Shown here: positions 1 to 64,000 of the stretch, in pieces
Numbering within the stretch: position 1 is the stretch's first letter
How the letters are laid out: every line of letters begins with the position of its first letter
Virus record (IMG/VR): IMGVR_UViG_3300010883_000017
Span: 9,849 to 73,848 of that record
Origin: a virus
Length of the DNA: 64,000 nt
Direction: 5' to 3' (one strand)
Translations under genes and position numbers: made by a program
The notes under the pieces: model-generated
What the model was told of the DNA's origin: nothing
The model's database searches: none
Seen by the model: only the letters and a program-made list of their open reading frames with translations

Positions 1-1
1 T

Positions 2-310
2 CAGGATATTCCAGAATTAGAAGTCTTGGCCATAGTGCCTGTGTGGGGTATTCCACAGGATAAGATGGTTCCGGCCATCTATCTGACTAAAGACGGCACG
101 GGCATGTCACCGCACCAATTGTTAATGACATTTGACCGCTTCTTAGCCGGCATGGAATATAAACTGAACCGGACAAGAGAGCTGCTACAAGCAACAGGTG
201 AAATGTTAAATAAGCAAGCAGGTGAAATAGATGCCAACCAGAAACTTCTCGCGGAGCACGCAGAACTCCTCTCAGAAGCCGAGGAAAGTAAAAAGAGTGA
301 AGAAGAGTAA
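2..310 (+). CDS. hypothetical protein, probably 5'-truncated by the window edge
   Basis: Frame is open from the window start; coiled-coil-like C-terminus. Confidence 0.5.
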   Translation, partial: QDIPELEVLAIVPVWGIPQDKMVPAIYLTKDGTGMSPHQLLMTFDRFLAGMEYKLNRTRELLQATGEMLNKQAGEIDANQKLLAEHAELLSEAEESKKSEEE

Positions 311-902
311 GCGCCCTAAGTCAGCGCGCCTGCATAGCTTGTTACAGGAGTTGGATATCAAATCCTGGGACGTGCTCTTAATAGGGGATGGTTCCGGCAG
401 CGGCTGGGATATCGGGGTTGGTTGGTCGTGCGTAGTGATAGATCGATATACGAAGTCTCGGAAGCTAATACACGGCGGCGGTAGTACAGGAACTGTAAAT
501 ATCGCGGAGCTGATGGCCTACGTGCACGCCATGCTTTGGTACTCTACCCACATAGGCCGTGAGCTGCGCAAGCAATACCCTCGCAAGATTCTCAATATTC
601 ATGTAATCACGGATTCCCGTGTTATTGTGACCCAGGGCAAGAAGGTTGCAGAACGGAACACAGAAGGGCTGGCTAACCGCGCGTTGTGGGCATCCATCAG
701 CGATATCGCCCGCCAGGGTTACACATTCCACTGGCATTGGATCGCGCGGCTCACTAATGAATTGAACTGGGCGGCCGATCAGATGGCAGGCTCAGCCAGA
801 AAAGCTGTAAAAAATTGCATGCTTACTGAGGACGTGCCGGATGAGAACGGCAAGTATACGGGGGTGTCGATATACGACATCAACCCACTAATTAAAAAAT
901 GA
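231..902 (+). CDS. ribonuclease HI-like protein
   Basis: Acidic catalytic set in LIGDGS, NIAEL, ITDS and WAADQMA, plus HWHWI; the true start may be further downstream (~297). Confidence 0.75.
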   Translation: MPTRNFSRSTQNSSQKPRKVKRVKKSKRPKSARLHSLLQELDIKSWDVLLIGDGSGSGWDIGVGWSCVVIDRYTKSRKLIHGGGSTGTVNIAELMAYVHAMLWYSTHIGRELRKQYPRKILNIHVITDSRVIVTQGKKVAERNTEGLANRALWASISDIARQGYTFHWHWIARLTNELNWAADQMAGSARKAVKNCMLTEDVPDENGKYTGVSIYDINPLIKK

Positions 903-906
903 CCAA

Positions 907-1020
907 AGGTTAGCGAAGAATAGCAAAGTGAGGTTGCGGCTAGTTATGCGTGGGTGTGAAATTTCGTGCATTGTTTAGCAAGTGCCCCCGTTATGTAGAA
1001 ATATATACCGGGGGATTTTT
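907..1020 (+). ncRNA. pentamer-periodic guide-like RNA unit U1 (15 pentamers + GAAA hairpin 985-1014)
   Basis: aggtt agcga agaat agcaa agtga ggttg cggct agtta tgcgt gggtg tgaaa tttcg tgcat tgttt agcaa; G at position 2 in 14/15; hairpin followed by ATTTTTAATCCAAG. Confidence 0.8.
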
Positions 1021-1026
1021 AATCCA

Positions 1027-1084
1027 AGTGCAGTGAAGAGAGACTAGAAGTGCAAATCCAAGTAACACAAGGCAAAGTAGGACA
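1027..1084 (+). ncRNA. truncated/degenerate pentamer unit U2 (no terminal hairpin)
   Basis: Follows the ATCCAAG linker; agtgc agtga ... agtaa cacaa ggcaa agtag gacaa with one register slip; runs into the next ATG. Confidence 0.45.
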
Positions 1085-1633
1085 ATGAATATCTGCCATG
1101 AGCACGAGTTCATACTATGGGCACACCCGAGAACCGCAGCGCGTTTTGTATATTCTGCGCTGCGGAACCGCGGAAGCATGGGTCCTCTCACGCATCGAAC
1201 CGGTGTTCCGATAGACGGCGCTGGTTACAGTGTTGTTTGCACGGTGCGCAATCCCTATACGCGAATGCTATCTGCGTGGAAGTGGACGAATGCGGTGGGA
1301 AAGCAGCGGTACTCGCCGGAGAGTTTTACGGAGTTTGTAAGAAAGCACACGCCGTTATGGGGGTTACCGCCGATTTCAAAGGACCTGGGCCACAAGTTGA
1401 AGATGGTCAAATACTTTGTGCGCACAGAGTCGATTGAGAAAGACTTACGCGCACTCCCCTGGGTTCCGGACACACATTCGTTCCCCAAGAATACGTACTG
1501 TAGTAATTATAAGGGCTACACTCCGACCGCTTTGTATGACGAAGAAGCACAAGAGAAAGTTCGCCGGTTGTATTGCGGAGATTTTGCAGAGTTCGGATAC
1601 GATCCAGATGTGATTCCCGCAACGTTTTATTAA
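1085..1633 (+). CDS. sulfotransferase family 2 protein
   Basis: HPRTA (5'PSB-like), VRNPYTRMLSAW (3'PB), C-terminal DFAEFGY. Confidence 0.75.
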   Translation: MNICHEHEFILWAHPRTAARFVYSALRNRGSMGPLTHRTGVPIDGAGYSVVCTVRNPYTRMLSAWKWTNAVGKQRYSPESFTEFVRKHTPLWGLPPISKDLGHKLKMVKYFVRTESIEKDLRALPWVPDTHSFPKNTYCSNYKGYTPTALYDEEAQEKVRRLYCGDFAEFGYDPDVIPATFY

Positions 1634-1646
1634 CGAAAGAAGGACA

Positions 1647-1907
1647 ATGAGAGTAACGGAGATTTCTGTAGAAGTAGGCAGAACTGCCACCATTAATTAC
1701 CAGAGCGCGCGCAACTCAGTTGGTCTTACAGCCACCCTAGCGGCTGATGACCACGCGCCTACCGCGATCCGCTCGTTACAAAAGCAAGCCGTAGATATGC
1801 TTCTAGGTGACAACGAACAATTTCGGGACGCCGAAAATGTGACTTCTGTGGATGCGGAGAGCCTAGATGCGGCTATTCGTGCAGGGGCGGAGTCTCGCGA
1901 ACACTGA
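1647..1907 (+). CDS. hypothetical protein
   Basis: ORF with GAAGGA RBS. Confidence 0.6.
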   Translation: MRVTEISVEVGRTATINYQSARNSVGLTATLAADDHAPTAIRSLQKQAVDMLLGDNEQFRDAENVTSVDAESLDAAIRAGAESREH

Positions 1908-1931
1908 TTTACCGTGGGTAACGGGCAAATA

Positions 1932-2960
1932 CTTTGTTATCCATAACAGGATTTTTGATCTAAGTCGTGCCCCGTAGTGTGGAGAGGATCTAAGAGGACT
2001 ACCGCCGACAACAGGAAGTACGGTATGCATCCTTGGCGTGCAGAAATGTGCGCCAGGGGTTTTTTGATCTAAGGCCAGTCTTGAGGAACGAAGTTCGGGA
2101 AAGTCTCGATGAGTTTACTTGTGTACTGCCAATTTTAGTTCGCAATAGTGATGGAAAGCGGTGCGGATTTTAGCGCGGCGTAGTACAGTGCCCCCGCCAT
2201 GTGGAAACGCGTGGCGGGGGATTTTTGATCCAAGGGAAGAGGCGCAAAGGGGTACCAAGTTGAGCTCCGCATACAAACGCTTAGAACTCGGCAGTACAGC
2301 GAGGGATAGCGCTGCGCAGCGATGCGTAGACTAATGTAAGTAAGCATCCCTGTCGTATGGAAACATGCGCCAGGGATTTTTTGATCTAAGAAATAGCAAA
2401 GCAGCGTACGGGCATGATCACTCATAACAAGTCGAGCGCACTCTAGGTGTGTGCGGTATACAAGAGTAACAGCCCCCGTCATGTAGAAATGTGTGACGGG
2501 GGATTTTTGATCTAAGCCGGGTAGGGTAGAGGGATGCTCGGTAAATACCAGCCGGGACAAGTGTGGCCGTCAAGTGCGGGCTCAGTTAAGTTAGCGCTTC
2601 CGTCGTGCAGAAATGTGTGGCGGGGGATTTTTGATCCTAGGAAAGAGCCGTTGTGGCAAGTGGAGAGGAGCCCAGACCAGCATCGTATAGTAGCGCTCGG
2701 TCAAGCTCGGGATACCTTAGCCCGCGTAATCAGAGATGGTTGCGCGGGTATTTTTGGCCCCGTTCGTCTAGTGGACTAGGACACCGGCTTCTCAAGCCGG
2801 GAACAGGAGTTCAATTCTCCTACGGGGTACATTTTGATCCAAGTGGAGTCGATATTACCGGTGTATAGGGGAGGCTAGTCCTGCAACGAGCAGTTCTGCG
2901 TCGCTCAGATAACCAGACTAGTGGGCCCGGGCGTTCGTTACGGGCGCTCGGGCTCATTTA
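1932..2960 (+). repeat. array of seven pentamer-periodic guide-like RNA units (U3 1963, U4 2072, U5 2233, U6 2389, U7 2515, U8 2639, U9 2842) separated by hairpin + ATTTTTGATCYAAG repeats
   Basis: Hairpins at 2031-2058, 2191-2220, 2348-2375, 2473-2502, 2597-2626 and 2721-2748 (GAAA/GAGA loops) and 2922-2956, with compensatory changes and G-U pairs; intervening tracts have 5-nt periodicity. Not a CRISPR array. Confidence 0.88.
2757..2829 (+). tRNA. tRNA-Glu (anticodon CTC), no encoded CCA
   Basis: Acceptor GCCCCGT/ACGGGGT, anticodon arm CCGGC-TTCTCAA-GCCGG, T arm AGGAG-TTCAATT-CTCCT. Confidence 0.92.
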
Positions 2961-2997
2961 TTACGTGGCAAACTGGGTTCAAATAGGGAATGTAAAT

Positions 2998-4041
2998 ATG
3001 AAAAGCAGGAAGAAAAAAGTTAAGCAAAATACAAAGCGAAACGCGCCGAAAACATCAGTTTTGCGCCGCAAGAATACACGTTTAATGAGCAGGACTTCCG
3101 GAGGACGGCAGTCAGTTGTCGAAGCGCGTCTTGATAAAAAGGCCGATACAATTTTGGCCAAAGCAAAAATCATCAAGATAGCTGCGCAACCAACAAAGGT
3201 GTACCGCACTGTGAAAATTGACGATCTCCAGATCGACAACTCTTATCAGCGTCCGCTGAAAGAAGGTCATATTGCTGACATCATGATGTACTTCAATTGG
3301 GAGGGCTTCGGCACACCAGTTATAGGACGCCGTACTGGTGGCGGGCTATGGTTAATTGACGGGCAGCAGCGGATTACCGCAGCGCAGCGCTTGGGTGCTA
3401 CCAGCGTTGGCGCAGAGATCCGCGATTCTGTAGGGCCCAAATATGAAGCAAGTCTGTTTCATTTGTTGAACTCAACGAGCGTCGTCCCGACGAAGATGCA
3501 GATCTTCCGCGCGGCATTGCGCGCGGGTAATAAGAACGCCGTTGCTATCAATAAAGCAGTTAAAGAGGCGGGATTTCAAATCCATTTGAATGCGGTCAAT
3601 TATAGCGGCAGCGAGTGGCCGTATATTCGAGCACTCAGTCGTTTAGAAAAGCTGTTTAAGTACGGCGGCGTACAATTTCTTACGGAGGTGCTCTCGATAA
3701 TTAGTGAGACGTGGCCGGAAGAAGATGACGCAGTTCGCGAGGACGTTATCGGTGGAATGCACCGGTTTATTCGTTTTACTCGGTACAGTGATCCGCGCCC
3801 CAAGGGCTGGTTGCACGAGCTCATGCCCACAAGGGGGATGACGCGCCGCGATCGTATCGTAGAGGCGATTACGCAGAAGGGTCTGACTGCTGCAGGCTTA
3901 CATAACAAAGCTGCGAACAGCAAGGAATCGGCGTCTGGCTACAGCCGCGCCGAAGCTGTGCAGCGTATCTTGGACGAGACGTGCAGGTTTAATAGCCGCC
4001 GTAGAACGCCTAAAAGTACCGCTGCCGACGACATGGTTTAA
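2998..4041 (+). CDS. ParB/Srx-like N-terminal domain protein (DUF6551-like)
   Basis: LQIDNSYQRPL and LIDGQQR motifs; basic N-terminus. Confidence 0.7.
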   Translation: MKSRKKKVKQNTKRNAPKTSVLRRKNTRLMSRTSGGRQSVVEARLDKKADTILAKAKIIKIAAQPTKVYRTVKIDDLQIDNSYQRPLKEGHIADIMMYFNWEGFGTPVIGRRTGGGLWLIDGQQRITAAQRLGATSVGAEIRDSVGPKYEASLFHLLNSTSVVPTKMQIFRAALRAGNKNAVAINKAVKEAGFQIHLNAVNYSGSEWPYIRALSRLEKLFKYGGVQFLTEVLSIISETWPEEDDAVREDVIGGMHRFIRFTRYSDPRPKGWLHELMPTRGMTRRDRIVEAITQKGLTAAGLHNKAANSKESASGYSRAEAVQRILDETCRFNSRRRTPKSTAADDMV

Positions 4042-4096
4042 TACATGCGTATAAGCCCCCACACACACACTTTGCGTGTGTGCGGGGGTTGTTTAC

Positions 4097-4171
4097 TGCT
4101 CTGTGCTGCTGCGCGATACAAAGCGGAGCTGGGTCAAGCGGAGAAATGCCCGGGCCAGCATAGCAGAGTTT
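4097..4171 (+). ncRNA. pentamer-periodic guide-like RNA unit U10, directly upstream of the Cas7-like gene
   Basis: tgctc tgtgc tgctg cgcga tacaa agcgg agctg ggtca agcgg agaaa tgccc gggcc agcat agcag agttt; G at position 2 in 14/15; preceded by a CCCCC..CGGGGG hairpin (4056-4088). Confidence 0.82.
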
Positions 4172-4203
4172 TTGTTTTTGAAATTAAATGGAGGAATTTG
4201 AGT

Positions 4204-4998
4204 ATGCCAACCACAAAAAAGGCCCCTAAAAAGGCCACTAAAAAGAGAGGCGTTAAAGGAAATATGTCTGCGATGTTAGCAGAGATGCCAGACGACGCGC
4301 TTGCTACCATAGAAAAAGAGGGGGGAGACCTTCTCGACCTGGAGCTTATTGAGTTTCACTGGTTGGAGTGTGAAATCATCGGATCAAGTCCTTTGGTTAC
4401 TAATCGGTTCTCTGATGAGTCTTTGGATGCGATCGAGGGTAATCAGACCCAAGGAGCAACTGGTAAGAAGCTTAAGAAGCCCCCGCGACAACCTGAGAAG
4501 GAGTTTATGCAGGCTGCGCATATATGTAAGGGGAAAGCAGATCCTGCGCACCTTGAGAAGAACATCTATGGATTTCCCGCTGTCGCTTTGAAAAAGGCCA
4601 TGGCTAACGGGAACTACAGATACGGAGGCGCGAAGGATAAGGTGTCGCAGATGGGCGCATTTCATGTGCACGGCCCCTGGCACGGGCTGATCGAGGTGCA
4701 GGGGCTTGATGACAAGCCGTGTATCCCCTCGATGGGACGTGATATGGTCCAGCTTCCTAAGGGGCAGATTGCGTCTATCGCGTATAGACCATACTACTTC
4801 CCGTGGAAGATGAGCGTATTTATCCGGTATTGTCCGACCTTGATGTCCAAGGACGAGCTGATTCACGCCCTGTATATCGCAGGCAATTGCATCGGCATTG
4901 GTTCTTGGCGCACGGAAAAGAGCGGGGACAAGGGCTCGTTCGACGTCGGTGATATCAAGTACCACGGAAAAAACTTCCAAGCACCTCTGTGCTCGTAA
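4204..4998 (+). CDS. stand-alone Cas7/RAMP-like RNA-binding protein (Vipr-like candidate effector)
   Basis: GGAGG RBS; EIIGSSPLV strand, YGFPAVALKKA helix, RPYYFPW, and Gly-rich C-terminal loop AGNCIGIGSWRTEKSGDKGSFDV typical of Cas7-group RAMPs. Confidence 0.75.
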   Translation: MPTTKKAPKKATKKRGVKGNMSAMLAEMPDDALATIEKEGGDLLDLELIEFHWLECEIIGSSPLVTNRFSDESLDAIEGNQTQGATGKKLKKPPRQPEKEFMQAAHICKGKADPAHLEKNIYGFPAVALKKAMANGNYRYGGAKDKVSQMGAFHVHGPWHGLIEVQGLDDKPCIPSMGRDMVQLPKGQIASIAYRPYYFPWKMSVFIRYCPTLMSKDELIHALYIAGNCIGIGSWRTEKSGDKGSFDVGDIKYHGKNFQAPLCS

Positions 4999-5012
4999 AT
5001 AGTTAGTTACGC

Positions 5013-5058
5013 CCCCGGCCTCGTTGATTATGTCAGCGGGGCCGGGGTTATTTTTTTT
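5013..5058 (+). terminator. intrinsic terminator
   Basis: CCCCGGCCTCGTTGA/TCAGCGGGGCCGGGG stem followed by a T8 run. Confidence 0.8.
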
Positions 5059-5077
5059 GGCTTCTGGAGAAACAACA

Positions 5078-5329
5078 ATGTCAGATCCTACTGAAAGCAT
5101 TCGACGAGAAATGGTTGCTCACATTAATAACGAGCCGGCCACACGAGAGCAACTTGAAGAGCAGCACGGACGCGTATGGGATACCGCAGAAATGCAAAAA
5201 GACTTCGAGGTACTTGGTTTCATGGCACCGCTCGTGGTCGTTAAGAGAACCGAAGACGCCGTTCGCGGCGCGTTGGAATTCCAACATGCCCCGCGCTTCT
5301 ATTACGGCTTTACGGAATCACAGGGATAG
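5078..5329 (+). CDS. conserved hypothetical protein
   Basis: GGAG RBS; VWDT..DFEVLGFMAP..LEFQHAPRFYY resembles a small family I recall from Planctomycete genomes. Confidence 0.65.
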   Translation: MSDPTESIRREMVAHINNEPATREQLEEQHGRVWDTAEMQKDFEVLGFMAPLVVVKRTEDAVRGALEFQHAPRFYYGFTESQG

Positions 5330-5332
5330 CCT

Positions 5333-5971
5333 GTGCATATTGTCCACATCATCGCATCTGAAGGAGCAGATGCCGATGATGCCCGCCTGATGGCGGAAAA
5401 CGGGATAGAAGGCTACGGCAACGGAGACGTGTGGGATTGGTACGAGGTTGGAGGTCGCTGGGAGGGCTTTATCGGTGCCACTTATGGTGAAACTGGAGAA
5501 GAGCAAGTCCCGGGGGTAAACCAGCTTTGTTACGCAGAGAATCCCGAGTTATTTAACGAAACCATAGACAACGCGATCAGCGGTCGAAACGCTGAGTTAC
5601 TTGAGGCGTTACACGCCATCCGTGGTGACGTAATTAGTTCTGAGGTAGTTCCTGAGCACTTCATGGGCCTGCCCATAGATAATAAAGAAGCAGTGGCAAA
5701 AAGGGTATCAGAGCAAAATGTTGCACACAGCGCCGAGTGGCAGGCACTACTAGCCTGCAATACAGTGGCCGATCTGGACAAGATAAACGGCCAACACCAC
5801 CTGGTGTTTTACAAGGTTTACAAACTAATGAAGGGGGTGATGGGTCACTATGATTTTGACAGCCGCTTTTACGACGCAGACGCCGGTAGCACGGGCCGCT
5901 CGTACGTAGACGACCGGAAGGGGTGCGACCCGGATAAACAATGGATTACCGTTTTTGACCTACACAATTAA
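5333..5971 (+). CDS. hypothetical phage protein
   Basis: WDWYEVGGRW motif and terminal DLHN, a common phage family pattern. Confidence 0.65.
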   Translation: MHIVHIIASEGADADDARLMAENGIEGYGNGDVWDWYEVGGRWEGFIGATYGETGEEQVPGVNQLCYAENPELFNETIDNAISGRNAELLEALHAIRGDVISSEVVPEHFMGLPIDNKEAVAKRVSEQNVAHSAEWQALLACNTVADLDKINGQHHLVFYKVYKLMKGVMGHYDFDSRFYDADAGSTGRSYVDDRKGCDPDKQWITVFDLHN

Positions 5972-5981
5972 GGAGTTTTAA

Positions 5982-6224
5982 ATGGCAGTACAGGAGACCT
6001 TTAGTCTTACAGACATCTTTGATGAGGCGCAGCTCACCAGATTAATCACTCTTTGGAAGAAACCAGGCACCACCACCGAAGATATATGCACTAAAATAAT
6101 TGAGCCCAATATGGGTCAGATTAATGAAAAACTGAGCATACTTACAGATGGTAGGATGGCTGACAATTACCCACAGTACATTGCGTACTGTTGTGAATTT
6201 GCATTAAGGAAAACAGATAATTGA
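5982..6224 (+). CDS. hypothetical protein
   Basis: AGGAG RBS, operonic spacing. Confidence 0.6.
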   Translation: MAVQETFSLTDIFDEAQLTRLITLWKKPGTTTEDICTKIIEPNMGQINEKLSILTDGRMADNYPQYIAYCCEFALRKTDN

Positions 6225-6237
6225 AGGAGGTAGCTAT

Positions 6238-6834
6238 ATGGCGACCACGGAAACGGCACAAACCCCGGCGCTAGCCACGCCAGTTGAAGTTCGATTTAGA
6301 GCTGCAACAGGTTCGCGCTTTAATAAAGCAGATGCTGAACGAATTGGGCCCGAACTACTGCGGCTGAAGAAGCACCACGGAGTTCTTACCAAGGATCTAC
6401 TTGTACAAAAGGCGCAGAGCGCCCGCTCGATCTTGCATGCTGATTTTAATTGGGATGACGCAACAGCTGCGCATGCCCACCGATTGGAGCAAGCACGTTA
6501 CATACTGCGGTCCATCATGATTGTGTGGGATGAGAGCACACCTGATGGCGGTGTCGAGCAGGTGTCTACGCGCTTGTTCCACAGTGTCCGCGTGAACAGC
6601 GATGATGAGGATGCCCCAACAAACCGCGGTACCCGCAGTCAACGCGTACACGTCACGTTTCGAGATGTGGTTGAGAACCCGGAATACGCTCAACAGGTCA
6701 TCGATTCTATGGAACGAGCAGTAGTGCGGTTGGATGCACGATTTCGGTTTTATTTGGATAAAGTTCCAATGTTTGCCGAAAGGTACCAGGGACTTTTTGA
6801 CGAGATTACCGCCTTGGAAGATAACATAGACTAG
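6238..6834 (+). CDS. hypothetical protein, candidate accessory of the Cas7-like gene
   Basis: AGGAGG RBS; LHADFNWDDATAAHAHRLEQARYILRSI motif. Confidence 0.7.
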   Translation: MATTETAQTPALATPVEVRFRAATGSRFNKADAERIGPELLRLKKHHGVLTKDLLVQKAQSARSILHADFNWDDATAAHAHRLEQARYILRSIMIVWDESTPDGGVEQVSTRLFHSVRVNSDDEDAPTNRGTRSQRVHVTFRDVVENPEYAQQVIDSMERAVVRLDARFRFYLDKVPMFAERYQGLFDEITALEDNID

Positions 6835-6911
6835 TTGTAGACTAGTTATCGGTCGTGGCTACTTGAGGAACTATCGTTGACAGTCCTGCACTGTGCCAGA
6901 CGTTAATCGGC

Positions 6912-6962
6912 CCCGTGAGTGTTATTTTTGTCACTGCGGGTGTCAAATTTGACACTCACGGG
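6912..6962. repeat. imperfect inverted repeat containing the palindrome GTGTCAAATTTGACAC
   Basis: CCCGTGAGTGT ... ACACTCACGGG arms; perfect 16-bp palindrome at 6940-6955. Confidence 0.7.
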
Positions 6963-7277
6963 TACTCGGTGCGTTATTTTCAGTAAAAACTAAGTATTTG
7001 GTCGTACCCAGCTAGCACGTAGATAACATCAATATTCGTTGATACGTGTACTTCTTGTAAATTTCGTCAACAATTATGATTTTGGCTTAAACCATTAGAA
7101 ATAAAGGAGTTACGTGGGGTCTAGAGGCCGACCGCTAGGGAGGCGTCTTTAGACCCACAACACCCCACAGGGTGTTAATAGCATAACTTTTATGCTATTG
7201 CGATTTGACACTTTCGGGCACTTCGCCTGATTTTGCGGGCACTTCGCCCGAAAAGCACTGCAAGGAGGGTTCCCACA

Positions 7278-7628
7278 GTGACACGAGAGACGCAGATTCT
7301 TCGATTAACCGCAGATGAGGTGGCGAGATTAGAGCGCCTATGTACGGCGCCGGACCCTGATGTTGAAAATAACGCAGTTGTTTTCGATCGCAGTGTTTCG
7401 TTTAGTTCCAATTGTGTGGGTTACGTTCAGGTGATTTCTAGCGCTCATCCGGGTAAAAAGCCGTGTTGGACGCAGGCCGTGCTTTTTCAGCAGGGGGTAT
7501 CGGATGAGCTCCTGGAGCTCGTTTGCACGCCGCCGGGCGATACAGTTCTAGGCGAATACAATATGCATCTTGGTGATAGGGAGTACACGATTGACGTAGT
7601 TCTAGACAAGAACGAGGAGTTTGTTTAA
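7278..7628 (+). CDS. hypothetical protein
   Basis: AGGAGG RBS before GTG. Confidence 0.6.
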   Translation: MTRETQILRLTADEVARLERLCTAPDPDVENNAVVFDRSVSFSSNCVGYVQVISSAHPGKKPCWTQAVLFQQGVSDELLELVCTPPGDTVLGEYNMHLGDREYTIDVVLDKNEEFV

Positions 7629-8431
7629 TGGCAACACTGTTATTGGGCCCCCGCGTCCCAAACGTGGCGGCCACGTGGCGTAGCGGTATGAGGGAAGTTT
7701 TGCCCCTTCCTTGCTCAAATTTTCGTGAGTCTGCGCGTGCGCTAGCTCAGGATGATCTTCTTCGCGCGTGTTACCTTATTGAGAAAGTGTGGGAGTTCGA
7801 CGAGATATACCGGGGTGACTACTGGCCACCCAGGTCGGAGCGTGTGGATATTCCGGAAGCTATTTTTGCAGCCACAGCAGTCGACCGGTATCCGGCGAAC
7901 ATATCGCTTATTTGTTGGTGGTCTTTGTGGCGAGATTTTCCAGTCGCGCTTGCCCTATACGAACACGAGCTGCTGATGACGGTAAAAGCCCACAACCAGC
8001 CCGGCCAGACGGGTATTCAAGGCAGGTACTTTCGAGATCTATCAACAGCCGTTTATCGGTGCGGTAGGCGTCTTCGCGAAGCTGACGTACCTCCTGCGTC
8101 TAAATTAGCGCGAAAGATTATAAAGGAGGTTGAATGGCTGGGGGACGAGCGGCTTCACTCGTGTCACCGGAGCTACCTTACGCATTCTAATCGTAAGTGG
8201 TATGGCCAGTACGGCTGGCGAGATCCTAATATCAAGCTGCGGGTTGACCAAACGGTTAAACGGACGACCTTGTTTGATCACGTCGGTGTGGCAATGTGCC
8301 AGACCGACTACGGGCTGCCGATGTTTGCGTATGAGTTTTGGTTTCCGGATAGCGTTGTTGAATTTGCTGAATGCGTTCGGTACGAGCATCCGGGTTTGCT
8401 GCGCGCAGGCGGACTAGCGGTGCCCGTCTAA
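7628..8431 (+). CDS. MSMEG_6728/pyrimidine-dimer glycosylase-like protein, divergent
   Basis: LP..NFRESARAL N-terminus and WLGDERLHSCHRSYL motif; the KQxVE segment is not conserved. Confidence 0.5.
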   Translation: MATLLLGPRVPNVAATWRSGMREVLPLPCSNFRESARALAQDDLLRACYLIEKVWEFDEIYRGDYWPPRSERVDIPEAIFAATAVDRYPANISLICWWSLWRDFPVALALYEHELLMTVKAHNQPGQTGIQGRYFRDLSTAVYRCGRRLREADVPPASKLARKIIKEVEWLGDERLHSCHRSYLTHSNRKWYGQYGWRDPNIKLRVDQTVKRTTLFDHVGVAMCQTDYGLPMFAYEFWFPDSVVEFAECVRYEHPGLLRAGGLAVPV

Positions 8432-8676
8432 TGGCTTGGAAACCTACCAAATTTGATATCATATGGTCAGAAAATCTGATCAGAGTTATGAAGCAGGACG
8501 GTATCTGGTCGACTAAAGATGGCAGGTCTACTTACAAATTCGACCATAAGAATAAGACTCTTGTTACAGTGCTGAACCATAACCCGGAGTTACACGAACG
8601 AATCCGGATCATATTTTCAAAGCTAGGCTGGTCTGTGGATGACAGTGCCCCGACGCTTGACCCGGAGAGAAATTAA
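8431..8676 (+). CDS. hypothetical protein
   Basis: TAATG coupling on both sides. Confidence 0.6.
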   Translation: MAWKPTKFDIIWSENLIRVMKQDGIWSTKDGRSTYKFDHKNKTLVTVLNHNPELHERIRIIFSKLGWSVDDSAPTLDPERN

Positions 8677-8933
8677 TGGCAAAAAAGCGGCAACGAAAGA
8701 AGAAGATACATGTGAATATGCATATTATTAGGAAGAATACTAAGGAGGGCACGGCGGAACCGCCGATTACCGTTAAATGTGGTAGGGAAAACCACTACTG
8801 TAGCGAAGCCGAGATTCTTGGTATTTCCAAGTTGGTATACTCTCCGCATAGTCCGCTACTGAGTTGCGGGGCGCGGCTGGTTTTGGAAACCAAGGCATCT
8901 GTTGTTATGGATAACACAAAGGTTGTTGAGTGA
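8676..8933 (+). CDS. conserved hypothetical phage protein
   Basis: IHVN..IRKN..PPITVK..LSCGAR pattern. Confidence 0.65.
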   Translation: MAKKRQRKKKIHVNMHIIRKNTKEGTAEPPITVKCGRENHYCSEAEILGISKLVYSPHSPLLSCGARLVLETKASVVMDNTKVVE

Positions 8934-9298
8934 ATAGAAATGACGATATTCCGGGCGCCAACTACGTAGAGAAGGGTTGGGGCCACGAGAAGTGGATTGT
9001 GAATACCCCTGAGTATTGCGGGAAGATTCTTCATGTGAAAAAGGGGAAGCGTTGTTCATGGCACTATCACCGGCTTAAAGACGAGACGTTTTATGTCCAG
9101 TCTGGGCGCGTGATGGTGTTCATCGGTGAGGGCAACAACGAGGAACAGGCTGAGATGCTCGTACTAGAGCCCAGCGACTCGTTGCATATCCCGCCAGACA
9201 CGCGGCACTTCTTCTTCGCACTCAGCGATGTGGACATCTTTGAATTCAGCACGCATCATGAGGACAACGATTCGATTCGCATTACTAAAGGAGATTGA
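8930..9298 (+). CDS. cupin (mannose-6-phosphate isomerase-like)
   Basis: VEKGWGHE, SWHYHRLKDETFYV, HIPP..RH. Confidence 0.8.
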   Translation: MNRNDDIPGANYVEKGWGHEKWIVNTPEYCGKILHVKKGKRCSWHYHRLKDETFYVQSGRVMVFIGEGNNEEQAEMLVLEPSDSLHIPPDTRHFFFALSDVDIFEFSTHHEDNDSIRITKGD

Positions 9299-9301
9299 GC
9301 T

Positions 9302-9676
9302 GTGGTTAACCGCGAGCCCACTATTTACGTAGCAGGGCCTATGCGCGGCCATGCGGACTTCAATCATCCAGCTTTTGATCGCCAGTCTAAGGTGTTGCAT
9401 AGCCAGGGCTGGGTAGTGATCAACCCTGCTGATATGGATAGGAGCGTCCCCGGGGCTTTCGCCGTGGGCCTGGATGATCCCGAGTTCTTACGGGACGCGT
9501 TACGCCGTGACATCATAGAGATCTGTAACAAGTGCACGGCAATCTACATGATGAGTGGCTGGGAAAGCAGCAGGGGCGCCAAGGCCGAGTGGGCGATTGC
9601 CAAAGCCCTGGGCCTGGATATTTACTACGAGGCACCACTACCACGAGTGAGAACTGAAGTTGGTCCCAAGCAGTAA
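9302..9676 (+). CDS. DUF4406 / nucleoside 2-deoxyribosyltransferase-like protein
   Basis: IYVAGPMRG..FN, INPA, GWESSRGAKAE. Confidence 0.8.
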   Translation: MVNREPTIYVAGPMRGHADFNHPAFDRQSKVLHSQGWVVINPADMDRSVPGAFAVGLDDPEFLRDALRRDIIEICNKCTAIYMMSGWESSRGAKAEWAIAKALGLDIYYEAPLPRVRTEVGPKQ

Positions 9677-9688
9677 AGGAGTACTGCG

Positions 9689-9901
9689 ATGGCGAAGAAG
9701 AAGAAGAGGAAAGCGCAGGTTGAGACGCGGACGCATTACGCTACGCGTGCACTTTCAGATAATAAAGAGCGAGTTTGTTTACGGTGTAGCAGACTTTTTA
9801 AATCTCTGGGACCGGGTAATCGGGTGTGCCAAGCGTGCACAACTGCTAATAAGACTGTGCAGATAACACAACGTTATACGCATATGCATGAAGAGGAGTA
9901 A
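9689..9901 (+). CDS. small Zn-ribbon protein
   Basis: CLRC..F.S.G.GNR.C..C; paralogue at 19139. Confidence 0.6.
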   Translation: MAKKKKRKAQVETRTHYATRALSDNKERVCLRCSRLFKSLGPGNRVCQACTTANKTVQITQRYTHMHEEE

Positions 9902-9905
9902 GACA

Positions 9906-10088
9906 ATGCGATGGGCGGAAGACGACGAGCGCGTGCGTGATGAGGTTGAGTCCACTGTTGATGAGCTTATCGACGCCGGATTTGCTGAATCGTTTCTTGG
10001 TGAAGATGGGGACGTCAGGTTCCGACTTACTCCTGCGGGAAGAGAGCAGGCTAGGGATATTATAGGGAAAACGGAGGAAGATGAGTGA
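9906..10088 (+). CDS. hypothetical protein (winged-helix-like)
   Basis: GAGGAG RBS; L...G......FRLTPAGR. Confidence 0.5.
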   Translation: MRWAEDDERVRDEVESTVDELIDAGFAESFLGEDGDVRFRLTPAGREQARDIIGKTEEDE

Positions 10089-10858
10089 TTAATTGGTCAG
10101 ACTGGGTGGCGCGGGAGTATAACGTGTATCCCATGGTCACTGGCCAGAAGACGCGTTGGATCGAAGCTCCCAGCGAGGAACTTAAAGAGATACAGCGTTT
10201 GCTGCTGGATACCTTGTTATACAAGCTTGAACCGACAGAGTATGCGCATGGGTTTGTACCCGGCCGCTCGATCGTTACTAACGCCAGCTGTCATGTTGGC
10301 AAGAAGTGGGTACTTACAGCGGATATCAAGAACTTCTTTCCCTCGGTGACGAAAGCCCAGGTTATTGATGTGCTTGCGCCGTTGGAGCTCGCGCCGGAGC
10401 GCCAGGCTATCATCGTGGAGCTAGCGACTCTGCGCGGGCATCTACCGCAAGGAGCCCCGACCAGCCCGCATTTGGCTAACCTGGTTGCAGGGTGGTTGGA
10501 CATTAGATTGGCAGCAATGTGTCGCCGTGACGTTATTACGTATACGCGATACGCTGATGATTTAGCTTTTTCTGGTTATGAGGGTAGCCCACATTGGATG
10601 CTATCCGTTATTGAGCGCACAGTTGCTGAATGCGGCTTTCAGCTGGCTCGTGATAAAACTCATATCATGACTGCTAACCAGCGACAGATGGTTACTGGGT
10701 TAGTTGTTAATGAAAAGGTAGCGCTACCTAAAGGTAAGCGGCGTATACTACGTGCTATGTTGCACAGGTTGCATTGCAGCGAGGTCGTTGACCTGGAGCA
10801 GCTTAAGAAAGTACAGGGCCATGTGGCAATGGCGAGATTGGTTGAAACAGGGGGATGA
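10085..10858 (+). CDS. retron-type reverse transcriptase
   Basis: AHGF, NASCH (NAxxH), DIKNFFPS, LPQGAPTSP, YTRYADD, VTGLVVN. Confidence 0.9.
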   Translation: MINWSDWVAREYNVYPMVTGQKTRWIEAPSEELKEIQRLLLDTLLYKLEPTEYAHGFVPGRSIVTNASCHVGKKWVLTADIKNFFPSVTKAQVIDVLAPLELAPERQAIIVELATLRGHLPQGAPTSPHLANLVAGWLDIRLAAMCRRDVITYTRYADDLAFSGYEGSPHWMLSVIERTVAECGFQLARDKTHIMTANQRQMVTGLVVNEKVALPKGKRRILRAMLHRLHCSEVVDLEQLKKVQGHVAMARLVETGG

Positions 10859-10861
10859 GTA

Positions 10862-11224
10862 ATGGCTAAAGTAAACAAGCTGAAGGGAATGAAGCTGTAT
10901 AACTATTTGTGCACGATCGATCGCGTAATTGATGGCGATACCGTGGACGTGATTGTTGACATGGGCTTTTACTTGAAGCAGACGGTTCGTATTCGTTTAT
11001 TGAATGTGAACACTCCTGAGCGAGGCGAAGATGAGTGGAGCATTGCTACGGAGGCGCTTAAGGATTTGATTAAACAAGGGGAAAAAGTTGATAAGAATTT
11101 TTGGCTTAGTACCCACAAAACCGGTAAATTTGGTAGATGGTTGGGGATGTTGGTTTCTTATGATAAAGAGATCGCTATTAACCTAACCATGGCTGACCGC
11201 TGGCCCTCGAAGTGGGGAGAGTGA
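10862..11224 (+). CDS. thermonuclease (SNase-like)
   Basis: RVIDGDTV, RIRLLNVNTPE, GKFGRWLG. Confidence 0.85.
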   Translation: MAKVNKLKGMKLYNYLCTIDRVIDGDTVDVIVDMGFYLKQTVRIRLLNVNTPERGEDEWSIATEALKDLIKQGEKVDKNFWLSTHKTGKFGRWLGMLVSYDKEIAINLTMADRWPSKWGE

Positions 11225-11382
11225 GGAGTACACGTGATGTGTGATCAGGAAGAGCACAATCAGAAAGATGATGCGCAAAGCAGTTGTTCTGCTGATACCG
11301 GCTGGCAAATACAGGAAGAAGTAATTAGATGGATGACAGAGGGGACAGATCCTCACATGTCACCAAGATCGGATTGTGGATA

Positions 11383-11955
11383 GTGATTGACCTTGTGCTT
11401 ATAGATATGGATGGAGTGCTGGCGGACTTCGCACGGCACGCGCTAGCCAAGTTTGATCGGCTGGACGTTTATGACAACTGGCCTGCGGGCAAGTACGAAA
11501 TTGACGAGATCGTAGGGATTCCGCAGGATGAGTTCTGGGCAGAGCTCGATAAAGAAGGGCCGGAATTCTGGTCTAGTTTGCCGGTGTTGCCGTGGGCCGC
11601 TGAGTTATGCTCACTGGCGCGTGAGAAGGTTGGTAATTTCCACATCTCTACGTCGCCAAGTCGGGCTCCCGCATCCAGCATGGGCAAGGTACACTGGTTG
11701 CAGCAGTTCTTTGATCCGCGCTTTCGTCGGTACATGTTGGGCAGCCACAAGCATTTGATGGCGAAGCCTGGCGTGGTTTTGATTGACGACAGCGATGCAA
11801 AGTGTGAAAAGTTCATTGAGGCAGGCGGTGGCGCTATTTTGTTTCCGCAGCCGTGGAACAGTAACTACGATCAAATCGATGCCCGGAAACCGTACGGTAG
11901 CCGCCTGGCTTTCGTAGAAAACCAGCTCGACGAGATCAGTAATCGAGGGCACTGA
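11383..11955 (+). CDS. 5'(3')-deoxyribonucleotidase (HAD, NT5C-like)
   Basis: DMDGVLADF motif I, VLIDD motif IV, PWN. Confidence 0.8.
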   Translation: MIDLVLIDMDGVLADFARHALAKFDRLDVYDNWPAGKYEIDEIVGIPQDEFWAELDKEGPEFWSSLPVLPWAAELCSLAREKVGNFHISTSPSRAPASSMGKVHWLQQFFDPRFRRYMLGSHKHLMAKPGVVLIDDSDAKCEKFIEAGGGAILFPQPWNSNYDQIDARKPYGSRLAFVENQLDEISNRGH

Positions 11956-11957
11956 CT

Positions 11958-12890
11958 ATGCGTAAGGGCATTATCTTGGCAGGTGGTCGTGGCACACGGT
12001 TGTTTCCCGCAACGATTGCGGTAAGCAAGCAACTGCTGCCCATCTACGATAAGCCCATGGTTTACTACCCGCTTACGACGCTCATGCTTAGCGGCATTAA
12101 AGACGTGCTCATTATTACGACACCTCGTGATCGGGATTCGTATTGGAGTGTGTTGTCAGATGGCGCCGACTGGGGCATCAATATTGAGTACCGGATACAG
12201 GATGCACCGCGCGGTATTGCTGAGGCGTTCATAATCGCTGAAGAGTGGTTGGATGGTGCGTCGTGTAGCTTGATCCTGGGAGACAATATTTTCTACGGAG
12301 ATAAGCTGGCAGATAGATTGCGCACGGTTAGCGAATTGCAGGGGAGCACTATATTTGCGTACAGGGTTCCCGACCCACGTGAATACGGAGTAGTTGAGTG
12401 CGACGAAGCCGGTACGGTAATCTCTATTGAGGAGAAACCAACGGAGCCTAAATCTAATTACGCTGTAACAGGGTTGTATTTTTACGGGCCGGACGTTGTT
12501 GATGTTGCAAAAAGTGTAGCGGCGTCGAAGCGCGGAGAATTAGAAATTACGGATGTGAATCGCGTCTATATGGAGCGCGGGGAGCTTAACGTAGTTAACC
12601 TGGGACGGGGCACCGCCTGGTTTGATACCGGCGCACACGATGCGATGCTTACTGCATCTACGTTTGTTCAACTAATGCAGCAGCAACAAGGAACTTTGAT
12701 TGGATGCCCGGAAGAAGTTGCGTGGAGGATGGGTTGGATCACGGATGAAGCGCTGCTTAAATTATCTCGGGTGTATAGCGCGAGTGGTTACGGTGCTTAT
12801 TTAGCAGCATTATTGGAAGATGAAGCAGGGCCGTCCTCGGGGCCGTTAGCGGATCTTGTTGTTGGGTCGGCACGAGGCCGTGCGTCGTGA
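11958..12890 (+). CDS. rmlA: glucose-1-phosphate thymidylyltransferase
   Basis: GIILAGGRGTRL, SKQLLPIYDKPM, EKP..PKSNYAVTGLYFY, RGELEITD. Confidence 0.95.
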   Translation: MRKGIILAGGRGTRLFPATIAVSKQLLPIYDKPMVYYPLTTLMLSGIKDVLIITTPRDRDSYWSVLSDGADWGINIEYRIQDAPRGIAEAFIIAEEWLDGASCSLILGDNIFYGDKLADRLRTVSELQGSTIFAYRVPDPREYGVVECDEAGTVISIEEKPTEPKSNYAVTGLYFYGPDVVDVAKSVAASKRGELEITDVNRVYMERGELNVVNLGRGTAWFDTGAHDAMLTASTFVQLMQQQQGTLIGCPEEVAWRMGWITDEALLKLSRVYSASGYGAYLAALLEDEAGPSSGPLADLVVGSARGRAS

Positions 12891-13062
12891 GTGCGGTGGG
12901 TGTCCTCCTACTTGCTGTGGTCCCCGGATCACGGTAAGTGACCGAGTACCTCCTTTCCTCGGATAAACTAGGTACGGTCACCGTCCTAGTTTTCGCGTTA
13001 TAATGCCAGGCGCGTCCCTAACCACGACGGCATTTATTTTAAACTCCAGGGAGGGGGATTCG

Positions 13063-13224
13063 ATGGGCGTTATCGCGCTAGTATTCGGGATTCTGCTGTA
13101 TCTCGTTGTAGCTTACGATTTTTATAGCAAAAAGAATTACTCGTTAATGATAGTATTTATTTGCTATGCGTTAGCGAACATTGGATTTATCATGGCTGCA
13201 CTTAAGAGCGGAAAGGATTTATGA
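13063..13224 (+). CDS. small membrane protein
   Basis: Two hydrophobic segments; GGAGG RBS. Confidence 0.55.
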   Translation: MGVIALVFGILLYLVVAYDFYSKKNYSLMIVFICYALANIGFIMAALKSGKDL

Positions 13225-13496
13225 TGAGATATTTTAAAGGTCGAGGAGCAAAAGATACAAAGATTCTTAATGCGTATCTTGATATACGTCATAAAATGAA
13301 AGAAGCGGAGAAGTTGCTGGTTGAGCTGATCGAGCACCCTGGGTTCGATGATGCACTGGCAGCTGGGCCGGGGTTTAAAGCAGTACGCGAAGCGGCGCAG
13401 GACCGCCGGGCTAAGGTAGCTAAACTAGAGCTTGTGTTAGCTAAGCTCGGGTTATCGGACATGGGGTTTAAGTATGTCGACGGAGATAAAAAATGA
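13221..13496 (+). CDS. hypothetical protein
   Basis: ATGA overlap with upstream gene. Confidence 0.55.
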   Translation: MMRYFKGRGAKDTKILNAYLDIRHKMKEAEKLLVELIEHPGFDDALAAGPGFKAVREAAQDRRAKVAKLELVLAKLGLSDMGFKYVDGDKK

Positions 13497-14115
13497 CGAA
13501 TTTTTCTGCACACAATGTGCTGGGTGCTGCCACAAGAAGAACCTAAGGCAGTATAATCTTGAGCATTGGAACATTACGATCGGCGAGGATGGCTATTGTT
13601 CCCACCTTAAGGACAAAGTGTGCACGATCTATGAAGATCGTCCTCTGATCTGTCGTGTCGGTGAGTTGTACGATAGGGTCGACGAGATTAGAGATATTGA
13701 ACCGCAGCTGGTCGCCCTTATTGATAAGGTGAAGAGCATGGTTCCTGATAACCCTAAGTTGGAGTACTTTAAGGTTGCTAATATGGGGTGCAACTACCTG
13801 ATTAAAAGGTTGCACCTTGGATCTGCGTATTTTATTAATGTAGATAAAGTTTACACGGAGGTTGATAAGAAGCCCGCGATGATCGATAAACCAAAGCGCG
13901 AGACAAAAAAAGAGGACCGTATCGATAAGAAAAAGAGTAAGCGGGATTATAGGATTGAGAAGATAAAGGCTGTTACGGCTAAGGCGCTTGCAGTTGCAAA
14001 GAAACGTAAGTGGCTCGTTTTTCTCATTGGTATTGGGATTGCTGCTTACTTCGTTATGTCTAGCGGTAATTTCAGCGGTGTGCTTGAAACGATAAAAGGC
14101 TTATTCGGGAGCTAA
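13474..14115 (+). CDS. YkgJ-like (CxxCxxCC) protein with C-terminal TM segment
   Basis: CTQCAGCC, C..L....CTIYEDRPLICR; hydrophobic C-terminus. Confidence 0.75.
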   Translation: MSTEIKNDEFFCTQCAGCCHKKNLRQYNLEHWNITIGEDGYCSHLKDKVCTIYEDRPLICRVGELYDRVDEIRDIEPQLVALIDKVKSMVPDNPKLEYFKVANMGCNYLIKRLHLGSAYFINVDKVYTEVDKKPAMIDKPKRETKKEDRIDKKKSKRDYRIEKIKAVTAKALAVAKKRKWLVFLIGIGIAAYFVMSSGNFSGVLETIKGLFGS

Positions 14116-14126
14116 CTTGATGACTT

Positions 14127-15434
14127 ATGCGTGATTGGGAAAAACTGCACGCCGAGGCCAAGGTTTTTGATTTGCATGTGCACCCAGGGTTGAAAGCATC
14201 CCTATTCAGTAAAGACCTGGCGAAGAGCCGCTTACCTATACTCAAGATGTTTTCTAAGTCTACGTGGCCAATGACCACCCGCTCTGACTTTCCTAAGATG
14301 GAGGCCGGAGGGCTTGATGCGGCTTTTGAAACCACGTACGCGACAGAGCAAGGGTGGCTTGATGATCTTCCAATTCTTAAGTGGGTGAAGTGGATCAAGC
14401 CGTCCGTTTGGCGGCAGTTCTTTGTGCCCACGTATTTCGACACCACCATGGCCACCATGGACCTGGTGGAAGAGCAGGCGCAGAGTTACACAAATACGAA
14501 CTTTAATGCGTCGCACCACGCGTACGCGAAGTACCGGCGTCCTGTCAGATTTGCTACGGGCGTTTCTGAGCTTAAAGAGTTGCTTAGCACAGACGCTATT
14601 TGTCTTGTTCGCGCCATCGAGGGCGCGCACAGTTTGCAGCATGAGTTTATTGGCAAAGACCCTATTGATGATGCGCGTTGGGCAGACTCGTCCTGGTTGC
14701 AGCAAGCCGAGAACGAACTTCTTACGAGCCTTCAGACATTTTGGGATCGCGGGGTCGCGTCTCTTACTCTTGCCCACTTTTATCCAAATGCGTGTGTTAA
14801 CCCGGTATTTCCATACCCGGAGCATGCGTTTAAGTTTGCTAAGAAAAAGCGAGGGGGCGTAGATTTTCTTGATCGCTGGGATCACAATAAGGGCTTAACG
14901 CCCCTTGGTGAAACCATCGTTGAGAAAATGCTTGAGCTGGGGATGCTTATAGACGTATGTCATTGCACACCAAGAGCACGTGCGCGTATCTATGAGATTG
15001 TCGACCACCACGGCGCTACTTCGTGTGTGCATTGTTCGCACACAGGGGCGCGGGCCATTAACAACGACCCATACAATCTTTCCGATTGGGAAATTCAGTG
15101 GATTGCGAATCACGGCGGTGTTATCGGTATCATCTTTATGAACTACTGGTTGTCACCGGATGAGTCAAATCTTGGGATGAAGTATATACTCAACACGCTT
15201 GAGCATTTACGTCGTATTGGTGGCGAGGATGTTATTGGAATTGGTACTGACTTTGATGGTTTTACAGATCCTCCGGATGAACTAGAGGATATGTCTAAGC
15301 TACCGAGGCTAACCCGGGCGTTGGCAAGCGAATATGCCGGGATTGAGGCAGCGAGTTATTCTGATGATGTCATCAGAAAATTTTTAGGTGGCAATGCTCT
15401 CCGGGTTCTTTTCGAAGGCTGGGGGCGGGCTTAA
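14127..15434 (+). CDS. membrane dipeptidase (peptidase M19, amidohydrolase fold)
   Basis: DLHVH, IEGAH, GLTPLG, IDVCH, SHTG, GIGTDFDG, GGNALRV. Confidence 0.88.
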   Translation: MRDWEKLHAEAKVFDLHVHPGLKASLFSKDLAKSRLPILKMFSKSTWPMTTRSDFPKMEAGGLDAAFETTYATEQGWLDDLPILKWVKWIKPSVWRQFFVPTYFDTTMATMDLVEEQAQSYTNTNFNASHHAYAKYRRPVRFATGVSELKELLSTDAICLVRAIEGAHSLQHEFIGKDPIDDARWADSSWLQQAENELLTSLQTFWDRGVASLTLAHFYPNACVNPVFPYPEHAFKFAKKKRGGVDFLDRWDHNKGLTPLGETIVEKMLELGMLIDVCHCTPRARARIYEIVDHHGATSCVHCSHTGARAINNDPYNLSDWEIQWIANHGGVIGIIFMNYWLSPDESNLGMKYILNTLEHLRRIGGEDVIGIGTDFDGFTDPPDELEDMSKLPRLTRALASEYAGIEAASYSDDVIRKFLGGNALRVLFEGWGRA

Positions 15435-15455
15435 TGATAAAGAAGGGATTCACTA

Positions 15456-16463
15456 ATGAGGATTTTAGTTACTGGAGCCACGGGCTTTATTGGTAGCGCG
15501 TTTGTTCGTAGTTTTTGGAATAGACTGGCTGCTGAGGATAGTGTTGCGAGAGAGCATACGGTTGTGGGCTTTGCGCGCAACACTGTGATGAAGAATCAGC
15601 GGCGGTTACCTAGGCCGGCAGGCCCTGGTGAGCTCCCCGGGGAGAGACCAGTTCCAGATCAATTTGAGTTGATATACGGAGATCTCCTGGGAGATATCTC
15701 CGGCATCTGCGAGAAGGTAGACGCTGTTGTTCATTTTGCAGCGAGAACCTTTGTTGATCACGCGATTAAAGATTCTCAACCGTTTGTTGAGAACAACGTG
15801 ATCGGTACGCTGCGTCTTCTTGAGGATGCGCGCAGAAATGGTGTGAAACGTTGGATTCAAATTAGTACTGATGAAGTGTACGGGTCCATACTGGAAGGGG
15901 CGTATTCGGAGAACTCTCCGGTTAACCCCACTAATCCGTACTCTGCGAGTAAGCTAGGTGCGGATGCCCTGGTTATTTCTTACGCACATACCCATGGGAT
16001 GAACACCAGCGTGATACGGACCGAAAACAATTATGGTCCTTACCAGCACGTTCAAAAAGCGCTTCCGACGTTTACTAAAGCAGCGCTTAGTGACGAAAAA
16101 CTTCCCGTGTATGGGGATGGATTACATGTACGGCAGTGGCTCCATGTAGATGACCACGTACGTGCAATTTGGATGCTATTACACGCTGAGGTTGAGCCTG
16201 GTCAAATTTGGCATGTTGCAGGCTGCCAAGAGCTCACTAATAATGAGCTGGCCGAGATTATTTTGGGCGCGTGTGATAAGCCTGTGGACAGGATCAAATA
16301 TATTGACGACCACGATATACGCCCGGGGCACGATCGCCGTTACGCGCTTGTGTGTGACAAGATGAAGAACGAGATCGGGTGGGAGCCTGAGATCGGACTT
16401 CAAGAGGGTCTTCGTGATACCGTTCATTGGTATCGGGATAATCGTTGGTGGTTAGACTGGTAG
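15456..16463 (+). CDS. rmlB: dTDP-glucose 4,6-dehydratase
   Basis: GATGFIG, ISTDEVYG, PYSASK, NNYGPYQ, RPGHDRRY. Confidence 0.92.
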   Translation: MRILVTGATGFIGSAFVRSFWNRLAAEDSVAREHTVVGFARNTVMKNQRRLPRPAGPGELPGERPVPDQFELIYGDLLGDISGICEKVDAVVHFAARTFVDHAIKDSQPFVENNVIGTLRLLEDARRNGVKRWIQISTDEVYGSILEGAYSENSPVNPTNPYSASKLGADALVISYAHTHGMNTSVIRTENNYGPYQHVQKALPTFTKAALSDEKLPVYGDGLHVRQWLHVDDHVRAIWMLLHAEVEPGQIWHVAGCQELTNNELAEIILGACDKPVDRIKYIDDHDIRPGHDRRYALVCDKMKNEIGWEPEIGLQEGLRDTVHWYRDNRWWLDW

Positions 16464-16470
16464 AAAGAGT

Positions 16471-17475
16471 ATGGCTTATGATGCGGAGTTTAGGGCTGAA
16501 TTTGTTCCGGGGCGGTATCGCGATGTGGTGGCGCGCGAGGCGGTACTGTACCCGGTAGTTAATTTTGATAGGCGTGGTCGCCATACAGATTCTCGGATTA
16601 TTTCCGCTACGAAGACGGCGGTCAGTATGTGGCGCGCTCGCGTCCTGGAACTACGCGATCATGGGTGGATAACTGCGCAAGGTGCCCGCCTACCGGCCAC
16701 GCTGGCGTCGACTGGCGGGGGCCCTGTTGATTACATGCGAAATTGCCGCCCTAATTTCGTTTCTATGTACCCCCGAACGCGCCCCTGTAAGGCTTGGCAC
16801 GCTTGCCCTTTTTGCTGGGCCCGCATGGTACAGGGCATTTATGACAGGGTAGATGCTGCGTTTCCTGACACATCCTTAGTTGTTGATGACGTACCGGGCA
16901 GATCCGGCACGTCTACAGATGGCGAGGTTAACTCCGGAGTACTGGCTGCTGGGGAGCGGAAGCGGCGCTCCATTGTGATGAATATGGACGATGTGCGGGT
17001 TGCTGCTGATGGTAAGCGTCGTCGAATGAGTTCGCTTTCTTCGCGCGATTTCCCGTATCACATGGTTACTGTTTGTATGCGGAGCGCTTACTCCGCGCGG
17101 GAGAGTCTTCCTAACTTGGTTGATAGCTTTTGCAATTCCCGAGGACGTATACGTGCAATCCCGTTTACGGGGGCGTCGGTCCTTACAACCGTGGAATACA
17201 GAACTAATCAGTGGCATTTGTCACATAGGTACTTACTCATGCTTCCGCCGGATGTTGACGTGCCGCTGTCATTTTCAGAGGCACCAGGGTATCGCCGACT
17301 CGAGCAACCTACTCGGCGATTAGTAATGGAAGCTGTTGCACGAACCTGTAAGTATCCTCGTGCTTTGTTGGTAGGGGATCCGCAGTATTACGTTAGAATT
17401 CTTCATGCGATCAATGGCAGGCGTCTTCGTGCGTTGTACGGCTGCTTTAGAAACACGAGGCAATATGGACAATAG
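16471..17475 (+). CDS. hypothetical protein, divergent Rep_1/HUH initiator-like
   Basis: C..CPFC, VEY..WHLSH.YLL, TCKYP, GRRLRALYG. Confidence 0.45.
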   Translation: MAYDAEFRAEFVPGRYRDVVAREAVLYPVVNFDRRGRHTDSRIISATKTAVSMWRARVLELRDHGWITAQGARLPATLASTGGGPVDYMRNCRPNFVSMYPRTRPCKAWHACPFCWARMVQGIYDRVDAAFPDTSLVVDDVPGRSGTSTDGEVNSGVLAAGERKRRSIVMNMDDVRVAADGKRRRMSSLSSRDFPYHMVTVCMRSAYSARESLPNLVDSFCNSRGRIRAIPFTGASVLTTVEYRTNQWHLSHRYLLMLPPDVDVPLSFSEAPGYRRLEQPTRRLVMEAVARTCKYPRALLVGDPQYYVRILHAINGRRLRALYGCFRNTRQYGQ

Positions 17476-18466
17476 GTTTAATACGGCTGGGCTTTCTTTA
17501 AAGCCTTTGTCACAAAGAAAGTCGAAACTCAGTGTTAACGATTTAGTACTTCCAAAGTTTTTGCATCCGTCGGTGGCTGGGGCGGCCGCGGAGTGCGCTG
17601 CTCGCTATCTCGCAGAGAAGATACGCGAGGCAAAAGAGACCGATCGTAAAGTCATACTTTTCATGGGCGCGCATCTAATTAAGCTGGGGCTCACGCGATA
17701 CATCACTGATCTTATCTTGAATGGATATATCGATCACGTGGCTACCAACGGGGCCTGCGCTATTCATGACTTTGAATTGAATACGCACGGAGAGACCAGC
17801 GAGGATGTGCAAACGTACATCGATAATGGTCAGTTTGGTCTCTGGGAAGAGACATCTAATTTGAATGAGGTTGTCGCGGCGGCGTACCAGGGCGGTATTA
17901 ATTGCGCCGAGCCTTATTCGCCCGGAGCGGGCCATTCGATCGGGACGTGGTTATATCACAACGAGGGCGCGAGCCCGGAAACGTCTATTTTTGCTGCGTG
18001 TCATAAAATGAATGTGCCGATAACGGTTCACATTCTTATTGGTGGTGATATAAATCACTCTCATCCCAACTTTGATGCTGCAGCGTGGGGCGTCTGCTCT
18101 TACAATGATTTTCTTATCTTTGCGGAATCCCTTAAAGGACTCCATAAAGGTGGTGTCTTTTTGAATGTGGGGTCGGCAGTACATGGCCCCGAGATATTCT
18201 TGAAAGCATTGAGTATGGTTCGTAATGTCTCTTTATGTGAGCAGTTTACAACAGGGGTTTTTGACTTTGCAGATCTTCCGTCATCCTGGCGAGATTTCGA
18301 ACCACATCCGGCAACCCCGCTATACTATTTTCGCCCATGGAAAACACTGTTGATGCGGACGAGCAAGGGCGGCCATAGCGAGTACGTAGGCGGCAACTTT
18401 ACAAATACGATTCCTTTACTTTGGGGTACGATCAACGGATTAGGAGATTTCGATGGCGACAATTGA
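17465..18466 (+). CDS. deoxyhypusine-synthase-like fold protein
   Basis: MGAHLIKLGL, ATNGA.AIHDFE, TSEDV, GSAVHGPEIFLKAL. Confidence 0.65.
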   Translation: MDNRFNTAGLSLKPLSQRKSKLSVNDLVLPKFLHPSVAGAAAECAARYLAEKIREAKETDRKVILFMGAHLIKLGLTRYITDLILNGYIDHVATNGACAIHDFELNTHGETSEDVQTYIDNGQFGLWEETSNLNEVVAAAYQGGINCAEPYSPGAGHSIGTWLYHNEGASPETSIFAACHKMNVPITVHILIGGDINHSHPNFDAAAWGVCSYNDFLIFAESLKGLHKGGVFLNVGSAVHGPEIFLKALSMVRNVSLCEQFTTGVFDFADLPSSWRDFEPHPATPLYYFRPWKTLLMRTSKGGHSEYVGGNFTNTIPLLWGTINGLGDFDGDN

Positions 18467-19121
18467 CGTTATTAACAAATTGAATCTATCTGACGAGAAG
18501 AAGCTGAAGTTACTGGCGCTGTACGTGGATCTTCCTGGCCTGGATGCCAGCTTCAAAGTGACGAGCCCGAGATCTTGCGATCTCCAGGACTTCATAGACG
18601 ATGTCTTTAACGAGGACGAGCAACCCGCAGGAACCTGTTGTCCTGCGGGACCGCCTGGAGAACGCGGCGAGCCTGGCATACCTGATGAGGAAGATATTAA
18701 GACGCGGTACGACGAGCTCCTAGAGCCACTAGAGGACCTGGGGTTGGAGTTTGGGGTCGGCGAGGTGATTCAAGTTGAATCCGCGACCGAGAAGAGCACG
18801 GTTGTAAGTATTGATGTACCTAGTGTGCATTTAACAGACTGTATAGAGATTATGAAAAAGTCGGGTGACTATGAACTACCGCCGCCTGGTACAACAATTC
18901 AGGGGATTGCACATGCTATTATTGGCGAGCCACCAGCTGCGTTTGCCGCGATGTTGGTTAGCGCAGAAGGCGGCCCGTTTATCGATGCGTACCTTCAGAA
19001 GGATGAGGATATAATTTGTGAGCATAAGCCTATTCGAGATACAGAATTTCTAGAGAGCCGGGTTCGGATAAGCATGCGGTACGAAGATCGTATGTATGAG
19101 TTTGAGCTTACACCAACTTAA
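18453..19121 (+). CDS. hypothetical protein with short collagen-like stretch
   Basis: GPPGERGEPG. Confidence 0.6.
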   Translation: MATIDVINKLNLSDEKKLKLLALYVDLPGLDASFKVTSPRSCDLQDFIDDVFNEDEQPAGTCCPAGPPGERGEPGIPDEEDIKTRYDELLEPLEDLGLEFGVGEVIQVESATEKSTVVSIDVPSVHLTDCIEIMKKSGDYELPPPGTTIQGIAHAIIGEPPAAFAAMLVSAEGGPFIDAYLQKDEDIICEHKPIRDTEFLESRVRISMRYEDRMYEFELTPT

Positions 19122-19138
19122 TAGAAGCAGGGGCACGG

Positions 19139-19363
19139 ATGCCACGGAAACGAAATTTACAGCACTCGAAAAAACCGCCAGCATGTCCGGATGATATGGA
19201 CTCGCGGCGGTGCCTTCGTTGTGATGGCTGGTTTTGTTCGGAAGGCGCTGGTAATCGGCAGTGTTCCAAGTGTTTTGATGACACAATACATGTTAGTAAG
19301 CGTTTGCAAATACCGGGCACCACCATTGTGGGCGGGGATGGAATAAGCAGTGAGGAGTATTAG
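19139..19363 (+). CDS. small Zn-ribbon protein
   Basis: CLRC..F.SEGAGNRQCSKC; paralogue of 9689. Confidence 0.6.
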   Translation: MPRKRNLQHSKKPPACPDDMDSRRCLRCDGWFCSEGAGNRQCSKCFDDTIHVSKRLQIPGTTIVGGDGISSEEY

Positions 19364-20845
19364 ATGACGAAAGCTTTAGTTATTGGTGACATCATGTTGG
19401 ATGCCACAATCGAGTGTGAGGTGTCGCGGGTTTCTCCTGAGGCGCCTGTTGTTATTGGTAGGGAGCGCAACCGAAAAGCGCAGTTGGGCGGGGCGGCTAA
19501 TGTTGCTGCTAACTTAAAAGCTTTGGGTGTTGATGACGTGTATTTGTACGGCGTCACCGGGGATGAGGACGACGCGGCGCATGAGGTCGAAGAGTTGTGT
19601 AAAGATCTTGGGATCTTTCCCCGCTTTGAGTACAGGACAGCGCAGCGCACCACGGTTAAAACCCGGTATGTGGCAGAGGGTCAGCTGATCTTTCGTCACG
19701 ACGCCGAGCGTCATTCCATTTCTAGCAACTACAAACAACACAGCACAGCCAAGATCGATGTGACTGAGTATGACGTAATCGTATTTGTGGATTACGACAA
19801 AGGGGTGGTCGGCGATTACGACACCTTCAAACTTATTGCTCAGGCTACGGCTGCTCAGATTCCTGTCGTTGTTGACTGCAAGCCCTGTAATCTTCCGTTC
19901 TTTACGGGCGCTACGTTTATTACGCCAAATGAAGCGGAGCTTGCGGAGATGTGCTTGCTGTATCTTCCGGCGGTTGAGCGTTCGCTTGAACAGGATACGC
20001 ATGAGCTGGCAGCTGGATTCGGGATTAAATGGGTGGTTTGTACGCGAGGCGGCGCGGGACTTGATGTCTACTTTGTCGCGCGGGATTATATTCGCAACAG
20101 CATAGAACCGCCGACGAGATTTTTGCCGAAGCAAACTCGGCGTGTTTACGATGTGACCGGAGCTGGTGATGTAGTTACAGCTGCTTTGGGTAGTGTTTTA
20201 GCACGCGAGCGGGCCTGGTCGAAGCTACCACTGGCATCCCAGCCAGCCGTCCACGACTCGATGTTTGAGTTTGCAAATACTGCGGCAGGGCTTGCTGTGG
20301 AGCAGCCGGGCACTACGGTGGTTGATCTTGATGCAGTTATCACTGCGCAGACAGAGGATCGCTTAAGCAGTAAGATCCTCCTAGAGGGCGCCGAGACTGC
20401 GGTGGAGGCTCTTCAAGCGGTTGGTAGATGCGTGGTATTTACGAACGGCTGTTTTGATCTCTTGCACCCTGGTCATGTGCACTTGCTACATGCGGCGAAG
20501 AGCGAGGGAGACGCGCTCGTTGTTGCTGTAAACAGTGACGAGTCCGTGCGTGCCTTAAAAGGAGATAAGCGCCCGGTTCTTCCTCTGCATTTAAGGATGG
20601 CCGCATTGGCTTCGTTGGATGTGGTGGATTACGTTGTTCCCTTTGACGAGGAAACACCGGAAGGCCTAATCCGTAAGCTGAAGCCAGATGTGCTTGTAAA
20701 AGGAAAGCACACGACGGATTGTCCACATCAGGATGCTCCTGTGCCAGGCGCAGATTTCATGGCGGCACGGGGGGCCCGGGTCGTGTTTGTTGACACGATA
20801 CCAGGCTACAGTACGACGGCTGTTATTGCCGGCGGCACTAGCTAG
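19364..20845 (+). CDS. hldE: bifunctional ADP-heptose synthase (kinase + adenylyltransferase)
   Basis: VSRVSPEAPV, GGAANVA, DVTGAGD, FTNGCFDLLHPGH, NSDESV..LKG..RP. Confidence 0.92.
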   Translation: MTKALVIGDIMLDATIECEVSRVSPEAPVVIGRERNRKAQLGGAANVAANLKALGVDDVYLYGVTGDEDDAAHEVEELCKDLGIFPRFEYRTAQRTTVKTRYVAEGQLIFRHDAERHSISSNYKQHSTAKIDVTEYDVIVFVDYDKGVVGDYDTFKLIAQATAAQIPVVVDCKPCNLPFFTGATFITPNEAELAEMCLLYLPAVERSLEQDTHELAAGFGIKWVVCTRGGAGLDVYFVARDYIRNSIEPPTRFLPKQTRRVYDVTGAGDVVTAALGSVLARERAWSKLPLASQPAVHDSMFEFANTAAGLAVEQPGTTVVDLDAVITAQTEDRLSSKILLEGAETAVEALQAVGRCVVFTNGCFDLLHPGHVHLLHAAKSEGDALVVAVNSDESVRALKGDKRPVLPLHLRMAALASLDVVDYVVPFDEETPEGLIRKLKPDVLVKGKHTTDCPHQDAPVPGADFMAARGARVVFVDTIPGYSTTAVIAGGTS

Positions 20846-21026
20846 CGTCTTCTTCGGCATCTACATTTTTTGGACCACGTTCTTGGGCGTTGTCTCTCAA
20901 AATGTGGGTGCCGTGCGGTGCTTCGATGCCCAGGCGTACCTTATTACCATTGGTGTGTACAATGGTAATTGTTACGTCATCTCCAATGTGCACCGTTTCG
21001 CTTTGTCTTCGTGTGATAACTAGCAT
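20838..21026 (-). CDS. csrA: carbon storage regulator
   Basis: MLVITRR..ETVHIGDDVTITIV...VRLGIEAP....ILR; AAGGAA RBS. Confidence 0.88.
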   Translation of the reverse strand: MLVITRRQSETVHIGDDVTITIVHTNGNKVRLGIEAPHGTHILRDNAQERGPKNVDAEEDAS

Positions 21027-21172
21027 TTTTTTCCTTAGGGATAACTGGGCTAGGCGAAGCTGGGCGCTCAGTTTGTTAGAATAGTGGGTCAGTCCCTATG
21101 TTGGGAAATTGTAGCACAGTCGCGGTGCGCGTGGAAGAATTCAGTAATAAAATTTGATGAAAAGGAGGGTTG

Positions 21173-22372
21173 ATGTCCGGATTTGTATTTTCAGCTGATT
21201 GGCATTTAAGTTACGGAACCTGGGCCGGCAAGCCGGCTCTCGTGGGTGACTCATACTACTCGCTTAGGCAGCTTATTGATTATTGTATTGAGCATGATTG
21301 TCCGCTTATTGCGGGCGGGGACCTTTTCGACAAGCCGGTTCCGGATCCCGTTAGCGTGAGCGTCATGTGCCGCGAGATGGACAGGATGCAGGCGGAGGGG
21401 CTGCCGGTTTACTTTATTCAGGGCCAGCACGAACGCGTAAAGCGCTCGGCGCTTGGGTCGGCGGGGCTTGGCGGGGCTTCGGAGTGGATGAATGTTCACG
21501 CGTGGCCGACGCATGTCCATAAGAAAACATTCTCCATTGAGAACAAGCAGTTCTATGGGTTGGATTGGACGCCCCCGGATCGTATTGAAGAAGAACTGGC
21601 AGCAATCCCTGAGGACACCTATTTCCTGGTTTGTCATCAGGTTTGGCGTGAGTTCATGGGTGATACGGTTTGCCAGCCGGAGTGTAACTTGAGCATGGTA
21701 CCAGTGGTGCGGGAAGTTTTGACTGGAGATTTCCACGAGACGACGAACGCACACAATGGCGCATATACTGTCATGCATTCTCCGGGGTCTATTAGCATGC
21801 GAAGCATGGGCGAGCCAGCGGAGAAGTACTTCTTTCATTTCTTAGGTTGGAACGAAGTGGAAGAGGTCGAGCATCCGGATGTAGGTGAGAGTTTACATCC
21901 AATGGAAACCCTTAAATTACGAACACGGGTAATGGCGGAAGTAACTATCGATACAGAAGAAGCGCTTGATGCGTTTGTTCAACGAGAGTTAGCTGAGCAT
22001 TTAGACCTGATACCTTTGGTGCCCAGCATGATAAGCGTTTCCCGGGGGCTTCCAGAAGAACTGGAAAAGCCGATGTTACGTGTCAATTATCACGACGATA
22101 TCCCGGAGGTTTACGATCGAATTGTTGCGGCCGTTGGGGATACGGCGCATCTGTTTTTATATCCGCAGAGAGTTCGTGATGATGTCGTTGAAGTAGACGA
22201 GGATCTTCGCGAACGAATACGTGGGCAGGGTTTGTTGGGCTGTTTGTCCCAGGTTGAAGATGAAGATTCACCTGTGTACAGAACGACGGCGCGTCTACTG
22301 CAAAGTAGTGATCCGGCAACGGAGCTTGAGGAGATGCACGCCGAGTATTTAGAAGAGGATGTAACTGAATGA
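21173..22372 (+). CDS. SbcD/Mre11-like nuclease
   Basis: ADWH, GGDLFD, GQHE, GDFH, PGS; adjacent to SbcC. Confidence 0.88.
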   Translation: MSGFVFSADWHLSYGTWAGKPALVGDSYYSLRQLIDYCIEHDCPLIAGGDLFDKPVPDPVSVSVMCREMDRMQAEGLPVYFIQGQHERVKRSALGSAGLGGASEWMNVHAWPTHVHKKTFSIENKQFYGLDWTPPDRIEEELAAIPEDTYFLVCHQVWREFMGDTVCQPECNLSMVPVVREVLTGDFHETTNAHNGAYTVMHSPGSISMRSMGEPAEKYFFHFLGWNEVEEVEHPDVGESLHPMETLKLRTRVMAEVTIDTEEALDAFVQRELAEHLDLIPLVPSMISVSRGLPEELEKPMLRVNYHDDIPEVYDRIVAAVGDTAHLFLYPQRVRDDVVEVDEDLRERIRGQGLLGCLSQVEDEDSPVYRTTARLLQSSDPATELEEMHAEYLEEDVTE

Positions 22373-24504
22373 AATTAATTCGATTGGAGGTCCAGAATTT
22401 TTGCCAACATCGGCATAAGGTTGTGGAATTTAGTCCACGGCTTACTGCTTTTTTGGGGCAAAACGGTTCTGGTAAATCAAATTTGCTTACAGCTGCACTT
22501 GGTGCGCTGACTAACGATTTTAGTAGAACACACGGTAATAAAGCCGAGAATATATGTCAGACCGCGCCGGCATCTGAGCCGGCCTACGTCAGGTTACTCA
22601 TTGAGCATGAAGGTTCGCAGGTAGAGATTCAACGAGGATTTCGTAAATCACGATCTTACTGGCAGCAAGGCGACGACATCATTCGTGGTGATGCGCCCGT
22701 TACTGCTCGTGTCTTAGAGTTTTTGGGAACTACTAAGCGCATAATCAATGACTATCTCTTTGTAGATCAGGGTGAGATTTTTACTCCGCTTGTTTGTAAA
22801 GAGGCCGATCGTGCACGTGCGTTTCAGCAATTGTTTGGGACAGGGCACGCAGAGAGTTGCTGGAAAGCCCTTGGCGACTATATGTCGTCCATTCCTACGG
22901 CTGTTAGTGCGTTGGATATGGATACGCTTCGCCAGGAGTTGGAAGACGCTCAAGGTCGTGTAGTAGCTCTCACAACTGAGTTAGCTTCTATTTCTCTTCC
23001 GGAGGACTATGTCCCTGCTGAGGATCCCGCACGGAAAATTATCATTAATTGGGATGCGTTACAGGGGGCTATTGCAGCGGCAGAAGCTGCGCAACCGGAG
23101 CTGAAACGATCGGGATTGGGATTAGCGGTGCTTAACGGCGAACTTACTATTTTAGAGGAAGAGGGCGCAGCGCTACACGACGCGATTAAAAACTCTGCTG
23201 TGGACCATAAGAAGGCAGAAGCTGCGTTACAGACGTGGGATTTACGGGAGCAATCTGCAGCCCGCGTTAAGAAAATGCAGCAAGATCTGCTGACTCTTCG
23301 TGAAGAGGAGCGTACTAAGCCGATAGCGCCAGACCCAGGTGTATCTGATATTCCTGCGTGGCAACGGCAGACTGGTGCACTGGAAGCCAAGCGCGCTAAG
23401 TATTTAGCCATGGTTTCTGCACTGGATGCTAATAGTGGTGTGGTCGAGTGCCCTACTTGTGGTACGTCCGTAGCTGATTTGGAAATGGACATCGAATACT
23501 CACGAGTTGAGGCAGATAAGCTCACTCAAGAGGTTATTGAAAGAAATGGTGTTCAGCAGCAGTCGGTGACGTACAACATCGAGAATGCGAAGTGGGATTC
23601 GTGGCACGAGGCTTGGCAAGCTCGCGTGGCAGCCATTGAAGAGGCCGTTGCGGTAGAGCCCGCTTCTGATCAAGCGGGTGCGCTTAGCGAGGAGCAGCAT
23701 GCGAAGTACAAGAAAACTCAATCGAATACGATTGAGTGGGGGGCTGCTCGCGCGGACGTCTTGGAAGAAATTCAAGCCAAGTCGGCTGCGATTCTTGCCA
23801 AGGAGTACCAGGTGAACGCGTGCCAGGTTGGTTTGGACGGTTTCAATGAACGGATAGCCGTGTTGCAACCTGGTTTGGACGCGGAAGCTGTTGAGGCGGC
23901 GCAGGCTTTGATTGCGGCTAATCAGCTGGCTTACTCTTCCCGTATACGGCTCCAGGGCCAACGAGACGAGGCCGGCGTTTCTGCAGCAGCAGCACAGGAC
24001 CGCTTAAATCGGGCGGAAGAAACTGCCCGGCAGGCGTCTCGTAACGTCGAGTTTTCTTCGCATCTTGGCGCCGTTCGCGATATTTTGCACCGGGATAATC
24101 TTCCAAAGTTGGTTGCGCAGAATTATCTTGAATTGCTAGAAGCGGACATTAACGAGATACTGGAGGTGTTTGGGACGGATTTCAGGGTCTCTGCTCGTGA
24201 CGGGCTCGGGTTTATTGCGGACTTCCCGGATGGGAGATCCCAGCCAGTTCCGAGGCTGTCCGGGGGTCAAAAAGTTGTACTAGCGCTCGCGTTTAGGATT
24301 TCGGTGAACTCTTTGTTTGCTGCGGATCTTGGCGTGATTACGCTAGACGAGCCCACTGCTTACTTAGATGATGAAAATATCAATTGTTTAGATTTGGCTT
24401 TAGCCCGCTTACGGAGTCTTTCCGAGGCCCGCGGGTTGCAGTGTATATTGATTACGCATGAAAAGGGGTTGGGGCATCTCTTTGATCATGTCGTGCAACT
24501 GTGA
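22369..24504 (+). CDS. SbcC/Rad50-like SMC ATPase
   Basis: GQNGSGKS, CPTCG zinc hook, LSGGQ, LDEPT, ITH. Confidence 0.92.
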   Translation: MKLIRLEVQNFCQHRHKVVEFSPRLTAFLGQNGSGKSNLLTAALGALTNDFSRTHGNKAENICQTAPASEPAYVRLLIEHEGSQVEIQRGFRKSRSYWQQGDDIIRGDAPVTARVLEFLGTTKRIINDYLFVDQGEIFTPLVCKEADRARAFQQLFGTGHAESCWKALGDYMSSIPTAVSALDMDTLRQELEDAQGRVVALTTELASISLPEDYVPAEDPARKIIINWDALQGAIAAAEAAQPELKRSGLGLAVLNGELTILEEEGAALHDAIKNSAVDHKKAEAALQTWDLREQSAARVKKMQQDLLTLREEERTKPIAPDPGVSDIPAWQRQTGALEAKRAKYLAMVSALDANSGVVECPTCGTSVADLEMDIEYSRVEADKLTQEVIERNGVQQQSVTYNIENAKWDSWHEAWQARVAAIEEAVAVEPASDQAGALSEEQHAKYKKTQSNTIEWGAARADVLEEIQAKSAAILAKEYQVNACQVGLDGFNERIAVLQPGLDAEAVEAAQALIAANQLAYSSRIRLQGQRDEAGVSAAAAQDRLNRAEETARQASRNVEFSSHLGAVRDILHRDNLPKLVAQNYLELLEADINEILEVFGTDFRVSARDGLGFIADFPDGRSQPVPRLSGGQKVVLALAFRISVNSLFAADLGVITLDEPTAYLDDENINCLDLALARLRSLSEARGLQCILITHEKGLGHLFDHVVQL

Positions 24505-25569
24505 GTGACAAGGACGCGCTTAATGCACAAAACAGAAGTAAAAGAACTTCGTTTACAAGTGGCCGATACCGGTGATATCTGGGCTACGTCTTGGTTGGAA
24601 TCGCACCCGCGCTGCGTGGCCAGCGGTATCGAGGATCTAATAGCGTCTAAGCTGTTTTTAGCGTCTACATCTGTAGCGATAGTGGCATTTCCGACAAATG
24701 TGAAATTGATTACAGAAATTTACTTACGGAAACACAAGGACGCTGACTATTCGATTTGGGTAGCGTCGCCTCTATTAGTGGGGGCGACGAAGCCTGATCG
24801 GATAGATCCTGTTTCTGTTTTAGAGGCGTCTCACGCCTTGGATCCACACCTATCGCCGAGCCTGGGAGGGTGGCATCAGTTTGGTAAGGCGGATTATCCT
24901 GCGTATGCTTTGGCAGAAATAGTTTCTCAGAACAGTAGCATTTCTGACCAGGCAATACAGCTGTTAGAAGCGCATCCGGTGTGGCCTGCGCTGTCGTTCA
25001 TCTCCGGGTTAAATAAGAAGATGTGTTGTCGTCTTCTCGCTACTGTGTTGGACCCGCGGTGGTATATAGATTTGAAGCAACCTGCGCGCACTTCACGGCT
25101 TGAATCTTATTTAGGTCTTACCTTGCGGGTGCAGCGGACGGCGTTAAACATGTTGACCGACGTAGATCCAACAAATAAGAACAGCCGTGAAAAGATTGAT
25201 AAAGTGTTGACGGGTATGACCGAGTACGAAGCGAGGATGGTTGAGCGGTGTACCGCAGTTCAATACTGTTGGTGGCGTGATCCGGCGGTTCTGACTTGTC
25301 CTGATAGCGGAGCTACTCCTGGCCAACCGCTCCTGGAGGCGCCTGGCGGGTTTTTATGGCGTGTCTGGTTTTCTCACGGAAAATCACCGAAAGGGTACCT
25401 ACGTGCATCTCAGCAATTTGTTAGGTTTTTACGTGATTCGTGGTTGGATGCGTTATATTCAAAAACCGTTGGAGATGGTTTGTTTATTCCGGACTACTTT
25501 TTCAAGCATAACTACGAGCAGCTGTCTTTCATGCAGCACATGGCTAGGTTTGAAAGCGATCGAGGTTAG
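24505..25569 (+). CDS. hypothetical protein with IS110/Nop-like C-terminal region
   Basis: HPVWPALSFISGL...LLATVLDPRWY...RLESYLGL and RASQQFVRFLRDSW. Confidence 0.5.
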   Translation: MTRTRLMHKTEVKELRLQVADTGDIWATSWLESHPRCVASGIEDLIASKLFLASTSVAIVAFPTNVKLITEIYLRKHKDADYSIWVASPLLVGATKPDRIDPVSVLEASHALDPHLSPSLGGWHQFGKADYPAYALAEIVSQNSSISDQAIQLLEAHPVWPALSFISGLNKKMCCRLLATVLDPRWYIDLKQPARTSRLESYLGLTLRVQRTALNMLTDVDPTNKNSREKIDKVLTGMTEYEARMVERCTAVQYCWWRDPAVLTCPDSGATPGQPLLEAPGGFLWRVWFSHGKSPKGYLRASQQFVRFLRDSWLDALYSKTVGDGLFIPDYFFKHNYEQLSFMQHMARFESDRG

Positions 25570-25571
25570 CG

Positions 25572-26108
25572 GTGCAAGAAATAACAATCAGGTTGCGATT
25601 TAATCAACCGTGTCCCGGCTCTGTACGAACGCAAGACGGTAAAAATGTTCTTCATGTTCATCAGCGGGATCCGGAGGGGCGCATTATGTTCCTCCCCAGC
25701 TGGTGGTCGGCGCTGATACGGTATGCCGCTAAGGTTTTGAATAGGCACCAGTCTGAGGCCAAAAAGATTAGCTGGGACCCCGTAATTGACGGCGTGCCGC
25801 GGAAGTGGAAGCGCTACCTTCCGACACCTGCAGGTAAATCATCTGCGCGTGCGCGGTACGCTCTGCATGAGGCGTTTCTTCCGGGCAGCGTTATTGGTGT
25901 AAACTGTGTGCTTCCGCGGGCTATATCTACTGATGACATGTGGCAACTATTGGATATTGCTGGAAGTTACAAGGGCATTAGCCCATACAAGCCAAATGAA
26001 GGCTATGGTACGTTTTGTGTAGTCTCTCTTCATAGAAGGAGGCGTTCTTTAGAAAAGCCGGAGGTCTCATTAGAGGAGCCAACGCCCGAGGCAAAGACAG
26101 AAGATTAA
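25572..26108 (+). CDS. second, minimal RAMP/Cas7-like protein
   Basis: ITIRLRFNQPCPG, RDPEGRIMF, HEAFLPG, LLDIAGSYKGISPYKPNEGYGTFCV. Confidence 0.55.
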   Translation: MQEITIRLRFNQPCPGSVRTQDGKNVLHVHQRDPEGRIMFLPSWWSALIRYAAKVLNRHQSEAKKISWDPVIDGVPRKWKRYLPTPAGKSSARARYALHEAFLPGSVIGVNCVLPRAISTDDMWQLLDIAGSYKGISPYKPNEGYGTFCVVSLHRRRRSLEKPEVSLEEPTPEAKTED

Positions 26109-26117
26109 GGGGGTAAT

Positions 26118-27626
26118 ATGGCACAGCCATCACTTTTACTTCGAAAGTTCGGAGTCATGATTGATCTGGGGCTGGCCAATGGCGAGCCCCTTCCTGAAGA
26201 TATTCGCATAGCGTTTACGTCTCAAATGGCGTACACACATGTGCAGCATCTACACGGCGCGGACAAGTGGGATCCCGTTACCGGTATACAAAGAAATATC
26301 CAGACCACGCGAGTCTTACTTCATAAGATCGTAGATGGTCGGATTACTACTTGTTGTGGTTACATTCCGCGCATTCTTAGAACGGCGCAGGAATTAGGCT
26401 GCACAGTAGATATTCAAGACCTTACTCCGGAAGACTCTAACACTCCGGGAGCTTACGAGACTGATTGGGAGAACGTGCATGACCGGGTACAGTTTCGTGT
26501 CCGGCAAGAGGAGTGCCTGCGTGCTGTTGCAGACAATCCTGGCGGGATCATTAAAGCACCGCCGGCGTTTGGAAAATCTCACTTAATCGCAGCTATTGCG
26601 ATTCTGTACCCCCGCGCAAAAATACACGTTGTTATTAAGCGGCGGGATCTGGTCGAGAGCACGGTTCGTACACTGCGTGGCGTACTGCCCCAAGTTGGTG
26701 TCGTACGCGGCGGCGAGTACAAGCCTAGTCGTGTTACGGTGTTTACGGCGGCGTCCTTGCACCGTAGTGAAGGGGATGCTGATATCCTCATATGCGACGA
26801 GGTACATGAGTTGATGAGCCCGAGTTATTCTGAAGCCCTTGCGAGAACCTATAAATTTTCTAGGAACTTTGGGCTCAGCGCTACTCCGGAAGGGCGTGCA
26901 GATAATGCCGACGCAAAGTTGGAGTATTTGTTTGGTCCGCTCATCTTTGATATGCCCTGGCAAGAAGCGACGGAGCTCGGGTTGATTGTGCCGATCGAAG
27001 CGCGGTGGGTTCCTATTCAGATGGCTCGTAATCCTGCGCAAGGTAGGAAAGATGTGGCCAAAAAACGGTGGGGAATCTGGCGAAATGAATATCGGAATGC
27101 TGTAATTGGGCATACGGTACGACAGCATGGAGATGACGACCAAGTTTTAATCTTGGTCGAAACCATCGAACACGCAGTTAATCTTTGGCAGCGGTTGCCT
27201 GAGTATGAACTGTGTTACGCTGAAATGGAGATGGAGGACCTAGAGCGCTATAAGCGTAACGGGTTGCTACCGGAATCCTACGAACCCATGACAGGGGAAA
27301 AAAGATCTGCGCTGCGTGTTGCATTTGAGAACCACGAGGTTAAAAAAGTAATTGCAACTGATGTGTGGAGTACCGGAGTTAGTTTTGAACGGTTAGCTGT
27401 TCTTGTTCGCGCAGACGCCCGTGGTAGTGAGATCATGGATACGCAGGCGCCAGGAAGAGTTGCAAGAATTCATGAGGCTTCTGGGAAGGCCAAGGGGATT
27501 GTGTATGACTTCTATGACCACTTTGATCGCGGATTTAAAAGCAAGAGCCGCACTCGAAGAAAAAACTACGCCAACAAGGGTTGGGAGCAGGTCGACTTTC
27601 CGGCACCGGAGATCCTCGATGCTTGA
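26118..27626 (+). CDS. superfamily 2 helicase (UvsW-like)
   Basis: PPAFGKS, DEVH, SAT, QAPGRVAR. Confidence 0.88.
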   Translation: MAQPSLLLRKFGVMIDLGLANGEPLPEDIRIAFTSQMAYTHVQHLHGADKWDPVTGIQRNIQTTRVLLHKIVDGRITTCCGYIPRILRTAQELGCTVDIQDLTPEDSNTPGAYETDWENVHDRVQFRVRQEECLRAVADNPGGIIKAPPAFGKSHLIAAIAILYPRAKIHVVIKRRDLVESTVRTLRGVLPQVGVVRGGEYKPSRVTVFTAASLHRSEGDADILICDEVHELMSPSYSEALARTYKFSRNFGLSATPEGRADNADAKLEYLFGPLIFDMPWQEATELGLIVPIEARWVPIQMARNPAQGRKDVAKKRWGIWRNEYRNAVIGHTVRQHGDDDQVLILVETIEHAVNLWQRLPEYELCYAEMEMEDLERYKRNGLLPESYEPMTGEKRSALRVAFENHEVKKVIATDVWSTGVSFERLAVLVRADARGSEIMDTQAPGRVARIHEASGKAKGIVYDFYDHFDRGFKSKSRTRRKNYANKGWEQVDFPAPEILDA

Positions 27627-28302
27627 TTCTCCTGGTTCTTTGCAAAATCTGGCGGGCCTCATTCGCTCCACGTGGATTAGGGAGCGGCGCGCACACGAGG
27701 AGCAGTTAACCGGTAAAGATTCTCGATATGCGCAGGGAGATTATCTTCCACGGTATGACGGTGGCGAAGACGGAGCTGGGCGCACGCACAAGCCTTTTTG
27801 GCCGAAAGCTGCTCAATACTCTGTTATGCATAACTTAAACCCGCGTCGTTGGATTCGGTTTGCGCTTGAGACTTTTCAAGCACAGGGGCGGCGGGACACG
27901 CGGCGATTCGCAACCCCGCATACGCTCATTTCTGAATCCCTGCGCAAGAAGTACGAGTTGTACATTCAAGAATTGCCGGAAAGATTTCGTACCGAACTTG
28001 ATTCGCAGAGTTCTACTGCTATGCTCAGATTCCGACAGCGAGCACGGTCTGCTTCTCTGGGTTACACAGAAGACCAGGCGCTTAGATCGGTATTGCTCGA
28101 TCTGTCTTTGCCCCTTTCAGCGTTGTTTCGTTATTCAGCAGCTGAAGAGGGCGGGTTGTCCGACGTGGCTGAGCGGTTTTTTGAGTCTGCGTTGATGCAA
28201 TATTATTTTGAGCGGACCCTGTACGACGCTGCTTGGGCAGGGTACATTCCCGACTCATTACGCCGGGCTGCTGTCGCAGCTCAACAATCGTTTACAGCCT
28301 AA
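27619..28302 (+). CDS. hypothetical protein
   Basis: Overlaps the helicase stop; inside the replication block. Confidence 0.6.
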   Translation: MLDSPGSLQNLAGLIRSTWIRERRAHEEQLTGKDSRYAQGDYLPRYDGGEDGAGRTHKPFWPKAAQYSVMHNLNPRRWIRFALETFQAQGRRDTRRFATPHTLISESLRKKYELYIQELPERFRTELDSQSSTAMLRFRQRARSASLGYTEDQALRSVLLDLSLPLSALFRYSAAEEGGLSDVAERFFESALMQYYFERTLYDAAWAGYIPDSLRRAAVAAQQSFTA

Positions 28303-28320
28303 CTGGGAAGGGAGTACCAT

Positions 28321-29997
28321 ATGGCCAACAGTCGAGGTATCGACGGACAGAATAGCTTTGCCTTTACGAAAGGGCGCATGAGTCCGTCGTTAGTCGAGTC
28401 TATGCTGATTCGACTCTTATCACATCCAGGTTTATTTCAAGAAGCTAAGGGTATTCTCTTACCAACTCATTTTGAGAGCACTGAGTCTCGGTTTTCTGCT
28501 ATTTGGGCGGCGGCCATTCAGTGTGATGATGAGTTTGCTCGGTTGACCTTTGAGACGATGTCAGACCGGGTTGAAGAGTTACTTGCTGATGCAGGAGAAG
28601 ATGTTTCTTCGCAACAGGGAGAGGCGATTTTTGGAACGGACCCAGACCGCCCGGGGATTCTTTACTGGGCGTTATCGCAAGTAGATCCCGCCGATGTCGA
28701 CCTTGATCAAGGGCGCCATCTTCTACGTCGTTTTTTAGAAGAGCGGGTACTTGCTGACGAGCTGCGAAGTGCGCTTGAATTTGCTCCCGGCGGCGTCCCG
28801 TCTAATCTTCCCGCCATTATTGAGCGGGCTAACCAGGCGCGGGAGCGCATCACCAATATTCAAGATGATCCTGTAGAGCTGGGGATCCCTGATAATTGGG
28901 AACCAGAATCGCTCGACATCTGGCCAACATGCTTACCCTTTTTAGACACACCTATGGACGGTGGTCACGCGCGTGGCGAGGTGTACGGGATCTTGGGGCC
29001 GTTTGGCGTTGGGAAAACTACTCTTGGTATTCAACTGTGCGTGGAGCAATGTCGTTACTGGCACGACCGCGAGGTTGAGTATGGAGAAGAGGGTGGGCAG
29101 GTTTTTTTCTTCAGTTATGAGCAATCGGCTACGGAAGTTCGTAGGAAGGCTGTTGCCTGCGCTGCGCGTATTCACATGTCGACGATGAATACTATTACGG
29201 GAGAAGACAGTTTTAGCACTCGGGGTTCTCTTAAGGACTATGAGACGGAGATGTTCAGGCAATCTGGCCTACTGTCTAACGGTGCTCCGCCTCCGCCAGG
29301 AGAGCTAGAGCGGTACGAGGATATTAAGGAGATGCTGCGCACACACTTACGTATTGTTGATCTCTCTGGCGGCGCTAAGAAGCGTACCGGTGATGGGTAT
29401 GTAGGCGAGATCGCAGCAATTCTTGAAAATAGCGTAAGGAAGCACAATTCTAAGCCTCGCATGGTTTGTATAGATCATGTGTGGCTTGCGGCGTACCGGC
29501 ATCTATCGTCACAGGGAATGGATGAGCGGCGATTGCGGCACTTCATTACCATGTTTGGTGACGATATGAAGACTAAAGTTGCTGAGCGGTACGAGATTCC
29601 TTGTTGGTTGTTGCATCAATATAACGGTGATGCGAATAAGGCCTCTCCGGCTAAGCTTCTTCATCATACCCAGGCGGCAGAGTCTTCTAGCTTTGCTATG
29701 CCTTTATCTTTTTGCTTTTGCATTGGAAATAAAGATCAGCAGTCTAATACTGCGCAGATGGTCTGCACCAAGCGACGGCGATCGGGAAATCCATTACCGC
29801 CCTCAATACTTGAAATTGAGGGGCAGTTTTCGACATTGCTTGATAGAACTGACGCCTTTGTTGTCCAGCATGATAAGATTCTCCCCCGAGAGTTAGCTGA
29901 GCAGTTTGGCGGTTCAGCAGAGGAGGTAAATTATGTTCCACGTCCACAGCAGGGTGGTGGTTTGGATGGTGCGGGAGTCTGGGGCCCGGGAGTATGA
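28321..29997 (+). CDS. DnaB-like replicative helicase
   Basis: GPFGVGKT, FSYE, CIDH, LHQ; upstream of primase. Confidence 0.8.
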   Translation: MANSRGIDGQNSFAFTKGRMSPSLVESMLIRLLSHPGLFQEAKGILLPTHFESTESRFSAIWAAAIQCDDEFARLTFETMSDRVEELLADAGEDVSSQQGEAIFGTDPDRPGILYWALSQVDPADVDLDQGRHLLRRFLEERVLADELRSALEFAPGGVPSNLPAIIERANQARERITNIQDDPVELGIPDNWEPESLDIWPTCLPFLDTPMDGGHARGEVYGILGPFGVGKTTLGIQLCVEQCRYWHDREVEYGEEGGQVFFFSYEQSATEVRRKAVACAARIHMSTMNTITGEDSFSTRGSLKDYETEMFRQSGLLSNGAPPPPGELERYEDIKEMLRTHLRIVDLSGGAKKRTGDGYVGEIAAILENSVRKHNSKPRMVCIDHVWLAAYRHLSSQGMDERRLRHFITMFGDDMKTKVAERYEIPCWLLHQYNGDANKASPAKLLHHTQAAESSSFAMPLSFCFCIGNKDQQSNTAQMVCTKRRRSGNPLPPSILEIEGQFSTLLDRTDAFVVQHDKILPRELAEQFGGSAEEVNYVPRPQQGGGLDGAGVWGPGV

Positions 29998-31079
29998 TGA
30001 GTAGCGGTGCACAGGTACTTAATCCTGAGTTGTACCGGCGTCTTCAGAAAAACTTTGGTAATGTATTGATTGCGAATCCCGGCGAGGGATTTGTGGCAAC
30101 TGTACGCCGAGGGTTGGACGGGCGCCCTAAGCAGCAGATAGCGCACTCTGGGGAGTACTACAGAGTGTGCTGTCCTTATTGTAAAGACACCCGTAACCGA
30201 TTATGGGTGAACCATAAATTCGGGGCCTTTGATGAAAATACACGCAGTAAAAATACGCACTTGGCTATTTGCTACAACGAGAACTGCCTAACCCACCCGG
30301 CACAGCGGCAGCGTTTTGAAAACGCGATATTCCTCGGAATGAACTGGTCTCAACGTAAAGCCGTGGTTGTTCAGCGGGGCAGTACGCACGACGATACGCT
30401 TCGTGTTGTAAGTCCACCGGGCACGCTTGTTCCTGTTAATCAGCTCGCAGATGGCCATAAGGTTTCAGCATATTTGCGTAGTCGTGGCTACTCTCCGGAG
30501 GAGCTCGGGACGTCTTTTCATGTTGATTATTGTGAGTTCGCCGAGCCTAAGTACCCTGCAGCCGCCGATCGTATTGTGGCGTCTGTTGTAATGGACGGGC
30601 AGCTTGTTGGTTGGCAGTGTCGTTTTATTGGTGACATTGACTGGAAGCGTGCGGGGATGGCTAAGTACTATACCCGGCCGGGTATGCCTAAGAGGTTGAT
30701 GTTTTACAACTATGATCAGGCTAAGAATTATCCATTGGTGGTTCTTACTGAGGGTATCTCAGATGTTTGGGCTGTCGGTCCGCAAGCAGTTGCCATGCTT
30801 GGTAAAAAGTTGCACGCCTCTCAAGAGCGCCTCTTGTGCGACACATGGGGCGAAGGTGTGCTGGTCGTAATGCTGGACCCCGACGCACGAGATGAAACTG
30901 ATAAGTTGGTTCAGCGGTTAGAGTCTAAATTTGCAGGTGGTGTGGTTCCTGTTTACTTAGATGAGCAGGACCCCGGCGATCTTGATCGGGATGTTATCTG
31001 GTCAATTATTTCTGAAGAGTTAAAATCACGTAATTACCAAATGTATTCACTAGAAGAAAAAGAAGGAGATATATCATGA
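29994..31079 (+). CDS. DNA primase
   Basis: CPYC..C zinc finger, GWQCR, TEGISD, DPD, DPGD. Confidence 0.85.
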   Translation: MMSSGAQVLNPELYRRLQKNFGNVLIANPGEGFVATVRRGLDGRPKQQIAHSGEYYRVCCPYCKDTRNRLWVNHKFGAFDENTRSKNTHLAICYNENCLTHPAQRQRFENAIFLGMNWSQRKAVVVQRGSTHDDTLRVVSPPGTLVPVNQLADGHKVSAYLRSRGYSPEELGTSFHVDYCEFAEPKYPAAADRIVASVVMDGQLVGWQCRFIGDIDWKRAGMAKYYTRPGMPKRLMFYNYDQAKNYPLVVLTEGISDVWAVGPQAVAMLGKKLHASQERLLCDTWGEGVLVVMLDPDARDETDKLVQRLESKFAGGVVPVYLDEQDPGDLDRDVIWSIISEELKSRNYQMYSLEEKEGDIS

Positions 31080-31282
31080 CGCTGTCGCCAGGAGAACTAT
31101 TGAAAGAGGCTACTGTTGCTCATTTTCAAGCTGAGAAGCGGAAGTCGCAGGCTGTACTTGCCGTTTATTTTGAGAACCCGGTTGGAATTGGAGAACATTC
31201 TGATTTGTTGGAAGAGACTGTGAAGCACGTGGAAGCCTTGGCTAACGCGACGGACTGCTTGGAAGCGTTGGAGCAGCTCTAA
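31076..31282 (+). CDS. conserved hypothetical phage protein
   Basis: NPVGIGEHSDL motif. Confidence 0.65.
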   Translation: MTLSPGELLKEATVAHFQAEKRKSQAVLAVYFENPVGIGEHSDLLEETVKHVEALANATDCLEALEQL

Positions 31283-31284
31283 TC

Positions 31285-34200
31285 GTGCCTGCGCAATTTC
31301 CTATGGACGATAGGCAGTTTCAGTCGTTTTTATACGGCGACGACTGCGAGGAGCTGCTTGATGCATATCCTTTTTACCCGTTGAATAGTCCTGGGATTCC
31401 GCTTCCTGGTTCAGACTTTATTGAAGAGGCACGCCGGCTTGGGGACGCTGCTCCGGAGACGGAGGGGCGCGGTAGCGCGGAGCGTCTTCTAGCCTCTGGT
31501 AAGTATTTGGACTATCTCTACTTGCGCGCCCTTTACGACGCGGACTTTAGTATGTCTGTCGATGTAAAAGGTGTGCCGCGGCAAGCTAGCTTTGTGACGG
31601 GCCATCTATGGGGTGGCGCACCTGAGGAGGCTGGCCCGCGCGCGGCACGGGCGATGGTCATTGGGAAAATGGCTCCGAGTGACTGGGGGTCTTCGCGGAT
31701 CACCGGCGATACTGAGCGTGGTCCGCGTTTTCTTGTTGGTAACGCTGGGTGTCTCATAGAAGATCGGATGAAAGCGCTCGGGGTACCAGAAAGCGAGTAT
31801 CTTACTTGGTACGTTACTGCGCTGGTCAAGCATCAGAACTTGAACACTACTGGTAACTCCCTTCCGCAGGCGTGGATTAGAAATTGTGCGCCAATACTTG
31901 CTCAAGAGCTTCGACTAGTTAAGCCTGACTATATTCTCTGTTTTGGGACAGAGGCGAGTAAGCATCTTTTGGGCCCCAAAGGCGGCGTCGACCAGATGCG
32001 CGGTCGAATTGCTGAGTATAAGTTCGCGTGCCACGAACTCAACGAAGAGCCGGATTACCACACGGCAAAAGTTGTTACGGTTATTAATCCGGCGGCGGTG
32101 CTGCGTACTCCTGAGCGGCAGGACGAATTTGATATGGGGCTGCGGCGGTTCGGTGAGCTCGTAGCGGGTAATATCGTCGACGACCACGAGCACGATATTG
32201 ATCATCGCATCGTTTACAAACAGCGGGAGCTTAAAAAGATTGTCGACGAGATCCTCGCTGAAGATGGTGATGATTTAATCATTGCCGTGGATGCGGAGTG
32301 GCACGGGGGCAATCCCTGGGAGCCGGGGTCTTATCTGCGTACGGTACAGTTTTCCCATAAGGCTAAATTTGCTTGTTGTGTTGTGCTTAATGAGCAAGGC
32401 GGGCTTCCCGCATTTGTACCCTCTAAGGAAGCTGCAGTTAGCGAACTGCGGCGTTTGTTTGATGCGGACGGCAGTGGGAAGAACGTCCAAGTTGGCGGCC
32501 ACTTCTTTCGTTCAGATATTCCTTGGATACATGAGAAGCTTGGGATAGATCTGCGCGAGCTTTATAGGCGTGGTTTTGATACTGCGCTCATGTGCCACGC
32601 CGTTAACGAGACAGCTCGGTTTAAGTTAGAGGATATCGCCGTCCGTTATACGACGTGCCCGCGCTGGGATGTGGAGTTACAAACGTGGAAGAAGGACTAC
32701 TGCACCGAGAATAAATTGAAGGACAAAGACCTGGAAGGTTACGGTGAGTGTCCTGATGCTGTTCTGTACCCTTATGGCGCGTATGATGCCGACGCTACCC
32801 GTCGCTTGGTTGACGTTTTTAACGAGCTGATGGAGCGCGACGTACATGGTAATAACTGTGTAGCTGCGTATGAGATTAGTCATAACGCATCGCTGGGAGT
32901 TCTAGAGATGGAGCTCGCGGGTCTTGGTGTAGACATGGAGCGCGCAGAGGCGCTTATTAGTACGTTTTCAGAAGCGCGCACCGAGTTGCTAGAGCAGCTG
33001 CGTGTAGAGATTCACTGGCCTGATTTTAATCCTGCTTCTTCGCCACAGTGTCGGGCGTTGTTATTTGGTGATAAGTATGCCAAGAAAGTTTCTGGTGATG
33101 GGTACGTTAATGTGCGTCCAGAGGGCGCATTGACCCTTGAACTGGAGCCGATTACTAGCACAGGGCAGCGCCCTCGTGCGTGGTCTGATGTGCTAACGAG
33201 TAACGATGCGGCGTTGTATACGCCCTCTACGAACGGCGAAACATTAGGAATTTTGGGACAACAACATCCTATTGCAGGCCGCGTTCGGGATATTAGGTTC
33301 TTAGAGCAGGTGTTGAAAACGGCGCTACGCCCCGCTGACGAGGCGGTTGATGGGGCAGCTCCTCAGTATTCTTCTGGTCTGTTGTCGCACGTTGGCGCAG
33401 ACGGGCGGATTCGTACCCACTTGTTACAGACAATGGAGACGGGTCGGTTCAGCTCTAGTCGGCCGAACTTGCAAAACATAAGCAAGCGGCGAGAAGATGA
33501 CTACCGTAGAATTTTAGGCGACAGTTACCTGTACCCGATCCGCACCGTGTTTACCGCTAAGCCGGGTCATGTGTTTATAGAGGCGGATTACACAGGAGCG
33601 GAGCTTGCTGGGATTATGTGGATGTCGGGAGATCCTACGGGTATAGAACATGTTCGTCGAAACATGCTTCCCGAGGATCATGAAGATTACTATGACATAC
33701 ACAGTCAAGCAGCTGTGCGGGCGTTTAACCTAACCTGCGAACCGACTAAGCATGGTTTGTACTCTGCGGGTCGTCCGGGTCTTCGTGTTGCCGCAAAAAA
33801 TGTAAATTTCGGTATTCCTTATGGGCGAGGGCCGGCGGCTATCGCACGGCAATGTCGAGAAGAGGGCGTGGACCTCGGAGAGGTAGAGGCGCAGCTTCTT
33901 ATTGACAACTACTTTGAAACGTATCCAAAGACGAAAACGTTTTTGGCGGATTGCCGTGCGCGGGTGTCTGACCCTGGTTGGATGTGTAATACGTTTGGTA
34001 GGTACCGTCGTTTCCATAAATCTGAAGAGCGATCGGTGGTTGCCGACCAAGAGCGACAAGCGCAGAATTTTCCTATTCAATCACTTGTTGCTGATGCTAC
34101 GAGCATAGCTATCGCTAATTTGTACGAGTATCGCGAGCAAAATCCTCGCGTTGCATACGATATTGTATTGCAGATACATGACGCGGTGCTTTTAGAGGTG

Positions 34201-34416
34201 CCGGTAGAGTGGGTGGAGGTAGTCTGTGATGAGGTGTTGCCTTATTGCATGACAGAATTAATTCCTGTGACTCCGTCTGATTTATCTGGCGCCCCCCTGA
34301 GTGGTGAGCAGCAAACTTATAGACTCGTGGGAGACCACGATATCTCTGTTCATTGGGGTATTTCATTGACAGCAGAAACGGCACGGGAGTTAGGTATTCC
34401 GCCTCGTCTTCTTTAG
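31285..34416 (+). CDS. polA: family A DNA polymerase with N-terminal uracil-DNA-glycosylase-like domain and 3'-5' exonuclease
   Basis: UDG-like ELRLVKPDYILCFG..NPAAVLR; exonuclease DAE, YGAYDAD; polymerase TGRFSS..PNLQN, ADYTGAEL, AKNVNFGIPYG, QIHDAV. Confidence 0.92.
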   Translation: MPAQFPMDDRQFQSFLYGDDCEELLDAYPFYPLNSPGIPLPGSDFIEEARRLGDAAPETEGRGSAERLLASGKYLDYLYLRALYDADFSMSVDVKGVPRQASFVTGHLWGGAPEEAGPRAARAMVIGKMAPSDWGSSRITGDTERGPRFLVGNAGCLIEDRMKALGVPESEYLTWYVTALVKHQNLNTTGNSLPQAWIRNCAPILAQELRLVKPDYILCFGTEASKHLLGPKGGVDQMRGRIAEYKFACHELNEEPDYHTAKVVTVINPAAVLRTPERQDEFDMGLRRFGELVAGNIVDDHEHDIDHRIVYKQRELKKIVDEILAEDGDDLIIAVDAEWHGGNPWEPGSYLRTVQFSHKAKFACCVVLNEQGGLPAFVPSKEAAVSELRRLFDADGSGKNVQVGGHFFRSDIPWIHEKLGIDLRELYRRGFDTALMCHAVNETARFKLEDIAVRYTTCPRWDVELQTWKKDYCTENKLKDKDLEGYGECPDAVLYPYGAYDADATRRLVDVFNELMERDVHGNNCVAAYEISHNASLGVLEMELAGLGVDMERAEALISTFSEARTELLEQLRVEIHWPDFNPASSPQCRALLFGDKYAKKVSGDGYVNVRPEGALTLELEPITSTGQRPRAWSDVLTSNDAALYTPSTNGETLGILGQQHPIAGRVRDIRFLEQVLKTALRPADEAVDGAAPQYSSGLLSHVGADGRIRTHLLQTMETGRFSSSRPNLQNISKRREDDYRRILGDSYLYPIRTVFTAKPGHVFIEADYTGAELAGIMWMSGDPTGIEHVRRNMLPEDHEDYYDIHSQAAVRAFNLTCEPTKHGLYSAGRPGLRVAAKNVNFGIPYGRGPAAIARQCREEGVDLGEVEAQLLIDNYFETYPKTKTFLADCRARVSDPGWMCNTFGRYRRFHKSEERSVVADQERQAQNFPIQSLVADATSIAIANLYEYREQNPRVAYDIVLQIHDAVLLEVPVEWVEVVCDEVLPYCMTELIPVTPSDLSGAPLSGEQQTYRLVGDHDISVHWGISLTAETARELGIPPRLL

Positions 34417-34532
34417 TATTTTTTGCTGTGATTACTGACCCACATATGCTTGTGGTCCTGCAATTCTGTGTTAGAATTGCATTGACCAATAACCGACTTT
34501 GTTTTAACCAATTTGTGAAAGTGAGGCTGAAG

Positions 34533-35816
34533 ATGGCACATAGTGCACGTAGAGGAACGACTAGTTCGAGGTATTCTTTTAAGGCGCATGGAAGTGCATC
34601 AAGGAAGCAAGGGCGCCTTGGTGATTACGTTCTGAAACCTAACAACGGAACGGAAGCCTGGTCGCCGTCGTGGAACCATACCACGACTGTCTTTCGACCC
34701 TTCCCAGTACCGTCTGCGGAAGATCCCGCACAGTTGTGTGGGTTTAAGTTGTCTGATGATCCTGATGATTGGGATGATTGGATTCGCGGATACCCTGCGG
34801 CACGTAACTGGGGCGACCCCGGTATTACTTTTCTTTTGTACGATCCTACAGAGGACATTAACCCCGAAGAGCACCCTGCGTGGGTTCTTTTTCGTTGTGT
34901 AGATGGCCGTGTGTCAGCGGGACAAGCTCCAGCACACTGGCAATCACTTTTGCAAGGCGGTCAAGGTCGCAGCGCGATGTTGCGAGCCCCGCAAGACTTG
35001 TATGTGATGCAAGGTGCGTTGCTAGAGCAGCGAAGTAAGCCGTATGATCCGCCACGTGGTGGGTCTCCCGACGATGATTTGCTCATCTTGGAGTGTACCC
35101 GTTCCGTTATTCAAGAGATGGCTCCGCAGCTTAACGAGATCGATTTTGATCTTGTTTCTCTTGAAGCAGGCAGTGGCGGGCTGCTTCAGATTTATCAGGT
35201 GGGCGGCGCAGCAGATCCTGCTCAGGCGTCTGCTAGTGGTTTTGGCGGCCGACGCGCTGGCCTCTCTAGCCGTAGTGAAGATCGCAAGATTGGCTACGGT
35301 GTGCAGGTTATTCGTGAATGGAACGGCGTGTCGGGTGATCTTTCCGGCGTTGCTGATATGGTGCAGGCTAAGGTGAAACCGTGGGAAGAGGTTCTGCGTA
35401 TTCTTCCTATTGAAGAGCAGGCGCATCTTCTGGCTAAGCACTTTCCTGCCGATGTTATCTGGGAAGCGTTTGCTGACCATCGGTATGAGGGTTGGATTCC
35501 GGAGCACGTTGAGCGGGCTATTAATCAGCCGGTTAGTGTGGCGTCTCCAGGTGTTCCGCCAGAGACTCCTTCGCAAGCACCTCCGGCTCCCGCTGCGGGT
35601 CTCGCCTCTGGTTGGGGCGCAGAACGCGCGGACGCAGGCGCTGGGGCTGCTGTTGATCCGTTGGCACGGCCTACAGGCCCTGCAGAGGTGGATCCTACCG
35701 TTCCTGAGGGGCTTCCAGTGGATGATATTGCTTCGGCAATGGCAACCCCCACGGAAGAGTCCCGGACCCGTGCCGATATTGTGGCGGAGGCGCGCAAGGC
35801 CGTTAGTGACGAGTAA
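34533..35816 (+). CDS. hypothetical protein, possible single-stranded DNA-binding protein
   Basis: Position between polA and recA plus a low-complexity acidic tail; function inferred from context only. Confidence 0.5.
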   Translation: MAHSARRGTTSSRYSFKAHGSASRKQGRLGDYVLKPNNGTEAWSPSWNHTTTVFRPFPVPSAEDPAQLCGFKLSDDPDDWDDWIRGYPAARNWGDPGITFLLYDPTEDINPEEHPAWVLFRCVDGRVSAGQAPAHWQSLLQGGQGRSAMLRAPQDLYVMQGALLEQRSKPYDPPRGGSPDDDLLILECTRSVIQEMAPQLNEIDFDLVSLEAGSGGLLQIYQVGGAADPAQASASGFGGRRAGLSSRSEDRKIGYGVQVIREWNGVSGDLSGVADMVQAKVKPWEEVLRILPIEEQAHLLAKHFPADVIWEAFADHRYEGWIPEHVERAINQPVSVASPGVPPETPSQAPPAPAAGLASGWGAERADAGAGAAVDPLARPTGPAEVDPTVPEGLPVDDIASAMATPTEESRTRADIVAEARKAVSDE

Positions 35817-35830
35817 GTAGTGTTGTGTAG

Positions 35831-35901
35831 TCGGCGGGGGGAGGGTGTTGGCCACCTGTCTAGGTGTGGCCCCGCTTAATCCCCCCTGCCGATTTTTTTT
35901 T
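35831..35901 (+). terminator. intrinsic terminator
   Basis: TCGGCGGGGGGA/TCCCCCCTGCCGA stem + T9. Confidence 0.7.
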
Positions 35902-35917
35902 AGGAGTGTGATTGGAA

Positions 35918-37306
35918 ATGGCAAAGAAGAAGGTACGACCGAGTTCAGAAGAAACGCATGGTGCTACAGTTGATGCCATGATGGAGGGGTTGCACGAGTC
36001 TCTTGCAAAAGAACTCGGCAGCGACCGCGTACGAAGTCAGGACGAGATTACACGGAGGATGATTGGTATTCCGCTGCCGGCGTTGGCCTTTCGGTATCTC
36101 ATACAGCAGGACGTGTTGCCGCTAGGTAGGATTATCACGATTAATGGTTTGGAGAGCTCATGTAAGAGCTCGTTGATGTATGAGATCATGCGTTGGCACA
36201 TGGTGTACGGCGGTATGTCATTGCTGCTGGAGAATGAGTCTAAAGACTCTCCTGATATCCGTCAGGGTGTTTGGGATCATAACGACGATTTTCTTAATAA
36301 GAAGTCTCGTGTTGTTCAGACGCTCTACTTAGATGATTGGCAGAACGGACTAACGCGGGGGCTCTCTGCTTGTCAGGATATGATGACAGCGCGAGGCGGC
36401 CCTGGGCGGAGTGTTCCTGTTGTATTCGGCGTGGATAGTCTTACATCTAAGATGTCTGAAGAGGGCGCAAAGAAGGTTGTTAAGACCGGGCACACCGAGC
36501 GAGGAGAGGGCCGTACTGTTGCGCTGAAGCTTACGGAGTATTTTCAGTGGCTTCCTAGTCAGCTTATTGACTGGCCATTTAGCGTTGTATGTATCCAGCA
36601 CTTGAAGAAGACTAAGGATCCGCGAACAGGGATGCTGATTCGTAATAAGCCGGGCGGGGCTCATGTAGCTTTCATGGAGACGTTCGAGTTTGAGATGGCG
36701 CGCGGCCGAGACATCCAGCACGTGGATGATGGCGGTGTGAATCTTACTATAGAGACTCGTAAGAACTCCCTCGGCCCTGCACGGATTAAGATCGACGTGA
36801 TCTTCAGGTGGTGGTGGGAAGACGACCCTGTTACTGGTGTGCGCACTCAAAAGCATGTCTTTGATTGGGACGATGCGTCTATGAATATGCTTATCAAACT
36901 TGCAAAGGATAAGAAGACGATCTGGAAGCGGGTCATTGAAGTAGTTGATCTGCACCCAAAGATTTCTTTACGGCAAGTGTGGTCGCGGGAGCTGGGCATT
37001 CCAGAGGACTCACCGTTGTCTTACGCTGAAGCCTATAGGATTATCGAGCGCGATCGTCCAGATATTCTTCTGGAGTTGTACAGGATCTTAGGGATCAGGC
37101 AACGTAGGCAGCTTAGTTATGGGCAAGATTACTTGAGCCTTGTTAATTCTGAAGATGCTAGTCCTATGGGCGGTATGCCAGCACCCACGCTTTACCTTCC
37201 ACCGCGGGTTGACTCAGGGGCGGTTGCCGCAGAGCTTACTGATAAAGTATTGCCTGACGAGCCCGAGGTTGTGTACGAAGCGGAGGAGGATATCGGGCCT
37301 GTATGA
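35918..37306 (+). CDS. RecA/UvsX-like recombinase
   Basis: PLGRIITINGLESSCKS, VDSLT, PGG, KN. Confidence 0.85.
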   Translation: MAKKKVRPSSEETHGATVDAMMEGLHESLAKELGSDRVRSQDEITRRMIGIPLPALAFRYLIQQDVLPLGRIITINGLESSCKSSLMYEIMRWHMVYGGMSLLLENESKDSPDIRQGVWDHNDDFLNKKSRVVQTLYLDDWQNGLTRGLSACQDMMTARGGPGRSVPVVFGVDSLTSKMSEEGAKKVVKTGHTERGEGRTVALKLTEYFQWLPSQLIDWPFSVVCIQHLKKTKDPRTGMLIRNKPGGAHVAFMETFEFEMARGRDIQHVDDGGVNLTIETRKNSLGPARIKIDVIFRWWWEDDPVTGVRTQKHVFDWDDASMNMLIKLAKDKKTIWKRVIEVVDLHPKISLRQVWSRELGIPEDSPLSYAEAYRIIERDRPDILLELYRILGIRQRRQLSYGQDYLSLVNSEDASPMGGMPAPTLYLPPRVDSGAVAAELTDKVLPDEPEVVYEAEEDIGPV

Positions 37307-37845
37307 GTACGTTTAGCTGGGATGATACGGGATTTGAAGAGGACCCGGACGCGCCTTTCGCACAAGCTGAGGACACTGCTGTACGTAAAGTTCTCCGTAA
37401 AATGGGGAATGAGTCAGCAATTCAGAGTTTGCGCCATAGATGTAGAGAAGTCACGGGGAGCGATCTTTTGACCTTCCCGTGGTTTCACGAAGAGTATCCT
37501 ACGTGGCCTATCCTTTTGGGTGTTGCTCGTGTTAGGCATATCCGTCCCATCCCGTGGGGACAGGTAATGAAGAACTTCACGAAAACACCAATGTTCAAGG
37601 CCTTTGAAAACTTTACTGAGGATGTGGGGGTCAACGTCCGTGAAGAGAGCGCGGGTGTTATTTTTATGAGTCCTGGGCACACTACTATGGTGCTTCACAA
37701 TTACCCGCGCGATGATGAATATGTGGCGCGAGGTAAAGAATGGACTAGAATTACGAGACCCATGGGGAACATGACTCCTCGTGTTATTTATACGTTAGAG
37801 CCGTTGGACGCGCTCTTATACTTCGTCGACAAGGAGTTTGAGTGA
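37303..37845 (+). CDS. hypothetical protein
   Basis: ATGA coupling. Confidence 0.6.
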   Translation: MSTFSWDDTGFEEDPDAPFAQAEDTAVRKVLRKMGNESAIQSLRHRCREVTGSDLLTFPWFHEEYPTWPILLGVARVRHIRPIPWGQVMKNFTKTPMFKAFENFTEDVGVNVREESAGVIFMSPGHTTMVLHNYPRDDEYVARGKEWTRITRPMGNMTPRVIYTLEPLDALLYFVDKEFE

Positions 37846-38990
37846 CTTTGATTGATGTGCCCAAGTTATACGTGCCTCCAGCGCTCTGTGAGTTTTCAGA
37901 CAAGCAGCGCCTGGACAAGCGCCTCAGGGAGGTTGATGAGAACACTTTAGTTCGCCCTCCGATATCTCCCGACGAAATCACGCTTGATGCTGATGGGCGT
38001 ACTATTGCGGGCGGGTACCGGTACACTGTCAATGCTTTTGATACTGTGGCGCGAACTCTGGCGCCTGGGCTTTCCACGCTGGTTCCCAATCTAGCAGGTG
38101 AGAATCAGCGGTCTCGGCGCAAGGAAGAGCAGAAGTCTTTTTCAGAAGCGCTATCCGTTTTTAATGCTGTAGCGGTGGCGCGGTTTGATGCGGAGATTTC
38201 CCAGTGCCAGTTCGTTTTCAATGAAGGAGAGAAGCTTATCGAGGGGGTCCTGGGCCCAAAGACAAAGTATCTTGATAACTCTCTCTTTTTTCAGTTAATA
38301 GATGAAACGCTGGTAGCAACGTTCGGGGACGAGGTTGAATTTTATTGCGCGCACGTAGCGGGGCGCAGGTTGCTACTACGTTATTGTAGATCTGCTGCCT
38401 TGTGTACGCTTGGCCCAGAGAATGATCAAACACATTTCATTCATAGGGGTTATCATTTTAGTAATTCAGAGAGTGGTGACGCCAGCGTGCGCGCGGCTCC
38501 GTTGTATGTAAACCCAGAGAGCGGGCATGCTTGCCTGGGGCGTTTTGCTAAGGCTAAGACGCGTATGATTCACGCAGGAAGGGAATTTCGAGCACGGCTT
38601 AACAGCTTGTTATCTGCCGCCATCACCAATGACGGGGATGACACAGTTTTTGTTAATAAACTGCGCGAGTTGCAAGGCTATTCGTTAGAATTGCCTTCTC
38701 CTGCGCATGAGTCGTTTGATGATTGTTTGGTGCAATTGGTTGGCGTTGTTTCCAAGTATGGAACAATAACAAATAGTCTTGCGCAAAAAATAGTAGAGCA
38801 CGCGGTATACACAGGAGCGTTCCCGACGGGGGATTCCCAGTACCGTGCGCTTCGAGATTCACAGGTAACAAAGAGAACTGAGTATGACGTTTACTGTGCG
38901 GTGACCGCTGAAGCAAAAAAGCTACCAATTCGTCAAAGGGAATCGGTGGAACAAGCTGCATTTGATTATTTATTTGATGACAATCGTTAA
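37842..38990 (+). CDS. hypothetical protein, DUF932-like
   Basis: GYHFSNSESGDASV motif. Confidence 0.5.
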   Translation: MTLIDVPKLYVPPALCEFSDKQRLDKRLREVDENTLVRPPISPDEITLDADGRTIAGGYRYTVNAFDTVARTLAPGLSTLVPNLAGENQRSRRKEEQKSFSEALSVFNAVAVARFDAEISQCQFVFNEGEKLIEGVLGPKTKYLDNSLFFQLIDETLVATFGDEVEFYCAHVAGRRLLLRYCRSAALCTLGPENDQTHFIHRGYHFSNSESGDASVRAAPLYVNPESGHACLGRFAKAKTRMIHAGREFRARLNSLLSAAITNDGDDTVFVNKLRELQGYSLELPSPAHESFDDCLVQLVGVVSKYGTITNSLAQKIVEHAVYTGAFPTGDSQYRALRDSQVTKRTEYDVYCAVTAEAKKLPIRQRESVEQAAFDYLFDDNR

Positions 38991-39000
38991 GGAGAGATGC

Positions 39001-39912
39001 ATGTCTACAGCACTATCAGACCCGAAGAGGGCCAAGGAAGCCAAAAAAGCACTTATTACTCGTAATAAAATTGTGTCGGATATGAATTCGGCATTGAACG
39101 ATAAATACTGTGAGATGACTGCTCGTCTAGATGCAGTGATGGCTAGCGGTTTACGTTTTTATCATTGGTTGGGAGGCGAGGTTAATGACGTAGTTAAGAA
39201 CGTCGGTAATGTGTACGGGGCGGGCGCTATGAAAAAGATTGCGGAGGCCTGGACAATGCATCCCAGCATGTTATACAAGTCTAAGGCTTTTAATGACGCT
39301 TACTCTGAAGAAGCGCTTGAACGTTTGTGTAATCTTAAGACCGAAGCTGGGACCTTGATTGGCTGGGCGCATGTCATTCAGCTCATCGGTATTCCTGAGA
39401 AGGCACGACCGCGGATACAGGATAAGGTTATCGATGAGGCTATGACTGCTAAGGAGCTAGCCGCGCTTGTTAAAAAGCTCTACGGGCAGCGGGCATCTGG
39501 CGGCAGGCCACTCATGCGACCTAAAACTGTAAAGGCCGGCTTAGTGCAGTTGCGTACTGTATCGGCACAGTGGTTAAATCGTAACTCGGATATATGGAAC
39601 AACCAGGACCACTCCTTATTTCAAGAATTGGAGGAAATGCCACCGGAAGAGCTCACACACGAGCTAGTTGATGAGTTGGAGCAGATTGCAGCGGGGCAAA
39701 GTTCTATGTCTAGCGCATGTGCTAGCAACGCAGAATCTGCAGCGCGCTTGATGGATCAAGTTAAATCTGTGCTCCGAGAGCGAGATCAGGCGATTGCCGC
39801 GGTCATTAGGGAAGAACGGAGTCCATCCGAAGCTGCTGCACCTCCTGCCACGGGAACAAGCCCTCGCGCCACCGGGCGCGGCATGGCGAGCGGGAAGGCA
39901 CCGCGTAGATGA
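39001..39912 (+). CDS. YhcG/DUF1016 N-terminal-like domain protein
   Basis: YHWLG..YG...MKKIA..F...Y..GWAHVIQL; no PD-(D/E)XK domain apparent. Confidence 0.5.
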   Translation: MSTALSDPKRAKEAKKALITRNKIVSDMNSALNDKYCEMTARLDAVMASGLRFYHWLGGEVNDVVKNVGNVYGAGAMKKIAEAWTMHPSMLYKSKAFNDAYSEEALERLCNLKTEAGTLIGWAHVIQLIGIPEKARPRIQDKVIDEAMTAKELAALVKKLYGQRASGGRPLMRPKTVKAGLVQLRTVSAQWLNRNSDIWNNQDHSLFQELEEMPPEELTHELVDELEQIAAGQSSMSSACASNAESAARLMDQVKSVLRERDQAIAAVIREERSPSEAAAPPATGTSPRATGRGMASGKAPRR

Positions 39913-39952
39913 TTTTTTGTTTTTGTTTCACGTTTAAAAGGGAAGAAGGAAT

Positions 39953-40353
39953 ATGACTAATAGCATTACAAGTTGCCAAGCGAATGCACTGTTGGCTTTG
40001 CAGCGTGATCTTATGGGGTCGGGTCTTACAGTGACCGTAGGCGAGTGTGAGACCTCTTGCACAACCCCTGCGGCCGCTACAAGGGTCGGCACTCGTACTA
40101 GGAAGGCGGCTACGCGGGCTACTACGGCGGACACGACGCCAAGAAGCGTCGCGGACGACCGCCGAAGGACGCAACTACGACCACGCCTACCGCGTCCGGG
40201 GCGCGGAAGATGAGTAGCGCGGGCCGTCAGGCAATTGCCGAGTCGTCTGGAGCGTATCACGCTCGCATTAAAGAGCTGCGCGATGCCGAGCACCTTACGC
40301 TGAAACAGGCCCGGGCGCGGTACCAGGAATTGAAAGAGGACGGCACTCTCTAG
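39953..40353 (+). pseudogene. histone-like/AT-hook protein split by a -1 frameshift near 40139
   Basis: Frame 2 reads ...TTADTTP; frame 1 continues KKRRGRPPK...RKMSSAGRQAIA...TAG 40353 and has no start upstream of the AT-hook. Confidence 0.6.
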
Positions 40354-40438
40354 CGTTTTGTGTTCAAGGTTGAGGCGTATACGGCTGCCGGGGCGAATGG
40401 AGTCGCCCCTGGTGGTCGTTTTATTTTTGGGGCGTCCT

Positions 40439-41251
40439 ATGGAATATACAGTTTTTGCGCTTTTCTACGGTGATTACCCTGAGCTAGCTTCCCGGTGCTT
40501 GAATTCTTTGAAACTGCTTCCGCACGGCTGTGCCGAGCTGCGCGTTGGACTTAACGCGGTGCCGGAGAGCAGCGAAACGCAGCGCATTGTTCGCGCTATG
40601 GTAGATGAGCGGCACCTTGTGGAGAGCAACATCTACGAGTCTTCAGAAAATATTCATAAGTACCCACTGATGCGCCGTATGTTTCACGACCCGGATAACC
40701 CGGTTGATACACCATACATTATGTGGTTTGACGACGACTCGTTTCTACGAACAGATGAATGCAGTAATTTTGAAGCGTGGTCTACGGAGTTGGCGGGATA
40801 CTTGTGTGACTTTGCAATGCTTGGCGCTGTTTATAAGCTGGGGCTTGCGGGGAAGCAGAAGGAGTACGTTGAAGATCAATCGTGGTACAATGGTAAGCCA
40901 GTTGGGAAGAACTTTACGTTCATAACTGGTGGTTGGTGGTGCCTTCGCGCGGAGGTTGTGTCTGCGTTTGATTGGCCGCCCCCTGATTTAGATCATCGCG
41001 GGGGAGATGCATTGCTAGGGGAGTTACTGCGTCAGCATGACTACTCGATAAAGCACTTTACTCGGCATGTAGCAATTAATGCCGACGAGGACGGGCGCCA
41101 GTGCAAGGCCAAACGCCGGGGTTACGATTCTCGGCCTATAGGGCACGATTACGAGCCCGGGGTTACTAAGCAGATCTCTGCGGTAATGCCGCGCCTGGCT
41201 AGGACAGAATTACCTTATGAAAAATTGATGGAGGAACTTGATAATGAGTGA
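40439..41251 (+). CDS. GT-A fold glycosyltransferase-like protein
   Basis: MWFDDDS (DxD), GGWW, GGD. Confidence 0.6.
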   Translation: MEYTVFALFYGDYPELASRCLNSLKLLPHGCAELRVGLNAVPESSETQRIVRAMVDERHLVESNIYESSENIHKYPLMRRMFHDPDNPVDTPYIMWFDDDSFLRTDECSNFEAWSTELAGYLCDFAMLGAVYKLGLAGKQKEYVEDQSWYNGKPVGKNFTFITGGWWCLRAEVVSAFDWPPPDLDHRGGDALLGELLRQHDYSIKHFTRHVAINADEDGRQCKAKRRGYDSRPIGHDYEPGVTKQISAVMPRLARTELPYEKLMEELDNE

Positions 41252-41594
41252 TGGCGAAGAAAGAAAGGCGCGACTAGAAGAGATTCTAGACGGGCTTGAA
41301 GCAACTATGGATCGTGTACGTGGTGAGATGGCTGAGTTTAAGACTATTCGACAGGTGGCGCGGGGCGACGGTGATAGTCTTGAGAATGCCAGGTTTTACG
41401 TCGACATTGGCGCCGGAGCGGTGGAGATTCCAGCACCAGCATCCCTTTCTGAAGAAGCGTTGTCGGGATTGATGGATCAACAGGGAAGCAAGGTTGCTGC
41501 TACATGGACTGAGGAGATCAAGCCCCTCGTTGACGAGGCGGTGGGCATTTGTCAGCAGGCCTCTGATAGGGGCCAGGAGGGGGACGAAGGATGA
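41244..41594 (+). CDS. hypothetical protein
   Basis: GGAGG RBS. Confidence 0.6.
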   Translation: MSDGEERKARLEEILDGLEATMDRVRGEMAEFKTIRQVARGDGDSLENARFYVDIGAGAVEIPAPASLSEEALSGLMDQQGSKVAATWTEEIKPLVDEAVGICQQASDRGQEGDEG

Positions 41595-42166
41595 GCATTG
41601 AGCTAGTGGAGGGGGTTGAAGTTGAATTAACCAAGCACTGCGCAGGAGTTGTGGGTGTTGATAGTGGGCAGGCGATGATCTGCGACCCGACTAATATCGG
41701 GCAATGGAAGGGCAATGATCTTGACCCTAGTTTTATAGAGCGGAAATTAGAGGATACAGTGAGTGGTATCATCTATACGTGGCCGACAGACTTCAAGAGC
41801 TATGAGTGGTGTTTTGATGAGTTTGCAGAGGTCGTCTTTGTTTCTAAGGACGAGGTAGATCCATCCTGCGACAAACCTACTGTAAATGAGCTTGTCGAGT
41901 CTGGTAGGTTCGAACATGTTGTTAGCGATAACAAAAAGCCTAACGGTGAGTTCTCGTACGACGGCTGTTGCCGCGCTACTCTTGCAGAGAGTTTTGGCCA
42001 GTTGAAGTACGAGAGGGGGCACGACGGCGCAGGTGTTGTATTCAACACAGGCTGCGGCGATGGCGTGTACCCTGTTTACGTGTATACAGCGGATGTTCCT
42101 GGTTGGGGTAACCGCGTTGTTAAGGTTGAGATTTGTTTCTTTGAAGAGGAGGACGTGGATGAGTGA
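41591..42166 (+). CDS. DUF4241-like protein
   Basis: VGVDSGQ..ICDP and TGCGDGVYPVY. Confidence 0.65.
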   Translation: MSIELVEGVEVELTKHCAGVVGVDSGQAMICDPTNIGQWKGNDLDPSFIERKLEDTVSGIIYTWPTDFKSYEWCFDEFAEVVFVSKDEVDPSCDKPTVNELVESGRFEHVVSDNKKPNGEFSYDGCCRATLAESFGQLKYERGHDGAGVVFNTGCGDGVYPVYVYTADVPGWGNRVVKVEICFFEEEDVDE

Positions 42167-42283
42167 TGCTGAAGTAGTAGCTGAAGACCAAGACTTGGTA
42201 GATCATTTGGACCCGAGCCACCCTTTCGAGTTGGATATTGGTGTTGCCGGGGCCCTTCCGCGGGTATTGCTAAGGAGGTCGGC

Positions 42284-42730
42284 GTGCCTTTAAGTAATAC
42301 GTCTGGCTGTCCGCATTTGGACGGATTCCGCGCAGATATTGTGGAAGTAGATGAAAAAGTTGGGGTAGATCTACTGCTGTACCAAAACGGGGAAGAATCT
42401 AGTAGATGGCGCCTAGCGGAATTCGACACCGTCGAGTACGCTGCGGCCCGCCGATTCTGGCAGCTCCTGGCGGCAGTAGCCAGGTTTGTAACGTTGGGCG
42501 GGGATACAGATACTATATATGCTGTTTGGGATAACTGGCCTGACGTTGCCGTATCTCCTGTGCTTCCGCTTCTTTCGGTGGAGTCGGAAGAGTCTTACGT
42601 GCATACGTACCAGCTTCCGGACGGCAAATTTTTGCGAGTATACGAGGATGAAACTTATGAGGAATTAGATAGAATGGATTTTCACGATTTGCTTGAAGAC
42701 CTGGTTGCTGATGAACCAGGCGCTGAATAG
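42284..42730 (+). CDS. hypothetical protein
   Basis: AGGAGG RBS before GTG. Confidence 0.55.
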   Translation: MPLSNTSGCPHLDGFRADIVEVDEKVGVDLLLYQNGEESSRWRLAEFDTVEYAAARRFWQLLAAVARFVTLGGDTDTIYAVWDNWPDVAVSPVLPLLSVESEESYVHTYQLPDGKFLRVYEDETYEELDRMDFHDLLEDLVADEPGAE

Positions 42731-42745
42731 TGTGGCAAGGAAGTT

Positions 42746-43606
42746 ATGTCAAATTTACAAGTCTATAATTTGCAAAGTACATTTCGGCTTCGCAATCGCT
42801 TAATTCAGGATACTTGTTCTCCGTATTACTGCTGCACACCTGAGGGAGACGATTTCCAGGCATTCGCTGAGGATGTTTGGCGGGCACTTCCTGCTGGTAC
42901 AAACCTGAGTGCGGTCTTTGAGTCTCTTCGTGGAGCTGCCGGCCGCGAGCTGGCGTTACCGCTCGTTGAAGAGATCATGTGGCGGCTGGCGGGTAACTTG
43001 GATTTATTAAAGGCTGGGCGTGCCGTGTGTCCGTGGACAGCGCAGCGGACGGAAGAGTGGATGCCCGTGCAGGCGGTGCGCGCTGTTCCCCGCTTGAATC
43101 GTAAGAAGCAGCCTGGTTATCTGTTCACGTTTAGGGTGTTAGCTGGTACTGCTTGTCCTTTGCTCATTCATAAGCATTGGACGCGACCTGCGTGCGCGGT
43201 TGCGGCTAAGCATGTAGGCCATACTAGACGGAATGGTAAGTACCCGTACAAGCATCCGCAGCAACTAGTTGGGTTGCGGATGTATTGCCTAGTTACGCCG
43301 AAGCTTAGTCAGCAGGGGCATCCTGGTTTTTTTAAGACGGAGTGCCCCCCTTCTTGTGTTCGGTATAATCGCGAGATCCTGACCACCCGGCTGGGCGAGC
43401 GGCCTAGTTCTTGCCCGCGAGGGTATACTCATGAGTGCCATAAATGTACCGTCGGGTATATTGATTGTATTGGCGGTACGCATAGAGAGAATTACGTTAA
43501 ATCGTTTTGTAGCCACTGTGGGCAGTTATCTGTCTTTGATCCGGAGAATGTGTCGGATAAGTGCGTACCCTGTGCGGAACATATACAATTAAGGGGGGAT
43601 TCTTGA
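42746..43606 (+). CDS. hypothetical Cys-rich protein
   Basis: Multiple CxxC pairs at the C-terminus. Confidence 0.65.
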   Translation: MSNLQVYNLQSTFRLRNRLIQDTCSPYYCCTPEGDDFQAFAEDVWRALPAGTNLSAVFESLRGAAGRELALPLVEEIMWRLAGNLDLLKAGRAVCPWTAQRTEEWMPVQAVRAVPRLNRKKQPGYLFTFRVLAGTACPLLIHKHWTRPACAVAAKHVGHTRRNGKYPYKHPQQLVGLRMYCLVTPKLSQQGHPGFFKTECPPSCVRYNREILTTRLGERPSSCPRGYTHECHKCTVGYIDCIGGTHRENYVKSFCSHCGQLSVFDPENVSDKCVPCAEHIQLRGDS

Positions 43607-43788
43607 TGGGCAGTCCACCGAAACCTCGGCAGTTGTTTTTACATTTTGGCGACAGTACGGAGTGTTGTGGGGGCGGGTGTGAAAAGGAAGAAGAGGCGCA
43701 GAAGGCCCCCGATCAAACGCAAGTTAAGCAATCGTATGCGAAAGCTTGCGAGGAGTTACTAGAAGAGGATGAATAGAAGGAGCTCTAC

Positions 43789-44268
43789 GTGAATAATCCC
43801 CATGAACACCTACTGCAGTACTCGCAACGTGATGGAGACAGTAGAAAGTATTCCCCTAATCGGGATATTGCATATGTCTTTCCACAGCTTATTAAAGAAG
43901 CCATCCGCGGCCTAGATGATGAGACCCTTTGGCAGGGCGGGATCAAGGATTACCTGAAATTCCGCAATATTACTGTTGAAGATATCGGTAAGGCGGAGGA
44001 GACGTTTGCACAGGGTATCGTACTCTTTACTAAGTACGGATGCGGTTCTCCCAAAGAGGCGCTTGGGCAGGCGGGCTTCTTCGATGTGCCTGAAGCAGCC
44101 CAGGATGCTATCATGATGCGCATTGGGCAGGTGATGGCGGGGGCTTTCTTTGTCGCTATCCGCGACGTTACGCCGATGGGTGCGCAGCCACCTGTCATGC
44201 GGGATATTGAGTCCACGGTACGCTCGGCCGGGGTGTTTGCGCGGGAGTTATTGAAGAAGAAGAGTTAG
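43789..44268 (+). CDS. hypothetical protein
   Basis: AAGGAG RBS. Confidence 0.6.
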   Translation: MNNPHEHLLQYSQRDGDSRKYSPNRDIAYVFPQLIKEAIRGLDDETLWQGGIKDYLKFRNITVEDIGKAEETFAQGIVLFTKYGCGSPKEALGQAGFFDVPEAAQDAIMMRIGQVMAGAFFVAIRDVTPMGAQPPVMRDIESTVRSAGVFARELLKKKS

Positions 44269-44300
44269 GTTACGTTAGTTTCCCATGGAAGGGGCGGCAT

Positions 44301-45134
44301 ATGACACCAGGACAATGGCTTGTAGAACTACAATCTCGTTTAGGCTATAGCATTTTTCCTGATGATTATATCGTTGTAGATGTAGAAACTACCGGACGTG
44401 TTTTTTACGGCGCCAACGGAAGTTACACGCCTGGCAATCATGGCTACCATGACTTAATTACTCAGATGGGGCACTGCATTGTCCGTGGTGGTGAGGTGAA
44501 GCATAGTGCCGGCGTAGTTTTGGATTGGTCCCGAGAAGATGCACGCGAGCTACACGAGTTTGAGGCAATGCATGATCCGCGCTGGCTTGCGGATCAGTTG
44601 GATTTTCTGGAGCGGGTGTTTGCGGAGAAAGGGCGCACTTACCAGGTACCGCTTTCAAAGATGAAAGATGAAGGCGAACCCCCGGTAAAGATTTTACAAG
44701 GGTATTACGACCTCTTCATTGAGTCACGAGAAAAGGGGTTAAAGTTTGTTGGGCATAATGCGTGGGGATTTGATGCGAAGATGATCATGTATCATTTTCG
44801 GCATTATTTGGGTAAGAGCTTTAAGTGGAAGGCGGATGAGATTATAGATACGGGCATGATTGAGAAGGCTATTCAAGATGCCGACAATGAAAATATTAGC
44901 CTTCCGTGGCCTACAGAAAATTTGAAGACCTGGTCTCGGCGGATTGCTAATAGTCCTCGCGCGGGCATTCGTTGGAATTTAGATCAACATGTGGTAAACA
45001 AATACAACTTGGTGGAGCGCTTCGACCTGAACATGGAGGAGGCGCATGATGCCGGGTTTGATTGCTACCTCACTCATTTGCTTTTACGCACGTTTAAAGC
45101 TGTATACGAGGCTGAGGTTGGTCTTGAGCAGTAG
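44301..45134 (+). CDS. DnaQ-like DEDDh 3'-5' exonuclease
   Basis: DVETTG, GHNAWGFD, IDT, AHDAGFD. Confidence 0.85.
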   Translation: MTPGQWLVELQSRLGYSIFPDDYIVVDVETTGRVFYGANGSYTPGNHGYHDLITQMGHCIVRGGEVKHSAGVVLDWSREDARELHEFEAMHDPRWLADQLDFLERVFAEKGRTYQVPLSKMKDEGEPPVKILQGYYDLFIESREKGLKFVGHNAWGFDAKMIMYHFRHYLGKSFKWKADEIIDTGMIEKAIQDADNENISLPWPTENLKTWSRRIANSPRAGIRWNLDQHVVNKYNLVERFDLNMEEAHDAGFDCYLTHLLLRTFKAVYEAEVGLEQ

Positions 45135-45166
45135 GTGGTTATTCACGTTAAAGATGTAAAACGACC

Positions 45167-45502
45167 ATGATCCGCAATCGAGGCAATACGAAGGTGAAGA
45201 AGGTATCCGGAAGTCCCTTGACACGGTGGAGCAAGGCAAACGAAGTTGTTGCAGCTGCATTGCGCTCGGTGAAAATAGGTACGGACGCGGGCGAACGACC
45301 GCTCCCGCCCGATGTAGCTAGGCGTATTCTAAATGACGTGAAGAACGGGACCGTTCCGATAGCCATTGCGGATTTGTGTACACTGTCATGTGCATTGGAA
45401 GCGCATGGAGTTAGTACGTCAGATGTAGACGCGATTTATCAAGCAGCGAGTGGCGCGTGGCAAATGCGAATACTGGCGGCAGCAGCGGGTAAAGGAAATT
45501 GA
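45167..45502 (+). CDS. hypothetical protein
   Basis: ORF fills the gap on the coding strand. Confidence 0.45.
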   Translation: MIRNRGNTKVKKVSGSPLTRWSKANEVVAAALRSVKIGTDAGERPLPPDVARRILNDVKNGTVPIAIADLCTLSCALEAHGVSTSDVDAIYQAASGAWQMRILAAAAGKGN

Positions 45503-45517
45503 TTAAAGAAGGGAAAT

Positions 45518-45958
45518 ATGGGAACTAGTATTGTTATTGGAATAGACCCGGGACGATCTGGCGGGCTTGCGTGTATTGGTCCTGGCGATCAAGACGTGCA
45601 GACGTACAAGCTTGATAACACGGACAGGGACGTTTACGAGAAGTTGAAAGAGTTTGTTGAGGTAGCGGATTTCGCATTTCTCGAGAAGGTTCATTCGATG
45701 CCGAAGCAGGGCGTCGCGTCTACGTTTAAGTTTGGTCAATCATTTGGTTTCCTGCAGGGAATTCTTATTGCCTCCGGCGTTCCATTTGAACTGGTAACGC
45801 CGCAGAAGTGGCAGGGCTATCTGAGCTGCCGCACGCGAGGCGACAAAAATATAACCAAATCACGCGCACAGGAATTGTTTCCGGATGTTAAATGCACCCA
45901 TGCGATTTCTGATGCTTTACTGATAGCCGAGTATGGTCGGCGAGTACGGGGAGAATAA
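45518..45958 (+). CDS. RuvC-like Holliday junction resolvase
   Basis: IGIDPG.SGG, LEKV, FKFG, PQKW, DALLIA. Confidence 0.85.
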   Translation: MGTSIVIGIDPGRSGGLACIGPGDQDVQTYKLDNTDRDVYEKLKEFVEVADFAFLEKVHSMPKQGVASTFKFGQSFGFLQGILIASGVPFELVTPQKWQGYLSCRTRGDKNITKSRAQELFPDVKCTHAISDALLIAEYGRRVRGE

Positions 45959-45963
45959 GCACG

Positions 45964-46335
45964 ATGGCTGAAGAAAAAGGACAGATGGATGAAGAAAAAG
46001 TACAAGAGCTAACAGAGCACGCACGAAAACTGGTGGCTGACAGTAAGACTATTCAAATTGCTACGGTCGTGATGCTTAATGCCTGGCGGTTGTATTATTG
46101 TTCAAGAGCAGTGCTGGACAATTACGTTGAGGAAGATGAGAACCTTACAACTGATGAAGAACGTGACGTTGTTAAGAATCTCATAGGCAATTCAATGAAC
46201 ACCGAGGCATTAAAGCCTTATAAGATTGATGAATTAGTAGCCTGCCTTAGCGGGATCTGCATACCCTTCTTGCTAGCGCAGGAAGGTAACATTAGTGAGG
46301 AACTTGAAGAAGAAGGTGATGAAGATGACAGTTAA
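45964..46335 (+). CDS. hypothetical protein
   Basis: Acidic ORF with RBS. Confidence 0.55.
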   Translation: MAEEKGQMDEEKVQELTEHARKLVADSKTIQIATVVMLNAWRLYYCSRAVLDNYVEEDENLTTDEERDVVKNLIGNSMNTEALKPYKIDELVACLSGICIPFLLAQEGNISEELEEEGDEDDS

Positions 46336-47005
46336 TTATTATGTTGGTTGGACGGGGATGCCGTGGAAGACTGATTTGATGCCGGAGCCGACGGCCCCGA
46401 GTAACTACAAGGATCCTGAAAAGATTGCCGCAGCTGTAGCAGAGAAGCGCGCAAAGCAACAAGAGACTGCGGGCAGCGTTCCTATCTATGGAAAATTGGA
46501 GGCAGTCACTGTGCTTGATGAAGCTGGTGAGGTGCTGTTTGGGCATACCTCTGGTGACACGCTCGACGGCGTTGACGATGTGGCGGCCGCGACGGCCTTT
46601 GTCGATTTTCTGCTTGATACGTTTATCTTCCCGACCGAAGATGCGGATTACGAGCTTCGCGTTGCCAGCGAGCCCGCGCGGCTTATCGGGCTTGAAGTTA
46701 AGACGTCTTTGAAGATGGCTGCTATGGAGGTGTTCTCCCGCGAAGGACGTGCCGGCATTCCTATGCGTATGTGGTATCGCCGCACGTTCTGTGTGGACCC
46801 ATTTGAGATGCTGCGCGCTGGTGTGCCGGATCTGACGCTGGACGCTGCCCTATCGTTTGTTGGTAGTACGGCTACTCCAGCTGAGTACCAGCAGGGCGCG
46901 GTCTCGCAGTCGCATGCCACGGCGTGGGCAGCACGCGAGCTTGCAACGCGCATTGGTATCGCGCAGGCCGTTGCAACGGCGCAAACAGAGGCGGCCTCTC
47001 TCTAA
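46325..47005 (+). CDS. hypothetical protein, possibly an inactive exonuclease derivative
   Basis: APSNYKDPEKIA motif as seen in phage PolB-type exonucleases; catalytic DxE absent. Confidence 0.5.
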   Translation: MTVNYYVGWTGMPWKTDLMPEPTAPSNYKDPEKIAAAVAEKRAKQQETAGSVPIYGKLEAVTVLDEAGEVLFGHTSGDTLDGVDDVAAATAFVDFLLDTFIFPTEDADYELRVASEPARLIGLEVKTSLKMAAMEVFSREGRAGIPMRMWYRRTFCVDPFEMLRAGVPDLTLDAALSFVGSTATPAEYQQGAVSQSHATAWAARELATRIGIAQAVATAQTEAASL

Positions 47006-47014
47006 GGAAGTAGT

Positions 47015-47674
47015 ATGAGTACAGAAGGACCCCGTGGTGACGATTCACTAAAACCTGAGGGTTTTAGTGGGCATGACAAATACGAGAAAGGCTTGGCCCC
47101 GATAAGACCTCTCAAGCTAACGCCTGGGATGACACTGTCGACCCTTTCTGAAGAGTATGTTTTCTTTAACCACGGGGTCCTTTTTTCTTATGCCGCGCTA
47201 CCTATCGATCCGGCTGAACAGTATGTAGAAGAGCATGGCTCGCTGATTCGGTTGGTGGTTTCTCCTAGTGTCTTGTTTGATGGTCTGTCTGGTGGAAATC
47301 CTTTATTTTTGGCGTGGGAGCACGCGCTTGTCTTAATCCCACGAGAAGATTGGGAGGGGTTTGCTAATGCAATTTTGCAGACAGCTATTGTGAATAAGGA
47401 AGCGAATTCTTTTTTCCGGCCGTACGTGCGTGAGCTCACCGTTCACGATTGGTTGCAAACGCCGATCGCGTCAAATAGCAGTCAAATTTCGGCTGCCTTG
47501 TTTGGGTTGGATGGGAATAAGGCGTTCATCGGGTTTGCGGAGGCCGGTGGTCGTATACGTGTGCGAGAGGGCGCTCCGCGCCCCGACACGGTTCAGTTTG
47601 GTAAGCAGCTTTTAGCCGGACAGAATCCTTACGATATGTCTGGAGATAATGGGAGAGATTACGATGAAGATTAA
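47015..47674 (+). CDS. hypothetical protein
   Basis: AAGGA RBS. Confidence 0.6.
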   Translation: MSTEGPRGDDSLKPEGFSGHDKYEKGLAPIRPLKLTPGMTLSTLSEEYVFFNHGVLFSYAALPIDPAEQYVEEHGSLIRLVVSPSVLFDGLSGGNPLFLAWEHALVLIPREDWEGFANAILQTAIVNKEANSFFRPYVRELTVHDWLQTPIASNSSQISAALFGLDGNKAFIGFAEAGGRIRVREGAPRPDTVQFGKQLLAGQNPYDMSGDNGRDYDED

Positions 47675-47975
47675 AATCAAGGTTCCGGCCGATTCGGAAG
47701 TAACGTTTGACGAGGTTTCTCGTGAGTTGACGGTCGAGCCCTTTTTCACAAAGAGTGAAGGGCGCGCTACGTGGGCGTGTGTTTCTGTTTGCGGCGATGG
47801 CGGCGCTGAACGACGTACGACACTTCAATGTAGTGGTAAATCTGGGCAGTTGTTTGTGCTGAGCGCAGCGGGTAAAAATACTACAACTGGTTTTGATAAG
47901 TTGGCAGACTATCAGGGCGTACAGAAGAAAAGCGGGATAGACGACGCGGACGATGGTGAGGGGTCTATTCTGTGA
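47664..47975 (+). CDS. hypothetical protein
   Basis: GGAG RBS, overlap. Confidence 0.55.
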   Translation: MKIKIKVPADSEVTFDEVSRELTVEPFFTKSEGRATWACVSVCGDGGAERRTTLQCSGKSGQLFVLSAAGKNTTTGFDKLADYQGVQKKSGIDDADDGEGSIL

Positions 47976-48232
47976 AAACTTACACTAAGACATTTGTAGA
48001 AAGCCGCTATGAGAAGCGGAAGAAGGGCGCGGCTCCTGACGATTGGGAGCACGTTAGTCATACTGAACCAGTAGACGAGCAAGTACGAACTTGGGTAGAT
48101 GCTAGTAGTGCTAATATCATCACTGTGTCTGCTCCGGGGATTGAACATGTGTGGGCAAACAAGGAAATGACACTTAAGTGCATCCTGTTAGCTTACGTGG
48201 TCATTTATGTGCCGGGAAATAATAGCTCATGA
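47972..48232 (+). CDS. hypothetical protein
   Basis: GTGA coupling. Confidence 0.5.
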   Translation: MKTYTKTFVESRYEKRKKGAAPDDWEHVSHTEPVDEQVRTWVDASSANIITVSAPGIEHVWANKEMTLKCILLAYVVIYVPGNNSS

Positions 48233-48618
48233 TAGATGAAATGGACGGTGTGGAAGTTGCGGTGGACGAGCGTCCGCTTTACTACTTAGTGGTGTGTCCG
48301 GACACGGGGTCTCCAAGCGTAGAATTTTACGAAACACTAGACGGGCTAGCTACTAAGTTGATTGAGCTCCAAGATACTGAAGTTACCGTGATGCCTTTCT
48401 GCGGGCGGCGTTTGTATGTGTCAGAAGGTGAGCTGCGGTATCTATTGGACGATGGGCACGCAGATCCTATTCCTTTGTTTACAGTCCCGACGCCCAGCGA
48501 CGGCGACTGGAAGGGGACGGTCCGGTTTGGCGCAGACACGCCCGATCCAGGAATCGCACTAGGAACCCCCGCGGATATTGTTGAAGAAGAGTCCGAGGAA
48601 GAGGAAGAAGAGGACTAA
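48229..48618 (+). CDS. hypothetical acidic protein
   Basis: ATGA coupling; poly-Glu tail. Confidence 0.6.
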   Translation: MIDEMDGVEVAVDERPLYYLVVCPDTGSPSVEFYETLDGLATKLIELQDTEVTVMPFCGRRLYVSEGELRYLLDDGHADPIPLFTVPTPSDGDWKGTVRFGADTPDPGIALGTPADIVEEESEEEEEED

Positions 48619-48672
48619 CTTGCGCCCCTAAACAACGGGCGTAAATGCGTCACTATTACATAGAAGAATAAT

Positions 48673-48708
48673 AGCCCACAGCTGCATATCGCAGTTGTGG
48701 GCTTTTTT
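48673..48708 (+). terminator. intrinsic terminator
   Basis: AGCCCACAGCTGC/GCAGTTGTGGGCT + T run. Confidence 0.75.
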
Positions 48709-48782
48709 ATGTAAGTGGGGCGCGGGGCTGCCTGACGAGGCGGCCCCGCCCCTGTGTTTATTCATTTCACGGAGGAAACGAT

Positions 48783-49019
48783 ATGGACTGTGAACTATGC
48801 GGAAACGAAAAAGCTACCCAATACACAGCGACGGATTGGGGAGAAAGACATATTTGTGACAACTGCGCACCACAGGTGCAGTTAACGATTCCACGGGAAA
48901 GTCCCGGGTTATCCGAAAGTCCTGTGGAAGAGGATCGCTTTAAGACGGCCGCGGAGCGATTCTTGCAAGACTTGGGAATCCCCAGGAATGGAGAGCGGCC
49001 CCCCAATAACCCCAAGTAG
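48783..49019 (+). CDS. small Zn-finger protein
   Basis: GGAGG RBS; CELC..CDNC. Confidence 0.6.
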   Translation: MDCELCGNEKATQYTATDWGERHICDNCAPQVQLTIPRESPGLSESPVEEDRFKTAAERFLQDLGIPRNGERPPNNPK

Positions 49020-49032
49020 AAAAGGAGTGAAC

Positions 49033-49245
49033 ATGCGGGTACTCGGTTTCGACGCTAACGGTAGCGTCATGCCAGTAGATGAACCTGGTGTGGTTCATCA
49101 TTACCGCAACATCCGGCGTGTGCATCCGAACGGGAAGCATGCAAAGGTTGTTCTCGAGACCGAGCCGGGCGAATCCGGCGAGATCATTGAGATTAAGTGG
49201 ACTGTCTTCCGGCGCTGTGTCAGGCGGGCAGAAGAAGTGAATTGA
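49033..49245 (+). CDS. hypothetical protein
   Basis: AAGGAG RBS. Confidence 0.55.
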   Translation: MRVLGFDANGSVMPVDEPGVVHHYRNIRRVHPNGKHAKVVLETEPGESGEIIEIKWTVFRRCVRRAEEVN

Positions 49246-49324
49246 CGTTTTTTAATTTTGAGGAGCCGCATTTTGGCGGGCCTCGTAGGAACCTTAAACC
49301 ATTGACCAATAGAAGGACCAAGTT

Positions 49325-50776
49325 ATGAACATTATCAACACTATTGAAGAACGCTACGAGCACGTGTTGCAGAGCTGTCGCGAAAACATGGCTACCCTTA
49401 CGGGTAAGACCGTTTTTACAGTTCGACAGAACAGACGCGAAGGTACCCCGACCCTTTTTGAAAAGGCCGCCATTCCCATTGAGCACCTCCATGTCCTGGA
49501 TCTGTCTGTGAAGCAGATGCCGAATGGCGATCCAGGCCTGCTCTTTCGGCTGAACAACGCCAAGCCTCCCACTACGCAATACGCGGATACGGTGGGAGTG
49601 GGCGGCCAGGGTCCGCAGCAGGCGTTGGCGATGTGGCTCAATAAGGAGCCCACCAGTGACGGCCGGGGTTCTTGTTTCGGCTGGGGCGATGAGCTCCTCG
49701 CCGTCGCCTTGACTATGGCGGAAGTGCTGGTTAGTAGTCCTGTTAACGGCCCCGTGCAATTGCCGCGGGTCCTTGGGACGAAGCCATCGCAGACGTTGTT
49801 GGAGTCTTTGCAGGCAGCTGCAGAAACTCCGGGAGACTACAGTGTTCTGCGGGCGCAGTGCAGCGGAGAGGTGACCTTTGTCTGTGAAGCGGAGCAGGGT
49901 CTTCCGGGCTATGTGCGCATAGTTCAGCAGTCGGATAGTTCCTCGCCGCTGTCACAGGAGTCTGTTCGGGCGGTTGCACTACCGGAAACTTCCGGCGCGG
50001 TGCAGGATGTTCCGGAGAGTGTGCCCCAGGGTTTCCAACCGCTTGTTGCGGAGGAAAATGTTCCCACCTGTGACGAGGTGGTGATCTTGCCCGGTACGCT
50101 CGCTGTTGTTACGGTTGGTCAGGTGGTCGAGATGGGTGACCCTATTTTGGAGCTGGACCCTGAAGCTGTGGGTCGTCTTTCAGAATCCCAAGTGACTGAC
50201 TTGGCTGCGGTCGTAGAGTTTGCGGCACAATCGGGGCATTGTGCTGCCCTGGCTGTGGACACGCCGGTTATGCATATCGGCACGATGCCTCTATTCGCTG
50301 GTGTCGGTGCTACTATTCCTGCCGGGAAGCTTTACTTTGACATAGTCCAGATGGTTGGTGTCGATGGCGCCCCGGTTTACCAGGTTGTCGACACTGGCCG
50401 TGGGATTATGTCGTCGAGCAACTTGCGGGTTGATCTTCGACCAACCGCCATCTCATGGCCGCGTCAGTCGGATTTTGTCCGGCCGTCAGCAGCGACGATC
50501 CGGCAGCAGGAAACCCGGCAGCGGACTCGAAAGTTACGCGGACTTGGTGAAGAGGCTGCCCTTGCGCAGCTCGTTACCGAGGCCATCGAGTTGCCCAGTC
50601 GTGATTATGATCTAAAACTAGATCATCTCTCGTCGGGACCTTTCCCCTTGGGAGTGGATATGGCGAAAGAGGTCCATACCTTCTCTATGCATATCCGAAT
50701 GGGGGATCACGCTGCGCGTACGCCGGCTGAAAAAGCAGTACTCATTAATGAGTACCTGCAGGGATTTTGGCAGTAG
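49325..50776 (+). CDS. hypothetical protein
   Basis: 483-aa ORF with RBS and downstream terminator. Confidence 0.7.
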   Translation: MNIINTIEERYEHVLQSCRENMATLTGKTVFTVRQNRREGTPTLFEKAAIPIEHLHVLDLSVKQMPNGDPGLLFRLNNAKPPTTQYADTVGVGGQGPQQALAMWLNKEPTSDGRGSCFGWGDELLAVALTMAEVLVSSPVNGPVQLPRVLGTKPSQTLLESLQAAAETPGDYSVLRAQCSGEVTFVCEAEQGLPGYVRIVQQSDSSSPLSQESVRAVALPETSGAVQDVPESVPQGFQPLVAEENVPTCDEVVILPGTLAVVTVGQVVEMGDPILELDPEAVGRLSESQVTDLAAVVEFAAQSGHCAALAVDTPVMHIGTMPLFAGVGATIPAGKLYFDIVQMVGVDGAPVYQVVDTGRGIMSSSNLRVDLRPTAISWPRQSDFVRPSAATIRQQETRQRTRKLRGLGEEAALAQLVTEAIELPSRDYDLKLDHLSSGPFPLGVDMAKEVHTFSMHIRMGDHAARTPAEKAVLINEYLQGFWQ

Positions 50777-50783
50777 TTACTGT

Positions 50784-50825
50784 GAGAGCACCCGGAGCCA
50801 TCACTTCGGGTGCTTTCTTCTTTTT
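50784..50825 (+). terminator. intrinsic terminator
   Basis: GAGAGCACCCGGAG/CTTCGGGTGCTTTC + T run. Confidence 0.7.
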
Positions 50826-50879
50826 GTACTGCGGACAGCTGTGATGGTAGTTGTCCGAAAATTAAGGAAGAGGTGAAAC

Positions 50880-51383
50880 ATGAAGTGGATCCTATGTGCG
50901 GTCTTAACCGCAGTGACTGCGGGTTGTGTTTGCGTACCGTGCGAGGGGGCAGAGTTGTTTGCAAGCCCGCCCGCGCGCATCGTGAAGGTCCATGGCCCGT
51001 GGATGTTAGTGCAACGCGGCGGCGAAAGCTGCTGGATGTACGACCCGTGTTACGCGACAAGAAAGTTGCAAGACTCGGGTAAGAAGGTGTTGAAAGACAC
51101 CGTGAATGTTATTGGCTGTACAGTTGAGACAGCTGGTGACATCGTTGTTGGGGCTGGCGCCCTGGTGGTAGGGACGGGGCACGAGATTCTTCAGCGCACT
51201 CATTGCGCAGTGAAGTGTCTGGTGTGCCCTAAACGTCCGTGCAAACCTGCGCCGAAGCCCAGACCTCCGGAAGTACGGAAGAAGGACCTACGTCCTCCGA
51301 CCATCCTTATTCCGGAGGATGACGGGAAGAAAGACTCGCCTGCCGCGCAAGCGACCAGGCGCTGGATATTAACAGTGAGGTAG
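50880..51383 (+). CDS. putative secreted protein/lipoprotein
   Basis: GAGGTG RBS; MKWILCAVLTAVTAGC signal/lipobox-like start. Confidence 0.55.
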   Translation: MKWILCAVLTAVTAGCVCVPCEGAELFASPPARIVKVHGPWMLVQRGGESCWMYDPCYATRKLQDSGKKVLKDTVNVIGCTVETAGDIVVGAGALVVGTGHEILQRTHCAVKCLVCPKRPCKPAPKPRPPEVRKKDLRPPTILIPEDDGKKDSPAAQATRRWILTVR

Positions 51384-52130
51384 CTCCTTGCTGAAGGGTG
51401 GTGGTGGGGAATCGGAAACCCGTACCCCTCGCCATCACCCACTTTTATACAACTGGCCTCGGAGGGTGTTTCGCCCTCCACGTGAAGAGGTAGTCGGACC
51501 AGGTCCTCACACGACCTCGCTCCGCGACGCCGCGCAGGACTTGGTCCTACGATCGGCATATTGAAAGCATGGAGGCGCCCTGATTCACCTAACAGTGATG
51601 AAGGGCGTCCCTGGTGCTTTCCACCCTACAAGCCCCGGAGAGGTCGCTCCTCCCACGCTCCGAAAGGCGGGCGTCCGGGCAAAGGCCGAGTGGCGGAACT
51701 GGCAGACGCTCAGGACTTAAAATCCTGTGTCCTCACGGACGTGCGGGTTCGAGTCCCGCCTCGGCTACCATAAACCTCCGGAGAGTGTTTCGCTCTCCAC
51801 GTGATGGGGGTTTCCCCGGGCCATCCGCTGGTTTCGCTACGCGAAAACGCAGCTACTGGCCCCGGGGACCAGGTGCGATTGGAGCATAAGGGGTGACGAG
51901 CCACAGCTATCGGGACATTAGTCCCGGGACGCCTAGGGTTCGTTGCCCCTAAATTGCTCCCTCCCATCACACACGAGGTTTCTGCGCAGCTTGTTCGCTG
52001 CGCTCACTGCGCTGCGACGCTGCAGCCGGAGCTGCCGGCCTTCCGCGGCATTCTAAGCATAAGGGACGGCGGAGTGCCGGGGACAGTCTCCTCGCGCATA
52101 AACCGCCGTCCCGGATTGCTTTCTTTCAAT
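51384..52130 (+). ncRNA. candidate large structured ncRNA surrounding tRNA-Leu
   Basis: Continuous succession of long stems, duplicated covarying hairpin, no convincing ORF. Confidence 0.55.
51684..51770 (+). tRNA. tRNA-Leu (anticodon TAA) with encoded CCA
   Basis: GGCCGAG/CTCGGCT acceptor, CAGGA-CTTAAAA-TCCTG, long variable arm, GCGGG-TTCGAGT-CCCGC. Confidence 0.95.
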
Positions 52131-52279
52131 TTTCCCGTTATGGGGTATTCTGTTATGGATAACACAGAGTCATGGTTTAGTACTGTTTGTGTGTGGGTGG
52201 TATCACTTGGTTTTTTTAGTCTGATTTGGAAAGTGGCGGCTCATTTTTTTGAATAATTCAATCCGCCAGTATGGCGGAC

Positions 52280-52300
52280 AGGGCTTCGGCCCTTTTTTTT
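52280..52300 (+). terminator. intrinsic terminator
   Basis: AGGGC-TTCG-GCCCT + T run. Confidence 0.75.
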
Positions 52301-52380
52301 AGCTACCAGGGTTTAAGTACCGTGGCTGCCTTGGCCGCGCTAAGCTACACTTACGTGTGTATTATTGTGGGAGAAGGTTT

Positions 52381-53196
52381 ATGGCGAAGAAGATCGTGGT
52401 GGATCCGTTTTTTGATGGGGTTGCGGTCCCGCCAACAGACGGCGAGGTAGAGTATGCTCCGGTTGAGGATACAGATATTGCTCGGATGTTGCCTCCAGGA
52501 CCTAGCGGGTTACGCGGAACAGTTGTTCCAAAAGCCGCGGCTGACAATTTTGGCGCAACTACTGGTTGGCAGGCTGTAGCTCCTGTTAGAGCTGAGATGC
52601 ATGTGGACCCAGATATACCAGGACAATCTACAGTTGTACGTTTAGATGAGATGGGTGCCGAGCAAATAGCGGCGGCGTTAGCGGCAACTGACGGCGTCGA
52701 TCCCCGCGTTCGGGTGTCCGCAGTCTATAATGCTCTTTCAGAGGGTTCTGTAGCGCCTACCGCGCAGGAGCAGGTTGTCTCCGCGGATATGTCACCACGG
52801 GAGGCTGCGGTGGGACCTTTGCAGGTTTTTAACTCGTCTAAGTCAGCGCCGCCACATAATGAAGTAGTTCAGGCGCCTGATAAAATGCAAACAAGGCCGC
52901 CTACTACGTGGGTTACATTTGAGATTGACGGGTTTGGCGAGCATCGCGCACCGTATCACCGTGTTATACATAGCAACAGCGCCCTTGTGTTAGTGTATGA
53001 TACTAGCTGTGAGGGGGCGCAGCGGTTTTTTCCGCGGACTACGGATCAGCCTCTGGGTGTACATATTGCGGGGGAGTCTGTGGCTTACTATGCGCACACC
53101 ACCGGCATCGAATTTTCTGATGCTGGTGTTGACTATTGCGTACTGTTAGTGGAGCGCGAGGCTCCGTTATCTGCGGATTCCGATGACATGGAGTAA
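52381..53196 (+). CDS. hypothetical protein
   Basis: 271-aa ORF starting the putative late block. Confidence 0.65.
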   Translation: MAKKIVVDPFFDGVAVPPTDGEVEYAPVEDTDIARMLPPGPSGLRGTVVPKAAADNFGATTGWQAVAPVRAEMHVDPDIPGQSTVVRLDEMGAEQIAAALAATDGVDPRVRVSAVYNALSEGSVAPTAQEQVVSADMSPREAAVGPLQVFNSSKSAPPHNEVVQAPDKMQTRPPTTWVTFEIDGFGEHRAPYHRVIHSNSALVLVYDTSCEGAQRFFPRTTDQPLGVHIAGESVAYYAHTTGIEFSDAGVDYCVLLVEREAPLSADSDDME

Positions 53197-53202
53197 TTAA
53201 TT

Positions 53203-53385
53203 ATGCTGGAAAAGAATGGAGAAATTCGTGAGGGGCTTACTCCTCCGGAAGAGTGTAAGGATAAGAAGGTCTCATTACCTGAAGCCGCAGAGGATCTTCT
53301 TAAAGAAGCTGAAGTACGCTTCAAAAGATTGGAAGATCATATGACTACGCGGTCGCATACGCGCGTGACTGAGAATCTTCGCTAG
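53203..53385 (+). CDS. hypothetical protein
   Basis: GGAG RBS. Confidence 0.55.
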   Translation: MLEKNGEIREGLTPPEECKDKKVSLPEAAEDLLKEAEVRFKRLEDHMTTRSHTRVTENLR

Positions 53386-53412
53386 TACGGTCACCAAGGA
53401 TGGAATGCGCTC

Positions 53413-55380
53413 ATGGGCAGTCTCAACTCATTCGGTAACAACTCAACAATGTCTGGAAGAGGTTCGGAAGCATTTCCGGACCCTTTCTGTGATGTTTCAT
53501 CGTTGTACATGCCGGAGACGATGACAGATGCGCTCAGGTGGTGTGAGTACATCTTCATGGCAAACGGCGTTTATCGTCAGGCGTGTGATCGTATTGTTTC
53601 CTACTTCATTACGGAGATAGAAGTAGTTGGCGACGATAGAGAAGAGAAGAATAAGTTTAAGGATTTTCTTTACAACCATGTAGGTATTCAAAACCTACTG
53701 CACACCATTGGCATGGATTACTTGTGCTACGGTAATTCCTTTACTAGTACGATTGTTCCGATTCGCCGGTATCTATCTTGCCCTAAGTGTGGATTAGAGC
53801 TGCCACTAGGAAAGGTCTTTAACGAGCCCGCCTTTAAATTTCAGTGGAAGGGCTTTGAGTTCATGGCTCACTGTCCCAAGTGTAAGCACAGCGGTGCTTG
53901 GAAGCACGTAGATAGGCGCGCACTTGAAGAAGAGAATCTGATTGTCAAGCGCTGGTCGCCGCATGAGATGGAGCTGCTGTACGACCCGTTGACTGATGAT
54001 ACTTCTTATATCTGGAAGATTCCGGAGGATTATAAGAAGCAGGTTAGAGAGGGAACTCTTTACCACCTAGAGCGCGCAAACTGGGAGATTATCCAAGCGG
54101 TTAAAAACGACCAGCATCTTCGTTTTGATAAAGACGTTATTTACCATATGAAAGAGGATGCGCTGGCTGGCGTGGAGAACCGTGGCTGGGGTATTAGTCG
54201 TGTGCTCTCTAACTTTAGGCAGGCTTGGTATGTTCAAGTTTTACATAGATATAACGAAGCAATCGCGCTCGACTACGTGGTCCCATTCCGCGTCCTCACT
54301 CCGATGCCAAGAGGAGGCCCAGGTGAGTTCGGCGATCCTGCCCTCACCCAGGACCTTGGAGGGTTTGCGGCCCGAGTCAATGGTATGCTCAAGAAAAGGC
54401 GCAAAGATCCTGCCGGATGGAACGTACTGCCTTTCCCAATCCAATATCAAGCATTGGGAGGTGACGCCTCTGAGTTGGCTCCTTACCAGCTCATCGAGAT
54501 GGGACGTGACGACCTGCTGAATGCTGTTGGCGTTCCTGTTGAGATGTATAAGGGTACTTTGTCACTGACGACAGCTCCCGCAGCGCTGCGGCTGTTTGAA
54601 TCGAGCTGGAGCCACCTCGTACACAACCTCAATTCGTTTTTAGGTGATCTAGTTAACAAGATTTCTCGCGCATTGTCTTGGGACGATGTGGAAGTGAAAC
54701 TCTCGCGTGTTACACATGCCGACGACCTGAACCGACAGATGGCCAAGCTGCAGCTCATGATGGGACAGCAGATCAGCCAGACGACGGGGCTCAAGTCCGT
54801 GGGCATGGAGTTCGAGGAAGAGACGCGGCGCAAGATGGAAGAGGAGCAGTTTATCGCCGAAGAGACCGCCAAGATGCAGAAACAGATGGAGCAGATGTCT
54901 CAGATGGAAGAGATGGCTCCTCCTGGTGGCGCAGCTGGCGGCGGAATGCCCCCCGGTGGCGATCCTATGGCGGCTGGCGGTGCTCCTCCTCCAGGTGGCG
55001 ATCCTATGGCGGCAGGCGGCGCACCTCCAGCAGGCGGCGCACCTCCAATGGGCGGCGCACCTCCAGCTGGTCCTATGGGAGAAGCTGCCACGCAGTTTAA
55101 TGCGCAACAGCCGTTGCAGCCGCATCAGCCTATCACGCCAGAAGAAATGATGGCAAAGGCCAACGAGCTTGCGCAGCAGTTCATGGGTATGCCAGAGACT
55201 CAGCGGAAGTCTGAGTTGATCAAGCTGAAGCGTACAGATCCTACGTTACATAGTCTTGTGACTAGTGTGATGGATGATATTCGTCAGCAGGCTCGCACAC
55301 AGGGACAGCAACAAGTCCTTGATCAACAGTATGGCGGTGGCCAGGGCGGCGGTGGGATGCCGCCCGGCGGTGCTATGTAA
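53413..55380 (+). CDS. putative portal protein with Zn-ribbon insertion and Pro/Gly/Met-rich tail
   Basis: DYLCYGNSF, IYHMK..GWGIS, LLNAVGVPVE, ISQTTGL resemble portal segments; CPKC x2. Confidence 0.6.
   Translation: MGSLNSFGNNSTMSGRGSEAFPDPFCDVSSLYMPETMTDALRWCEYIFMANGVYRQACDRIVSYFITEIEVVGDDREEKNKFKDFLYNHVGIQNLLHTIGMDYLCYGNSFTSTIVPIRRYLSCPKCGLELPLGKVFNEPAFKFQWKGFEFMAHCPKCKHSGAWKHVDRRALEEENLIVKRWSPHEMELLYDPLTDDTSYIWKIPEDYKKQVREGTLYHLERANWEIIQAVKNDQHLRFDKDVIYHMKEDALAGVENRGWGISRVLSNFRQAWYVQVLHRYNEAIALDYVVPFRVLTPMPRGGPGEFGDPALTQDLGGFAARVNGMLKKRRKDPAGWNVLPFPIQYQALGGDASELAPYQLIEMGRDDLLNAVGVPVEMYKGTLSLTTAPAALRLFESSWSHLVHNLNSFLGDLVNKISRALSWDDVEVKLSRVTHADDLNRQMAKLQLMMGQQISQTTGLKSVGMEFEEETRRKMEEEQFIAEETAKMQKQMEQMSQMEEMAPPGGAAGGGMPPGGDPMAAGGAPPPGGDPMAAGGAPPAGGAPPMGGAPPAGPMGEAATQFNAQQPLQPHQPITPEEMMAKANELAQQFMGMPETQRKSELIKLKRTDPTLHSLVTSVMDDIRQQARTQGQQQVLDQQYGGGQGGGGMPPGGAM
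54919..55075 (+). repeat. coding repeats (GGDPMAAGGAPP / GGAPP)
   Basis: GGTGGCGATCCTATGGCGGC x2; GGCGGCGCACCTCCA x3. Confidence 0.8.
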
Positions 55381-55382
55381 CT

Positions 55383-56354
55383 ATGGCGAATGATGCGCTT
55401 GTTGTAACAGGGGGTGGCGTTGGCAATCTTATCCAAGCTACTCCTCTGCTTGTTGCCGCGGCACATTTGCATAACAGTCCTGTTGACGTCTGGCTAGCAG
55501 GTGACGCTCCCTGGCTGGCAGACATAGTACGCGGCCACGAGTCAGTCCGGCGCGTATCCCACGTCCGCGAGGAGGCGATGGGGCCCGTAACAAAGTACAC
55601 GGATGTGTACTACACCTTCCTTAGAAAAGGCGCAGAAGCGCGGAAGGTTCCTGCCACAAATTATCACGCAAGTTGGCACCCGCACTACCCGCGTCACGAG
55701 GCGGAGTGCGCAATGTCCGCTGTACGCGGCGCGGGTTATCACGGAGTTACGCCGCCGACATTTTGTTGTCACGATCTGTTTCCACGTGAGGTCCCCGCGG
55801 GAGTACTTGTGGGGCTTTCTACGGGGAGTAAGGTTGGAGAGCGGTGGAAGATAAAGCGTTATCCACCTGCGCGATATGCTGCTGTGTGCACGCTCATCCA
55901 CCAAGAATTTCCCTTTGTGAAGTTCGTACACGCAGGGGTTTCATCGGACGGGGCGATAGTTCACCCAGAGGTTACGGACTTTCGCGGGGTTGGTACTATA
56001 CGTGAGCAGTTTGGTTTGGTGCGGATGTGCACAGCGTTTATTAGTAATGATTCCGGACTTATGCATGCAGCAGCAGCGCAAGGCATCAAAACATTTGGTA
56101 TATTTGGTCCGACAAATCTATGGAAGAACCTTCCCGCGGAGAATACAACTCCAATTTGCTTAGCAGAGGGTGTTCTTTCGTGTATGCCTTGCCAGAAAGC
56201 GTCAGGGGGGCACGGGTTGGGTCTAAGGACGGACGGGAGCAAGTGCGCGCACGAGTGCATGGAGTTGCTTGCTCCGGAAGTTGTGGCGGCTCCAGTTATC
56301 TCTTTTTTGCGTGGTATATTTCATGAAGTTCACGATAGTGATGACAGTGTATGA
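55383..56354 (+). CDS. GT9 heptosyltransferase-like glycosyltransferase
   Basis: GVGNLIQATP, KRYP, SNDSGLMHAAAA, IFGPT. Confidence 0.85.
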   Translation: MANDALVVTGGGVGNLIQATPLLVAAAHLHNSPVDVWLAGDAPWLADIVRGHESVRRVSHVREEAMGPVTKYTDVYYTFLRKGAEARKVPATNYHASWHPHYPRHEAECAMSAVRGAGYHGVTPPTFCCHDLFPREVPAGVLVGLSTGSKVGERWKIKRYPPARYAAVCTLIHQEFPFVKFVHAGVSSDGAIVHPEVTDFRGVGTIREQFGLVRMCTAFISNDSGLMHAAAAQGIKTFGIFGPTNLWKNLPAENTTPICLAEGVLSCMPCQKASGGHGLGLRTDGSKCAHECMELLAPEVVAAPVISFLRGIFHEVHDSDDSV

Positions 56355-57027
56355 GCGGGAAGAACTTTTTTTACACGCGTTATACACTGTTATTCAACAA
56401 GACTATTCTAACTGGGAACTAATCGTTATTGCGGATGGGCCGCATCCCAATATTGAGCGTGCGGTGGGCCTGGTCAAGCAAGATACATACCAGGCTTTTT
56501 GGGACCGCGCTAACCTTTGTGATCGCATCTCTTATCACGAAGTTCATAAAAGCCCAGCTGGTACAGTTGGTAATCCCTTGCGCCGGCTCGGCCTGGAGTT
56601 AGCTACGGGTGACTATATTTGTTTCGTAGGTCATGATTGTTTAATTGACAACAATTATTTGAGTACGCACAAAGAGTTGATAGACAACAAGAAAGAAGTC
56701 TGTGTCTCTGTTGTGTCTGTGTTGTATTGGACGATCTGGCCTAATAAGCAAGTTATGTACGCTGATGCCCCTAACTGCTCGCCGGAGATTCCTGAATTTG
56801 TCGGGCGTATACCTTGGAGTTTCACCGGTAAGATAGATATGGATACCGCAGAGTCCGGGGAGGCGGATCTTACCTGTTTTTGTTTTCCTGTTGTAGAAGC
56901 ACGTCAAGTAGGTGTGTTCTCTCCTGATTTAGATGAAAAATATGATGCAGATTTTCGATCGTTTTCTAAGCTACGCGCCATAATGCCTGTGGTATTTACA
57001 TCCAAGCCAGTGGCTGGGCATTTTTAG
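56323..57027 (+). CDS. GT2 glycosyltransferase
   Basis: TIVMTVYER, QDYSNWELIVIADG, GLELATGDYI. Confidence 0.8.
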   Translation: MKFTIVMTVYEREELFLHALYTVIQQDYSNWELIVIADGPHPNIERAVGLVKQDTYQAFWDRANLCDRISYHEVHKSPAGTVGNPLRRLGLELATGDYICFVGHDCLIDNNYLSTHKELIDNKKEVCVSVVSVLYWTIWPNKQVMYADAPNCSPEIPEFVGRIPWSFTGKIDMDTAESGEADLTCFCFPVVEARQVGVFSPDLDEKYDADFRSFSKLRAIMPVVFTSKPVAGHF

Positions 57028-57038
57028 GAAATTGGTTC

Positions 57039-58574
57039 ATGACTAAGGTTTTTTGTATTGGTTTGTACAAGACTGGCACCAAGACAATTGCGCAGTGTCT
57101 TCAACAGTTAGGGTTTAATCACCATAAACCAGATAAGGATTTTGCGCACGCGCTCTCTCGTAAGATTTTGAACGGAGACTATGCGGCGGCATTTAAACTT
57201 GTTGAAGAGTACGATGCATTCGGCGATTGGCCTTGGCCGCTTATTTATCCGCAATTAGCGCGCAAGTTTCCTGAAGCCAAGTTTATATTGACGCTCAGAG
57301 AAAGTGAAATTGCGTGGCTGCGCAGTTCTATTCGACATGCATATAGCGCATGGAAAGACGGGAGCTTGGTGGAGCATCTTGAGTTTATTGATTCTGTAAT
57401 AGGTGCAGATGCTGTTAGGAGCCAGGACCGTTTTCTGCATTACTACAGAATGCATGCATGGGCGGTTCGGCATTTTTTTGAGAACTCATTGCAGGAGCCA
57501 AATCGTTTACTCGTTATGAATTGGGGGAACAAAGCTAGCGAGTGGGGCGCATTAGCTGAGTTTCTTGGGAAACCTATACCAGATCCGGATGTTCCGTTTC
57601 CACATGAGAATAAAAGTGCGTCAAATTTATTAGCAGATAACGAGGCGAAGCTAGCCGAATTAAGGGATGTCATTGGATTAAGTGCTGCAGTATCTGCAGA
57701 GGAGTGCCACGTTCCTTTGATGTCGCCGGGTATTTCATGGCCTGCCGTTGAAGTAGGCGAGCTGGAAGTAACTCTTCTTGATTCTACGGGTGTGCTTATT
57801 CTTAGAAATGTTGTTCCGCCAGAAGTTGTTGCGCAGGCTAATGAAGTAATAGACGCGCACTTTGAGGAAGATTCCGCTGCGTGGTCTGATAAACCGTTAG
57901 ACACGGGGTGCCCAAGCAAGTTTAGGTTTATGGAACTTGACCCTGTTTTTCTTGATTTAATGGAAGCTCCGTGCTTCCTTGAGCTGGCTACCTACTTTTT
58001 AGGAACGGGGTTTCGATTTGACCACGCCCTGGGGCAGCAAATGGTCCCTAAATTGGACGCTTACGCAAATCTACACGGCGGCCCACAGCCACGACGGAAC
58101 GCGATAATTTTTTATGTACCAGGGTTACCGCTTGATCGCGGAGTTGTACGAACATCGCAGCTTAAGATGTCCGTGCAGCTTACTAGACAAGGGCCCGATA
58201 CCGGTGGTTTCTGTTATATCCCGGGGTCGCACACCAGTGCCGATTACAAGGATGTTACTACGTTGGCTAATAGCTTCGGTAAGTTGCAGTCTACTGGTGA
58301 TGTTGTTGTACCTGAGTTGAATCCAGGGGATGTGTTTATATTTCCTGAATCTTTAGTGCATGGGCGCACTAAGCAAAAAGGATTACGAAGAACACTACAC
58401 TACTCTTACACATCTGGGTTTTCTTCTTTTATGGCGTACGAGGAAGTGGCTCGTCCGTTGCTTTCCTGTGCGCGCACAGAGGTGCAACAAAGTTTATTGC
58501 GGGCACCCTATACGATGGTAGAAGACCCGGTGACACACGCAGGCGCCGCACGAACGCCAACGGTAATAAGTTAA
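57039..58574 (+). CDS. sulfotransferase fused to phytanoyl-CoA-dioxygenase-like 2OG-Fe(II) domain
   Basis: KVFCIGLYKTGT, AKFILTLR, FPHEN; then LHGG, GGFCYIPGSH, PGDVFIF..LVHG, RR. Confidence 0.8.
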   Translation: MTKVFCIGLYKTGTKTIAQCLQQLGFNHHKPDKDFAHALSRKILNGDYAAAFKLVEEYDAFGDWPWPLIYPQLARKFPEAKFILTLRESEIAWLRSSIRHAYSAWKDGSLVEHLEFIDSVIGADAVRSQDRFLHYYRMHAWAVRHFFENSLQEPNRLLVMNWGNKASEWGALAEFLGKPIPDPDVPFPHENKSASNLLADNEAKLAELRDVIGLSAAVSAEECHVPLMSPGISWPAVEVGELEVTLLDSTGVLILRNVVPPEVVAQANEVIDAHFEEDSAAWSDKPLDTGCPSKFRFMELDPVFLDLMEAPCFLELATYFLGTGFRFDHALGQQMVPKLDAYANLHGGPQPRRNAIIFYVPGLPLDRGVVRTSQLKMSVQLTRQGPDTGGFCYIPGSHTSADYKDVTTLANSFGKLQSTGDVVVPELNPGDVFIFPESLVHGRTKQKGLRRTLHYSYTSGFSSFMAYEEVARPLLSCARTEVQQSLLRAPYTMVEDPVTHAGAARTPTVIS

Positions 58575-59362
58575 TGCTTTACTTTATCGTGCCTACCAAG
58601 ATAGGCTCCGCAGAGGGCGTACGCGGTGCTAATATCTTGTCTTGTCTTTCAGCGACGGCAGCTGTTATTGGAGATATTTCTGTTAATGTATTTGACGTTA
58701 ACTCTGATGTATTTTGGAGGGATGCTCGTTTTACAGCACTTCCAGCGGAACTAAACCTGTGTCCGTTTGTGCATTGGAATAAGAGCCGGGTTTTGAACTA
58801 CGCGTTAAACGTGTTGCCTCCGGATGCTATTGTGTTCGTGCTAGACGCTGATGTGGTGGTACCAGAGAACTTAGCTGACATTATTCTTAATGTTGTTAGG
58901 CCCGGGATTTTAATCTTTCCGGTGTGCTATTCTTTACACAAGGATGTGCTTCTACCACAGAAGAAGTACAAAACTGCCTCGGCGGTAACTACCGACCTCG
59001 GCGATTGCGCTAATCCACAAGGGGATGCGCAGGGGTGGTGGAGGTATACAGGAACAGGTCTTGTGGGCGGGTACATCTCTGATTTTAAAAAGTTGGGGGG
59101 CTACTCTACTGAGCTCGGCGTATGCTGGGGCGGGGAGGACACGCTTCTATTTGCGCGGGCCTCTGCCCGGGCTAGCGTTGTACGTGTTTGTATTCCGGGC
59201 CTTTACCACCAGTGGCACCCGCCGAGCGCGGGCGCTTCGTTGCTTGAAAAGAAGAAAGAGGTGGCACCAGAGTTAAAAGATGAAATAGACGCGCTGCTTG
59301 CTGGCGGTTTTTCTACTAAATTAACAACGACAAGCGAGCTGCCGGCCAGGTTATTTTCGTAA
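58574..59362 (+). CDS. GT-A glycosyltransferase (GT7/chondroitin-synthase-like C-terminus)
   Basis: LDADV, LGGY, WGGED, LYHQWH. Confidence 0.75.
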   Translation: MLYFIVPTKIGSAEGVRGANILSCLSATAAVIGDISVNVFDVNSDVFWRDARFTALPAELNLCPFVHWNKSRVLNYALNVLPPDAIVFVLDADVVVPENLADIILNVVRPGILIFPVCYSLHKDVLLPQKKYKTASAVTTDLGDCANPQGDAQGWWRYTGTGLVGGYISDFKKLGGYSTELGVCWGGEDTLLFARASARASVVRVCIPGLYHQWHPPSAGASLLEKKKEVAPELKDEIDALLAGGFSTKLTTTSELPARLFS

Positions 59363-59457
59363 ACGGTAAATAAGGCTTCTTCTTTGCTCTCGGTCACTGC
59401 TATGCTAAACTTATCTAAGTTAGCTACTGACCCATTTTATGTTGAAAGGATTCAATC

Positions 59458-59712
59458 ATGATTAAAGGCGAACGCGTTCCGAACCGCTCTGACCACGAAG
59501 CCGCTTGTCCCCAGGTTTTCAAGGAAACACCTAAGCCTGTTAAGGCAGCTGCTGCTCCCAAGAAGTCCAAGAAAAAGGTAGATGTCGAAGAAGTAGTTGC
59601 TGAGGAAGTAGTTGCTGAGGAAGTAGTCGATGCGGAAATAATTGAAGATGCGGATTCCGACGATTCCGACGATTCCGACGATTCCGACGGCGACGACGGC
59701 GACGAGTTTTGA
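59458..59712 (+). CDS. small protein with acidic tandem repeats
   Basis: AAAGGA RBS; GAAGTAGTTGCTGAG x~3, GATTCCGAC x4. Confidence 0.65.
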   Translation: MIKGERVPNRSDHEAACPQVFKETPKPVKAAAAPKKSKKKVDVEEVVAEEVVAEEVVDAEIIEDADSDDSDDSDDSDGDDGDEF

Positions 59713-59736
59713 AGAGATATTAACAGGAGAAAACTG

Positions 59737-60942
59737 ATGGCAGATGATTTGAATGAAGGTGTTAACGAGGAGCCGGCCCCAGCGCCGGAAGCTCCTTCGG
59801 ATGATCTTGGTGCGGACCTTGGTGACCTGGGTCTTGAGGATCTGGACATCCCGATTCCGCCAGAGACAGCATCTTCAGATGAGATTGAGGACACGTTCGA
59901 TTTTGATACGGCGTTCAAGTTCTCGTTTGTTGGCGTAGGTCAGGGCGGCTCTCGCTTAGCTGAGTCTTTTTATAAGATCGGCTATCGTCGTGTGGCGGCT
60001 ATCAATACTACGCTGCAGGATCTCACAGCTATCTCTATCCCTGATAAAAACAAGTTGGACATCGGGGGTGGCGGGGCTGGTAAGGATCCTGCTGTTGCAG
60101 CTGCTGCAATTGCTGATAAGGACGAAGACGTTTATGACGTATTGAAGCGGTCTTGGGGCCGGGATACAGACTATGCAGTCGTTTGCTTGGGTGCTGGTGG
60201 CGGCACTGGTGCGGGCGCTACTGAAAAGGTTGTCGAAGTTGCTCGCCGGCTCATGGATGAAAATGGGCGGCCCGTTCGTGTCGGGGTGATTGTAGCTCTA
60301 CCCAAGAATAGTGAAGGGCAGAAGCCCGCTAAGAATGCGCTGTACACGATTGAGAAACTGTCGGCGATGGGCGTGAGTCCTGCTGTGATTCTTGATAACG
60401 AGCGCATTCGTGAGTTGTATGATCCGGTTCCTGCTAAAGAGTTTCCGCTGGCTAACAGCTCGATTGCTAAGTACCTACACTTGTTCAATCGATTGGCGGC
60501 TCAAGATTCTGAGCACACAACGTTTGATCGCGCAGATCTGTCTACGTTGCTTGACAGTGGTGTGGTGGCGTTTGGTGCGCAAAAGATCTCGGAGTGGGGC
60601 GATGCCCCTGCTATCTCTGCGGCTATCCGTCAACAGTTGAGGAAGAACATTCTCGCGTCTGTTGACTTGACCCAGGGTCGTAAGGCCGGTCTTTTGTTTG
60701 TTATGGGCCGTGAGGTTTACGATCAGATTAAGTCATCCACTTTGGATCATGGCTTTGAGATGCTTAATCGTATCCTGGGAGAGGACTCGATAGTGTATCG
60801 AGGAGTATATCCTGGCGGTGCCGCAGGCCTGACAGCGCTTACTATGATCGGTGAGTTGAAGTGGCCGCGCGAGCGCCTGCTTGAACTAGCTAAGATTGCT
60901 GGCGTTGATAAGGGTGAAATTGAAAACTGGCTTGGCGTATAA
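59737..60942 (+). CDS. tubulin/FtsZ-family GTPase (PhuZ/TubZ/CetZ-like)
   Basis: GVGQGGSRLA, GAGKDP, GGGTGAG signature, DNE, FDRAD. Confidence 0.88.
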   Translation: MADDLNEGVNEEPAPAPEAPSDDLGADLGDLGLEDLDIPIPPETASSDEIEDTFDFDTAFKFSFVGVGQGGSRLAESFYKIGYRRVAAINTTLQDLTAISIPDKNKLDIGGGGAGKDPAVAAAAIADKDEDVYDVLKRSWGRDTDYAVVCLGAGGGTGAGATEKVVEVARRLMDENGRPVRVGVIVALPKNSEGQKPAKNALYTIEKLSAMGVSPAVILDNERIRELYDPVPAKEFPLANSSIAKYLHLFNRLAAQDSEHTTFDRADLSTLLDSGVVAFGAQKISEWGDAPAISAAIRQQLRKNILASVDLTQGRKAGLLFVMGREVYDQIKSSTLDHGFEMLNRILGEDSIVYRGVYPGGAAGLTALTMIGELKWPRERLLELAKIAGVDKGEIENWLGV

Positions 60943-60952
60943 GGAGCATTAC

Positions 60953-61330
60953 GTGGACAATCAAGATCTTTTCGAGTATCTCTACGATACTTATATGCAG
61001 GAGCTATCGGGTGACAGTGGCGCAGTATCTGAGGGTTCTTTTTCTATGGCAGATGATGCTGCCGTTAAAAAGTTCTGTGAGTTTGCGCGAGCGCACTTAG
61101 AGGTCAACGCGCCTATAAGTATGGGGTTCGAGGACACGGGCGTGGGCTTTCAGTTGCAGGACGGAACTCACCTTGTGTTTGTGGAGCAGCGCTCGAACCA
61201 GCCCGACACCCCCGACGGGTCAATTCCCGTTACTATGGCGACTACATCAAATCGCGGCATGTCTAGTATGCGCTCAGGGGACGACTCAGTAGCTATTACT
61301 GAAGGAAAAGAAGGAAACGATAAAAAATGA
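60953..61330 (+). CDS. hypothetical protein
   Basis: AAGGAG RBS before GTG. Confidence 0.55.
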   Translation: MDNQDLFEYLYDTYMQELSGDSGAVSEGSFSMADDAAVKKFCEFARAHLEVNAPISMGFEDTGVGFQLQDGTHLVFVEQRSNQPDTPDGSIPVTMATTSNRGMSSMRSGDDSVAITEGKEGNDKK

Positions 61331-62595
61331 CGGCGAAAGCGTCGCTTCCTTCAGAGTTGCTGGCAACCAGTAAATTAAAGCTCGTACATCTGGAAGTTAC
61401 TTCTAAGTGTAACCTCCGCTGTACGTACTGTGCGGTTAGCCAGCCTGAGTACAAAGGGTACGATTTAAACGTATCCAATTTGCCTGGCATCGTCGCTGAC
61501 CTCAAGCGGCTGGGCGCCGAGACTATTAGTCTTAACGGTCATGGGGAGACCACCTTTCATAACGATTGGAAAGATGTCTTTGAGGCAATAGTCGGTAATT
61601 TTCCCAGGACAGAGATTACTACTAATTTAGCACGTAATTATTCTGATGAAGAGATAGAGCTGTTATCTCGTGTAGATGTTATCACGGTCAGCTTAGACAC
61701 CCCCGACCCGGTATTACTGAAAGACACGCGCAGACATGTGGATCTCGGCGTGGTCTTGACCAATATAGCTAGGATTCGAGGGGCCGCGCGACATCGCCCT
61801 GCCGCAAAATCTGAAACCGATCATAGGCCGGGTTATATGAAATTACTCGGGGTTGATCCTGCTGTTGCTCCGGATGTTATTAGTGCTACGGGCACAGATC
61901 CCTACTGGGCTCATAACGCTTACAGGATTACTCCTCGGTTTATGTTTAGTTGTGTCGTTCACGATAAGAATGTGCTGACACTTCCAGCGCTCGCACATCT
62001 TGCCGTGGCTGTTAATGTTTCACACGTCATATTTTGCAATATGACAAAATACAAGGATCTCCCGGGGGTCGTGAATGTTCAACCTGTGAGTTCTTTGTCG
62101 GACACTGATGCGCTCATAGCTGCGCGGGAGTCTTTGAAGCTGGCAGAAGGAATCCTTCTTAGGAATGGATTACATCCTGATGTTCAGGACAGTCTGCCAG
62201 CGTCTATTGATGAGGCTATCGCTAATAGTTGGCGCAAAAAGGCGGCTCCGCGCCCTTTAACAATTGCCACCGTTAAACAACCACATGCTGCACTGTTATC
62301 TGCGCAACGTAATTTCAGGATGCCTGAAAAAGGAGAGACCCGGGATTGCTTAGATCCGTGGAACTTTTCAATTATATATGCAACTGGAAAGGTTGCTCCT
62401 TGTTGCTGGCATGACTCGATGTATACGCTTGGTAAGGACGGATCTCTTTTAGATATCCTCTCAGCCGAAAAAACCGTTAAACTAAGGAAGCAGTTACTAA
62501 CAGGGCGGCTTAATAAGTTTTGTAAGACGTGCCCTGCGCGTGGACTAACTACCACGGACGACCTGCGAGAAAAAGTTGCTGCGCGGGACGACTAG
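61327..62595 (+). CDS. radical SAM protein with SPASM/twitch domain
   Basis: CNLRCTYC, GHGET, C..PW..GKVAPCC..CKTC. Confidence 0.88.
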   Translation: MTAKASLPSELLATSKLKLVHLEVTSKCNLRCTYCAVSQPEYKGYDLNVSNLPGIVADLKRLGAETISLNGHGETTFHNDWKDVFEAIVGNFPRTEITTNLARNYSDEEIELLSRVDVITVSLDTPDPVLLKDTRRHVDLGVVLTNIARIRGAARHRPAAKSETDHRPGYMKLLGVDPAVAPDVISATGTDPYWAHNAYRITPRFMFSCVVHDKNVLTLPALAHLAVAVNVSHVIFCNMTKYKDLPGVVNVQPVSSLSDTDALIAARESLKLAEGILLRNGLHPDVQDSLPASIDEAIANSWRKKAAPRPLTIATVKQPHAALLSAQRNFRMPEKGETRDCLDPWNFSIIYATGKVAPCCWHDSMYTLGKDGSLLDILSAEKTVKLRKQLLTGRLNKFCKTCPARGLTTTDDLREKVAARDD

Positions 62596-62607
62596 TAGGA
62601 GTCAAGG

Positions 62608-63207
62608 ATGATTATTGCTTTTGGTCACCGGCGTAGAGTCGGTAAGGATGTAGCCACGCGTGCGATGATTGACATGCTTGCCGCGCGGAACATACCTGCG
62701 CTGCGTGTTTCCTTTGCCGATGGCCTTAAGGAAAGCTGCGCAGATATATTTGGGTGGGCCGGGTTACAGGGGCCGGGGTTTTACGAGGAGTACCCGGTAG
62801 AGAAGGAGGAGGTGTTACCTGACCTGGGGTTATCCCCGCGGACCATCTGGATAGATGTGGGTAATAAGTTACGGGAAGTATATACGGATGTGTGGATTGA
62901 CTTGGCGTTACGCCAATCAGAGGGCCGTGAGGCTGTTATAATCATTTCTGATTTACGCTATCCCAATGAAGCTGCTAAAGTTCGTGCTATGGGTGGGGTT
63001 CTTGTTAAAGTTACTAGGGACGTAGCGCCTGTCAGCAATGATGTGGCTGATGTAGCGTTGGCCGACTACACTGAGTGGGATATGACATTGACTAACAACG
63101 GCACTAGAGAAGAGCTGCAGAGCCAGCTGGTGTCTTTAGTAAATATAGTGGAGACATTGCATGGCCTTCCTACGACTAAAAAACAGCCCAAAACGGGTGA
63201 AGATTGA
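62608..63207 (+). CDS. deoxynucleoside monophosphate kinase
   Basis: GHRRRVGKD, SFADGLK, ISDLRYPNE, NNGT. Confidence 0.85.
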   Translation: MIIAFGHRRRVGKDVATRAMIDMLAARNIPALRVSFADGLKESCADIFGWAGLQGPGFYEEYPVEKEEVLPDLGLSPRTIWIDVGNKLREVYTDVWIDLALRQSEGREAVIIISDLRYPNEAAKVRAMGGVLVKVTRDVAPVSNDVADVALADYTEWDMTLTNNGTREELQSQLVSLVNIVETLHGLPTTKKQPKTGED

Positions 63208-63460
63208 TGCCCCCGTGGATGGGCTTAGAGCCCGTGCATGGGAGATTCATAGCAATGGCTACGTGGTCTGTAGGGAGACTATTCGTGTAGGAACCACGTC
63301 CGCTCGGCGTAGCACTTACCTCCATCGGTTAATAATGCAACCAGGGCGGGAACAAAGGGTTCGATTTAAGAATGGAAATCCGTTAGATTGTAGGGAAGAG
63401 AACCTATACGTGGTGGGGCCGCCTGACGAGCCACCTGCGGACGCGCCTTCTTTCGATTAA
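63161..63460 (+). CDS. HNH endonuclease-like protein
   Basis: YLHRLIM...NGNPLDCREENL; catalytic DH replaced by RF. Confidence 0.65.
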   Translation: MAFLRLKNSPKRVKIDAPVDGLRARAWEIHSNGYVVCRETIRVGTTSARRSTYLHRLIMQPGREQRVRFKNGNPLDCREENLYVVGPPDEPPADAPSFD

Positions 63461-63487
63461 CTACGTGCCGGGCGTAGGAGAGCATGG

Positions 63488-64000
63488 ATGCCATATAAGT
63501 CTGATGCGCAACGTCGTTACTTCAATGCCAATCGCGATGAGCTCGAAGCTCAGGACGTTGACGTAGACGAATGGAATGATTCCAGCCGGGGCAAGAAGCT
63601 TCCCGAGCGCGCAAAGAAGAAGAAGCGCAAGAAGGAGGCTGCCGACAAGTTAACCGAGCAGCAGGTGCGGCAAAATATTGCTAACGCCACTACCCAGGAG
63701 GAATTGCTGGGCGCACATAAGCCAGTAGATCCTCTGCATGTGCCCAAGACTGTTGCTAACTCAGCACTCACGTTTGGGAAAAATGTGGGGAAGCATGGTT
63801 GGCTAAATGCTCTGGGGCTTCGTAACGTGAAAAAGCAGGAGATACCGCCCACGGCAGAAATGGCTAAGGCTGCTTCCATCAAGCTAGCCACGTCCCGAGT
63901 TCACGGGACAGGCCTGTTTACTAATGTAGACATTAAGCAAGGTACAAAGTTTGCCCGCGCCATGGTGAGGATGCGAGGCAAGGACGCTCAATCGCGTTAC
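63488..64000 (+). CDS. 3'-truncated protein containing the start of a SET-like domain
   Basis: My translation: MPYKSDAQRRYF...SRVHGTGLFTNVDIKQG, open to the window end (absent from the ORF track). Confidence 0.6.
   Translation, partial: MPYKSDAQRRYFNANRDELEAQDVDVDEWNDSSRGKKLPERAKKKKRKKEAADKLTEQQVRQNIANATTQEELLGAHKPVDPLHVPKTVANSALTFGKNVGKHGWLNALGLRNVKKQEIPPTAEMAKAASIKLATSRVHGTGLFTNVDIKQGTKFARAMVRMRGKDAQSRY

What the first reader, a model, noticed from the sequence alone, without database searches (positions are those of the whole stretch)
907..6834. Candidate RNA-guided system: 5-nt-periodic guide array + stand-alone Cas7-like protein, using a gapped, wobble-skipping code
Seen: about ten non-coding units of ~12-24 pentamers, each a degenerate AGY triplet plus a variable NN. 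In six clean units G occupies pentamer position 2 in 89/109 cases, and in 14/15 for U10. Units are delimited by conserved hairpins, and U10 lies ~30 nt upstream of a Cas7/RAMP-like gene. No cas1/cas2/cas3 or CRISPR repeats are present. Concatenating only the NN as NNx-NNx gives recognisable conserved protein motifs in five units (separate findings). Inference: one RAMP subunit binds each pentamer, holds the triplet and presents two bases, so the target is read 2-on/1-off and ignores codon position 3. From memory this resembles the recently reported VIPR systems (GGY/NN repeats + Vipr). The AGY-like degenerate scaffold, multi-guide hairpin array, embedded tRNA and RM-motif targets may make it a distinct variant; novelty needs a literature check.
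Basis: partly seen in the sequence, partly recalled or inferred. Interest (0 to 1): 0.97.

Follow-up and report, generated by a model that had tools for sequence, protein, structure and literature searches.

The report
Phage VIPR guide array, AGY type
A marine phage carries a VIPR system, a CRISPR-like RNA-guided DNA silencer first described in 2026, and at least three of its guide RNAs spell the catalytic motifs of DNA methyltransferase genes, so it is a real but already known kind of system with an interesting set of targets.

Summary
Nine to ten non-coding units are built of 5-nt repeats with consensus A(54%) G(79%) Y(70%) N N. Most end in a conserved 13-bp GNRA hairpin plus a U-run. They flank a 264-aa stand-alone RAMP gene.

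That protein is a sequence homologue of the solved SUSP1 Vipr protein (profile E 1.3e-8) and folds like Cas7. The locus is therefore a member of the VIPR class, published in April 2026 in bioRxiv 10.64898/2026.04.26.720920, which already lists 'YNNNG' repeats. This scan has also noted VIPR on other DNA: 658 findings in at least 426 genomes.

What this analysis adds:
- **Scaffold change.** The A-for-G change at scaffold position 1 goes with loss of the two residues that read G1 in the cryo-EM structure (H17 to N67, D177 to S234). The same link holds across related loci.
- **Skip rule.** The 1-nt-skip rule holds for guide U10: 11/17 against 7-8 for other skips, and 0 of 200 shuffles reach 11.
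- **Targets.** Guides U10 and U7 read m5C methyltransferase motif IV in frame, and U3 reads type I HsdM motif IV. The proposed integrase (U1) and GHKL (U8) targets were not supported.
- **Array and partner gene.** A tRNA-Glu sits inside the array, also in one relative. A conserved partner gene lies at 6238-6834.

Verdict: new member of a known kind. Silencing of restriction-modification genes is an inference.

The parts
907..1028 (+). vrRNA U1: 15-16 AGY/NN pentamers (907-981/986), tail hairpin 985-1014, linker ATTTTTAATCCAAG
   Evidence: G at position 2 in 14/15; tail aligned with the others. Target unknown.
1029..1090 (+). U2: doubtful unit, weak periodicity, no tail, runs into ORF 1085-1633
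   Evidence: G at position 2 in 7/12
1935..1964 (+). Array leader: palindrome TGTTATCCATAACA plus the first TTTTGATCTAAG linker; also conserved in relative L003
1965..2060 (+). vrRNA Ua (degenerate scaffold, with an internal GATCTAAG) and tail hairpin 2029-2060
2072..2220 (+). vrRNA U3: 24 pentamers plus tail 2191-2220. The 3' half decodes, as reverse complement, to V.ANPPFS.DKW, which is HsdM motif IV.
2233..2376 (+). vrRNA U4: 23 pentamers plus tail 2347-2376; target unknown
2389..2502 (+). vrRNA U5: about 16 pentamers with a 1-nt phase slip, plus tail 2473-2502; target unknown
2515..2626 (+). vrRNA U6 plus tail 2597-2626. Six consecutive NN dinucleotides are shared with a guide of relative L003; target unknown.
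2639..2749 (+). vrRNA U7: 16 pentamers plus tail 2720-2749. Decodes to DLIIGGPPCQAF, which is m5C methyltransferase motif IV.
2757..2830 (+). tRNA-Glu(CUC) embedded between U7 and U8
   Evidence: ARAGORN; Rfam 59 bits; same arrangement in relative L007
2842..2955 (+). vrRNA U8 plus the closing GC-rich hairpin (about 2923-2955); target unknown
2998..4041 (+). ParB/Srx-fold DGQQR protein (DUF6551). Conserved between array and vipr only in the close clade; possible clade-specific accessory.
   Evidence: Pfam E 1.1e-10, PHROG ParB-like; synteny in L003-L006
4097..4171 (+). vrRNA U10 in the vipr leader, behind hairpin 4056-4088. Its 13 core pentamers (4102-4166) decode to LIGGFPCQPFS[HQ]A.
   Evidence: RNA-library contigs bridge it to vipr
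4204..4998 (+). vipr: 264-aa stand-alone RAMP
   Evidence: PDB 36pp 'SUSP1 Vipr protein' at E 3e-4 (single sequence) and 1.3e-8 (profile); Foldseek Cmr4/Csm3/type VII Cas7 at E 1e-6
5013..5047 (+). Intrinsic terminator after vipr
5078..6224 (+). Three small ORFs (5078-5329, 5333-5971, 5982-6224) conserved in the close clade; function unknown
6238..6834 (+). Conserved vipr partner (candidate vap), 198 aa, with an SPLH..F.WD..AA..HRL.QAR motif
   Evidence: Homologues lie directly downstream of vipr in 9 distant loci and in Mycobacterium phage Mattes; alignment A2

Best explanation
This is a phage-borne VIPR (Viral Interference Programmable Repeat) system. The + strand encodes about nine guide RNAs (vrRNAs). 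Each is a run of 13-24 pentamers, AGY as scaffold plus NN as information. In the array each guide is closed by a 13-bp GNRA hairpin and a U-run and separated from the next by UUUUUGAUCYA. One tRNA-Glu lies inside the array. One further guide (U10) sits in the leader of vipr. By homology with SUSP1 Vipr (inferred), one Vipr protomer binds each pentamer and buries A/G-G-Y. The NN pairs with DNA while every third target base is skipped, and the bound filament blocks transcription. The scaffold reads AGY rather than GGY because the two residues that read G1 in SUSP1 (H17, D177) are N67 and S234 here, while the G2 and Y3 contacts (R195, W235, R236) are kept. At least three guides are aimed at the catalytic motif IV of DNA methyltransferase genes: two at m5C enzymes and one at a type I HsdM. 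I infer that the phage shuts down modification or restriction-modification modules of its host or of rival mobile elements. Shown: periodicity, hairpin covariation, Vipr homology, skip-rule preference, in-frame motif matches. Inferred: RNP assembly, DNA binding, silencing, array processing, and the biological purpose. The confidence of 0.8 is for VIPR membership, the published mechanism and methyltransferase genes as the target family of three guides. VIPR membership alone I put at about 0.93. The purpose, host anti-restriction or conflict between mobile elements, stays open.
For: - Periodicity.
- Vipr homology: PDB 36pp_D 'SUSP1 Vipr protein', E 3e-4 with the single sequence and 1.3e-8 with the profile, across the thumb YRP and the G-loop GxGxWR.
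- Fold: Cmr4/Csm3/type VII Cas7, E 1e-6 to 1e-4, probability 1.0.
- Family size: 4,833 cluster representatives at E<=1e-3.
- Pentamer-G tracts lie beside vipr homologues in most related loci.
- Tail: 11/13 pairs with compensatory changes.
- A conserved downstream partner gene.
- No Cas1, no Cas2, no CRISPR repeats. No self-target above shuffles.
- Skip rule: in 15 m5C methyltransferase loci chosen only by Pfam, U10 scores 11/17 with a 1-nt skip against 7, 8 and 7 with 0, 2 and 3. Shuffled guides average 7.3 with a maximum of 9 (0/200 reach 11). The top 8 hits all lie on motif IV in frame.
- The 13-NN core of U10 has 2 exact matches in 596 Gb of genomes, both in frame on GGFPCQPFSHAG. A further hit in L135, a locus fetched for a different family (GHKL), scored 10/17.
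- The 11-NN core of U7 has 7 exact hits in IMG/VR, all on DLI[IM]GGPPCQA.
- The top hits of U3 (11, 10, 9, 9, 9 of 23) fall on V.ANPPF..[DK].W of HsdM genes; shuffles reach at most 10.
- G1 pocket: loci with S/A in the G-loop and N in beta-1 have G at position 1 in 0-20% of pentamers. Loci with D/E and H have G in 55-87%. Among 108 family representatives, H goes with D/E in 51 of 53, and S/A/C goes with N in 26 of 31. The residues are named in the cryo-EM paper.
- Contigs of two metatranscriptome libraries bridge the ParB end, U10 and the vipr start.
Against: - No experiment on this locus. Contigs from an RNA library can be DNA carry-over, and none covers the main array.
- Only 3 of about 9 guides have a supported target family. 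Exact cores of U1, U3, U6 and U8 gave no hit in IMG/VR.
- Matches to sampled methyltransferases are mostly 50-65% of NN, below the 80% the VIPR paper uses for natural targets. The real target genes and the host are therefore unknown, and broad silencing of many methyltransferases is not supported.
- U7 on the unbiased set is no higher than some shuffles (24/200 reach it), although its hits converge on the motif.
- U3 scores 11 with a 0-nt skip as well.
- U10 has no hairpin tail.
- The H17-to-N67 equivalence rests on a weak alignment segment plus motif conservation.
- The locus comparisons are not phylogenetically independent.
Confidence: 0.8

Rival explanations
1. Same VIPR machinery, but the methyltransferase guides serve conflict between mobile elements. 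They silence orphan or phage-borne methyltransferases of rival phages, plasmids or satellites, which then lose protection from host restriction. They do not act on the host's own restriction-modification systems.
For: Published natural VIPR targets are satellites, prophages and other VIPRs. All 7 exact hits of the U7 core are on viral contigs. m5C methyltransferases are common in phages.
Against: The U10 core has no exact hit in IMG/VR. It has two in bacterial genomes. One is the first gene of an operon of a methyltransferase, a 756-aa ORF and a DUF2357/PD-(D/E)XK nuclease. HsdM, the U3 target family, is mainly chromosomal.
Confidence: 0.35
2. The guides act on RNA rather than DNA. All three decoded guides are antisense to the coding strand, so they could bind the methyltransferase mRNAs.
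For: U3, U7 and U10 all read as the reverse complement of the coding strand.
Against: Three of three has a chance of 1 in 4 for either common orientation. SUSP1 VIPR binds double-stranded DNA and silences from either strand. Vipr here keeps the thumb and G-loop residues of the DNA-binding homologue.
Confidence: 0.07
3. U10 is not a trans-acting guide. It is a cis-regulatory leader on which Vipr polymerises to limit its own translation, and its match to a methyltransferase motif is incidental.
For: U10 lacks the hairpin tail. It ends 32 nt before the start codon. RNA-library contigs are continuous from U10 into vipr. A leader tract stands at the same place in L003/L004.
Against: Thirteen consecutive NN match m5C motif IV exactly, in frame, in two genomes, against about 3e-4 expected by my estimate. 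0/200 shuffles reach its score on unbiased loci. SUSP1 also has a functional vrRNA upstream of vipr. The two roles are compatible.
Confidence: 0.1
4. Not VIPR: an orphan Cas7 with a degenerate CRISPR-like mini-array, or an array of terminators and small RNAs with a chance 5-nt rhythm.
For: Interspaced 48-nt repeats at 124-161-nt spacing look like a CRISPR array at first glance. The best solved folds in the fold library, which reaches April 2026, are CRISPR Cas7 proteins.
Against: The 'spacers' themselves carry the 5-nt rhythm. The best PDB sequence hit is SUSP1 Vipr. The same rhythm accompanies homologues in many loci. There are no cas genes.
Confidence: 0.02

Closest known systems
VIPR systems (Vipr + vrRNA + vap), reference type II system of Escherichia phage SUSP1 (bioRxiv 10.64898/2026.04.26.720920; structures 10.64898/2026.04.26.720927, PDB 36pp; biology 10.64898/2026.10.15.759431)
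   Same: - Stand-alone RAMP homologous to SUSP1 Vipr.
- Guides made of pentamers with a 3-nt scaffold and 2 variable bases.
- A conserved 3' tail.
- One guide upstream of vipr plus an array.
- Phage-borne, with no cas genes.
- 1-nt-skip code with the skipped base on the codon wobble.
- No self-targeting.
- A small conserved partner gene.
   Different: - Scaffold is A>T>G>C, then G, then Y, instead of GGY. The paper's methods mention 'YNNNG' repeats without detail in the held text.
- The G1-reading residues are changed (H to N, D to S).
- The tail is a plain GNRA hairpin plus U-run, not a pseudoknot.
- A tRNA lies inside the array; the paper reports hammerhead-interspersed arrays.
- Vipr carries a 45-residue basic N-terminal extension.
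- A ParB/Srx DUF6551 gene lies between the array and vipr.
- The partner gene could not be equated with vap1-6.
- The decoded targets are DNA methyltransferase motifs, which the main texts of the three papers do not mention.
Class 1 CRISPR-Cas backbone proteins (Cas7 family: Csm3, Cmr4, type VII Cas7)
   Same: RRM/RAMP fold with thumb and G-loop (Foldseek E 1e-6, TM 0.4-0.55). Periodic base flipping along a guide.
   Different: No CRISPR repeats, Cas1/2, Cas5/6, large subunit or nuclease. The period is 5 nt with 3 bases hidden, against 6 nt with 1 flipped. Sequence identity is only 8-14%.
Vipr homologues in actinobacteriophages (Mycobacterium phage Mattes gp52, Gordonia phage ODay gp19)
   Same: Homologous Vipr (tblastn E 8e-6 and 5e-16). 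Pentamer arrays lie next to the gene. Mattes gp53 is a homologue of the partner gene 6238-6834.
   Different: They have the acidic G-loop residue and His in beta-1, and GGC scaffolds in overlapping (staggered) arrays. No hairpin-tailed units, no ParB-like gene.
Engineered polycistronic tRNA-guide RNA arrays (recalled from memory, not checked here)
   Same: A tRNA placed between guide RNAs would let RNase P and RNase Z release neighbouring guides.
   Different: Here it is natural, there is only one tRNA for about eight guides, and processing has not been shown.

Membership tests
VIPR | Vipr protein: stand-alone RAMP homologous to the characterised Vipr | tested here: met
   PDB 36pp_D SUSP1 Vipr, E 3e-4 (single sequence) and 1.3e-8 (profile); Cas7-like fold
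VIPR | vrRNA of tandem pentamers with a conserved trinucleotide and variable NN (GGY/NN 'or a related consensus') | tested here: met
   149 pentamers with A54 G79 Y70 N N, and a lag-5 z of 4.0. The consensus is NGY, listed as YNNNG in the paper's methods; strict GGY is not met.
VIPR | Invariable, structured 3' tail after the repeat tract | tested here: met
   13-bp GNRA hairpin with 11/13 covarying pairs. U10 lacks it.
VIPR | Target read with one skipped base per NN, the skip falling on the codon wobble | tested here: met
   U10 scores 11/17 at skip 1 against 7, 8 and 7 at other skips, with 0/200 shuffles; hits are in frame. Shown clearly for one guide. U7 and U3 are supportive only.
VIPR | Minimal locus without cas1/cas2 or a CRISPR array, mostly on viruses | tested here: met
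   The viral record is 73.8 kb; no Cas1 or Cas2; no CRISPR repeats. The record is about 35% complete, so absence applies to the held part only.
VIPR | Associated vap gene | tested here: inconclusive
   A conserved partner (6238-6834) follows vipr in many distant loci. Its fold has no clear match, only weak winged-helix hints at Z 5.5. Identity with vap1-6 cannot be checked because the supplementary tables are not held.
VIPR | No self-targeting by its own guides | tested here: met
   Best NN matches in the phage record are at the level of shuffled guides.
VIPR | vrRNAs expressed and co-purifying with Vipr; DNA binding and silencing | not testable with these tools
   Only contigs of two metatranscriptome libraries, over the ParB-like gene, U10 and vipr.
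CRISPR-Cas (class 1) | CRISPR repeat-spacer array with contiguous spacers, adaptation genes and a multi-subunit effector | tested here: not met

The most novel reading that the evidence does not exclude
The phage uses VIPR as RNA-guided anti-restriction. Guides are written against the most conserved catalytic motif of methyltransferase genes. A methyltransferase gene can be the first gene of its restriction-modification operon, as it is in the Marinicella locus L028. A Vipr roadblock there would silence the whole defence operon, and the wobble-skipping code would deny the host escape by synonymous mutation. Two side points would also be new. The specificity switch from GGY to AGY would be set by two pocket residues (His/Asp to Asn/Ser), which would give an orthogonal scaffold for engineering. 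A tRNA would serve as a natural processing element of a guide array.
Probability: 0.3. Interest if true: 0.72.

Novelty: new member of a known kind. Interest (0 to 1): 0.5.

Why it matters
VIPR is only months old in the literature, and its natural targets have so far been described as satellites, prophages and other VIPRs. This locus is a clean, well-delimited natural example from an uncultured marine phage with a non-GGY scaffold.

It offers a testable structural rule for which scaffold a Vipr accepts: two pocket residues co-vary with scaffold position 1.

It also adds evidence that phages point such guides at catalytic motifs of DNA methyltransferase and restriction-modification genes. Other reports of this scan reached a similar reading on other genomes, and a later check weakened one of them.

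If silencing of restriction-modification genes were shown, VIPR would join the list of phage counter-defence mechanisms.

Tried and rejected
- **U1 as N6_N4 methyltransferase** (my own idea): no signal in 30 loci.
- **U8 as a GHKL ATPase:** no signal in 29 loci, which were mostly MutL/HtpG, nor in three methyltransferase-linked GHKL genes.
- **Exact collection scans with no hit:** the full 17-NN U10 in genomes; the U10 core in IMG/VR; cores of U3, U1, U8 and U6 in IMG/VR. One search used a mistyped U1 pattern and is void.
- **U10 with up to 3 mismatches** in 401 genomes: none. The known 13/17 site has 4 base mismatches, so this test was too strict.
- **U7 in the two genomes that hold U10 matches:** none.
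- **Guides of relatives** (L003, L005, L007, L009, L012, L013, L022): none hits the fetched methyltransferase, integrase or GHKL loci above shuffles.
- **Other G-periodic tracts** (48505-48554, 51486-51550 on the minus strand, 56004-56053, and 6415-6479 of the record): they lie in long open frames and are taken as chance.
- **ParB-like gene as a universal vap:** absent next to vipr in phages Mattes and ODay.
- **Partner protein:** no Pfam or PADLOC family, no solved-sequence match and no clear fold match.
- **Promoters:** no sigma-70-like promoter in 850-5100, so how the array is transcribed is unknown.
- **RNA-library contigs** do not cover 1965-2955; this says nothing either way.
- **The paper's type tables and figures are not held,** so the VIPR type (I-VII) could not be assigned.

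Full report
**What is there.** The window is part of a single 73,848-bp viral record, which CheckV estimates at about 35% complete. It has 50.8% GC and occurs in several marine metagenomes. Between 907 and 4171 the + strand carries non-coding units with a strict 5-nt rhythm. In nine tracts put in register (149 pentamers), position 1 is A in 54% (T 21, G 15, C 9). Position 2 is G in 79%. Position 3 is C or T in 70%. Positions 4-5 are unbiased. The G-G autocorrelation over 1965-2925 peaks at lags 5 and 10 (z 4.0 and 3.9) and is depleted at lags 4, 6 and 11. Two coding controls show nothing at lag 5.

In the array each tract is followed by a conserved hairpin and by ATTTTTGATCYAAG. Nine such tails, seven from the window and two from relative L003, fold into one 13-bp stem with a GAAA/GAGA loop, and 11 of 13 pairs keep pairing through changes on both sides. 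The final AG of the linker is, in phase, the start of the first pentamer in U3, U4, U6, U7 and U8. U5 slips by one base (read directly). A tRNA-Glu(CUC) lies at 2757-2830 between U7 and U8. The same tRNA sits at the same place in the array of relative L007. There is no Cas1, no Cas2 and no CRISPR-type repeat other than the tail family.

**The protein.** ORF 4204-4998 (264 aa) has no Pfam family. Its best hit among solved structures is chain 36pp_D, 'SUSP1 Vipr protein', at E 3e-4 with the single sequence and 1.3e-8 with a profile of 13 homologues. The match runs over the YRP thumb motif and the GxGxWR glycine loop. An AlphaFold model (pLDDT 74) matches Cmr4, Csm3 and type VII Cas7 at E 1e-6 to 1e-4. 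The family is large: 4,833 representatives of 50%-identity clusters at E<=1e-3.

**The neighbourhood in relatives.** Homologues in 27 viral and metagenome loci are accompanied by G-periodic pentamer tracts next to the gene. The closest relatives (75-82% identity, L003-L006) are syntenic. They carry an RNase H-like gene, a sulfotransferase-like gene, a small ORF, the array, a ParB/Srx DUF6551 gene, a leader guide, vipr, three small ORFs and a homologue of 6238-6834. That last gene follows vipr directly in nine distant loci and in Mycobacterium phage Mattes (gp52/gp53). It is therefore the conserved partner, a candidate vap. Its fold has no clear match, only weak winged-helix hints.

**What it is.** VIPR systems were described in 2026. 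Vipr is an ancestral RAMP, and vrRNAs are 9-16 GGY/NN pentamers with a structured 3' tail. Targets are read with one skipped base per NN, the skip falling on codon wobbles. The systems occur mostly on phages, and seven types are known. The paper's methods note alternative repeats NNNGG, YNNNG and NNNNG. Every defining feature that could be tested here is met (see the membership table). This is a member of that class and, on the repeat form, of its YNNNG sort. The type number could not be assigned because the figures and tables are not held.

**Why AGY and not GGY.** The cryo-EM paper says G1 is read by H17 and D177, G2 by R138 and W178, and Y3 by a pocket that includes R179. In the HMMER alignments, R138, W178 and R179 correspond to R195, W235 and R236 here, all conserved in the family. 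D177 corresponds to S234 and H17 to N67. The H17 equivalence rests on the conserved G..P[LF]..[HN] strand motif and is the weaker step.

Across loci the protein and the RNA change together. Six loci with S or A in the loop have G at position 1 in 0-20% of pentamers (A 35-82%); Asn in the strand motif was read in three of them. Eight loci with D or E have G in 55-87%; His was read in six of them. This second group includes phages Mattes and ODay. Among 108 family representatives with both motifs readable, His goes with D/E in 51 of 53, and S/A/C goes with Asn in 26 of 31. These counts are not corrected for relatedness.

**The code and the targets.** I replaced each scaffold by one wildcard, as in the paper.
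- **U10.** As reverse complement it reads [KN]-L-[IM]-G-G-[FL]-P-C-[HQ]-P-[FL]-S-[HQ]-A. Its 13-NN core (26 fixed bases) has two exact matches in 596 Gb of genomes. My estimate for random sequence is about 3e-4. Both matches lie in frame on D.L.GGFPCQPFSHAG of m5C methyltransferases, in a Marinicella MAG and a Burkholderiales MAG. The 13 matched pentamers are contiguous (4102-4166). The mismatches are the three pentamers that abut the upstream hairpin and the last one, which runs into the U-rich stretch.
- **U10, context of the best match.** In the Marinicella locus the methyltransferase is followed by a 756-aa ORF and a DUF2357/PD-(D/E)XK nuclease, so it heads a restriction-modification-like operon.
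- **U7.** It reads D-L-I-I-G-G-P-P-C-Q-A-(F). Its 11-NN core has seven exact matches in IMG/VR, all on motif IV of m5C methyltransferases, at 11-12 of 15 NN.
- **Unbiased test.** In 15 m5C loci picked only by Pfam PF00145, U10 scores 11/17 with a 1-nt skip and 7, 8 and 7 with 0, 2 and 3. No shuffled guide in 200 exceeds 9. The eight best sites are all motif IV. U10 also found, at 10/17, an m5C gene in L135, a locus fetched for another family. U7's best sites also converge on the motif, but its score of 8/15 is reached by 24 of 200 shuffles.
- **U3.** Its 3' half reads A-V-T-A-N-P-P-F-S-I-D-K-W. In 28 HsdM loci its best sites (11, 10, 9, 9, 9 of 23) fall on V.ANPPF..[DK].W. Shuffles reach 10 at most.
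- **Own genome and relatives.** The phage record has no m5C methyltransferase and no self-target. Guides of relatives do not hit these families. Orthologous guides keep their NN while scaffold positions 1 and 3 drift, as seen in L006 against L009.

**What did not hold.** The recombinase reading of U1 and the GHKL reading of U8 were not supported. The targets of U1, Ua, U4, U5, U6 and U8 remain unknown. Matches to sampled methyltransferases are mostly well under the paper's 80% threshold. I therefore read each guide as aimed at one particular, unsampled gene at its most conserved motif, not as a broad panel. An earlier report of this scan made the broad claim on another genome and was later marked down, which made me more cautious.

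**Expression.** Contigs from two marine metatranscriptome libraries of different studies cover parts of the ParB-like gene. They also run from the ParB end across U10 into vipr (3761-4249 and 4048-4358). None covers the main array. This is a weak hint only.

**Verdict.** The system is a genuine VIPR system and so a new member of a known kind. The main texts of the three VIPR papers do not mention methyltransferase or restriction targets. This scan has noted similar target readings on other genomes. Silencing of restriction-modification genes is an inference.

Noticed in passing
window 4056-4088: The stem of the hairpin after the ParB-like gene contains a (CA)n run whose length differs by one CA unit between two RNA-library contigs.
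   Followed up: no
window 1021: Two DNA runs read G instead of A here, turning the odd linker TTTTAATCC into the consensus TTTTGATCC. This is strain variation at the conserved linker.
   Followed up: no
window 850-5100: No sigma-70-like promoter match at all, against 4.0 expected from shuffles, while terminator-like hairpins are enriched (15 against 4.4). Transcription signals of this phage are unknown.
   Followed up: no
L163, L166, L169 with L135, L145, L131: In three of 41 sampled genomes of the class holding the Marinicella genome G001, an m5C methyltransferase gene lies close to a GHKL (HATPase_c_3) ATPase gene: within about 120 bases in two genomes and about 1.7 kb away in the third. This looks like a recurrent methyltransferase-linked defence module.
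   Followed up: partly
L030 2543-2800 (Mycobacterium phage Mattes) and L031 3577-3785 (Gordonia phage ODay): Overlapping (staggered) GGC/NN pentamer arrays lie directly beside unannotated 'hypothetical' Vipr homologues in well-known actinobacteriophages.
   Followed up: partly
L003 5210-5827: A relative has an extra gene with a LuxR/sigma-70 region 4-like helix-turn-helix inserted between the ParB-like gene and the leader guide. It is absent from the window.
   Followed up: no
window 4204-4340: Vipr here has a lysine-rich, disordered N-terminal extension of about 45 residues that the 202-aa SUSP1 Vipr chain is too short to carry.
   Followed up: no
window 1085-1633: A sulfotransferase-like ORF (Pfam Sulfotransfer_2, just below cut-off) sits between U1/U2 and the main array and is conserved in L003.
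   Followed up: no

Follow-up and report, generated by a model that had tools for sequence, protein, structure and literature searches.

The stretch at 907-981 on the + strand of the window (the whole 64,000-nucleotide length of viral DNA that was analysed) is a tract of 15 tandem pentamers, which we call U1. We consider it probable that U1 is a VIPR guide RNA (vrRNA) of a marine phage, that it reads box II of a tyrosine recombinase of the Planctomycetota type, and that it silences the integrase of a rival element. This reading starts from the anatomy of the locus, the homology of its RAMP protein to Vipr and the match of the U1 code to a natural gene, each of which is directly observed. The VIPR system itself is already known, and has been in print since 2026. 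What is new is the instance, that is, a marine phage that probably infects Planctomycetota, with an AG-y scaffold, a plain hairpin tail, an embedded tRNA and a guide for tyrosine recombinase box II.

In the paper that describes it, VIPR is composed of the minimal RAMP protein Vipr together with vrRNAs in which a series of GGY/NN pentamers is followed by a structured 3' tail. Target recognition is by the NN pairs, which read double-stranded DNA with a 1-nt skip that falls mostly at the codon wobble position (10.64898/2026.04.26.720920). Other clades are given there with NNNGG, YNNNG or NNNNG repeats (10.64898/2026.04.26.720920, Methods). According to two papers, the Type II VIPR of Escherichia phage SUSP1 contains Vipr, vap1 and vrRNA1-4, and its complex represses transcription from either strand. 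Its vrRNA4 lies on the active-site codons of the serine recombinase of an F5 satellite, whereby the satellite is immobilised, and perturbations of the scaffold, GGY to AGY among them, are stated to have abolished silencing (10.64898/2026.04.26.720920, 10.64898/2026.10.15.759431). The SUSP1 reference locus that we used for comparison is L036.

The guide tract and its sister units

The RNA features of the locus are as follows.

902-906, + strand: candidate extra 5' pentamer acCAA, immediately 3' of the upstream gene's stop codon, with an off-consensus scaffold
907-981, + strand: U1 guide tract (vrRNA repeat region), 15 pentamers with x-G-y scaffold and variable NN
985-1014, + strand: U1 3' tail hairpin, 13 bp with GAAA loop, common to the array units
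1015-1028, + strand: U-run and junction motif, ATTTTT followed by AATCCAAG; consensus TTTTTGATCYAAG
1965-2960, + strand: main vrRNA array, seven more units of 109-203 nt each
2757-2830, + strand: tRNA-Glu(CUC), inside the vrRNA array
4054-4171, + strand: hairpin and pentamer tract in the vipr leader, one further unit, with 15 pentamers at 4097-4171

A vrRNA has at least four tandem 5-nt units in which a conserved scaffold (GGY or a related consensus) alternates with hypervariable NN, and U1 has 15 of these. The scaffold has G at position 2 in 14/15 pentamers, A at position 1 in 7/15 and a pyrimidine at position 3 in 10/15, and the NN string is TT GA AT AA GA TG CT TA GT TG AA CG AT TT AA. Six 75-base segments with at least 14/15 in-phase G are found on the + strand and none on the - strand, compared with a mean of 0.03 for the same count in 100 shuffles; the 5-base rhythm of U1 is far above chance expectation. 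A phase bias like that of U1 is also present in further units of the locus. The scaffold is of the weaker kind, like the YNNNG and NNNNG consensus in the VIPR paper, and the NNNGG, YNNNG and NNNNG types described there share with U1 a pentamer period with just one or two fixed G positions.

On its 5' side U1 begins right after a stop codon, and the GATCYAAG junction found before the other units is absent. A search for a promoter-like site for U1 found none. The NN of the acCAA pentamer (AA, with target reading TT) agrees with TTA, the Leu codon next after ...ISN in L023, the matching integrase gene described below; it is possible, though uncertain, that this pentamer is part of the guide. The gene that ends right at U1 (231-902) has by eye the look of an RNase H-type protein (DG..G, E, D, H..D), and no Pfam match was found for it.

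A further mark of a vrRNA is a structured, invariable 3' tail, and U1 carries this in the form of the 13-bp hairpin with its GNRA loop and U-run. Across seven units 97.8% of the cells in the tail hairpin are paired, with compensatory changes in 10/13 pairs. None of 500 shuffles reached this level of pairing, and slid registers collapse. The U-run and junction motif recurs after each unit, and that at 1015-1028 is a terminator-like mark of the unit boundary. In two marine DNA runs from different studies the U1 tract is identical except for one tail base; at position 1021 two marine DNA runs have G in place of A, and with this G the junction after U1 takes its consensus GATC form, TTTTTGATCC.

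The array units follow a single plan, in which the junction GATCYAAG is succeeded by 12-24 pentamers, the hairpin and the U-run, seven times over at 1965-2960. The tRNA-Glu(CUC) gene is flanked by a U-run and GATCYAAG in the same way as the guide units, which suggests transcription or processing in common with the guides. It was the sole match in an Rfam search of the locus. In a variant contig from one marine run the flanks of the tRNA-Glu are replaced. RNA-library contigs from two seawater studies cover 3761-4358, at vipr and its leader tract; U1 lies outside these contigs, which cannot show small RNAs. A further stretch with in-phase G in 19/28 positions at period 5 lies outside the window, some 3.4 kb before its first base (G000 6396-6499). 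It seemingly falls within a small Cys-rich ORF, and could be due to chance or could be a solo guide.

Several of the sister units can also be decoded. Antisense NN decoding of units 2639-2718 and 4097-4171 gives motif IV of C5 cytosine methyltransferases, as ..GGPPCQAF and ..GGFPCQPFS, and the decoded peptides match PF00145 with E 0.0027 and E 0.00036, respectively. In unit 2639-2718 the sequence GGPPCQAF is spelled even by whole triplets. Unit 2072-2191, with 24 pentamers, decodes to AVTA(N/K)PPFS.(D/E)KW.., which is like the NPPF of type I HsdM-like N6-methyltransferases, and the peptide matches PF02384 weakly (E 0.18).

The Vipr protein and its neighbours

Three protein-coding genes near the guide units are considered here.

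2965-4041, + strand: DUF6551 (ParB/GmrSD_N-like) gene, PF20188 with E 1.2e-10, between the array and vipr
4204-4998, + strand: vipr, encoding a stand-alone protein of the RAMP/Cas7-like kind, 264 aa long and Lys-rich at the N-terminus
6238-6834, + strand: candidate vipr-accessory (vap) gene of 198 aa, with no Pfam family

A vrRNA locus should contain a vipr gene, coding for a minimal RAMP protein with a G-loop, and in the window this is the gene at 4204-4998. An AlphaFold (AF2) model of its product has a pLDDT of 74. Searching with this model in Foldseek gave 84 PDB matches at E<=1e-3, the best being 6s6b_I (E 1.2e-6), and all the matches listed are type III or type VII CRISPR effector complexes or Cas7-11, with chains of type III-B Cmr, type III-A Csm and the type VII effector complex at the top. 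When a profile of the family of the window protein was aligned to SUSP1 Vipr using hhalign, the two matched with a probability of 95.9% (E 6.3e-9) in an alignment that spans the strand and G-loop region. Both proteins contain the motifs YRP..F..W and AGN..G(I/V)G.WR. The product matches phrog_4652 and no Pfam family, and it has only 14 relatives among 5.8 billion proteins.

One distant relative is encoded on the viral contig L002, where an uninterrupted GG-Y-NN tract of ~570 nt lies at 6214-6783, just after its vipr. This tract slips in phase by one base per 60-100 nt and has no hairpins between units, so that it looks like the 'staggered array' architecture of the VIPR paper. The Vipr homology, together with the L002 tract, identifies U1 as a vrRNA and the locus as a VIPR system whose scaffold is A-rich. 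The original prediction had taken U1 for a guide, and the presence of a VIPR system with its Vipr protein bears this out. Before the protein was recognised, the occurrence of NAG at period 5 had prompted us to consider a TRAP-like or other protein-sponge RNA; this was dropped given the Cas7-like fold and the VIPR papers.

Homologs of the candidate vap gene lie directly 3' of vipr in two distantly related viral loci, L001 (6785-7009) and L002 (5840-5983), with tblastn E values of 6e-12 and 1e-5, and in the window the gene is 1.2 kb from vipr. No homolog of the DUF6551 gene was found in L001 or L002.

The Vipr of the window shares the RAMP fold with the Cas7 backbones of Class 1 CRISPR systems (types I, III and VII), and in VIPR, as in Class 1 CRISPR, a protein filament interrupts the pairing of guide and target at a fixed period. 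The period is 5 in VIPR, with two bases read and one target base skipped, whereas in Class 1 CRISPR it is 6, with five read. In further contrast to Class 1 CRISPR the guides of the window are hard-coded, and no CRISPR array, cas genes or adaptation module were found in the 73.8-kb contig of which the window is part.

The code of U1 and the integrase family that it matches

The series of NN pairs given for 907-981 by the original prediction agrees with the reverse complement of the observed NN string. It had been decoded as the tyrosine recombinase box II peptide FHTYRHSFISN. Each NN permits up to three readings (two residues, or stop), and this peptide is therefore one choice among many. If U1 is instead read as whole triplets, the result is L-K-M-R-F-H-T-stop-S-Q-S-L-I-S-N, which is ruled out by its internal stop. 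The stop shows that the third base is not read, in agreement with the published 1-nt skip rule. Decoding of U1 in the sense orientation gave no known motif, and at most 7/15 against the integrase family. A Pfam scan of the bare 17-residue decoded peptide found no match. We took this to reflect the low power of a scan with 17 residues and not as counter-evidence, and the assignment of the motif accordingly rests on the natural gene and its family.

We searched for that gene in several collections. No matches to exact U1 units 3-15, 7-15 or 4-12 were found in viral contigs, and none to a relaxed family-consensus pattern. Among 185,579 species genomes, units 6-14 had three chance-like matches; all three fell outside open frames and extended to only 19-23/30. 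In the JGI metagenomes the 9-unit core (units 5-13) is present in 28 loci, and after extension to 15 units two of these reach 27/30. The first is L023, matched at 739-782(-) in 27/30 read bases (90%), in frame and with a 1-nt skip, on ...RFHTYRHSFISNL... The skipped bases are those at codon position 3, and in the frame of L023 the site reads ...YKLRFHTYRHSFISNL... Twelve consecutive units are perfect and the three misses are each of a single base, one of which (AGA vs CG-) still codes for Arg. The second locus, L009, runs antisense to an apparent exon of a plant tRNase Z; stop codons interrupt its matching frame, and we rejected it as due to chance. Since L009 also reaches 27/30, such a score by itself carries no significance in a database this large. 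A vrRNA target should match at least 80% of the NN with a 1-nt skip and with the skips at codon position 3; L023 has all of these properties, and L009 equals its score by chance. No perfect (30/30) target of U1 was found in the viral contigs, the 185,579 species genomes or the JGI metagenomes. Thus the gapped pattern put forward in the original prediction led to one in-frame locus among the 28 in metagenomes that encodes a tyrosine recombinase, while the exact 13-unit pattern had no match in viral contigs.

The ORF of L023 comprises 248 aa and reads ...YKLRFHTYRHSFISNLACAG...GHTT...RYRHL. It is a tyrosine recombinase, matching PF00589 with 65.7 bits (cut-off 27.1) and E 5.8e-18. The in-frame match and the family of this protein support the decoding of U1 as tyrosine recombinase box II. 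Counting from the triplets, position 3 of the guide is the same as the wobble base of L023 in only 5/15 units. This fits a skipped base, and the third base is without code. No tRNA adjoins the integrase in L023, L034 or L035, a tblastn search of plasmids with the target integrase gave no match, and the ESM Atlas returned generic integrase clusters only.

The L023 protein has 473 homologs, and in the 120 listed both PF00589 and F-H-x-Y-R-H-S-F are present in every one (120/120). Those that are named come from Planctomycetales, Planctomycetaceae, Gemmataceae, Isosphaeraceae and Gemmata. The box II consensus of the family is W-F-K-[IV]-G-F-H-T-Y-R-H-S-F-A-S-N-L, and its segments F-K-I, F-H-T-Y-R-H-S-F and S-N-L, in this order, are compatible with the U1 code, at 13-14/15 positions. 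The best fit, at 14/15, is P0108 (..FKIGFHTYRHSFISNL..), which has PF00589 with 64.9 bits together with the SAM-like N-domain PF02899. Guides made by shuffling the units of U1 score 6-9/15 against the family, and the other array units likewise 6-9. Alignment of 17 members reveals invariant columns at R83/R84, K108, H192, R195, H218 and Y227, and the catalytic order R, K, H-x-x-R, H, Y is kept in all of these. U1 covers H192 to R195 and their neighbours, i.e. the H-x-x-R-H part. The family was found using a seed derived from U1, so the match in the core is not independent evidence. Independent support comes only from the six flanking units (F-K-I and S-N-L), which also fit the family consensus, and from T, Y and S-N-L, which are marks of this one family and not of integrases in general. 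Two distant members of the family in viral contigs match U1 at only 17/30, and among close members the comparison at the DNA level was made with L023 alone.

These data bear on three other accounts of U1. It could be a real vrRNA whose true target lies elsewhere, the likeness to integrase box II being a coincidence eased by the freedom of two-letter decoding. This would accord with the lack of a perfect match in the collections searched, the existence of a chance match at 27/30 in L009, the failure of the bare peptide to match Pfam and the use of a U1-derived seed to reach the family. We think it unlikely because T, Y, S-N-L and F-K-I, beyond H-x-x-R-H, all fit, giving 14/15 compared to 6-9 for shuffled guides, because the L023 match is in frame with its skips on wobble bases, and because recombinase active sites are a published class of VIPR target. 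Alternatively, U1 might be a broad guide at the level of the motif, kept by selection on box II of many tyrosine recombinases so that many elements are hit. The bases read are indeed those of invariant catalytic codons, arithmetic on the consensus indicates that members could reach 26-27/30 with AGR for Arg and TCN for Ser, and sister units decode to catalytic motifs of methyltransferases. Yet the 9-unit core is found in no integrase of the 185,579 species genomes or viral contigs, the relaxed family pattern is without a viral match, distant family members reach just 17/30, and T-Y and S-N-L characterise a single family and not integrases in general, all of which make such a guide very unlikely.

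The last of these accounts is that the tract does not function as RNA at all, being the 3' untranslated end or terminator of the 231-902 gene, or a decayed unit. The start of U1 immediately after a stop codon without the GATCYAAG junction, the failure to find a promoter-like site and the lack of an RNA contig over U1 would be in keeping with this. It is extremely unlikely in view of the in-phase G in 14/15 pentamers, the intact tail hairpin that covaries with those of other units, the finding of an identical tract, apart from one tail base, in a pair of marine DNA runs that stem from different studies, and the match of the code to a real gene family.

Proposed mechanism, host and relation to known systems

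In the mechanism that we propose, the guide RNA would be made from the + strand, and a filament of the Cas7-like Vipr would hold its x-G-y scaffold bases, leaving the NN pairs exposed. These pairs would bond with double-stranded DNA, one target base being skipped between pairs, corresponding to codon position 3. In this way the code of U1 would read the catalytic box II codons (H-x-x-R-H) of the tyrosine recombinase family typical of Planctomycetota. Inside the host, the Vipr-U1 complex would occupy the integrase gene of a rival mobile element, either a prophage or a satellite, and block transcription of that gene. We propose that excision or integration of the rival element during infection would thereby be prevented. 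Since the guide would read just the first two positions of each catalytic codon, we infer that the target has little opportunity for mutational escape. For DNA binding, repression and the biological role we reason by analogy with SUSP1. A change to AGY was among the scaffold perturbations stated to have abolished silencing in SUSP1, and U1 is mostly AG-y, so the scaffold rules may differ in this clade; if the system works, the Vipr of this clade must tolerate a different scaffold.

The viral contig has an estimated completeness of 35% by CheckV. All its long ORFs that lack a larger overlapping ORF lie on the + strand, and the phage DNA polymerase is only ~25-28% identical to the polymerases of cultured phages. 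The whole or part of the stretch is present in 15 public runs from 13 studies, all of them marine or seawater metagenomes, and half or more of its words occur in 6 of those 15. An HldE-like gene at 19364-20845 (bifunctional heptose kinase/adenylyltransferase, with PF00294 and PF01467) has few named cellular relatives, and these are mostly from Planctomycetota, at ~37-38% identity. The G+C content of L023 is 51%, equal to that of the window, and the two distant members of the integrase family are located on IMG/VR contigs, ~1.5-2 kb from the contig ends. Together these point, weakly, to a Planctomycetota host and an integrating element, and from such sequence comparisons Planctomycetota would be the likely hosts of the phage. 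No PF00589 gene was found in the phage contig.

The locus resembles that of SUSP1 in several respects. Both are borne by phages and have a stand-alone RAMP protein, both have pentamer-repeat guides with variable NN and a structured 3' tail, and in each one guide lies upstream of vipr with an array elsewhere. Each has a guide on wobble-aligned active-site codons of the recombinase of a rival element, in the window on the basis of the code match. There are also clear differences. The scaffold is x-G-y, mostly AG-y, in place of GGY, and the tail is a plain 13-bp GNRA hairpin with a U-run where SUSP1 has a pseudoknot. A tRNA gene lies inside the array of the window, unlike that of SUSP1. The target is a tyrosine recombinase box II, as opposed to the serine recombinase of an F5 satellite, the habitat is marine with Planctomycetota as the likely host, and Vipr is a protein of 264 aa with its Lys-rich N-terminus, compared with 195 aa in SUSP1. 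The solo (orphan) vrRNAs of F5 satellites and VIPR-null phages (10.64898/2026.10.15.759431) are like U1 in lying apart from a main array, from which U1 is separated by two genes (1085-1907). In contrast to these solo vrRNAs U1 is not an orphan, given that vipr is located 3.2 kb downstream in the same contig, and U1 is without a match to vipr or to the DNA of the phage itself, where the best match in the contig is 19/30.

It is possible, if doubtful, that U1 and its sisters, instead of each serving against a single rival element, constitute a hard-coded panel directed against whole enzyme families, comprising integrase box II, C5-methyltransferase motif IV and the NPPF of N6-methyltransferases. 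If this were true, a marine phage of Planctomycetota could silence any member of such a family, restriction-modification genes of the host included, and the targets could not escape by mutation.

The original prediction, working from the bare letters, had arrived at what amounts to the published VIPR code. Reading this code directly from sequence thus sufficed to predict a target family that was then found in nature, and a probable function can be assigned to a previously unannotated stretch of an uncultured marine phage. The way in which VIPR is understood to work is unchanged by U1. To our knowledge few phages of Planctomycetota have been described, and the target of this guide gives a prediction of the host that can be tested. 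The one tested case, a SUSP1 guide for a serine recombinase, would be extended by U1 to a tyrosine recombinase, to an AG-y scaffold and to another habitat and likely host.

Follow-up and report, generated by a model that had tools for sequence, protein, structure and literature searches.

VIPR and Its Closest Relatives

VIPR is a CRISPR-like, RNA-guided DNA silencer that was first described in 2026. Its reference representatives are the type II systems of Escherichia phage SUSP1 and of a Pseudomonas fulva prophage, as represented structurally by PDB 36pp (10.64898/2026.04.26.720920, 10.64898/2026.04.26.720927, 10.64898/2026.10.15.759431). A VIPR system comprises Vipr, an accessory vap gene next to vipr, and vrRNAs, in which the repeats are capped by a 3' tail of conserved structure. 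The Vipr protein is a minimal, single-RRM RAMP possessing a G-loop and a thumb, and it polymerises with one protomer per pentamer of the vrRNA. These pentamers display a GGY/NN or related consensus, of which the NN dinucleotides alone pair with DNA, and binding gives rise to an R-loop triplex along with the silencing of transcription (10.64898/2026.04.26.720920, 10.64898/2026.04.26.720927). Repeat variants, i.e., NNNGG, YNNNG, and NNNNG, are allowed, and pairing follows an experimentally established 1-nt-skip code. That is, after each NN pair a single base of the target is passed over, usually the one at the wobble position of a codon (10.64898/2026.04.26.720920). Published natural targets consist of satellites, prophage regulators, other VIPR systems, and host REP decoys (10.64898/2026.04.26.720920, 10.64898/2026.04.26.720927, 10.64898/2026.10.15.759431). 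Already in print are VIPR as such, its skip rule, variants of the repeat consensus, and the targeting of catalytic cores. A restriction–modification (RM) C5 methyltransferase is not mentioned as a VIPR target in the main texts of the three VIPR papers.

Cas7/crRNA complexes and VIPR are alike in assigning a protomer to each fixed-length segment of RNA, and in the use of a thumb which periodically breaks the guide–target duplex. They differ in their periods, with VIPR employing 5 nt of which 2 bases pair but Cas7/crRNA employing 6 nt of which 5 bases pair.

Considered here is one unit, U8, of a pentamer-repeat array which is carried by an uncultured marine phage. Addressed are its repeat anatomy, the homology of the adjacent Vipr protein, the match of U8 to database sequences under the skip code, and the context of the matched genes. 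The above-noted papers are instead the source for the assembly of filaments, for the skip rule, and for silencing. I infer, in turn, the expression and loading of U8, its real target, and its benefit to the phage. U8 very likely is a vrRNA of a VIPR system. The fuller explanation, which is that this phage's VIPR uses U8 to silence an RM C5 methylase gene bearing catalytic motif IV, whether of a host or of a rival element, I consider to be probable on balance.

The Array and the Anatomy of U8

The DNA analysed, referred to here as the window, is a 64,000-nt stretch of IMG/VR record IMGVR_UViG_3300010883_000017 (record positions 9,849-73,848; full record 73.8 kb). The features of relevance, in window coordinates, are as follows.

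903-2960, plus strand: putative vrRNA array; non-coding, with eight period-5 tracts, broken by ORFs at 1085-1633 and 1647-1907 and by a tRNA
2629-2640, plus strand: 5' junction of U8, TTTTGATCCTAG, which departs somewhat from the more common TTTTGATCTAAG or TTTTGATCCAAG
2639-2718, plus strand: putative guide tract of U8, made up of 16 pentamers that follow the register [A/N]G-x-NN, with NN 1-12 spelling [DE]L[IM][IM]GGPPCQAF on the target coding strand
2720-2755, plus strand: tail of U8; its stem is of 13 bp and is closed by a GAGA (GNRA) tetraloop, with AUUUUU following
2757-2830, plus strand: tRNA-Glu(CUC), within the array, between U8 and U9
2998-4041, plus strand: ParB-like DUF6551 gene; it separates the array from vipr and is found in the same place in close relatives L043 and L045
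4088-4182, plus strand: period-5 tract, 14/15 G; the vipr leader, ending about 20 nt ahead of the start codon
4204-4998, plus strand: vipr, encoding a 264-aa protein, predicted to be a stand-alone RAMP (Cas7-like)
6238-6834, plus strand: candidate accessory (vap-like) gene; 198 aa, phrog_15946, no Pfam family

The array's junction, TTTTGATCYAAG, is present in eight copies. Seven of these lead into a tract of 60-115 nt that is followed by a long hairpin and U-run, and the remaining copy (1017-1028) leads into ORF 1085-1633. Seven of the array's tracts are bounded upstream by a TTTTGATCYAAG junction and downstream by a hairpin of 13-14 bp plus U-run, with the first tract (904-978) being one without a junction upstream. 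When cut into pentamers starting from the AG of the junction, all of the tracts display a G at a fixed position, usually with an A preceding it, along with three variable bases. There are about nine such period-5 tracts in total, i.e., the eight of 903-2960 plus the one at 4088-4182.

The two ORFs that interrupt the array lie between its second junction and U3. The product of ORF 1085-1633 shows a weak match to Sulfotransfer_2 (E 5e-4), that of ORF 1647-1907 is 86 aa in length and of no family, and both ORFs are syntenic in related locus L043. Other period-5 stretches of G (at least 10/12) can be seen at 17575-17634, 29949-30018, and 61723-61792, with C on the minus strand at 51485-51559(-), and a further one is located about 3.4 kb upstream of the window (record positions ~6400-6500). 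The number of these extra stretches is about what chance would provide at that threshold.

The U8 pentamers, in order, are AGGAA AGAGC CGTTG TGGCA AGTGG AGAGG AGCCC AGACC AGCAT CGTAT AGTAG CGCTC GGTCA AGCTC GGGAT ACCTT. Position 2 is G in 15 of the 16, position 1 is A in 10 of 16, and position 3 is a pyrimidine in 10 of 16. Over the array as a whole, with degenerate ends counted, the equivalent values are 71% (G2), 49% (A at G1), and 63% (pyrimidine at Y3). U8 is the array's cleanest repeat register. A G at a 5-nt period in at least 15 of 16 pentamers has a chance probability of 1.1e-7 for any single start, which becomes 0.014 when both strands of the window are taken into account.

The final AG of the U8 junction is also the first conserved AG of the U8 tract. 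Ahead of that AG this junction departs from the others, i.e., it reads CCTAG where they read CTAAG or CCAAG. At its other end, the geometry of the U8 tail matches that of the GAAA-loop tails of other units. A stem of 13-14 bp, a GNRA tetraloop, and a U-run are found after five consecutive units, with the sequence of the stem varying by unit, and no pseudoknot is evident in the U8 tail upon minimum-free-energy folding. An alignment of units by their 3' ends reveals as well a semi-conserved linker of about 10 nt ahead of each hairpin. As the last two pentamers of U8 align with this linker in other units, NN 15-16 of U8 probably are part of a conserved 3' linker or tail rather than of the guide.

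Directly 3' of tRNA-Glu(CUC), where other units carry a hairpin, the junction TTTTGATCCAAG begins (2757-2843). The embedded tRNA may be a processing element, that is, cuts by RNase P and RNase Z could mature the neighbouring guides. Arrays which are interspersed with ribozymes have been described for VIPR, with tRNAs not mentioned (10.64898/2026.04.26.720920, 10.64898/2026.04.26.720927, 10.64898/2026.10.15.759431).

The Vipr Homologue and Its Neighbours

The protein encoded at 4204-4998 has no Pfam family. Against PDB sequences its sole match is SUSP1 Vipr 36pp, both when used singly (phmmer E 3e-4) and when used as a profile of 15 homologues (E 8e-9), with the alignment spanning YRP...AGN.IG.G.WR, i.e., the thumb YRP and the G-loop. 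An AF2 model (pLDDT 73), when submitted to Foldseek, finds Cmr4, Csm3, and Cas7-11 as its best matches (E 3.5e-6 and weaker), and the protein, as modelled, has a Cas7-like fold. It is this predicted fold that the window has in common with the Cas7 subunits of class 1 CRISPR systems (Csm3, Cmr4, Cas7-11). The window differs from those systems, however, in being without CRISPR repeats, cas1/cas2, or large and small subunits, and in each guide possessing a hairpin tail of its own.

Residues that contact the repeat in SUSP1 have been retained in part. The G2-contact residues R138 and W178 are present here as R195 and W235, and R179 of the Y3 pocket is present as R236. Across this clade the G2 contacts are conserved, and G2 of the repeats remains G. 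In SUSP1 Vipr it is H17 and D177 which read G1 (10.64898/2026.04.26.720927), and these align here with N67 and S234. The exchange of H17 for N and of D177 for S fits with G1 being mostly A in this array, and from the alignment this looks like a switch in protein–repeat specificity. With SUSP1, GGY to AGY is among the substitutions that abolish silencing (10.64898/2026.04.26.720920), and therefore activity of the AGY repeats seen here would depend on that putative change in the G1 pocket.

In relatives whose Vipr shares 24-46% identity, homologues of ORF 6238-6834 are found directly 3' of vipr, and by this position as well as homology the ORF is a candidate vap gene. In the window, three small ORFs lie between it and vipr. 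The homologues are located at 8785-9009 in L039, 8657-9007 in L041, and 10744-11310 in L048.

Likenesses to and Differences from Reference VIPR

In common with SUSP1 VIPR, the window encodes a stand-alone RAMP with a YRP thumb arginine and a G-loop W-R; its RNAs are built of pentamer repeats in which the NN are hypervariable, and they end in a structured 3' tail; its array of guides is intergenic, beside vipr, and phage-borne; and there is a wobble-aligned, 1-nt-skip match to coding sequence, which in this case is that of the catalytic core of an enzyme.

There are also differences. The repeat is [A/N]G-x-NN here versus GGY-NN in SUSP1. Vipr is 264 aa in length, with a basic N-terminal extension, versus a SUSP1 chain of 202 aa. 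Capping the tract is a simple 13-bp hairpin with a GNRA loop and a U-run, whereas in type II (SUSP1 and P. fulva) the tail is pseudoknotted. Tracts extend up to 23 repeats in the window versus the 9-16 that have been published for VIPR, and the array holds a tRNA, unlike that of reference VIPR. Neither of the genes neighbouring vipr, i.e., the ParB-like DUF6551 gene and the 198-aa ORF, is matched to published vap families. The features by which type II VIPR is recognised, that is, GGY/NN repeats as read by H17/D177 and a pseudoknotted tail, are absent from the window.

Related Loci

Loci from marine metagenomes with 69-79% Vipr identity retain the same order of small ORFs, array, ParB-like DUF6551 gene, leader tract, and vipr, with arrays that have different and fewer guide units. 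Among 34 related VIPR loci no guide resembling U8 was found, with the best match (21/32) being at the level of chance. U8 itself is identical in sequence across independent seawater metagenomes. One contig from a seawater run matches positions 2337-2385 (5 differences over 49 nt), up to the junction following the U5 hairpin, and then diverges, with its guide tract beyond that point being the tract found at 745-784 of related locus L047. From this it follows that co-occurring relatives share junctions and hairpins but differ in their guide cassettes.

Contigs from two metatranscriptome runs cover vipr and its leader, with 4048-4358 spanned, and not the array, though small RNAs usually are lost from such data and contigs are not equivalent to reads. 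A search of IMG/VR with a motif combining the junction and the hairpin end returned no matches, and so too did a search employing a single Vipr protein sequence.

Decoding U8

The preliminary description of this DNA, made from its letters alone, had listed an NN string for U8, and cutting 2639-2718 anew into pentamers and taking positions 4-5 yields the identical string. Decoding is antiparallel: to write out the target strand 5' to 3', the NN are reverse-complemented and a single unspecified base is placed behind every dinucleotide. Read in this manner as codon positions 1-2, the earlier [KN][IM][DE][CW][DE]L[IM][IM]GGPP[CW][QH]A[FL] is obtained again. The rule that was used is the published VIPR 1-nt-skip code. 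Reading as codons the three non-AG bases of each pentamer was also tried, and rejected. The result, KIE*ELIMGGPPCQAF, contains a stop, and the third base of the pentamer is the buried, skipped position.

The 12 NN nearest to the 5' end of U8 decode to GAnCTnATnATnGGnGGnCCnCCnTGnCAnGCnTT, i.e., to 24 specified bases. Exact matches number 34 in prokaryote contigs, as taken at one genome per species, plus 4 in IMG/VR. By chance only about 0.004 exact 24-base matches would be expected in the 596-Gb one-genome-per-species collection. An earlier figure of 1 in 16^7 per position, as had been put forward for seven specified dinucleotides, ignored multiple testing, but chance is untenable given 34 matches versus the ~0.004 expected in the genome collection.

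All 38 matches fall on DL[IM][IM]GGPPCQAF, sense-oriented and in frame, with 37 of them having DLI[IM], and the residue after the motif is Ser in 36 and Ala in 2. The matched ORFs are 251-598 aa in length. Ten were scanned and each of the ten is a PF00145 C-5 cytosine methylase (E 1e-50 to 1e-67), with several of the ten possessing as well an N-terminal HTH_17 domain. The earlier assignment of the decoded peptide to motif IV of C5 DNA methyltransferases is upheld by these matches, as is the prediction that went along with it, which was that the best gapped matches should be in such genes and in codon register (38/38). In the U8 junction the NN is CT, to which an AGY serine codon would be complementary. 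Such a codon is present after the motif in 25 of the 38 matches, and this CT may be an additional guide position or a coincidence.

Use of the same core with a skip of 0, 2, or 3 nt returned no matches from IMG/VR in each case, versus 4 with a 1-nt skip, though these are small numbers. At the targets, the wobble bases do not display complementarity to the x base of the guide beyond that expected by chance, that is, the target wobble base behaves as a skipped position. As to the phage's own DNA, the claim that the window contains no such methylase gene extends to the whole of the 73.8-kb record, which is without a C5 methylase or a near match. With no PF00145 gene present and the best site for U8 within the record at 19/32, U8 therefore does not target its own phage.

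A second unit, U4, decodes to VTA[KN]PPFS. This peptide corresponds to the NPPF motif of N6 methylases. Considered together, U4 and U8 suggest a theme of DNA-modification targets.

The Matched Methylase Genes

In all six of the neighbourhoods examined, the methylase gene is convergent with that of a type II restriction endonuclease. Three of these neighbourhoods (L005, L011, L022) are of bacterial MAG or genome contigs, in which the endonuclease is of the SinI family. The other three (L036, L037, L038) are of viral contigs, in which it is of the TdeIII family and the pair is found beside P2/HP1-like baseplate genes. That the target might be a host RM gene or instead a competing element, as had been offered in the preliminary description, thus fits in both of its forms, with three bacterial and three P2/HP1-like viral contigs carrying RM pairs. 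Going by record titles, several hosts of the matched methylases are marine bacteria. The printed peptides place 30 of the 38 matches in a single subfamily (CQAFS[TS]AG[KQR]R) and 8 in others.

Incomplete Matching and Alternative Readings

Among the 38 matches none agrees with all 16 NN of U8, the best being 28/32. It is the four hairpin-proximal NN (AA AT GA TG in target order) which match poorly: the GA of the target usually is matched, NN 13 (target TG) is matched in 0 of 38, and NN 15-16 are matched rarely. The better matches cover 81-87.5% of the 32 whole-guide positions, and NN matching of at least 80% has been accepted as indicating a natural VIPR target (10.64898/2026.04.26.720920). If NN 15-16 are counted as tail, then 13 of 14 NN are matched, with the best match 26/28. 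The exact 14-NN pattern gave no matches in JGI metagenomes, and an 11-NN pattern with TG required at codon -1 gave none in IMG/VR. When the 14-NN pattern was allowed up to 3 mismatches in 28 and was searched for in 401 genomes of one bacterial class, only the seed genome matched. Near-perfect sites are rare, and U8 is a guide that is specific to a subfamily rather than pan-methylase.

The persistent mismatch of NN 13, that of NN 15-16 in most matches, and the two empty pattern searches could also be read as indicating that U8 is a genuine vrRNA but that its natural target is a gene which has yet to be sampled, one matching all 14-16 NN, rather than the methylases found. Such a gene might encode a C5 methylase that is divergent, having Cys or Trp ahead of [DE]L[IM][IM], or the target might instead be an unrelated sequence. 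I view this as unlikely, if still the most serious of the alternatives, since all 24 contiguous specified bases are found in 38 independent genes of a single family, in frame and in sense, and since the last two pentamers probably are linker, leaving a best match that exceeds the 80% which suffices in the published work. Less likely again is that U8 is not loaded by Vipr at all, being instead either a decayed unit, i.e., a relic beside a tRNA, or a decoy RNA that redirects the VIPR of another phage. Solo and decoy vrRNAs have been described (10.64898/2026.10.15.759431), the CCTAG junction and the hairpin sequence of U8 are off the array's consensus, and the tRNA is located where the next junction would be expected. 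A relic or decoy, however, would have to be squared with a register that is the cleanest of the array (G in 15/16), with a tail that has retained its 13-bp stem, GNRA loop, and U5 run, with a cognate vipr 1.5 kb downstream, and with the invariance of U8 across independent samples, which together make this reading improbable.

The tracts had at first been taken for something else entirely, namely TRAP-like sites or the terminators of small RNAs. TRAP (MtrB) sites consist of 11 (G/U)AG triplets with 2-3-nt spacers. The window likewise has AG every 5 nt in RNA, hairpins that resemble terminators, and one tract in an mRNA leader (4088-4182), so that a TRAP-type regulator which binds NAG every 5 nt, or else terminators or small RNAs, could be imagined, with the decoding to motif IV then a coincidence. 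Unlike TRAP sites, however, the base preceding AG shows no preference for G/U, and the variable bases carry coding-motif information. No TRAP-like gene is seen among the eight neighbouring ORFs that were scanned, and it is a Vipr homologue which is adjacent. Coincidence must contend also with 38 exact, in-frame matches, as obtained with a 1-nt skip only, versus the ~0.004 expected for the genome collection. This initial reading was dropped on the basis of the Vipr homology and of the in-frame database matches, and I consider it to be very improbable indeed.

How U8 Might Act

By analogy with SUSP1, one Vipr protomer (4204-4998) would assemble on each pentamer of U8, for 14-16 protomers in all. 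Each would bury an [A/N]-G-x triplet and expose an NN dinucleotide. The resulting filament would then bind dsDNA of which the target strand reads NN-x-NN-x, and the bound filament would block transcription of the target gene. The first 12-14 NN of U8 would in this manner complement the coding strand of the [DE]L[IM][IM]GGPPCQAF codons, with a skipped base at every wobble position. The targets would be the M genes of type II RM modules of SinI or TdeIII type, as carried by bacterial genome contigs and by viral contigs that are P2-like. The most likely function of U8 is to guide the silencing of an M gene of this type, in a host or in a rival element.

Standing against this silencing explanation as a whole is that M is convergent with R and that silencing M provides a lytic phage with no obvious immediate gain. 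As speculation, the benefit could take the form of self-restriction by the rival or the host, of a failure of an incoming RM element to become established, or of an avoidance of cytosine methylation. A broader proposal can be made but only tentatively, and it may well be incorrect, which is that this marine phage aims its VIPR at RM modules and not only at satellites or prophage regulators, with U8 directed at C5 motif IV and U4 at the N6 NPPF motif.

Implications

A guide directed at the catalytic motif of an RM-associated C5 methylase would extend the VIPR target repertoire to modules of defence or addiction. The value of this addition is incremental until the real target and the effect on it are demonstrated. 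U8 comes, as well, from a divergent clade, in which the repeats are [A/N]GY and the G1 pocket is altered. The apparent co-variation of the first repeat base (G1 to A) with two pocket residues (H17 to N, D177 to S) represents a testable switch in specificity, and it could aid in the engineering of orthogonal VIPR systems.

From the perspective of the targeted gene, escape by mutation should be hard or costly given a wobble-skipping guide that is placed on an invariant catalytic motif. The same escape logic applies to SUSP1 vrRNA4, the footprint of which is on the active site of a satellite recombinase (10.64898/2026.10.15.759431). If the anti-RM reading of U8 is true, then a single such guide would cover a whole subfamily of M genes, be these host-borne or instead carried by rival P2-like prophages. 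Silencing of M would then either free the endonuclease to cut unprotected DNA or keep the DNA of the phage unmethylated.

Follow-up and report, generated by a model that had tools for sequence, protein, structure and literature searches.

Which kind of element is the tract of 24 pentamers called U4 here, and if it is a guide, what does it read? U4 lies on the contig of a marine phage; the window analysed, 64,000 nucleotides in all, comprises bases 9849-73848 of this 73.8-kb IMG/VR contig, which is estimated to be ~35% complete. A first-pass annotation had proposed that the last two bases (NN) of each U4 pentamer, reverse-complemented, give the first two positions of successive codons, and that these codons spell the catalytic motif of a Type I HsdM-like N6-adenine methyltransferase.

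A system that reads DNA in this manner has been published. VIPR, a CRISPR-like RNA-guided DNA silencer, was first described in 2026 (10.64898/2026.04.26.720920; 10.64898/2026.04.26.720927; 10.64898/2026.10.15.759431). Its stand-alone RAMP protein Vipr, which is Cas7-like, binds vrRNAs made of GGY/NN pentamers and a 3' tail; pairing of the NN bases to dsDNA obeys a "1-nt skip rule", the base left out being the codon wobble position, and either strand is targeted (10.64898/2026.04.26.720920). The natural targets of VIPR are rival satellites and prophages, and the criterion that its authors apply to a natural target is an NN match of at least 80% (10.64898/2026.04.26.720920). The gapped, wobble-skipping reading of U4 agrees with this published rule, having re-derived it from sequence alone.

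Organization of the array and of U4

U4 is one unit of an array occupying a gene-poor stretch of the window, with two small ORFs (1085-1633 and 1647-1907) inside it.

903-2975, plus strand: vrRNA array of ~9-10 non-coding units with 5-nt periodicity, delimited on the basis of repeat families D1-D4 and phased AG/G
2757-2830, plus strand: tRNA-Glu(CTC) gene inside the array; an inter-unit motif, TTTTGATCCAAG, comes after the tRNA too
2998-4041, plus strand: ParB-like / DUF6551 gene, between the array and the vipr gene

Most units of the array end in a conserved GC-rich hairpin and a U-tract, followed by a GATCYAAG motif (TTTTGATCYAAG) that is present in 8 copies in the array and, at 0-1 mismatch, nowhere else in the window. 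All 42 phased pentamer windows on the plus strand fall within 880-2970 and 4071-4200, and the minus strand has 0 such windows against ~6 per mononucleotide shuffle of the window.

When the array was compared by blastn with 50,697 phage records the sole match was the tRNA, and its hairpin/GATC motif has 0 matches in IMG/VR. Relatives of the ParB-like protein were sought in IMG/VR and none were found; among the related loci described below, the gene is syntenic in the close relatives L008 and L011 only. Several seawater metagenomes, drawn from different studies, contain the locus itself at no less than 99% identity, and the carrier of the system is an uncultured marine phage. Two seawater RNA libraries yielded contigs over 3761-4358, a stretch that takes in the leader tract and the start of the vipr gene and leaves the array at 900-2975 outside. 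Small RNAs are usually lost from RNA libraries of this kind.

Within the array, U4 has the following parts.

2062-2073, plus strand: inter-unit motif TTTTGATCTAAG, whose terminal AG is in phase with U4 pentamer 1
2072-2191, plus strand: U4 repeat tract, 24 pentamers of the form A-G-Y-N-N
2072-2126, plus strand: the 11 hairpin-distal pentamers, at chance level on N6-methylase genes and with 0 matches in IMG/VR
2127-2191, plus strand: the 13 hairpin-proximal pentamers, whose NN spell AVTANPPFS(I/M)(D/E)(K/N)W, N6-methylase motif IV
2191-2226, plus strand: 3' tail, a 13-bp GC-rich hairpin with a GAAA loop and then AUUUUU (terminator-like), its sequence kept in 6 units

The periodicity of U4 is strict, 11 of its 12 AG dinucleotides sharing one 5-nt phase. 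Position 1 of the pentamer is A in 15/24, position 2 is G in 19/24 and position 3 is a pyrimidine in 18/24, and positions 4-5 are unbiased; five pentamers are without the conserved G, three of them inside the matched core. Cutting 2072-2191 into pentamers recovered at positions 4-5 the same 24 dinucleotides that the first-pass annotation had listed, and reverse-complementing them reproduced its decoding, AVTA(N/K)PP(F/L)S(I/M)(D/E)(K/N)(W/C)V....

The array accompanies a Vipr homologue

Downstream of the array are a further pentamer tract and a gene for a RAMP protein.

4097-4181, plus strand: vipr leader pentamer tract (U10), whose NN spell L-I-G-G-F-P-C-Q-P-F-S
4204-4998, plus strand: vipr gene, encoding a stand-alone Cas7-like RAMP protein of 264 aa

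Vipr proteins described so far are small RAMP proteins that stand alone and consist of an RRM core, a G-loop and a thumb. A profile built from this ORF and 12 homologues matches the PDB entry 36pp_D, "SUSP1 Vipr protein", with an E-value of 1.3e-8 and an alignment that runs across the G-loop. The AlphaFold model of the protein (pLDDT 74) matches Csm3, Cmr4 and the Cas7 of type VII systems with a Foldseek probability of 1.0 and a VIA Z of 10.9. Distant homologues, at 28-75% identity, occur in 20+ contigs of metagenomic or viral origin, next to long G arrays with a 5-nt period. We fetched 27 related vipr loci for comparison of their neighbourhoods, and among those with enough flanking DNA most carry a pentamer array beside the gene (for example L007, L021, L025, L027 and L030). 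A conserved structured 3' tail, as in VIPR, caps the tracts, with a hairpin of 13-bp stem and a U-tract in 6 units. There is no indication of self-targeting: when 7 units were searched against the window, their best gapped matches were no better than those that shuffled guides gave.

U4 could instead have a function other than guiding: it might bind or soak up a TRAP-like ring protein that recognises NAG triplets at 5-nt intervals, or the tracts could be terminators or processing signals around the tRNA gene. The (N)AG period of 5 resembles TRAP sites, in which NAG triplets likewise lie ~5 nt apart on one RNA strand, the hairpin and U-tract are terminator-like, and the array holds a tRNA. A Vipr homologue is nevertheless encoded beside the array, with a like tract in the vipr leader, and neither the association of Vipr with pentamer arrays across the family nor the codon-phased motif matches reported below would be expected of a sponge. 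The tracts also differ from the (G/U)AG repeats of TRAP sites in being longer and Vipr-associated and in having a codon-phased variable dinucleotide. We regard a non-guide function of U4 as highly improbable. The TRAP-like sponge RNA was set aside as a candidate once no PF02081 gene was found on the 73.8-kb contig, some 35% of the genome, and the link to Vipr had come to light.

Because the protein matches SUSP1 Vipr by profile and because repeat classes with a single invariant G have been reported, U4 is, on the features of its sequence, a vrRNA gene of a VIPR system, and thus belongs to a described system and not to a new one; its code was already known.

An A-G-Y scaffold in place of G-G-Y

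Over 161 pentamers of the array the consensus is A-G-Y and not the canonical GGY, with A at 45% and G at 81%. Silencing by SUSP1 was lost when GGY was perturbed, GGY>AGY being among the constructs tested (10.64898/2026.04.26.720920). Other repeat types are reported in the accessible portions of two preprints, YNNNG, NNNGG and NNNNG in one (10.64898/2026.04.26.720920) and WGT/NN and TGH/NN in another (10.64898/2026.10.21.760802). Like these non-canonical VIPR repeats, the repeat here has one invariant scaffold G, and it fits YNNNG or WGY/NN; it differs in that, in those same portions, such loci are published as logos and with no targets reported (10.64898/2026.04.26.720920; 10.64898/2026.10.21.760802). 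A-G-Y is a variant that comes under the published "related consensus" or YNNNG class, and is not a ground for excluding the locus from VIPR.

The protein differs at the corresponding place. By cryo-EM, one SUSP1 protomer is bound per repeat, G1 is read by H17 and D177, G2 by R138 and W178, Y3 is held in a pyrimidine pocket, and the bound target adopts a gapped R-loop triplex (10.64898/2026.04.26.720927). Aligned with SUSP1 Vipr, the clade of this locus retains W178 and R179 and has Ser in place of D177 (GIGSWR); the H17 position is Asn in the same clade, although the N-terminal alignment is weak. Across the fetched loci, an acidic G-loop residue and the His of the beta1 motif go with GG-type arrays, and Ser or Ala and Asn go with AG- or TG-type arrays. 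This pairing of residue and repeat fits a changed pocket for repeat position 1, which may account for A-G-Y being native here despite the GGY dependence of SUSP1. The accessible text of the two preprints on non-canonical repeats does not mention that the residues contacting G1 vary together with repeat position 1.

Matches of the U4 pattern in genome sequences

The 12-codon pattern that had been put forward for U4 has 0 exact matches in 596 Gb of genomes. A gapped pattern of 10 codons, A N P P F S I/M D/E K/N W/C, gave 9 exact matches in the same 596 Gb, against an expectation of ~1.1 computed from 4^20 under uniform composition. Four of the nine (L035, L037, L039 and L041) are in frame on ANPPFSMDKW of proteins with HsdM_N and N6_Mtase domains; their ORFs are 496-534 aa long, their Pfam E-values are 1e-101 to 1e-105, and their genomes are those of three Flavobacteriaceae and one Holophagae, two unrelated lineages. 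The other five lie outside methylase genes, three of them in one conserved Acidobacteria element with no open frame and two that look like chance.

In no sampled gene did the match reach across all 24 positions, the best being 14/24 (58%), in the Holophagae HsdM, which is below the 80% criterion. Four windows tiling the U4 guide have 0 matches in IMG/VR. With 13 NN and up to 3 mismatches, 1 of 401 Bacteroidota genomes gave a match, namely the genome on which the sample was centred, and the other 400 gave 0, as did the controls; the breadth of U4 across HsdM genes is therefore low. These searches were limited to exact windows of 9-13 NN or to no more than 3 mismatches, and could have passed over a full-length target that has diverged. 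Given a best match of 14/24 and no wider matches, either the target gene is not among the sampled genomes or the guide works on a partial match.

Arrays of the related loci, whose canonical frame is G1-G2-Y3-N4-N5, were compared with the methylase loci by gapped word matching, and only chance-level or low-complexity matches resulted.

Enrichment on unselected methylase genes

For a test that is not circular, we chose 29 N6_Mtase loci from 40 genomes drawn evenly from the class of one match. The whole U4 guide has a mean best match of 8.0 NN on these loci, against a null of 7.53 (sd 0.13) that 0 of 300 order-shuffled guides equalled, and several of the best matches are in frame on ANPPF. At 26 sites anchored on NPP[FYW], the 9 non-anchor proximal positions average 2.31 matches per site where chance gives 0.56, a fourfold excess equalled by 2 of 2000 shuffles. 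At the same 26 sites the 11 distal positions match 0.73 per site against 0.69 by chance, in keeping with the earlier remark that the last ~11 positions are not recognisable.

The likeness of U4 to HsdM is genuine and exceeds chance, both in the exact matches of the 10-codon pattern and at the unselected sites. With an excess for 13 NN and chance level for 11, the reading of U4 as HsdM motif IV is well supported for the hairpin-proximal 13 NN, where the in-frame matches and the 26-site excess agree, and does not extend to the distal 11. The U4 guide probably targets an HsdM-type N6-methylase gene; since its 13 NN are complementary to motif IV of the HsdM kind, the likeliest natural target would be an hsdM-like gene as yet unsampled.

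The resemblance to NPPF might also be incidental, U4 being a genuine vrRNA whose true target is another gene or an intergenic site that matches most of the 24 NN. Consistent with this, no search returned a target that reaches 80%, on methylases the distal half does no better than chance, and five of the nine exact matches fall outside methylase genes; there is also a look-elsewhere effect, ~10 decoded units having been scanned for any known motif. Coincidence does not readily give in-frame matches to the catalytic motif in two independent HsdM lineages, nor the fourfold enrichment of the non-anchor flanks in unselected genes, and two other units of the locus spell the catalytic motif of C5 methylases. 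We therefore hold an incidental resemblance to be somewhat unlikely.

The sharp fall of the enrichment to chance at the 13/11 boundary raises a different possibility, that U4 is composite, with a methylase guide in its proximal 13 repeats, the distal 11 being a further guide with an unrelated target or else a trimmed or disordered 5' extension that does not guide. U4 has 24 repeats against 9-16 in SUSP1-clade vrRNAs (10.64898/2026.04.26.720920), the ends of the SUSP1 filament are flexible (10.64898/2026.04.26.720927), and staggered or overlapping vrRNAs are present in other VIPR types (10.64898/2026.04.26.720920). Between the halves of U4, on the other hand, there is no hairpin, no GATCYAAG motif and no slip of phase, and the distal half has no match of its own in IMG/VR. 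The HsdM segment downstream of NPPF...W is variable, so that a single guide against one gene gives the same picture. A composite U4 seems quite unlikely to us, and we retain the single guide against an HsdM-type gene.

Methylase motifs in two further tracts

The leader tract of vipr and one more array unit decode to methylase motifs as well.

2639-2718, plus strand: unit U8, whose NN spell D-L-I-I-G-G-P-P-C-Q-A-F, C5-methylase motif IV

A 10-codon pattern from U8 has 28 matches in IMG/VR, and 28/28 are in frame on IGGPPCQAFS; all six of the matched ORFs that were tested are C5 DNA methylases (PF00145). The best full-length match of U8 is 13/18. No gene for an N6 or a C5 methylase was found on the contig that carries the locus.

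The theme of DNA methylase catalytic motifs is real at the level of the decoded motif for the three tracts U4, U8 and the vipr leader. The first-pass annotation had gone further and suggested, from U4 together with U8 and U10, systematic targeting of RM methyltransferase genes; this stands at the motif level for the three tracts and has no mapped targets. As no full-length targets were found, "systematic targeting" describes an inference from motifs and not a mapped set of targets. The genes matched by U8 are C5 methylases borne by phages, which are not necessarily components of RM systems.

A broader function can be imagined for the array, as a panel of motif-level guides that read codon positions 1-2, with N6 motif IV read by U4 and C5 motif IV by U8 and the vipr leader. 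Single vrRNAs might then silence DNA methyltransferase or RM genes across many hosts or rival elements, a partial match of ~10-13 NN sufficing, and the array would be an RNA-guided anti-restriction or anti-epigenetic weapon. We consider this unlikely.

Proposed mechanism of U4

By analogy with SUSP1, the U4 RNA would be transcribed from the plus strand, and Vipr would polymerise along it with one protomer per pentamer, burying A-G-Y and presenting NN. The NN bases would then, again as in SUSP1, pair with two bases in three along a single strand of the target dsDNA, and since the base passed over is the codon wobble position, such a guide reads the positions that determine the amino acid. The proximal 13 NN would pair with the motif IV region, A-V-T-A-N-P-P-F-S-x-D/E-K/N-W, on the coding strand of a gene for a gamma-class N6-adenine methyltransferase, the distal 11 NN may read a variable segment downstream, and the Vipr filament would, as SUSP1 Vipr does, block transcription of the target. 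The gene could belong to the host, to a defence island or to a rival mobile element, and silencing of hsdM would remove modification and restriction of a Type I system alike. What the sequence itself shows is the periodic anatomy, the homology to Vipr, the in-frame match to the motif and the excess of that match over chance; the filament, its binding to dsDNA, the silencing and the proposed owner of the target gene come from the literature or from analogy.

A precedent for guides placed on catalytic codons exists in SUSP1, whose vrRNA4 sits wobble-aligned on the active-site codons of a satellite recombinase; that target is mapped, near-perfect and experimentally validated, and escape from it needs a non-synonymous change in the catalytic core (10.64898/2026.10.15.759431). 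U4 is likewise a wobble-aligned guide on codons of catalytic residues, and differs in the enzyme class and in that its match is at the motif level, with 10-14 of 24 NN. Neither "methyltransferase" nor "methylase" appears in the main text of the discovery preprint (10.64898/2026.04.26.720920), whose supplementary tables may list such targets, and the string "methyl" is absent from the competition preprint (10.64898/2026.10.15.759431), whose supplementary tables may list methylase targets too.

The VIPR code can be read from the raw sequence of an uncultured marine phage. With this locus comes a natural A-G-Y scaffold, served by a Vipr clade that departs from SUSP1 at the two residues contacting G1 in the solved complex, and the locus points to the catalytic motifs of DNA methyltransferases, both N6 and C5, as a likely class of VIPR target. 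If this is true, VIPR would act not only on the regulators of satellites and prophages but also in conflicts over restriction-modification or epigenetic marks, and a match of 13 of 24 would bear on how much complementarity VIPR needs. With the target inferred from a motif and the system already described, the gain is incremental.

Comparison with SUSP1 VIPR and with type III CRISPR

The closest known system is the type II VIPR of the Escherichia phage SUSP1. Both encode on a phage a stand-alone RAMP protein, the two being homologous, and both have 5-nt repeats of three scaffold and two variable bases with a conserved structured 3' tail. Each locus has a single vrRNA-like tract ahead of vipr and an array at another place; in each, the NN correspond to the first two codon positions of coding sequences, and self-targets are absent. 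The differences are that the scaffold is A-G-Y here and G-G-Y in SUSP1, that the tail is a simple 13-bp hairpin with a U-tract here and a pseudoknot in the SUSP1 clade, and that U4 has 24 repeats where the SUSP1 clade has 9-16. The array here is also 1.2-3.3 kb upstream of vipr, with the ParB-like gene between and the tRNA gene inside, and the inferred targets are DNA methylase motifs in place of satellite and prophage regulators.

The Cas7 proteins Csm3 and Cmr4 of type III CRISPR systems are the best structural matches of the Vipr protein here (Z ~10.9). They assemble, as Vipr would here, into helical RAMP filaments along a guide RNA whose bases are flipped out at regular intervals. They differ in having a 6-nt periodicity, contiguous 5-nt pairing and RNA targets, and in depending on effector complexes of several subunits together with CRISPR repeats and adaptation genes; this locus has none of these.

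Unlike SUSP1 VIPR, this locus has no vap1 that can be recognised; a conserved ORF downstream of vipr may have an accessory role.

6238-6834, plus strand: candidate accessory (vap-like) gene, 198 aa

This ORF has no Pfam family and no fold match in PDB (no Foldseek E-value below 0.29). It corresponds to PHROG 15946, a group with no assigned function, and adjoins vipr in 8 loci, down to 22-28% identity.

Vipr residues covary with repeat position 1

In the Vipr proteins of the window (ORF 4204-4998, plus strand) and of the homologue loci L006-L032, two residues covary with repeat position 1: the G-loop residue equivalent to D177 of phage SUSP1, and the beta1 residue equivalent to SUSP1 H17, the latter placed by a weak N-terminal alignment. 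Vipr proteins accompanying GG-type arrays have E or D at the D177 position and H at the H17 position (L007, L021, L024, L025 and L030), and those accompanying AG- or TG-type arrays have S or A and N, respectively (the window, L008, L017, L027 and L032).

Array architecture

Four of these distant relatives have continuous arrays of GGY/NN repeats (NN, variable dinucleotide) without hairpins:

L007, 6216-6790
L021, 1396-1800
L025, 2660-3060
L030, 4906-5287

GGCAGG(C) interrupts all four arrays every 5k-1 nt (49, 54, 59, 69 and 74), so the frame slips by one base per unit, as expected for the "staggered" VIPR arrays with 1-nt overlaps already in print.

The region of the window that holds the array of guide RNA (vrRNA) units also contains other genes:

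1085-1633, sulfotransferase-like ORF, also with phased AG in its leader
1647-1907, ORF of 86 aa inside the array region
2757-2843, tRNA-Glu(CTC) gene with trailing TTTTGATCCAAG motif, inside the array

The same TTTTGATCCAAG motif lies 3' of the vrRNA hairpins, which suggests a common processing or termination signal for the vrRNA units and the tRNA. The parts of the VIPR preprints consulted describe ribozyme-interspersed and staggered arrays and mention none bearing a tRNA.

Guide content and its matches

No family match was found for the 86-aa ORF. L008, the closest syntenic relative of the window locus (Vipr 75% identical), keeps both this ORF (5452-5727) and the sulfotransferase-like ORF. 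Its vrRNA units number just two or three (5728-6000 and 7820-7935), and by eye none of these spells a methylase motif in its NN; guide content thus turns over rapidly among related phages.

Twelve NN of U4, the window unit at 2072-2191 whose NN spell an NPPF methylase motif, are matched by a conserved stretch common to three acidobacterial genomes:

L033, 2407
L034, 7310
L036, 2846

This stretch is not an open frame, reading ...TAKPPFSIENC... with a stop shortly after. The match could have arisen by chance in a single ancestral sequence, or the stretch could be a site that is non-coding or decoy-like.

Polymorphism upstream of the vipr leader

A CA repeat at 4059-4060, in the terminator hairpin 5' of the vipr leader, is polymorphic in length; relative to the window it is +CA in one seawater RNA-library contig and -2 in another.
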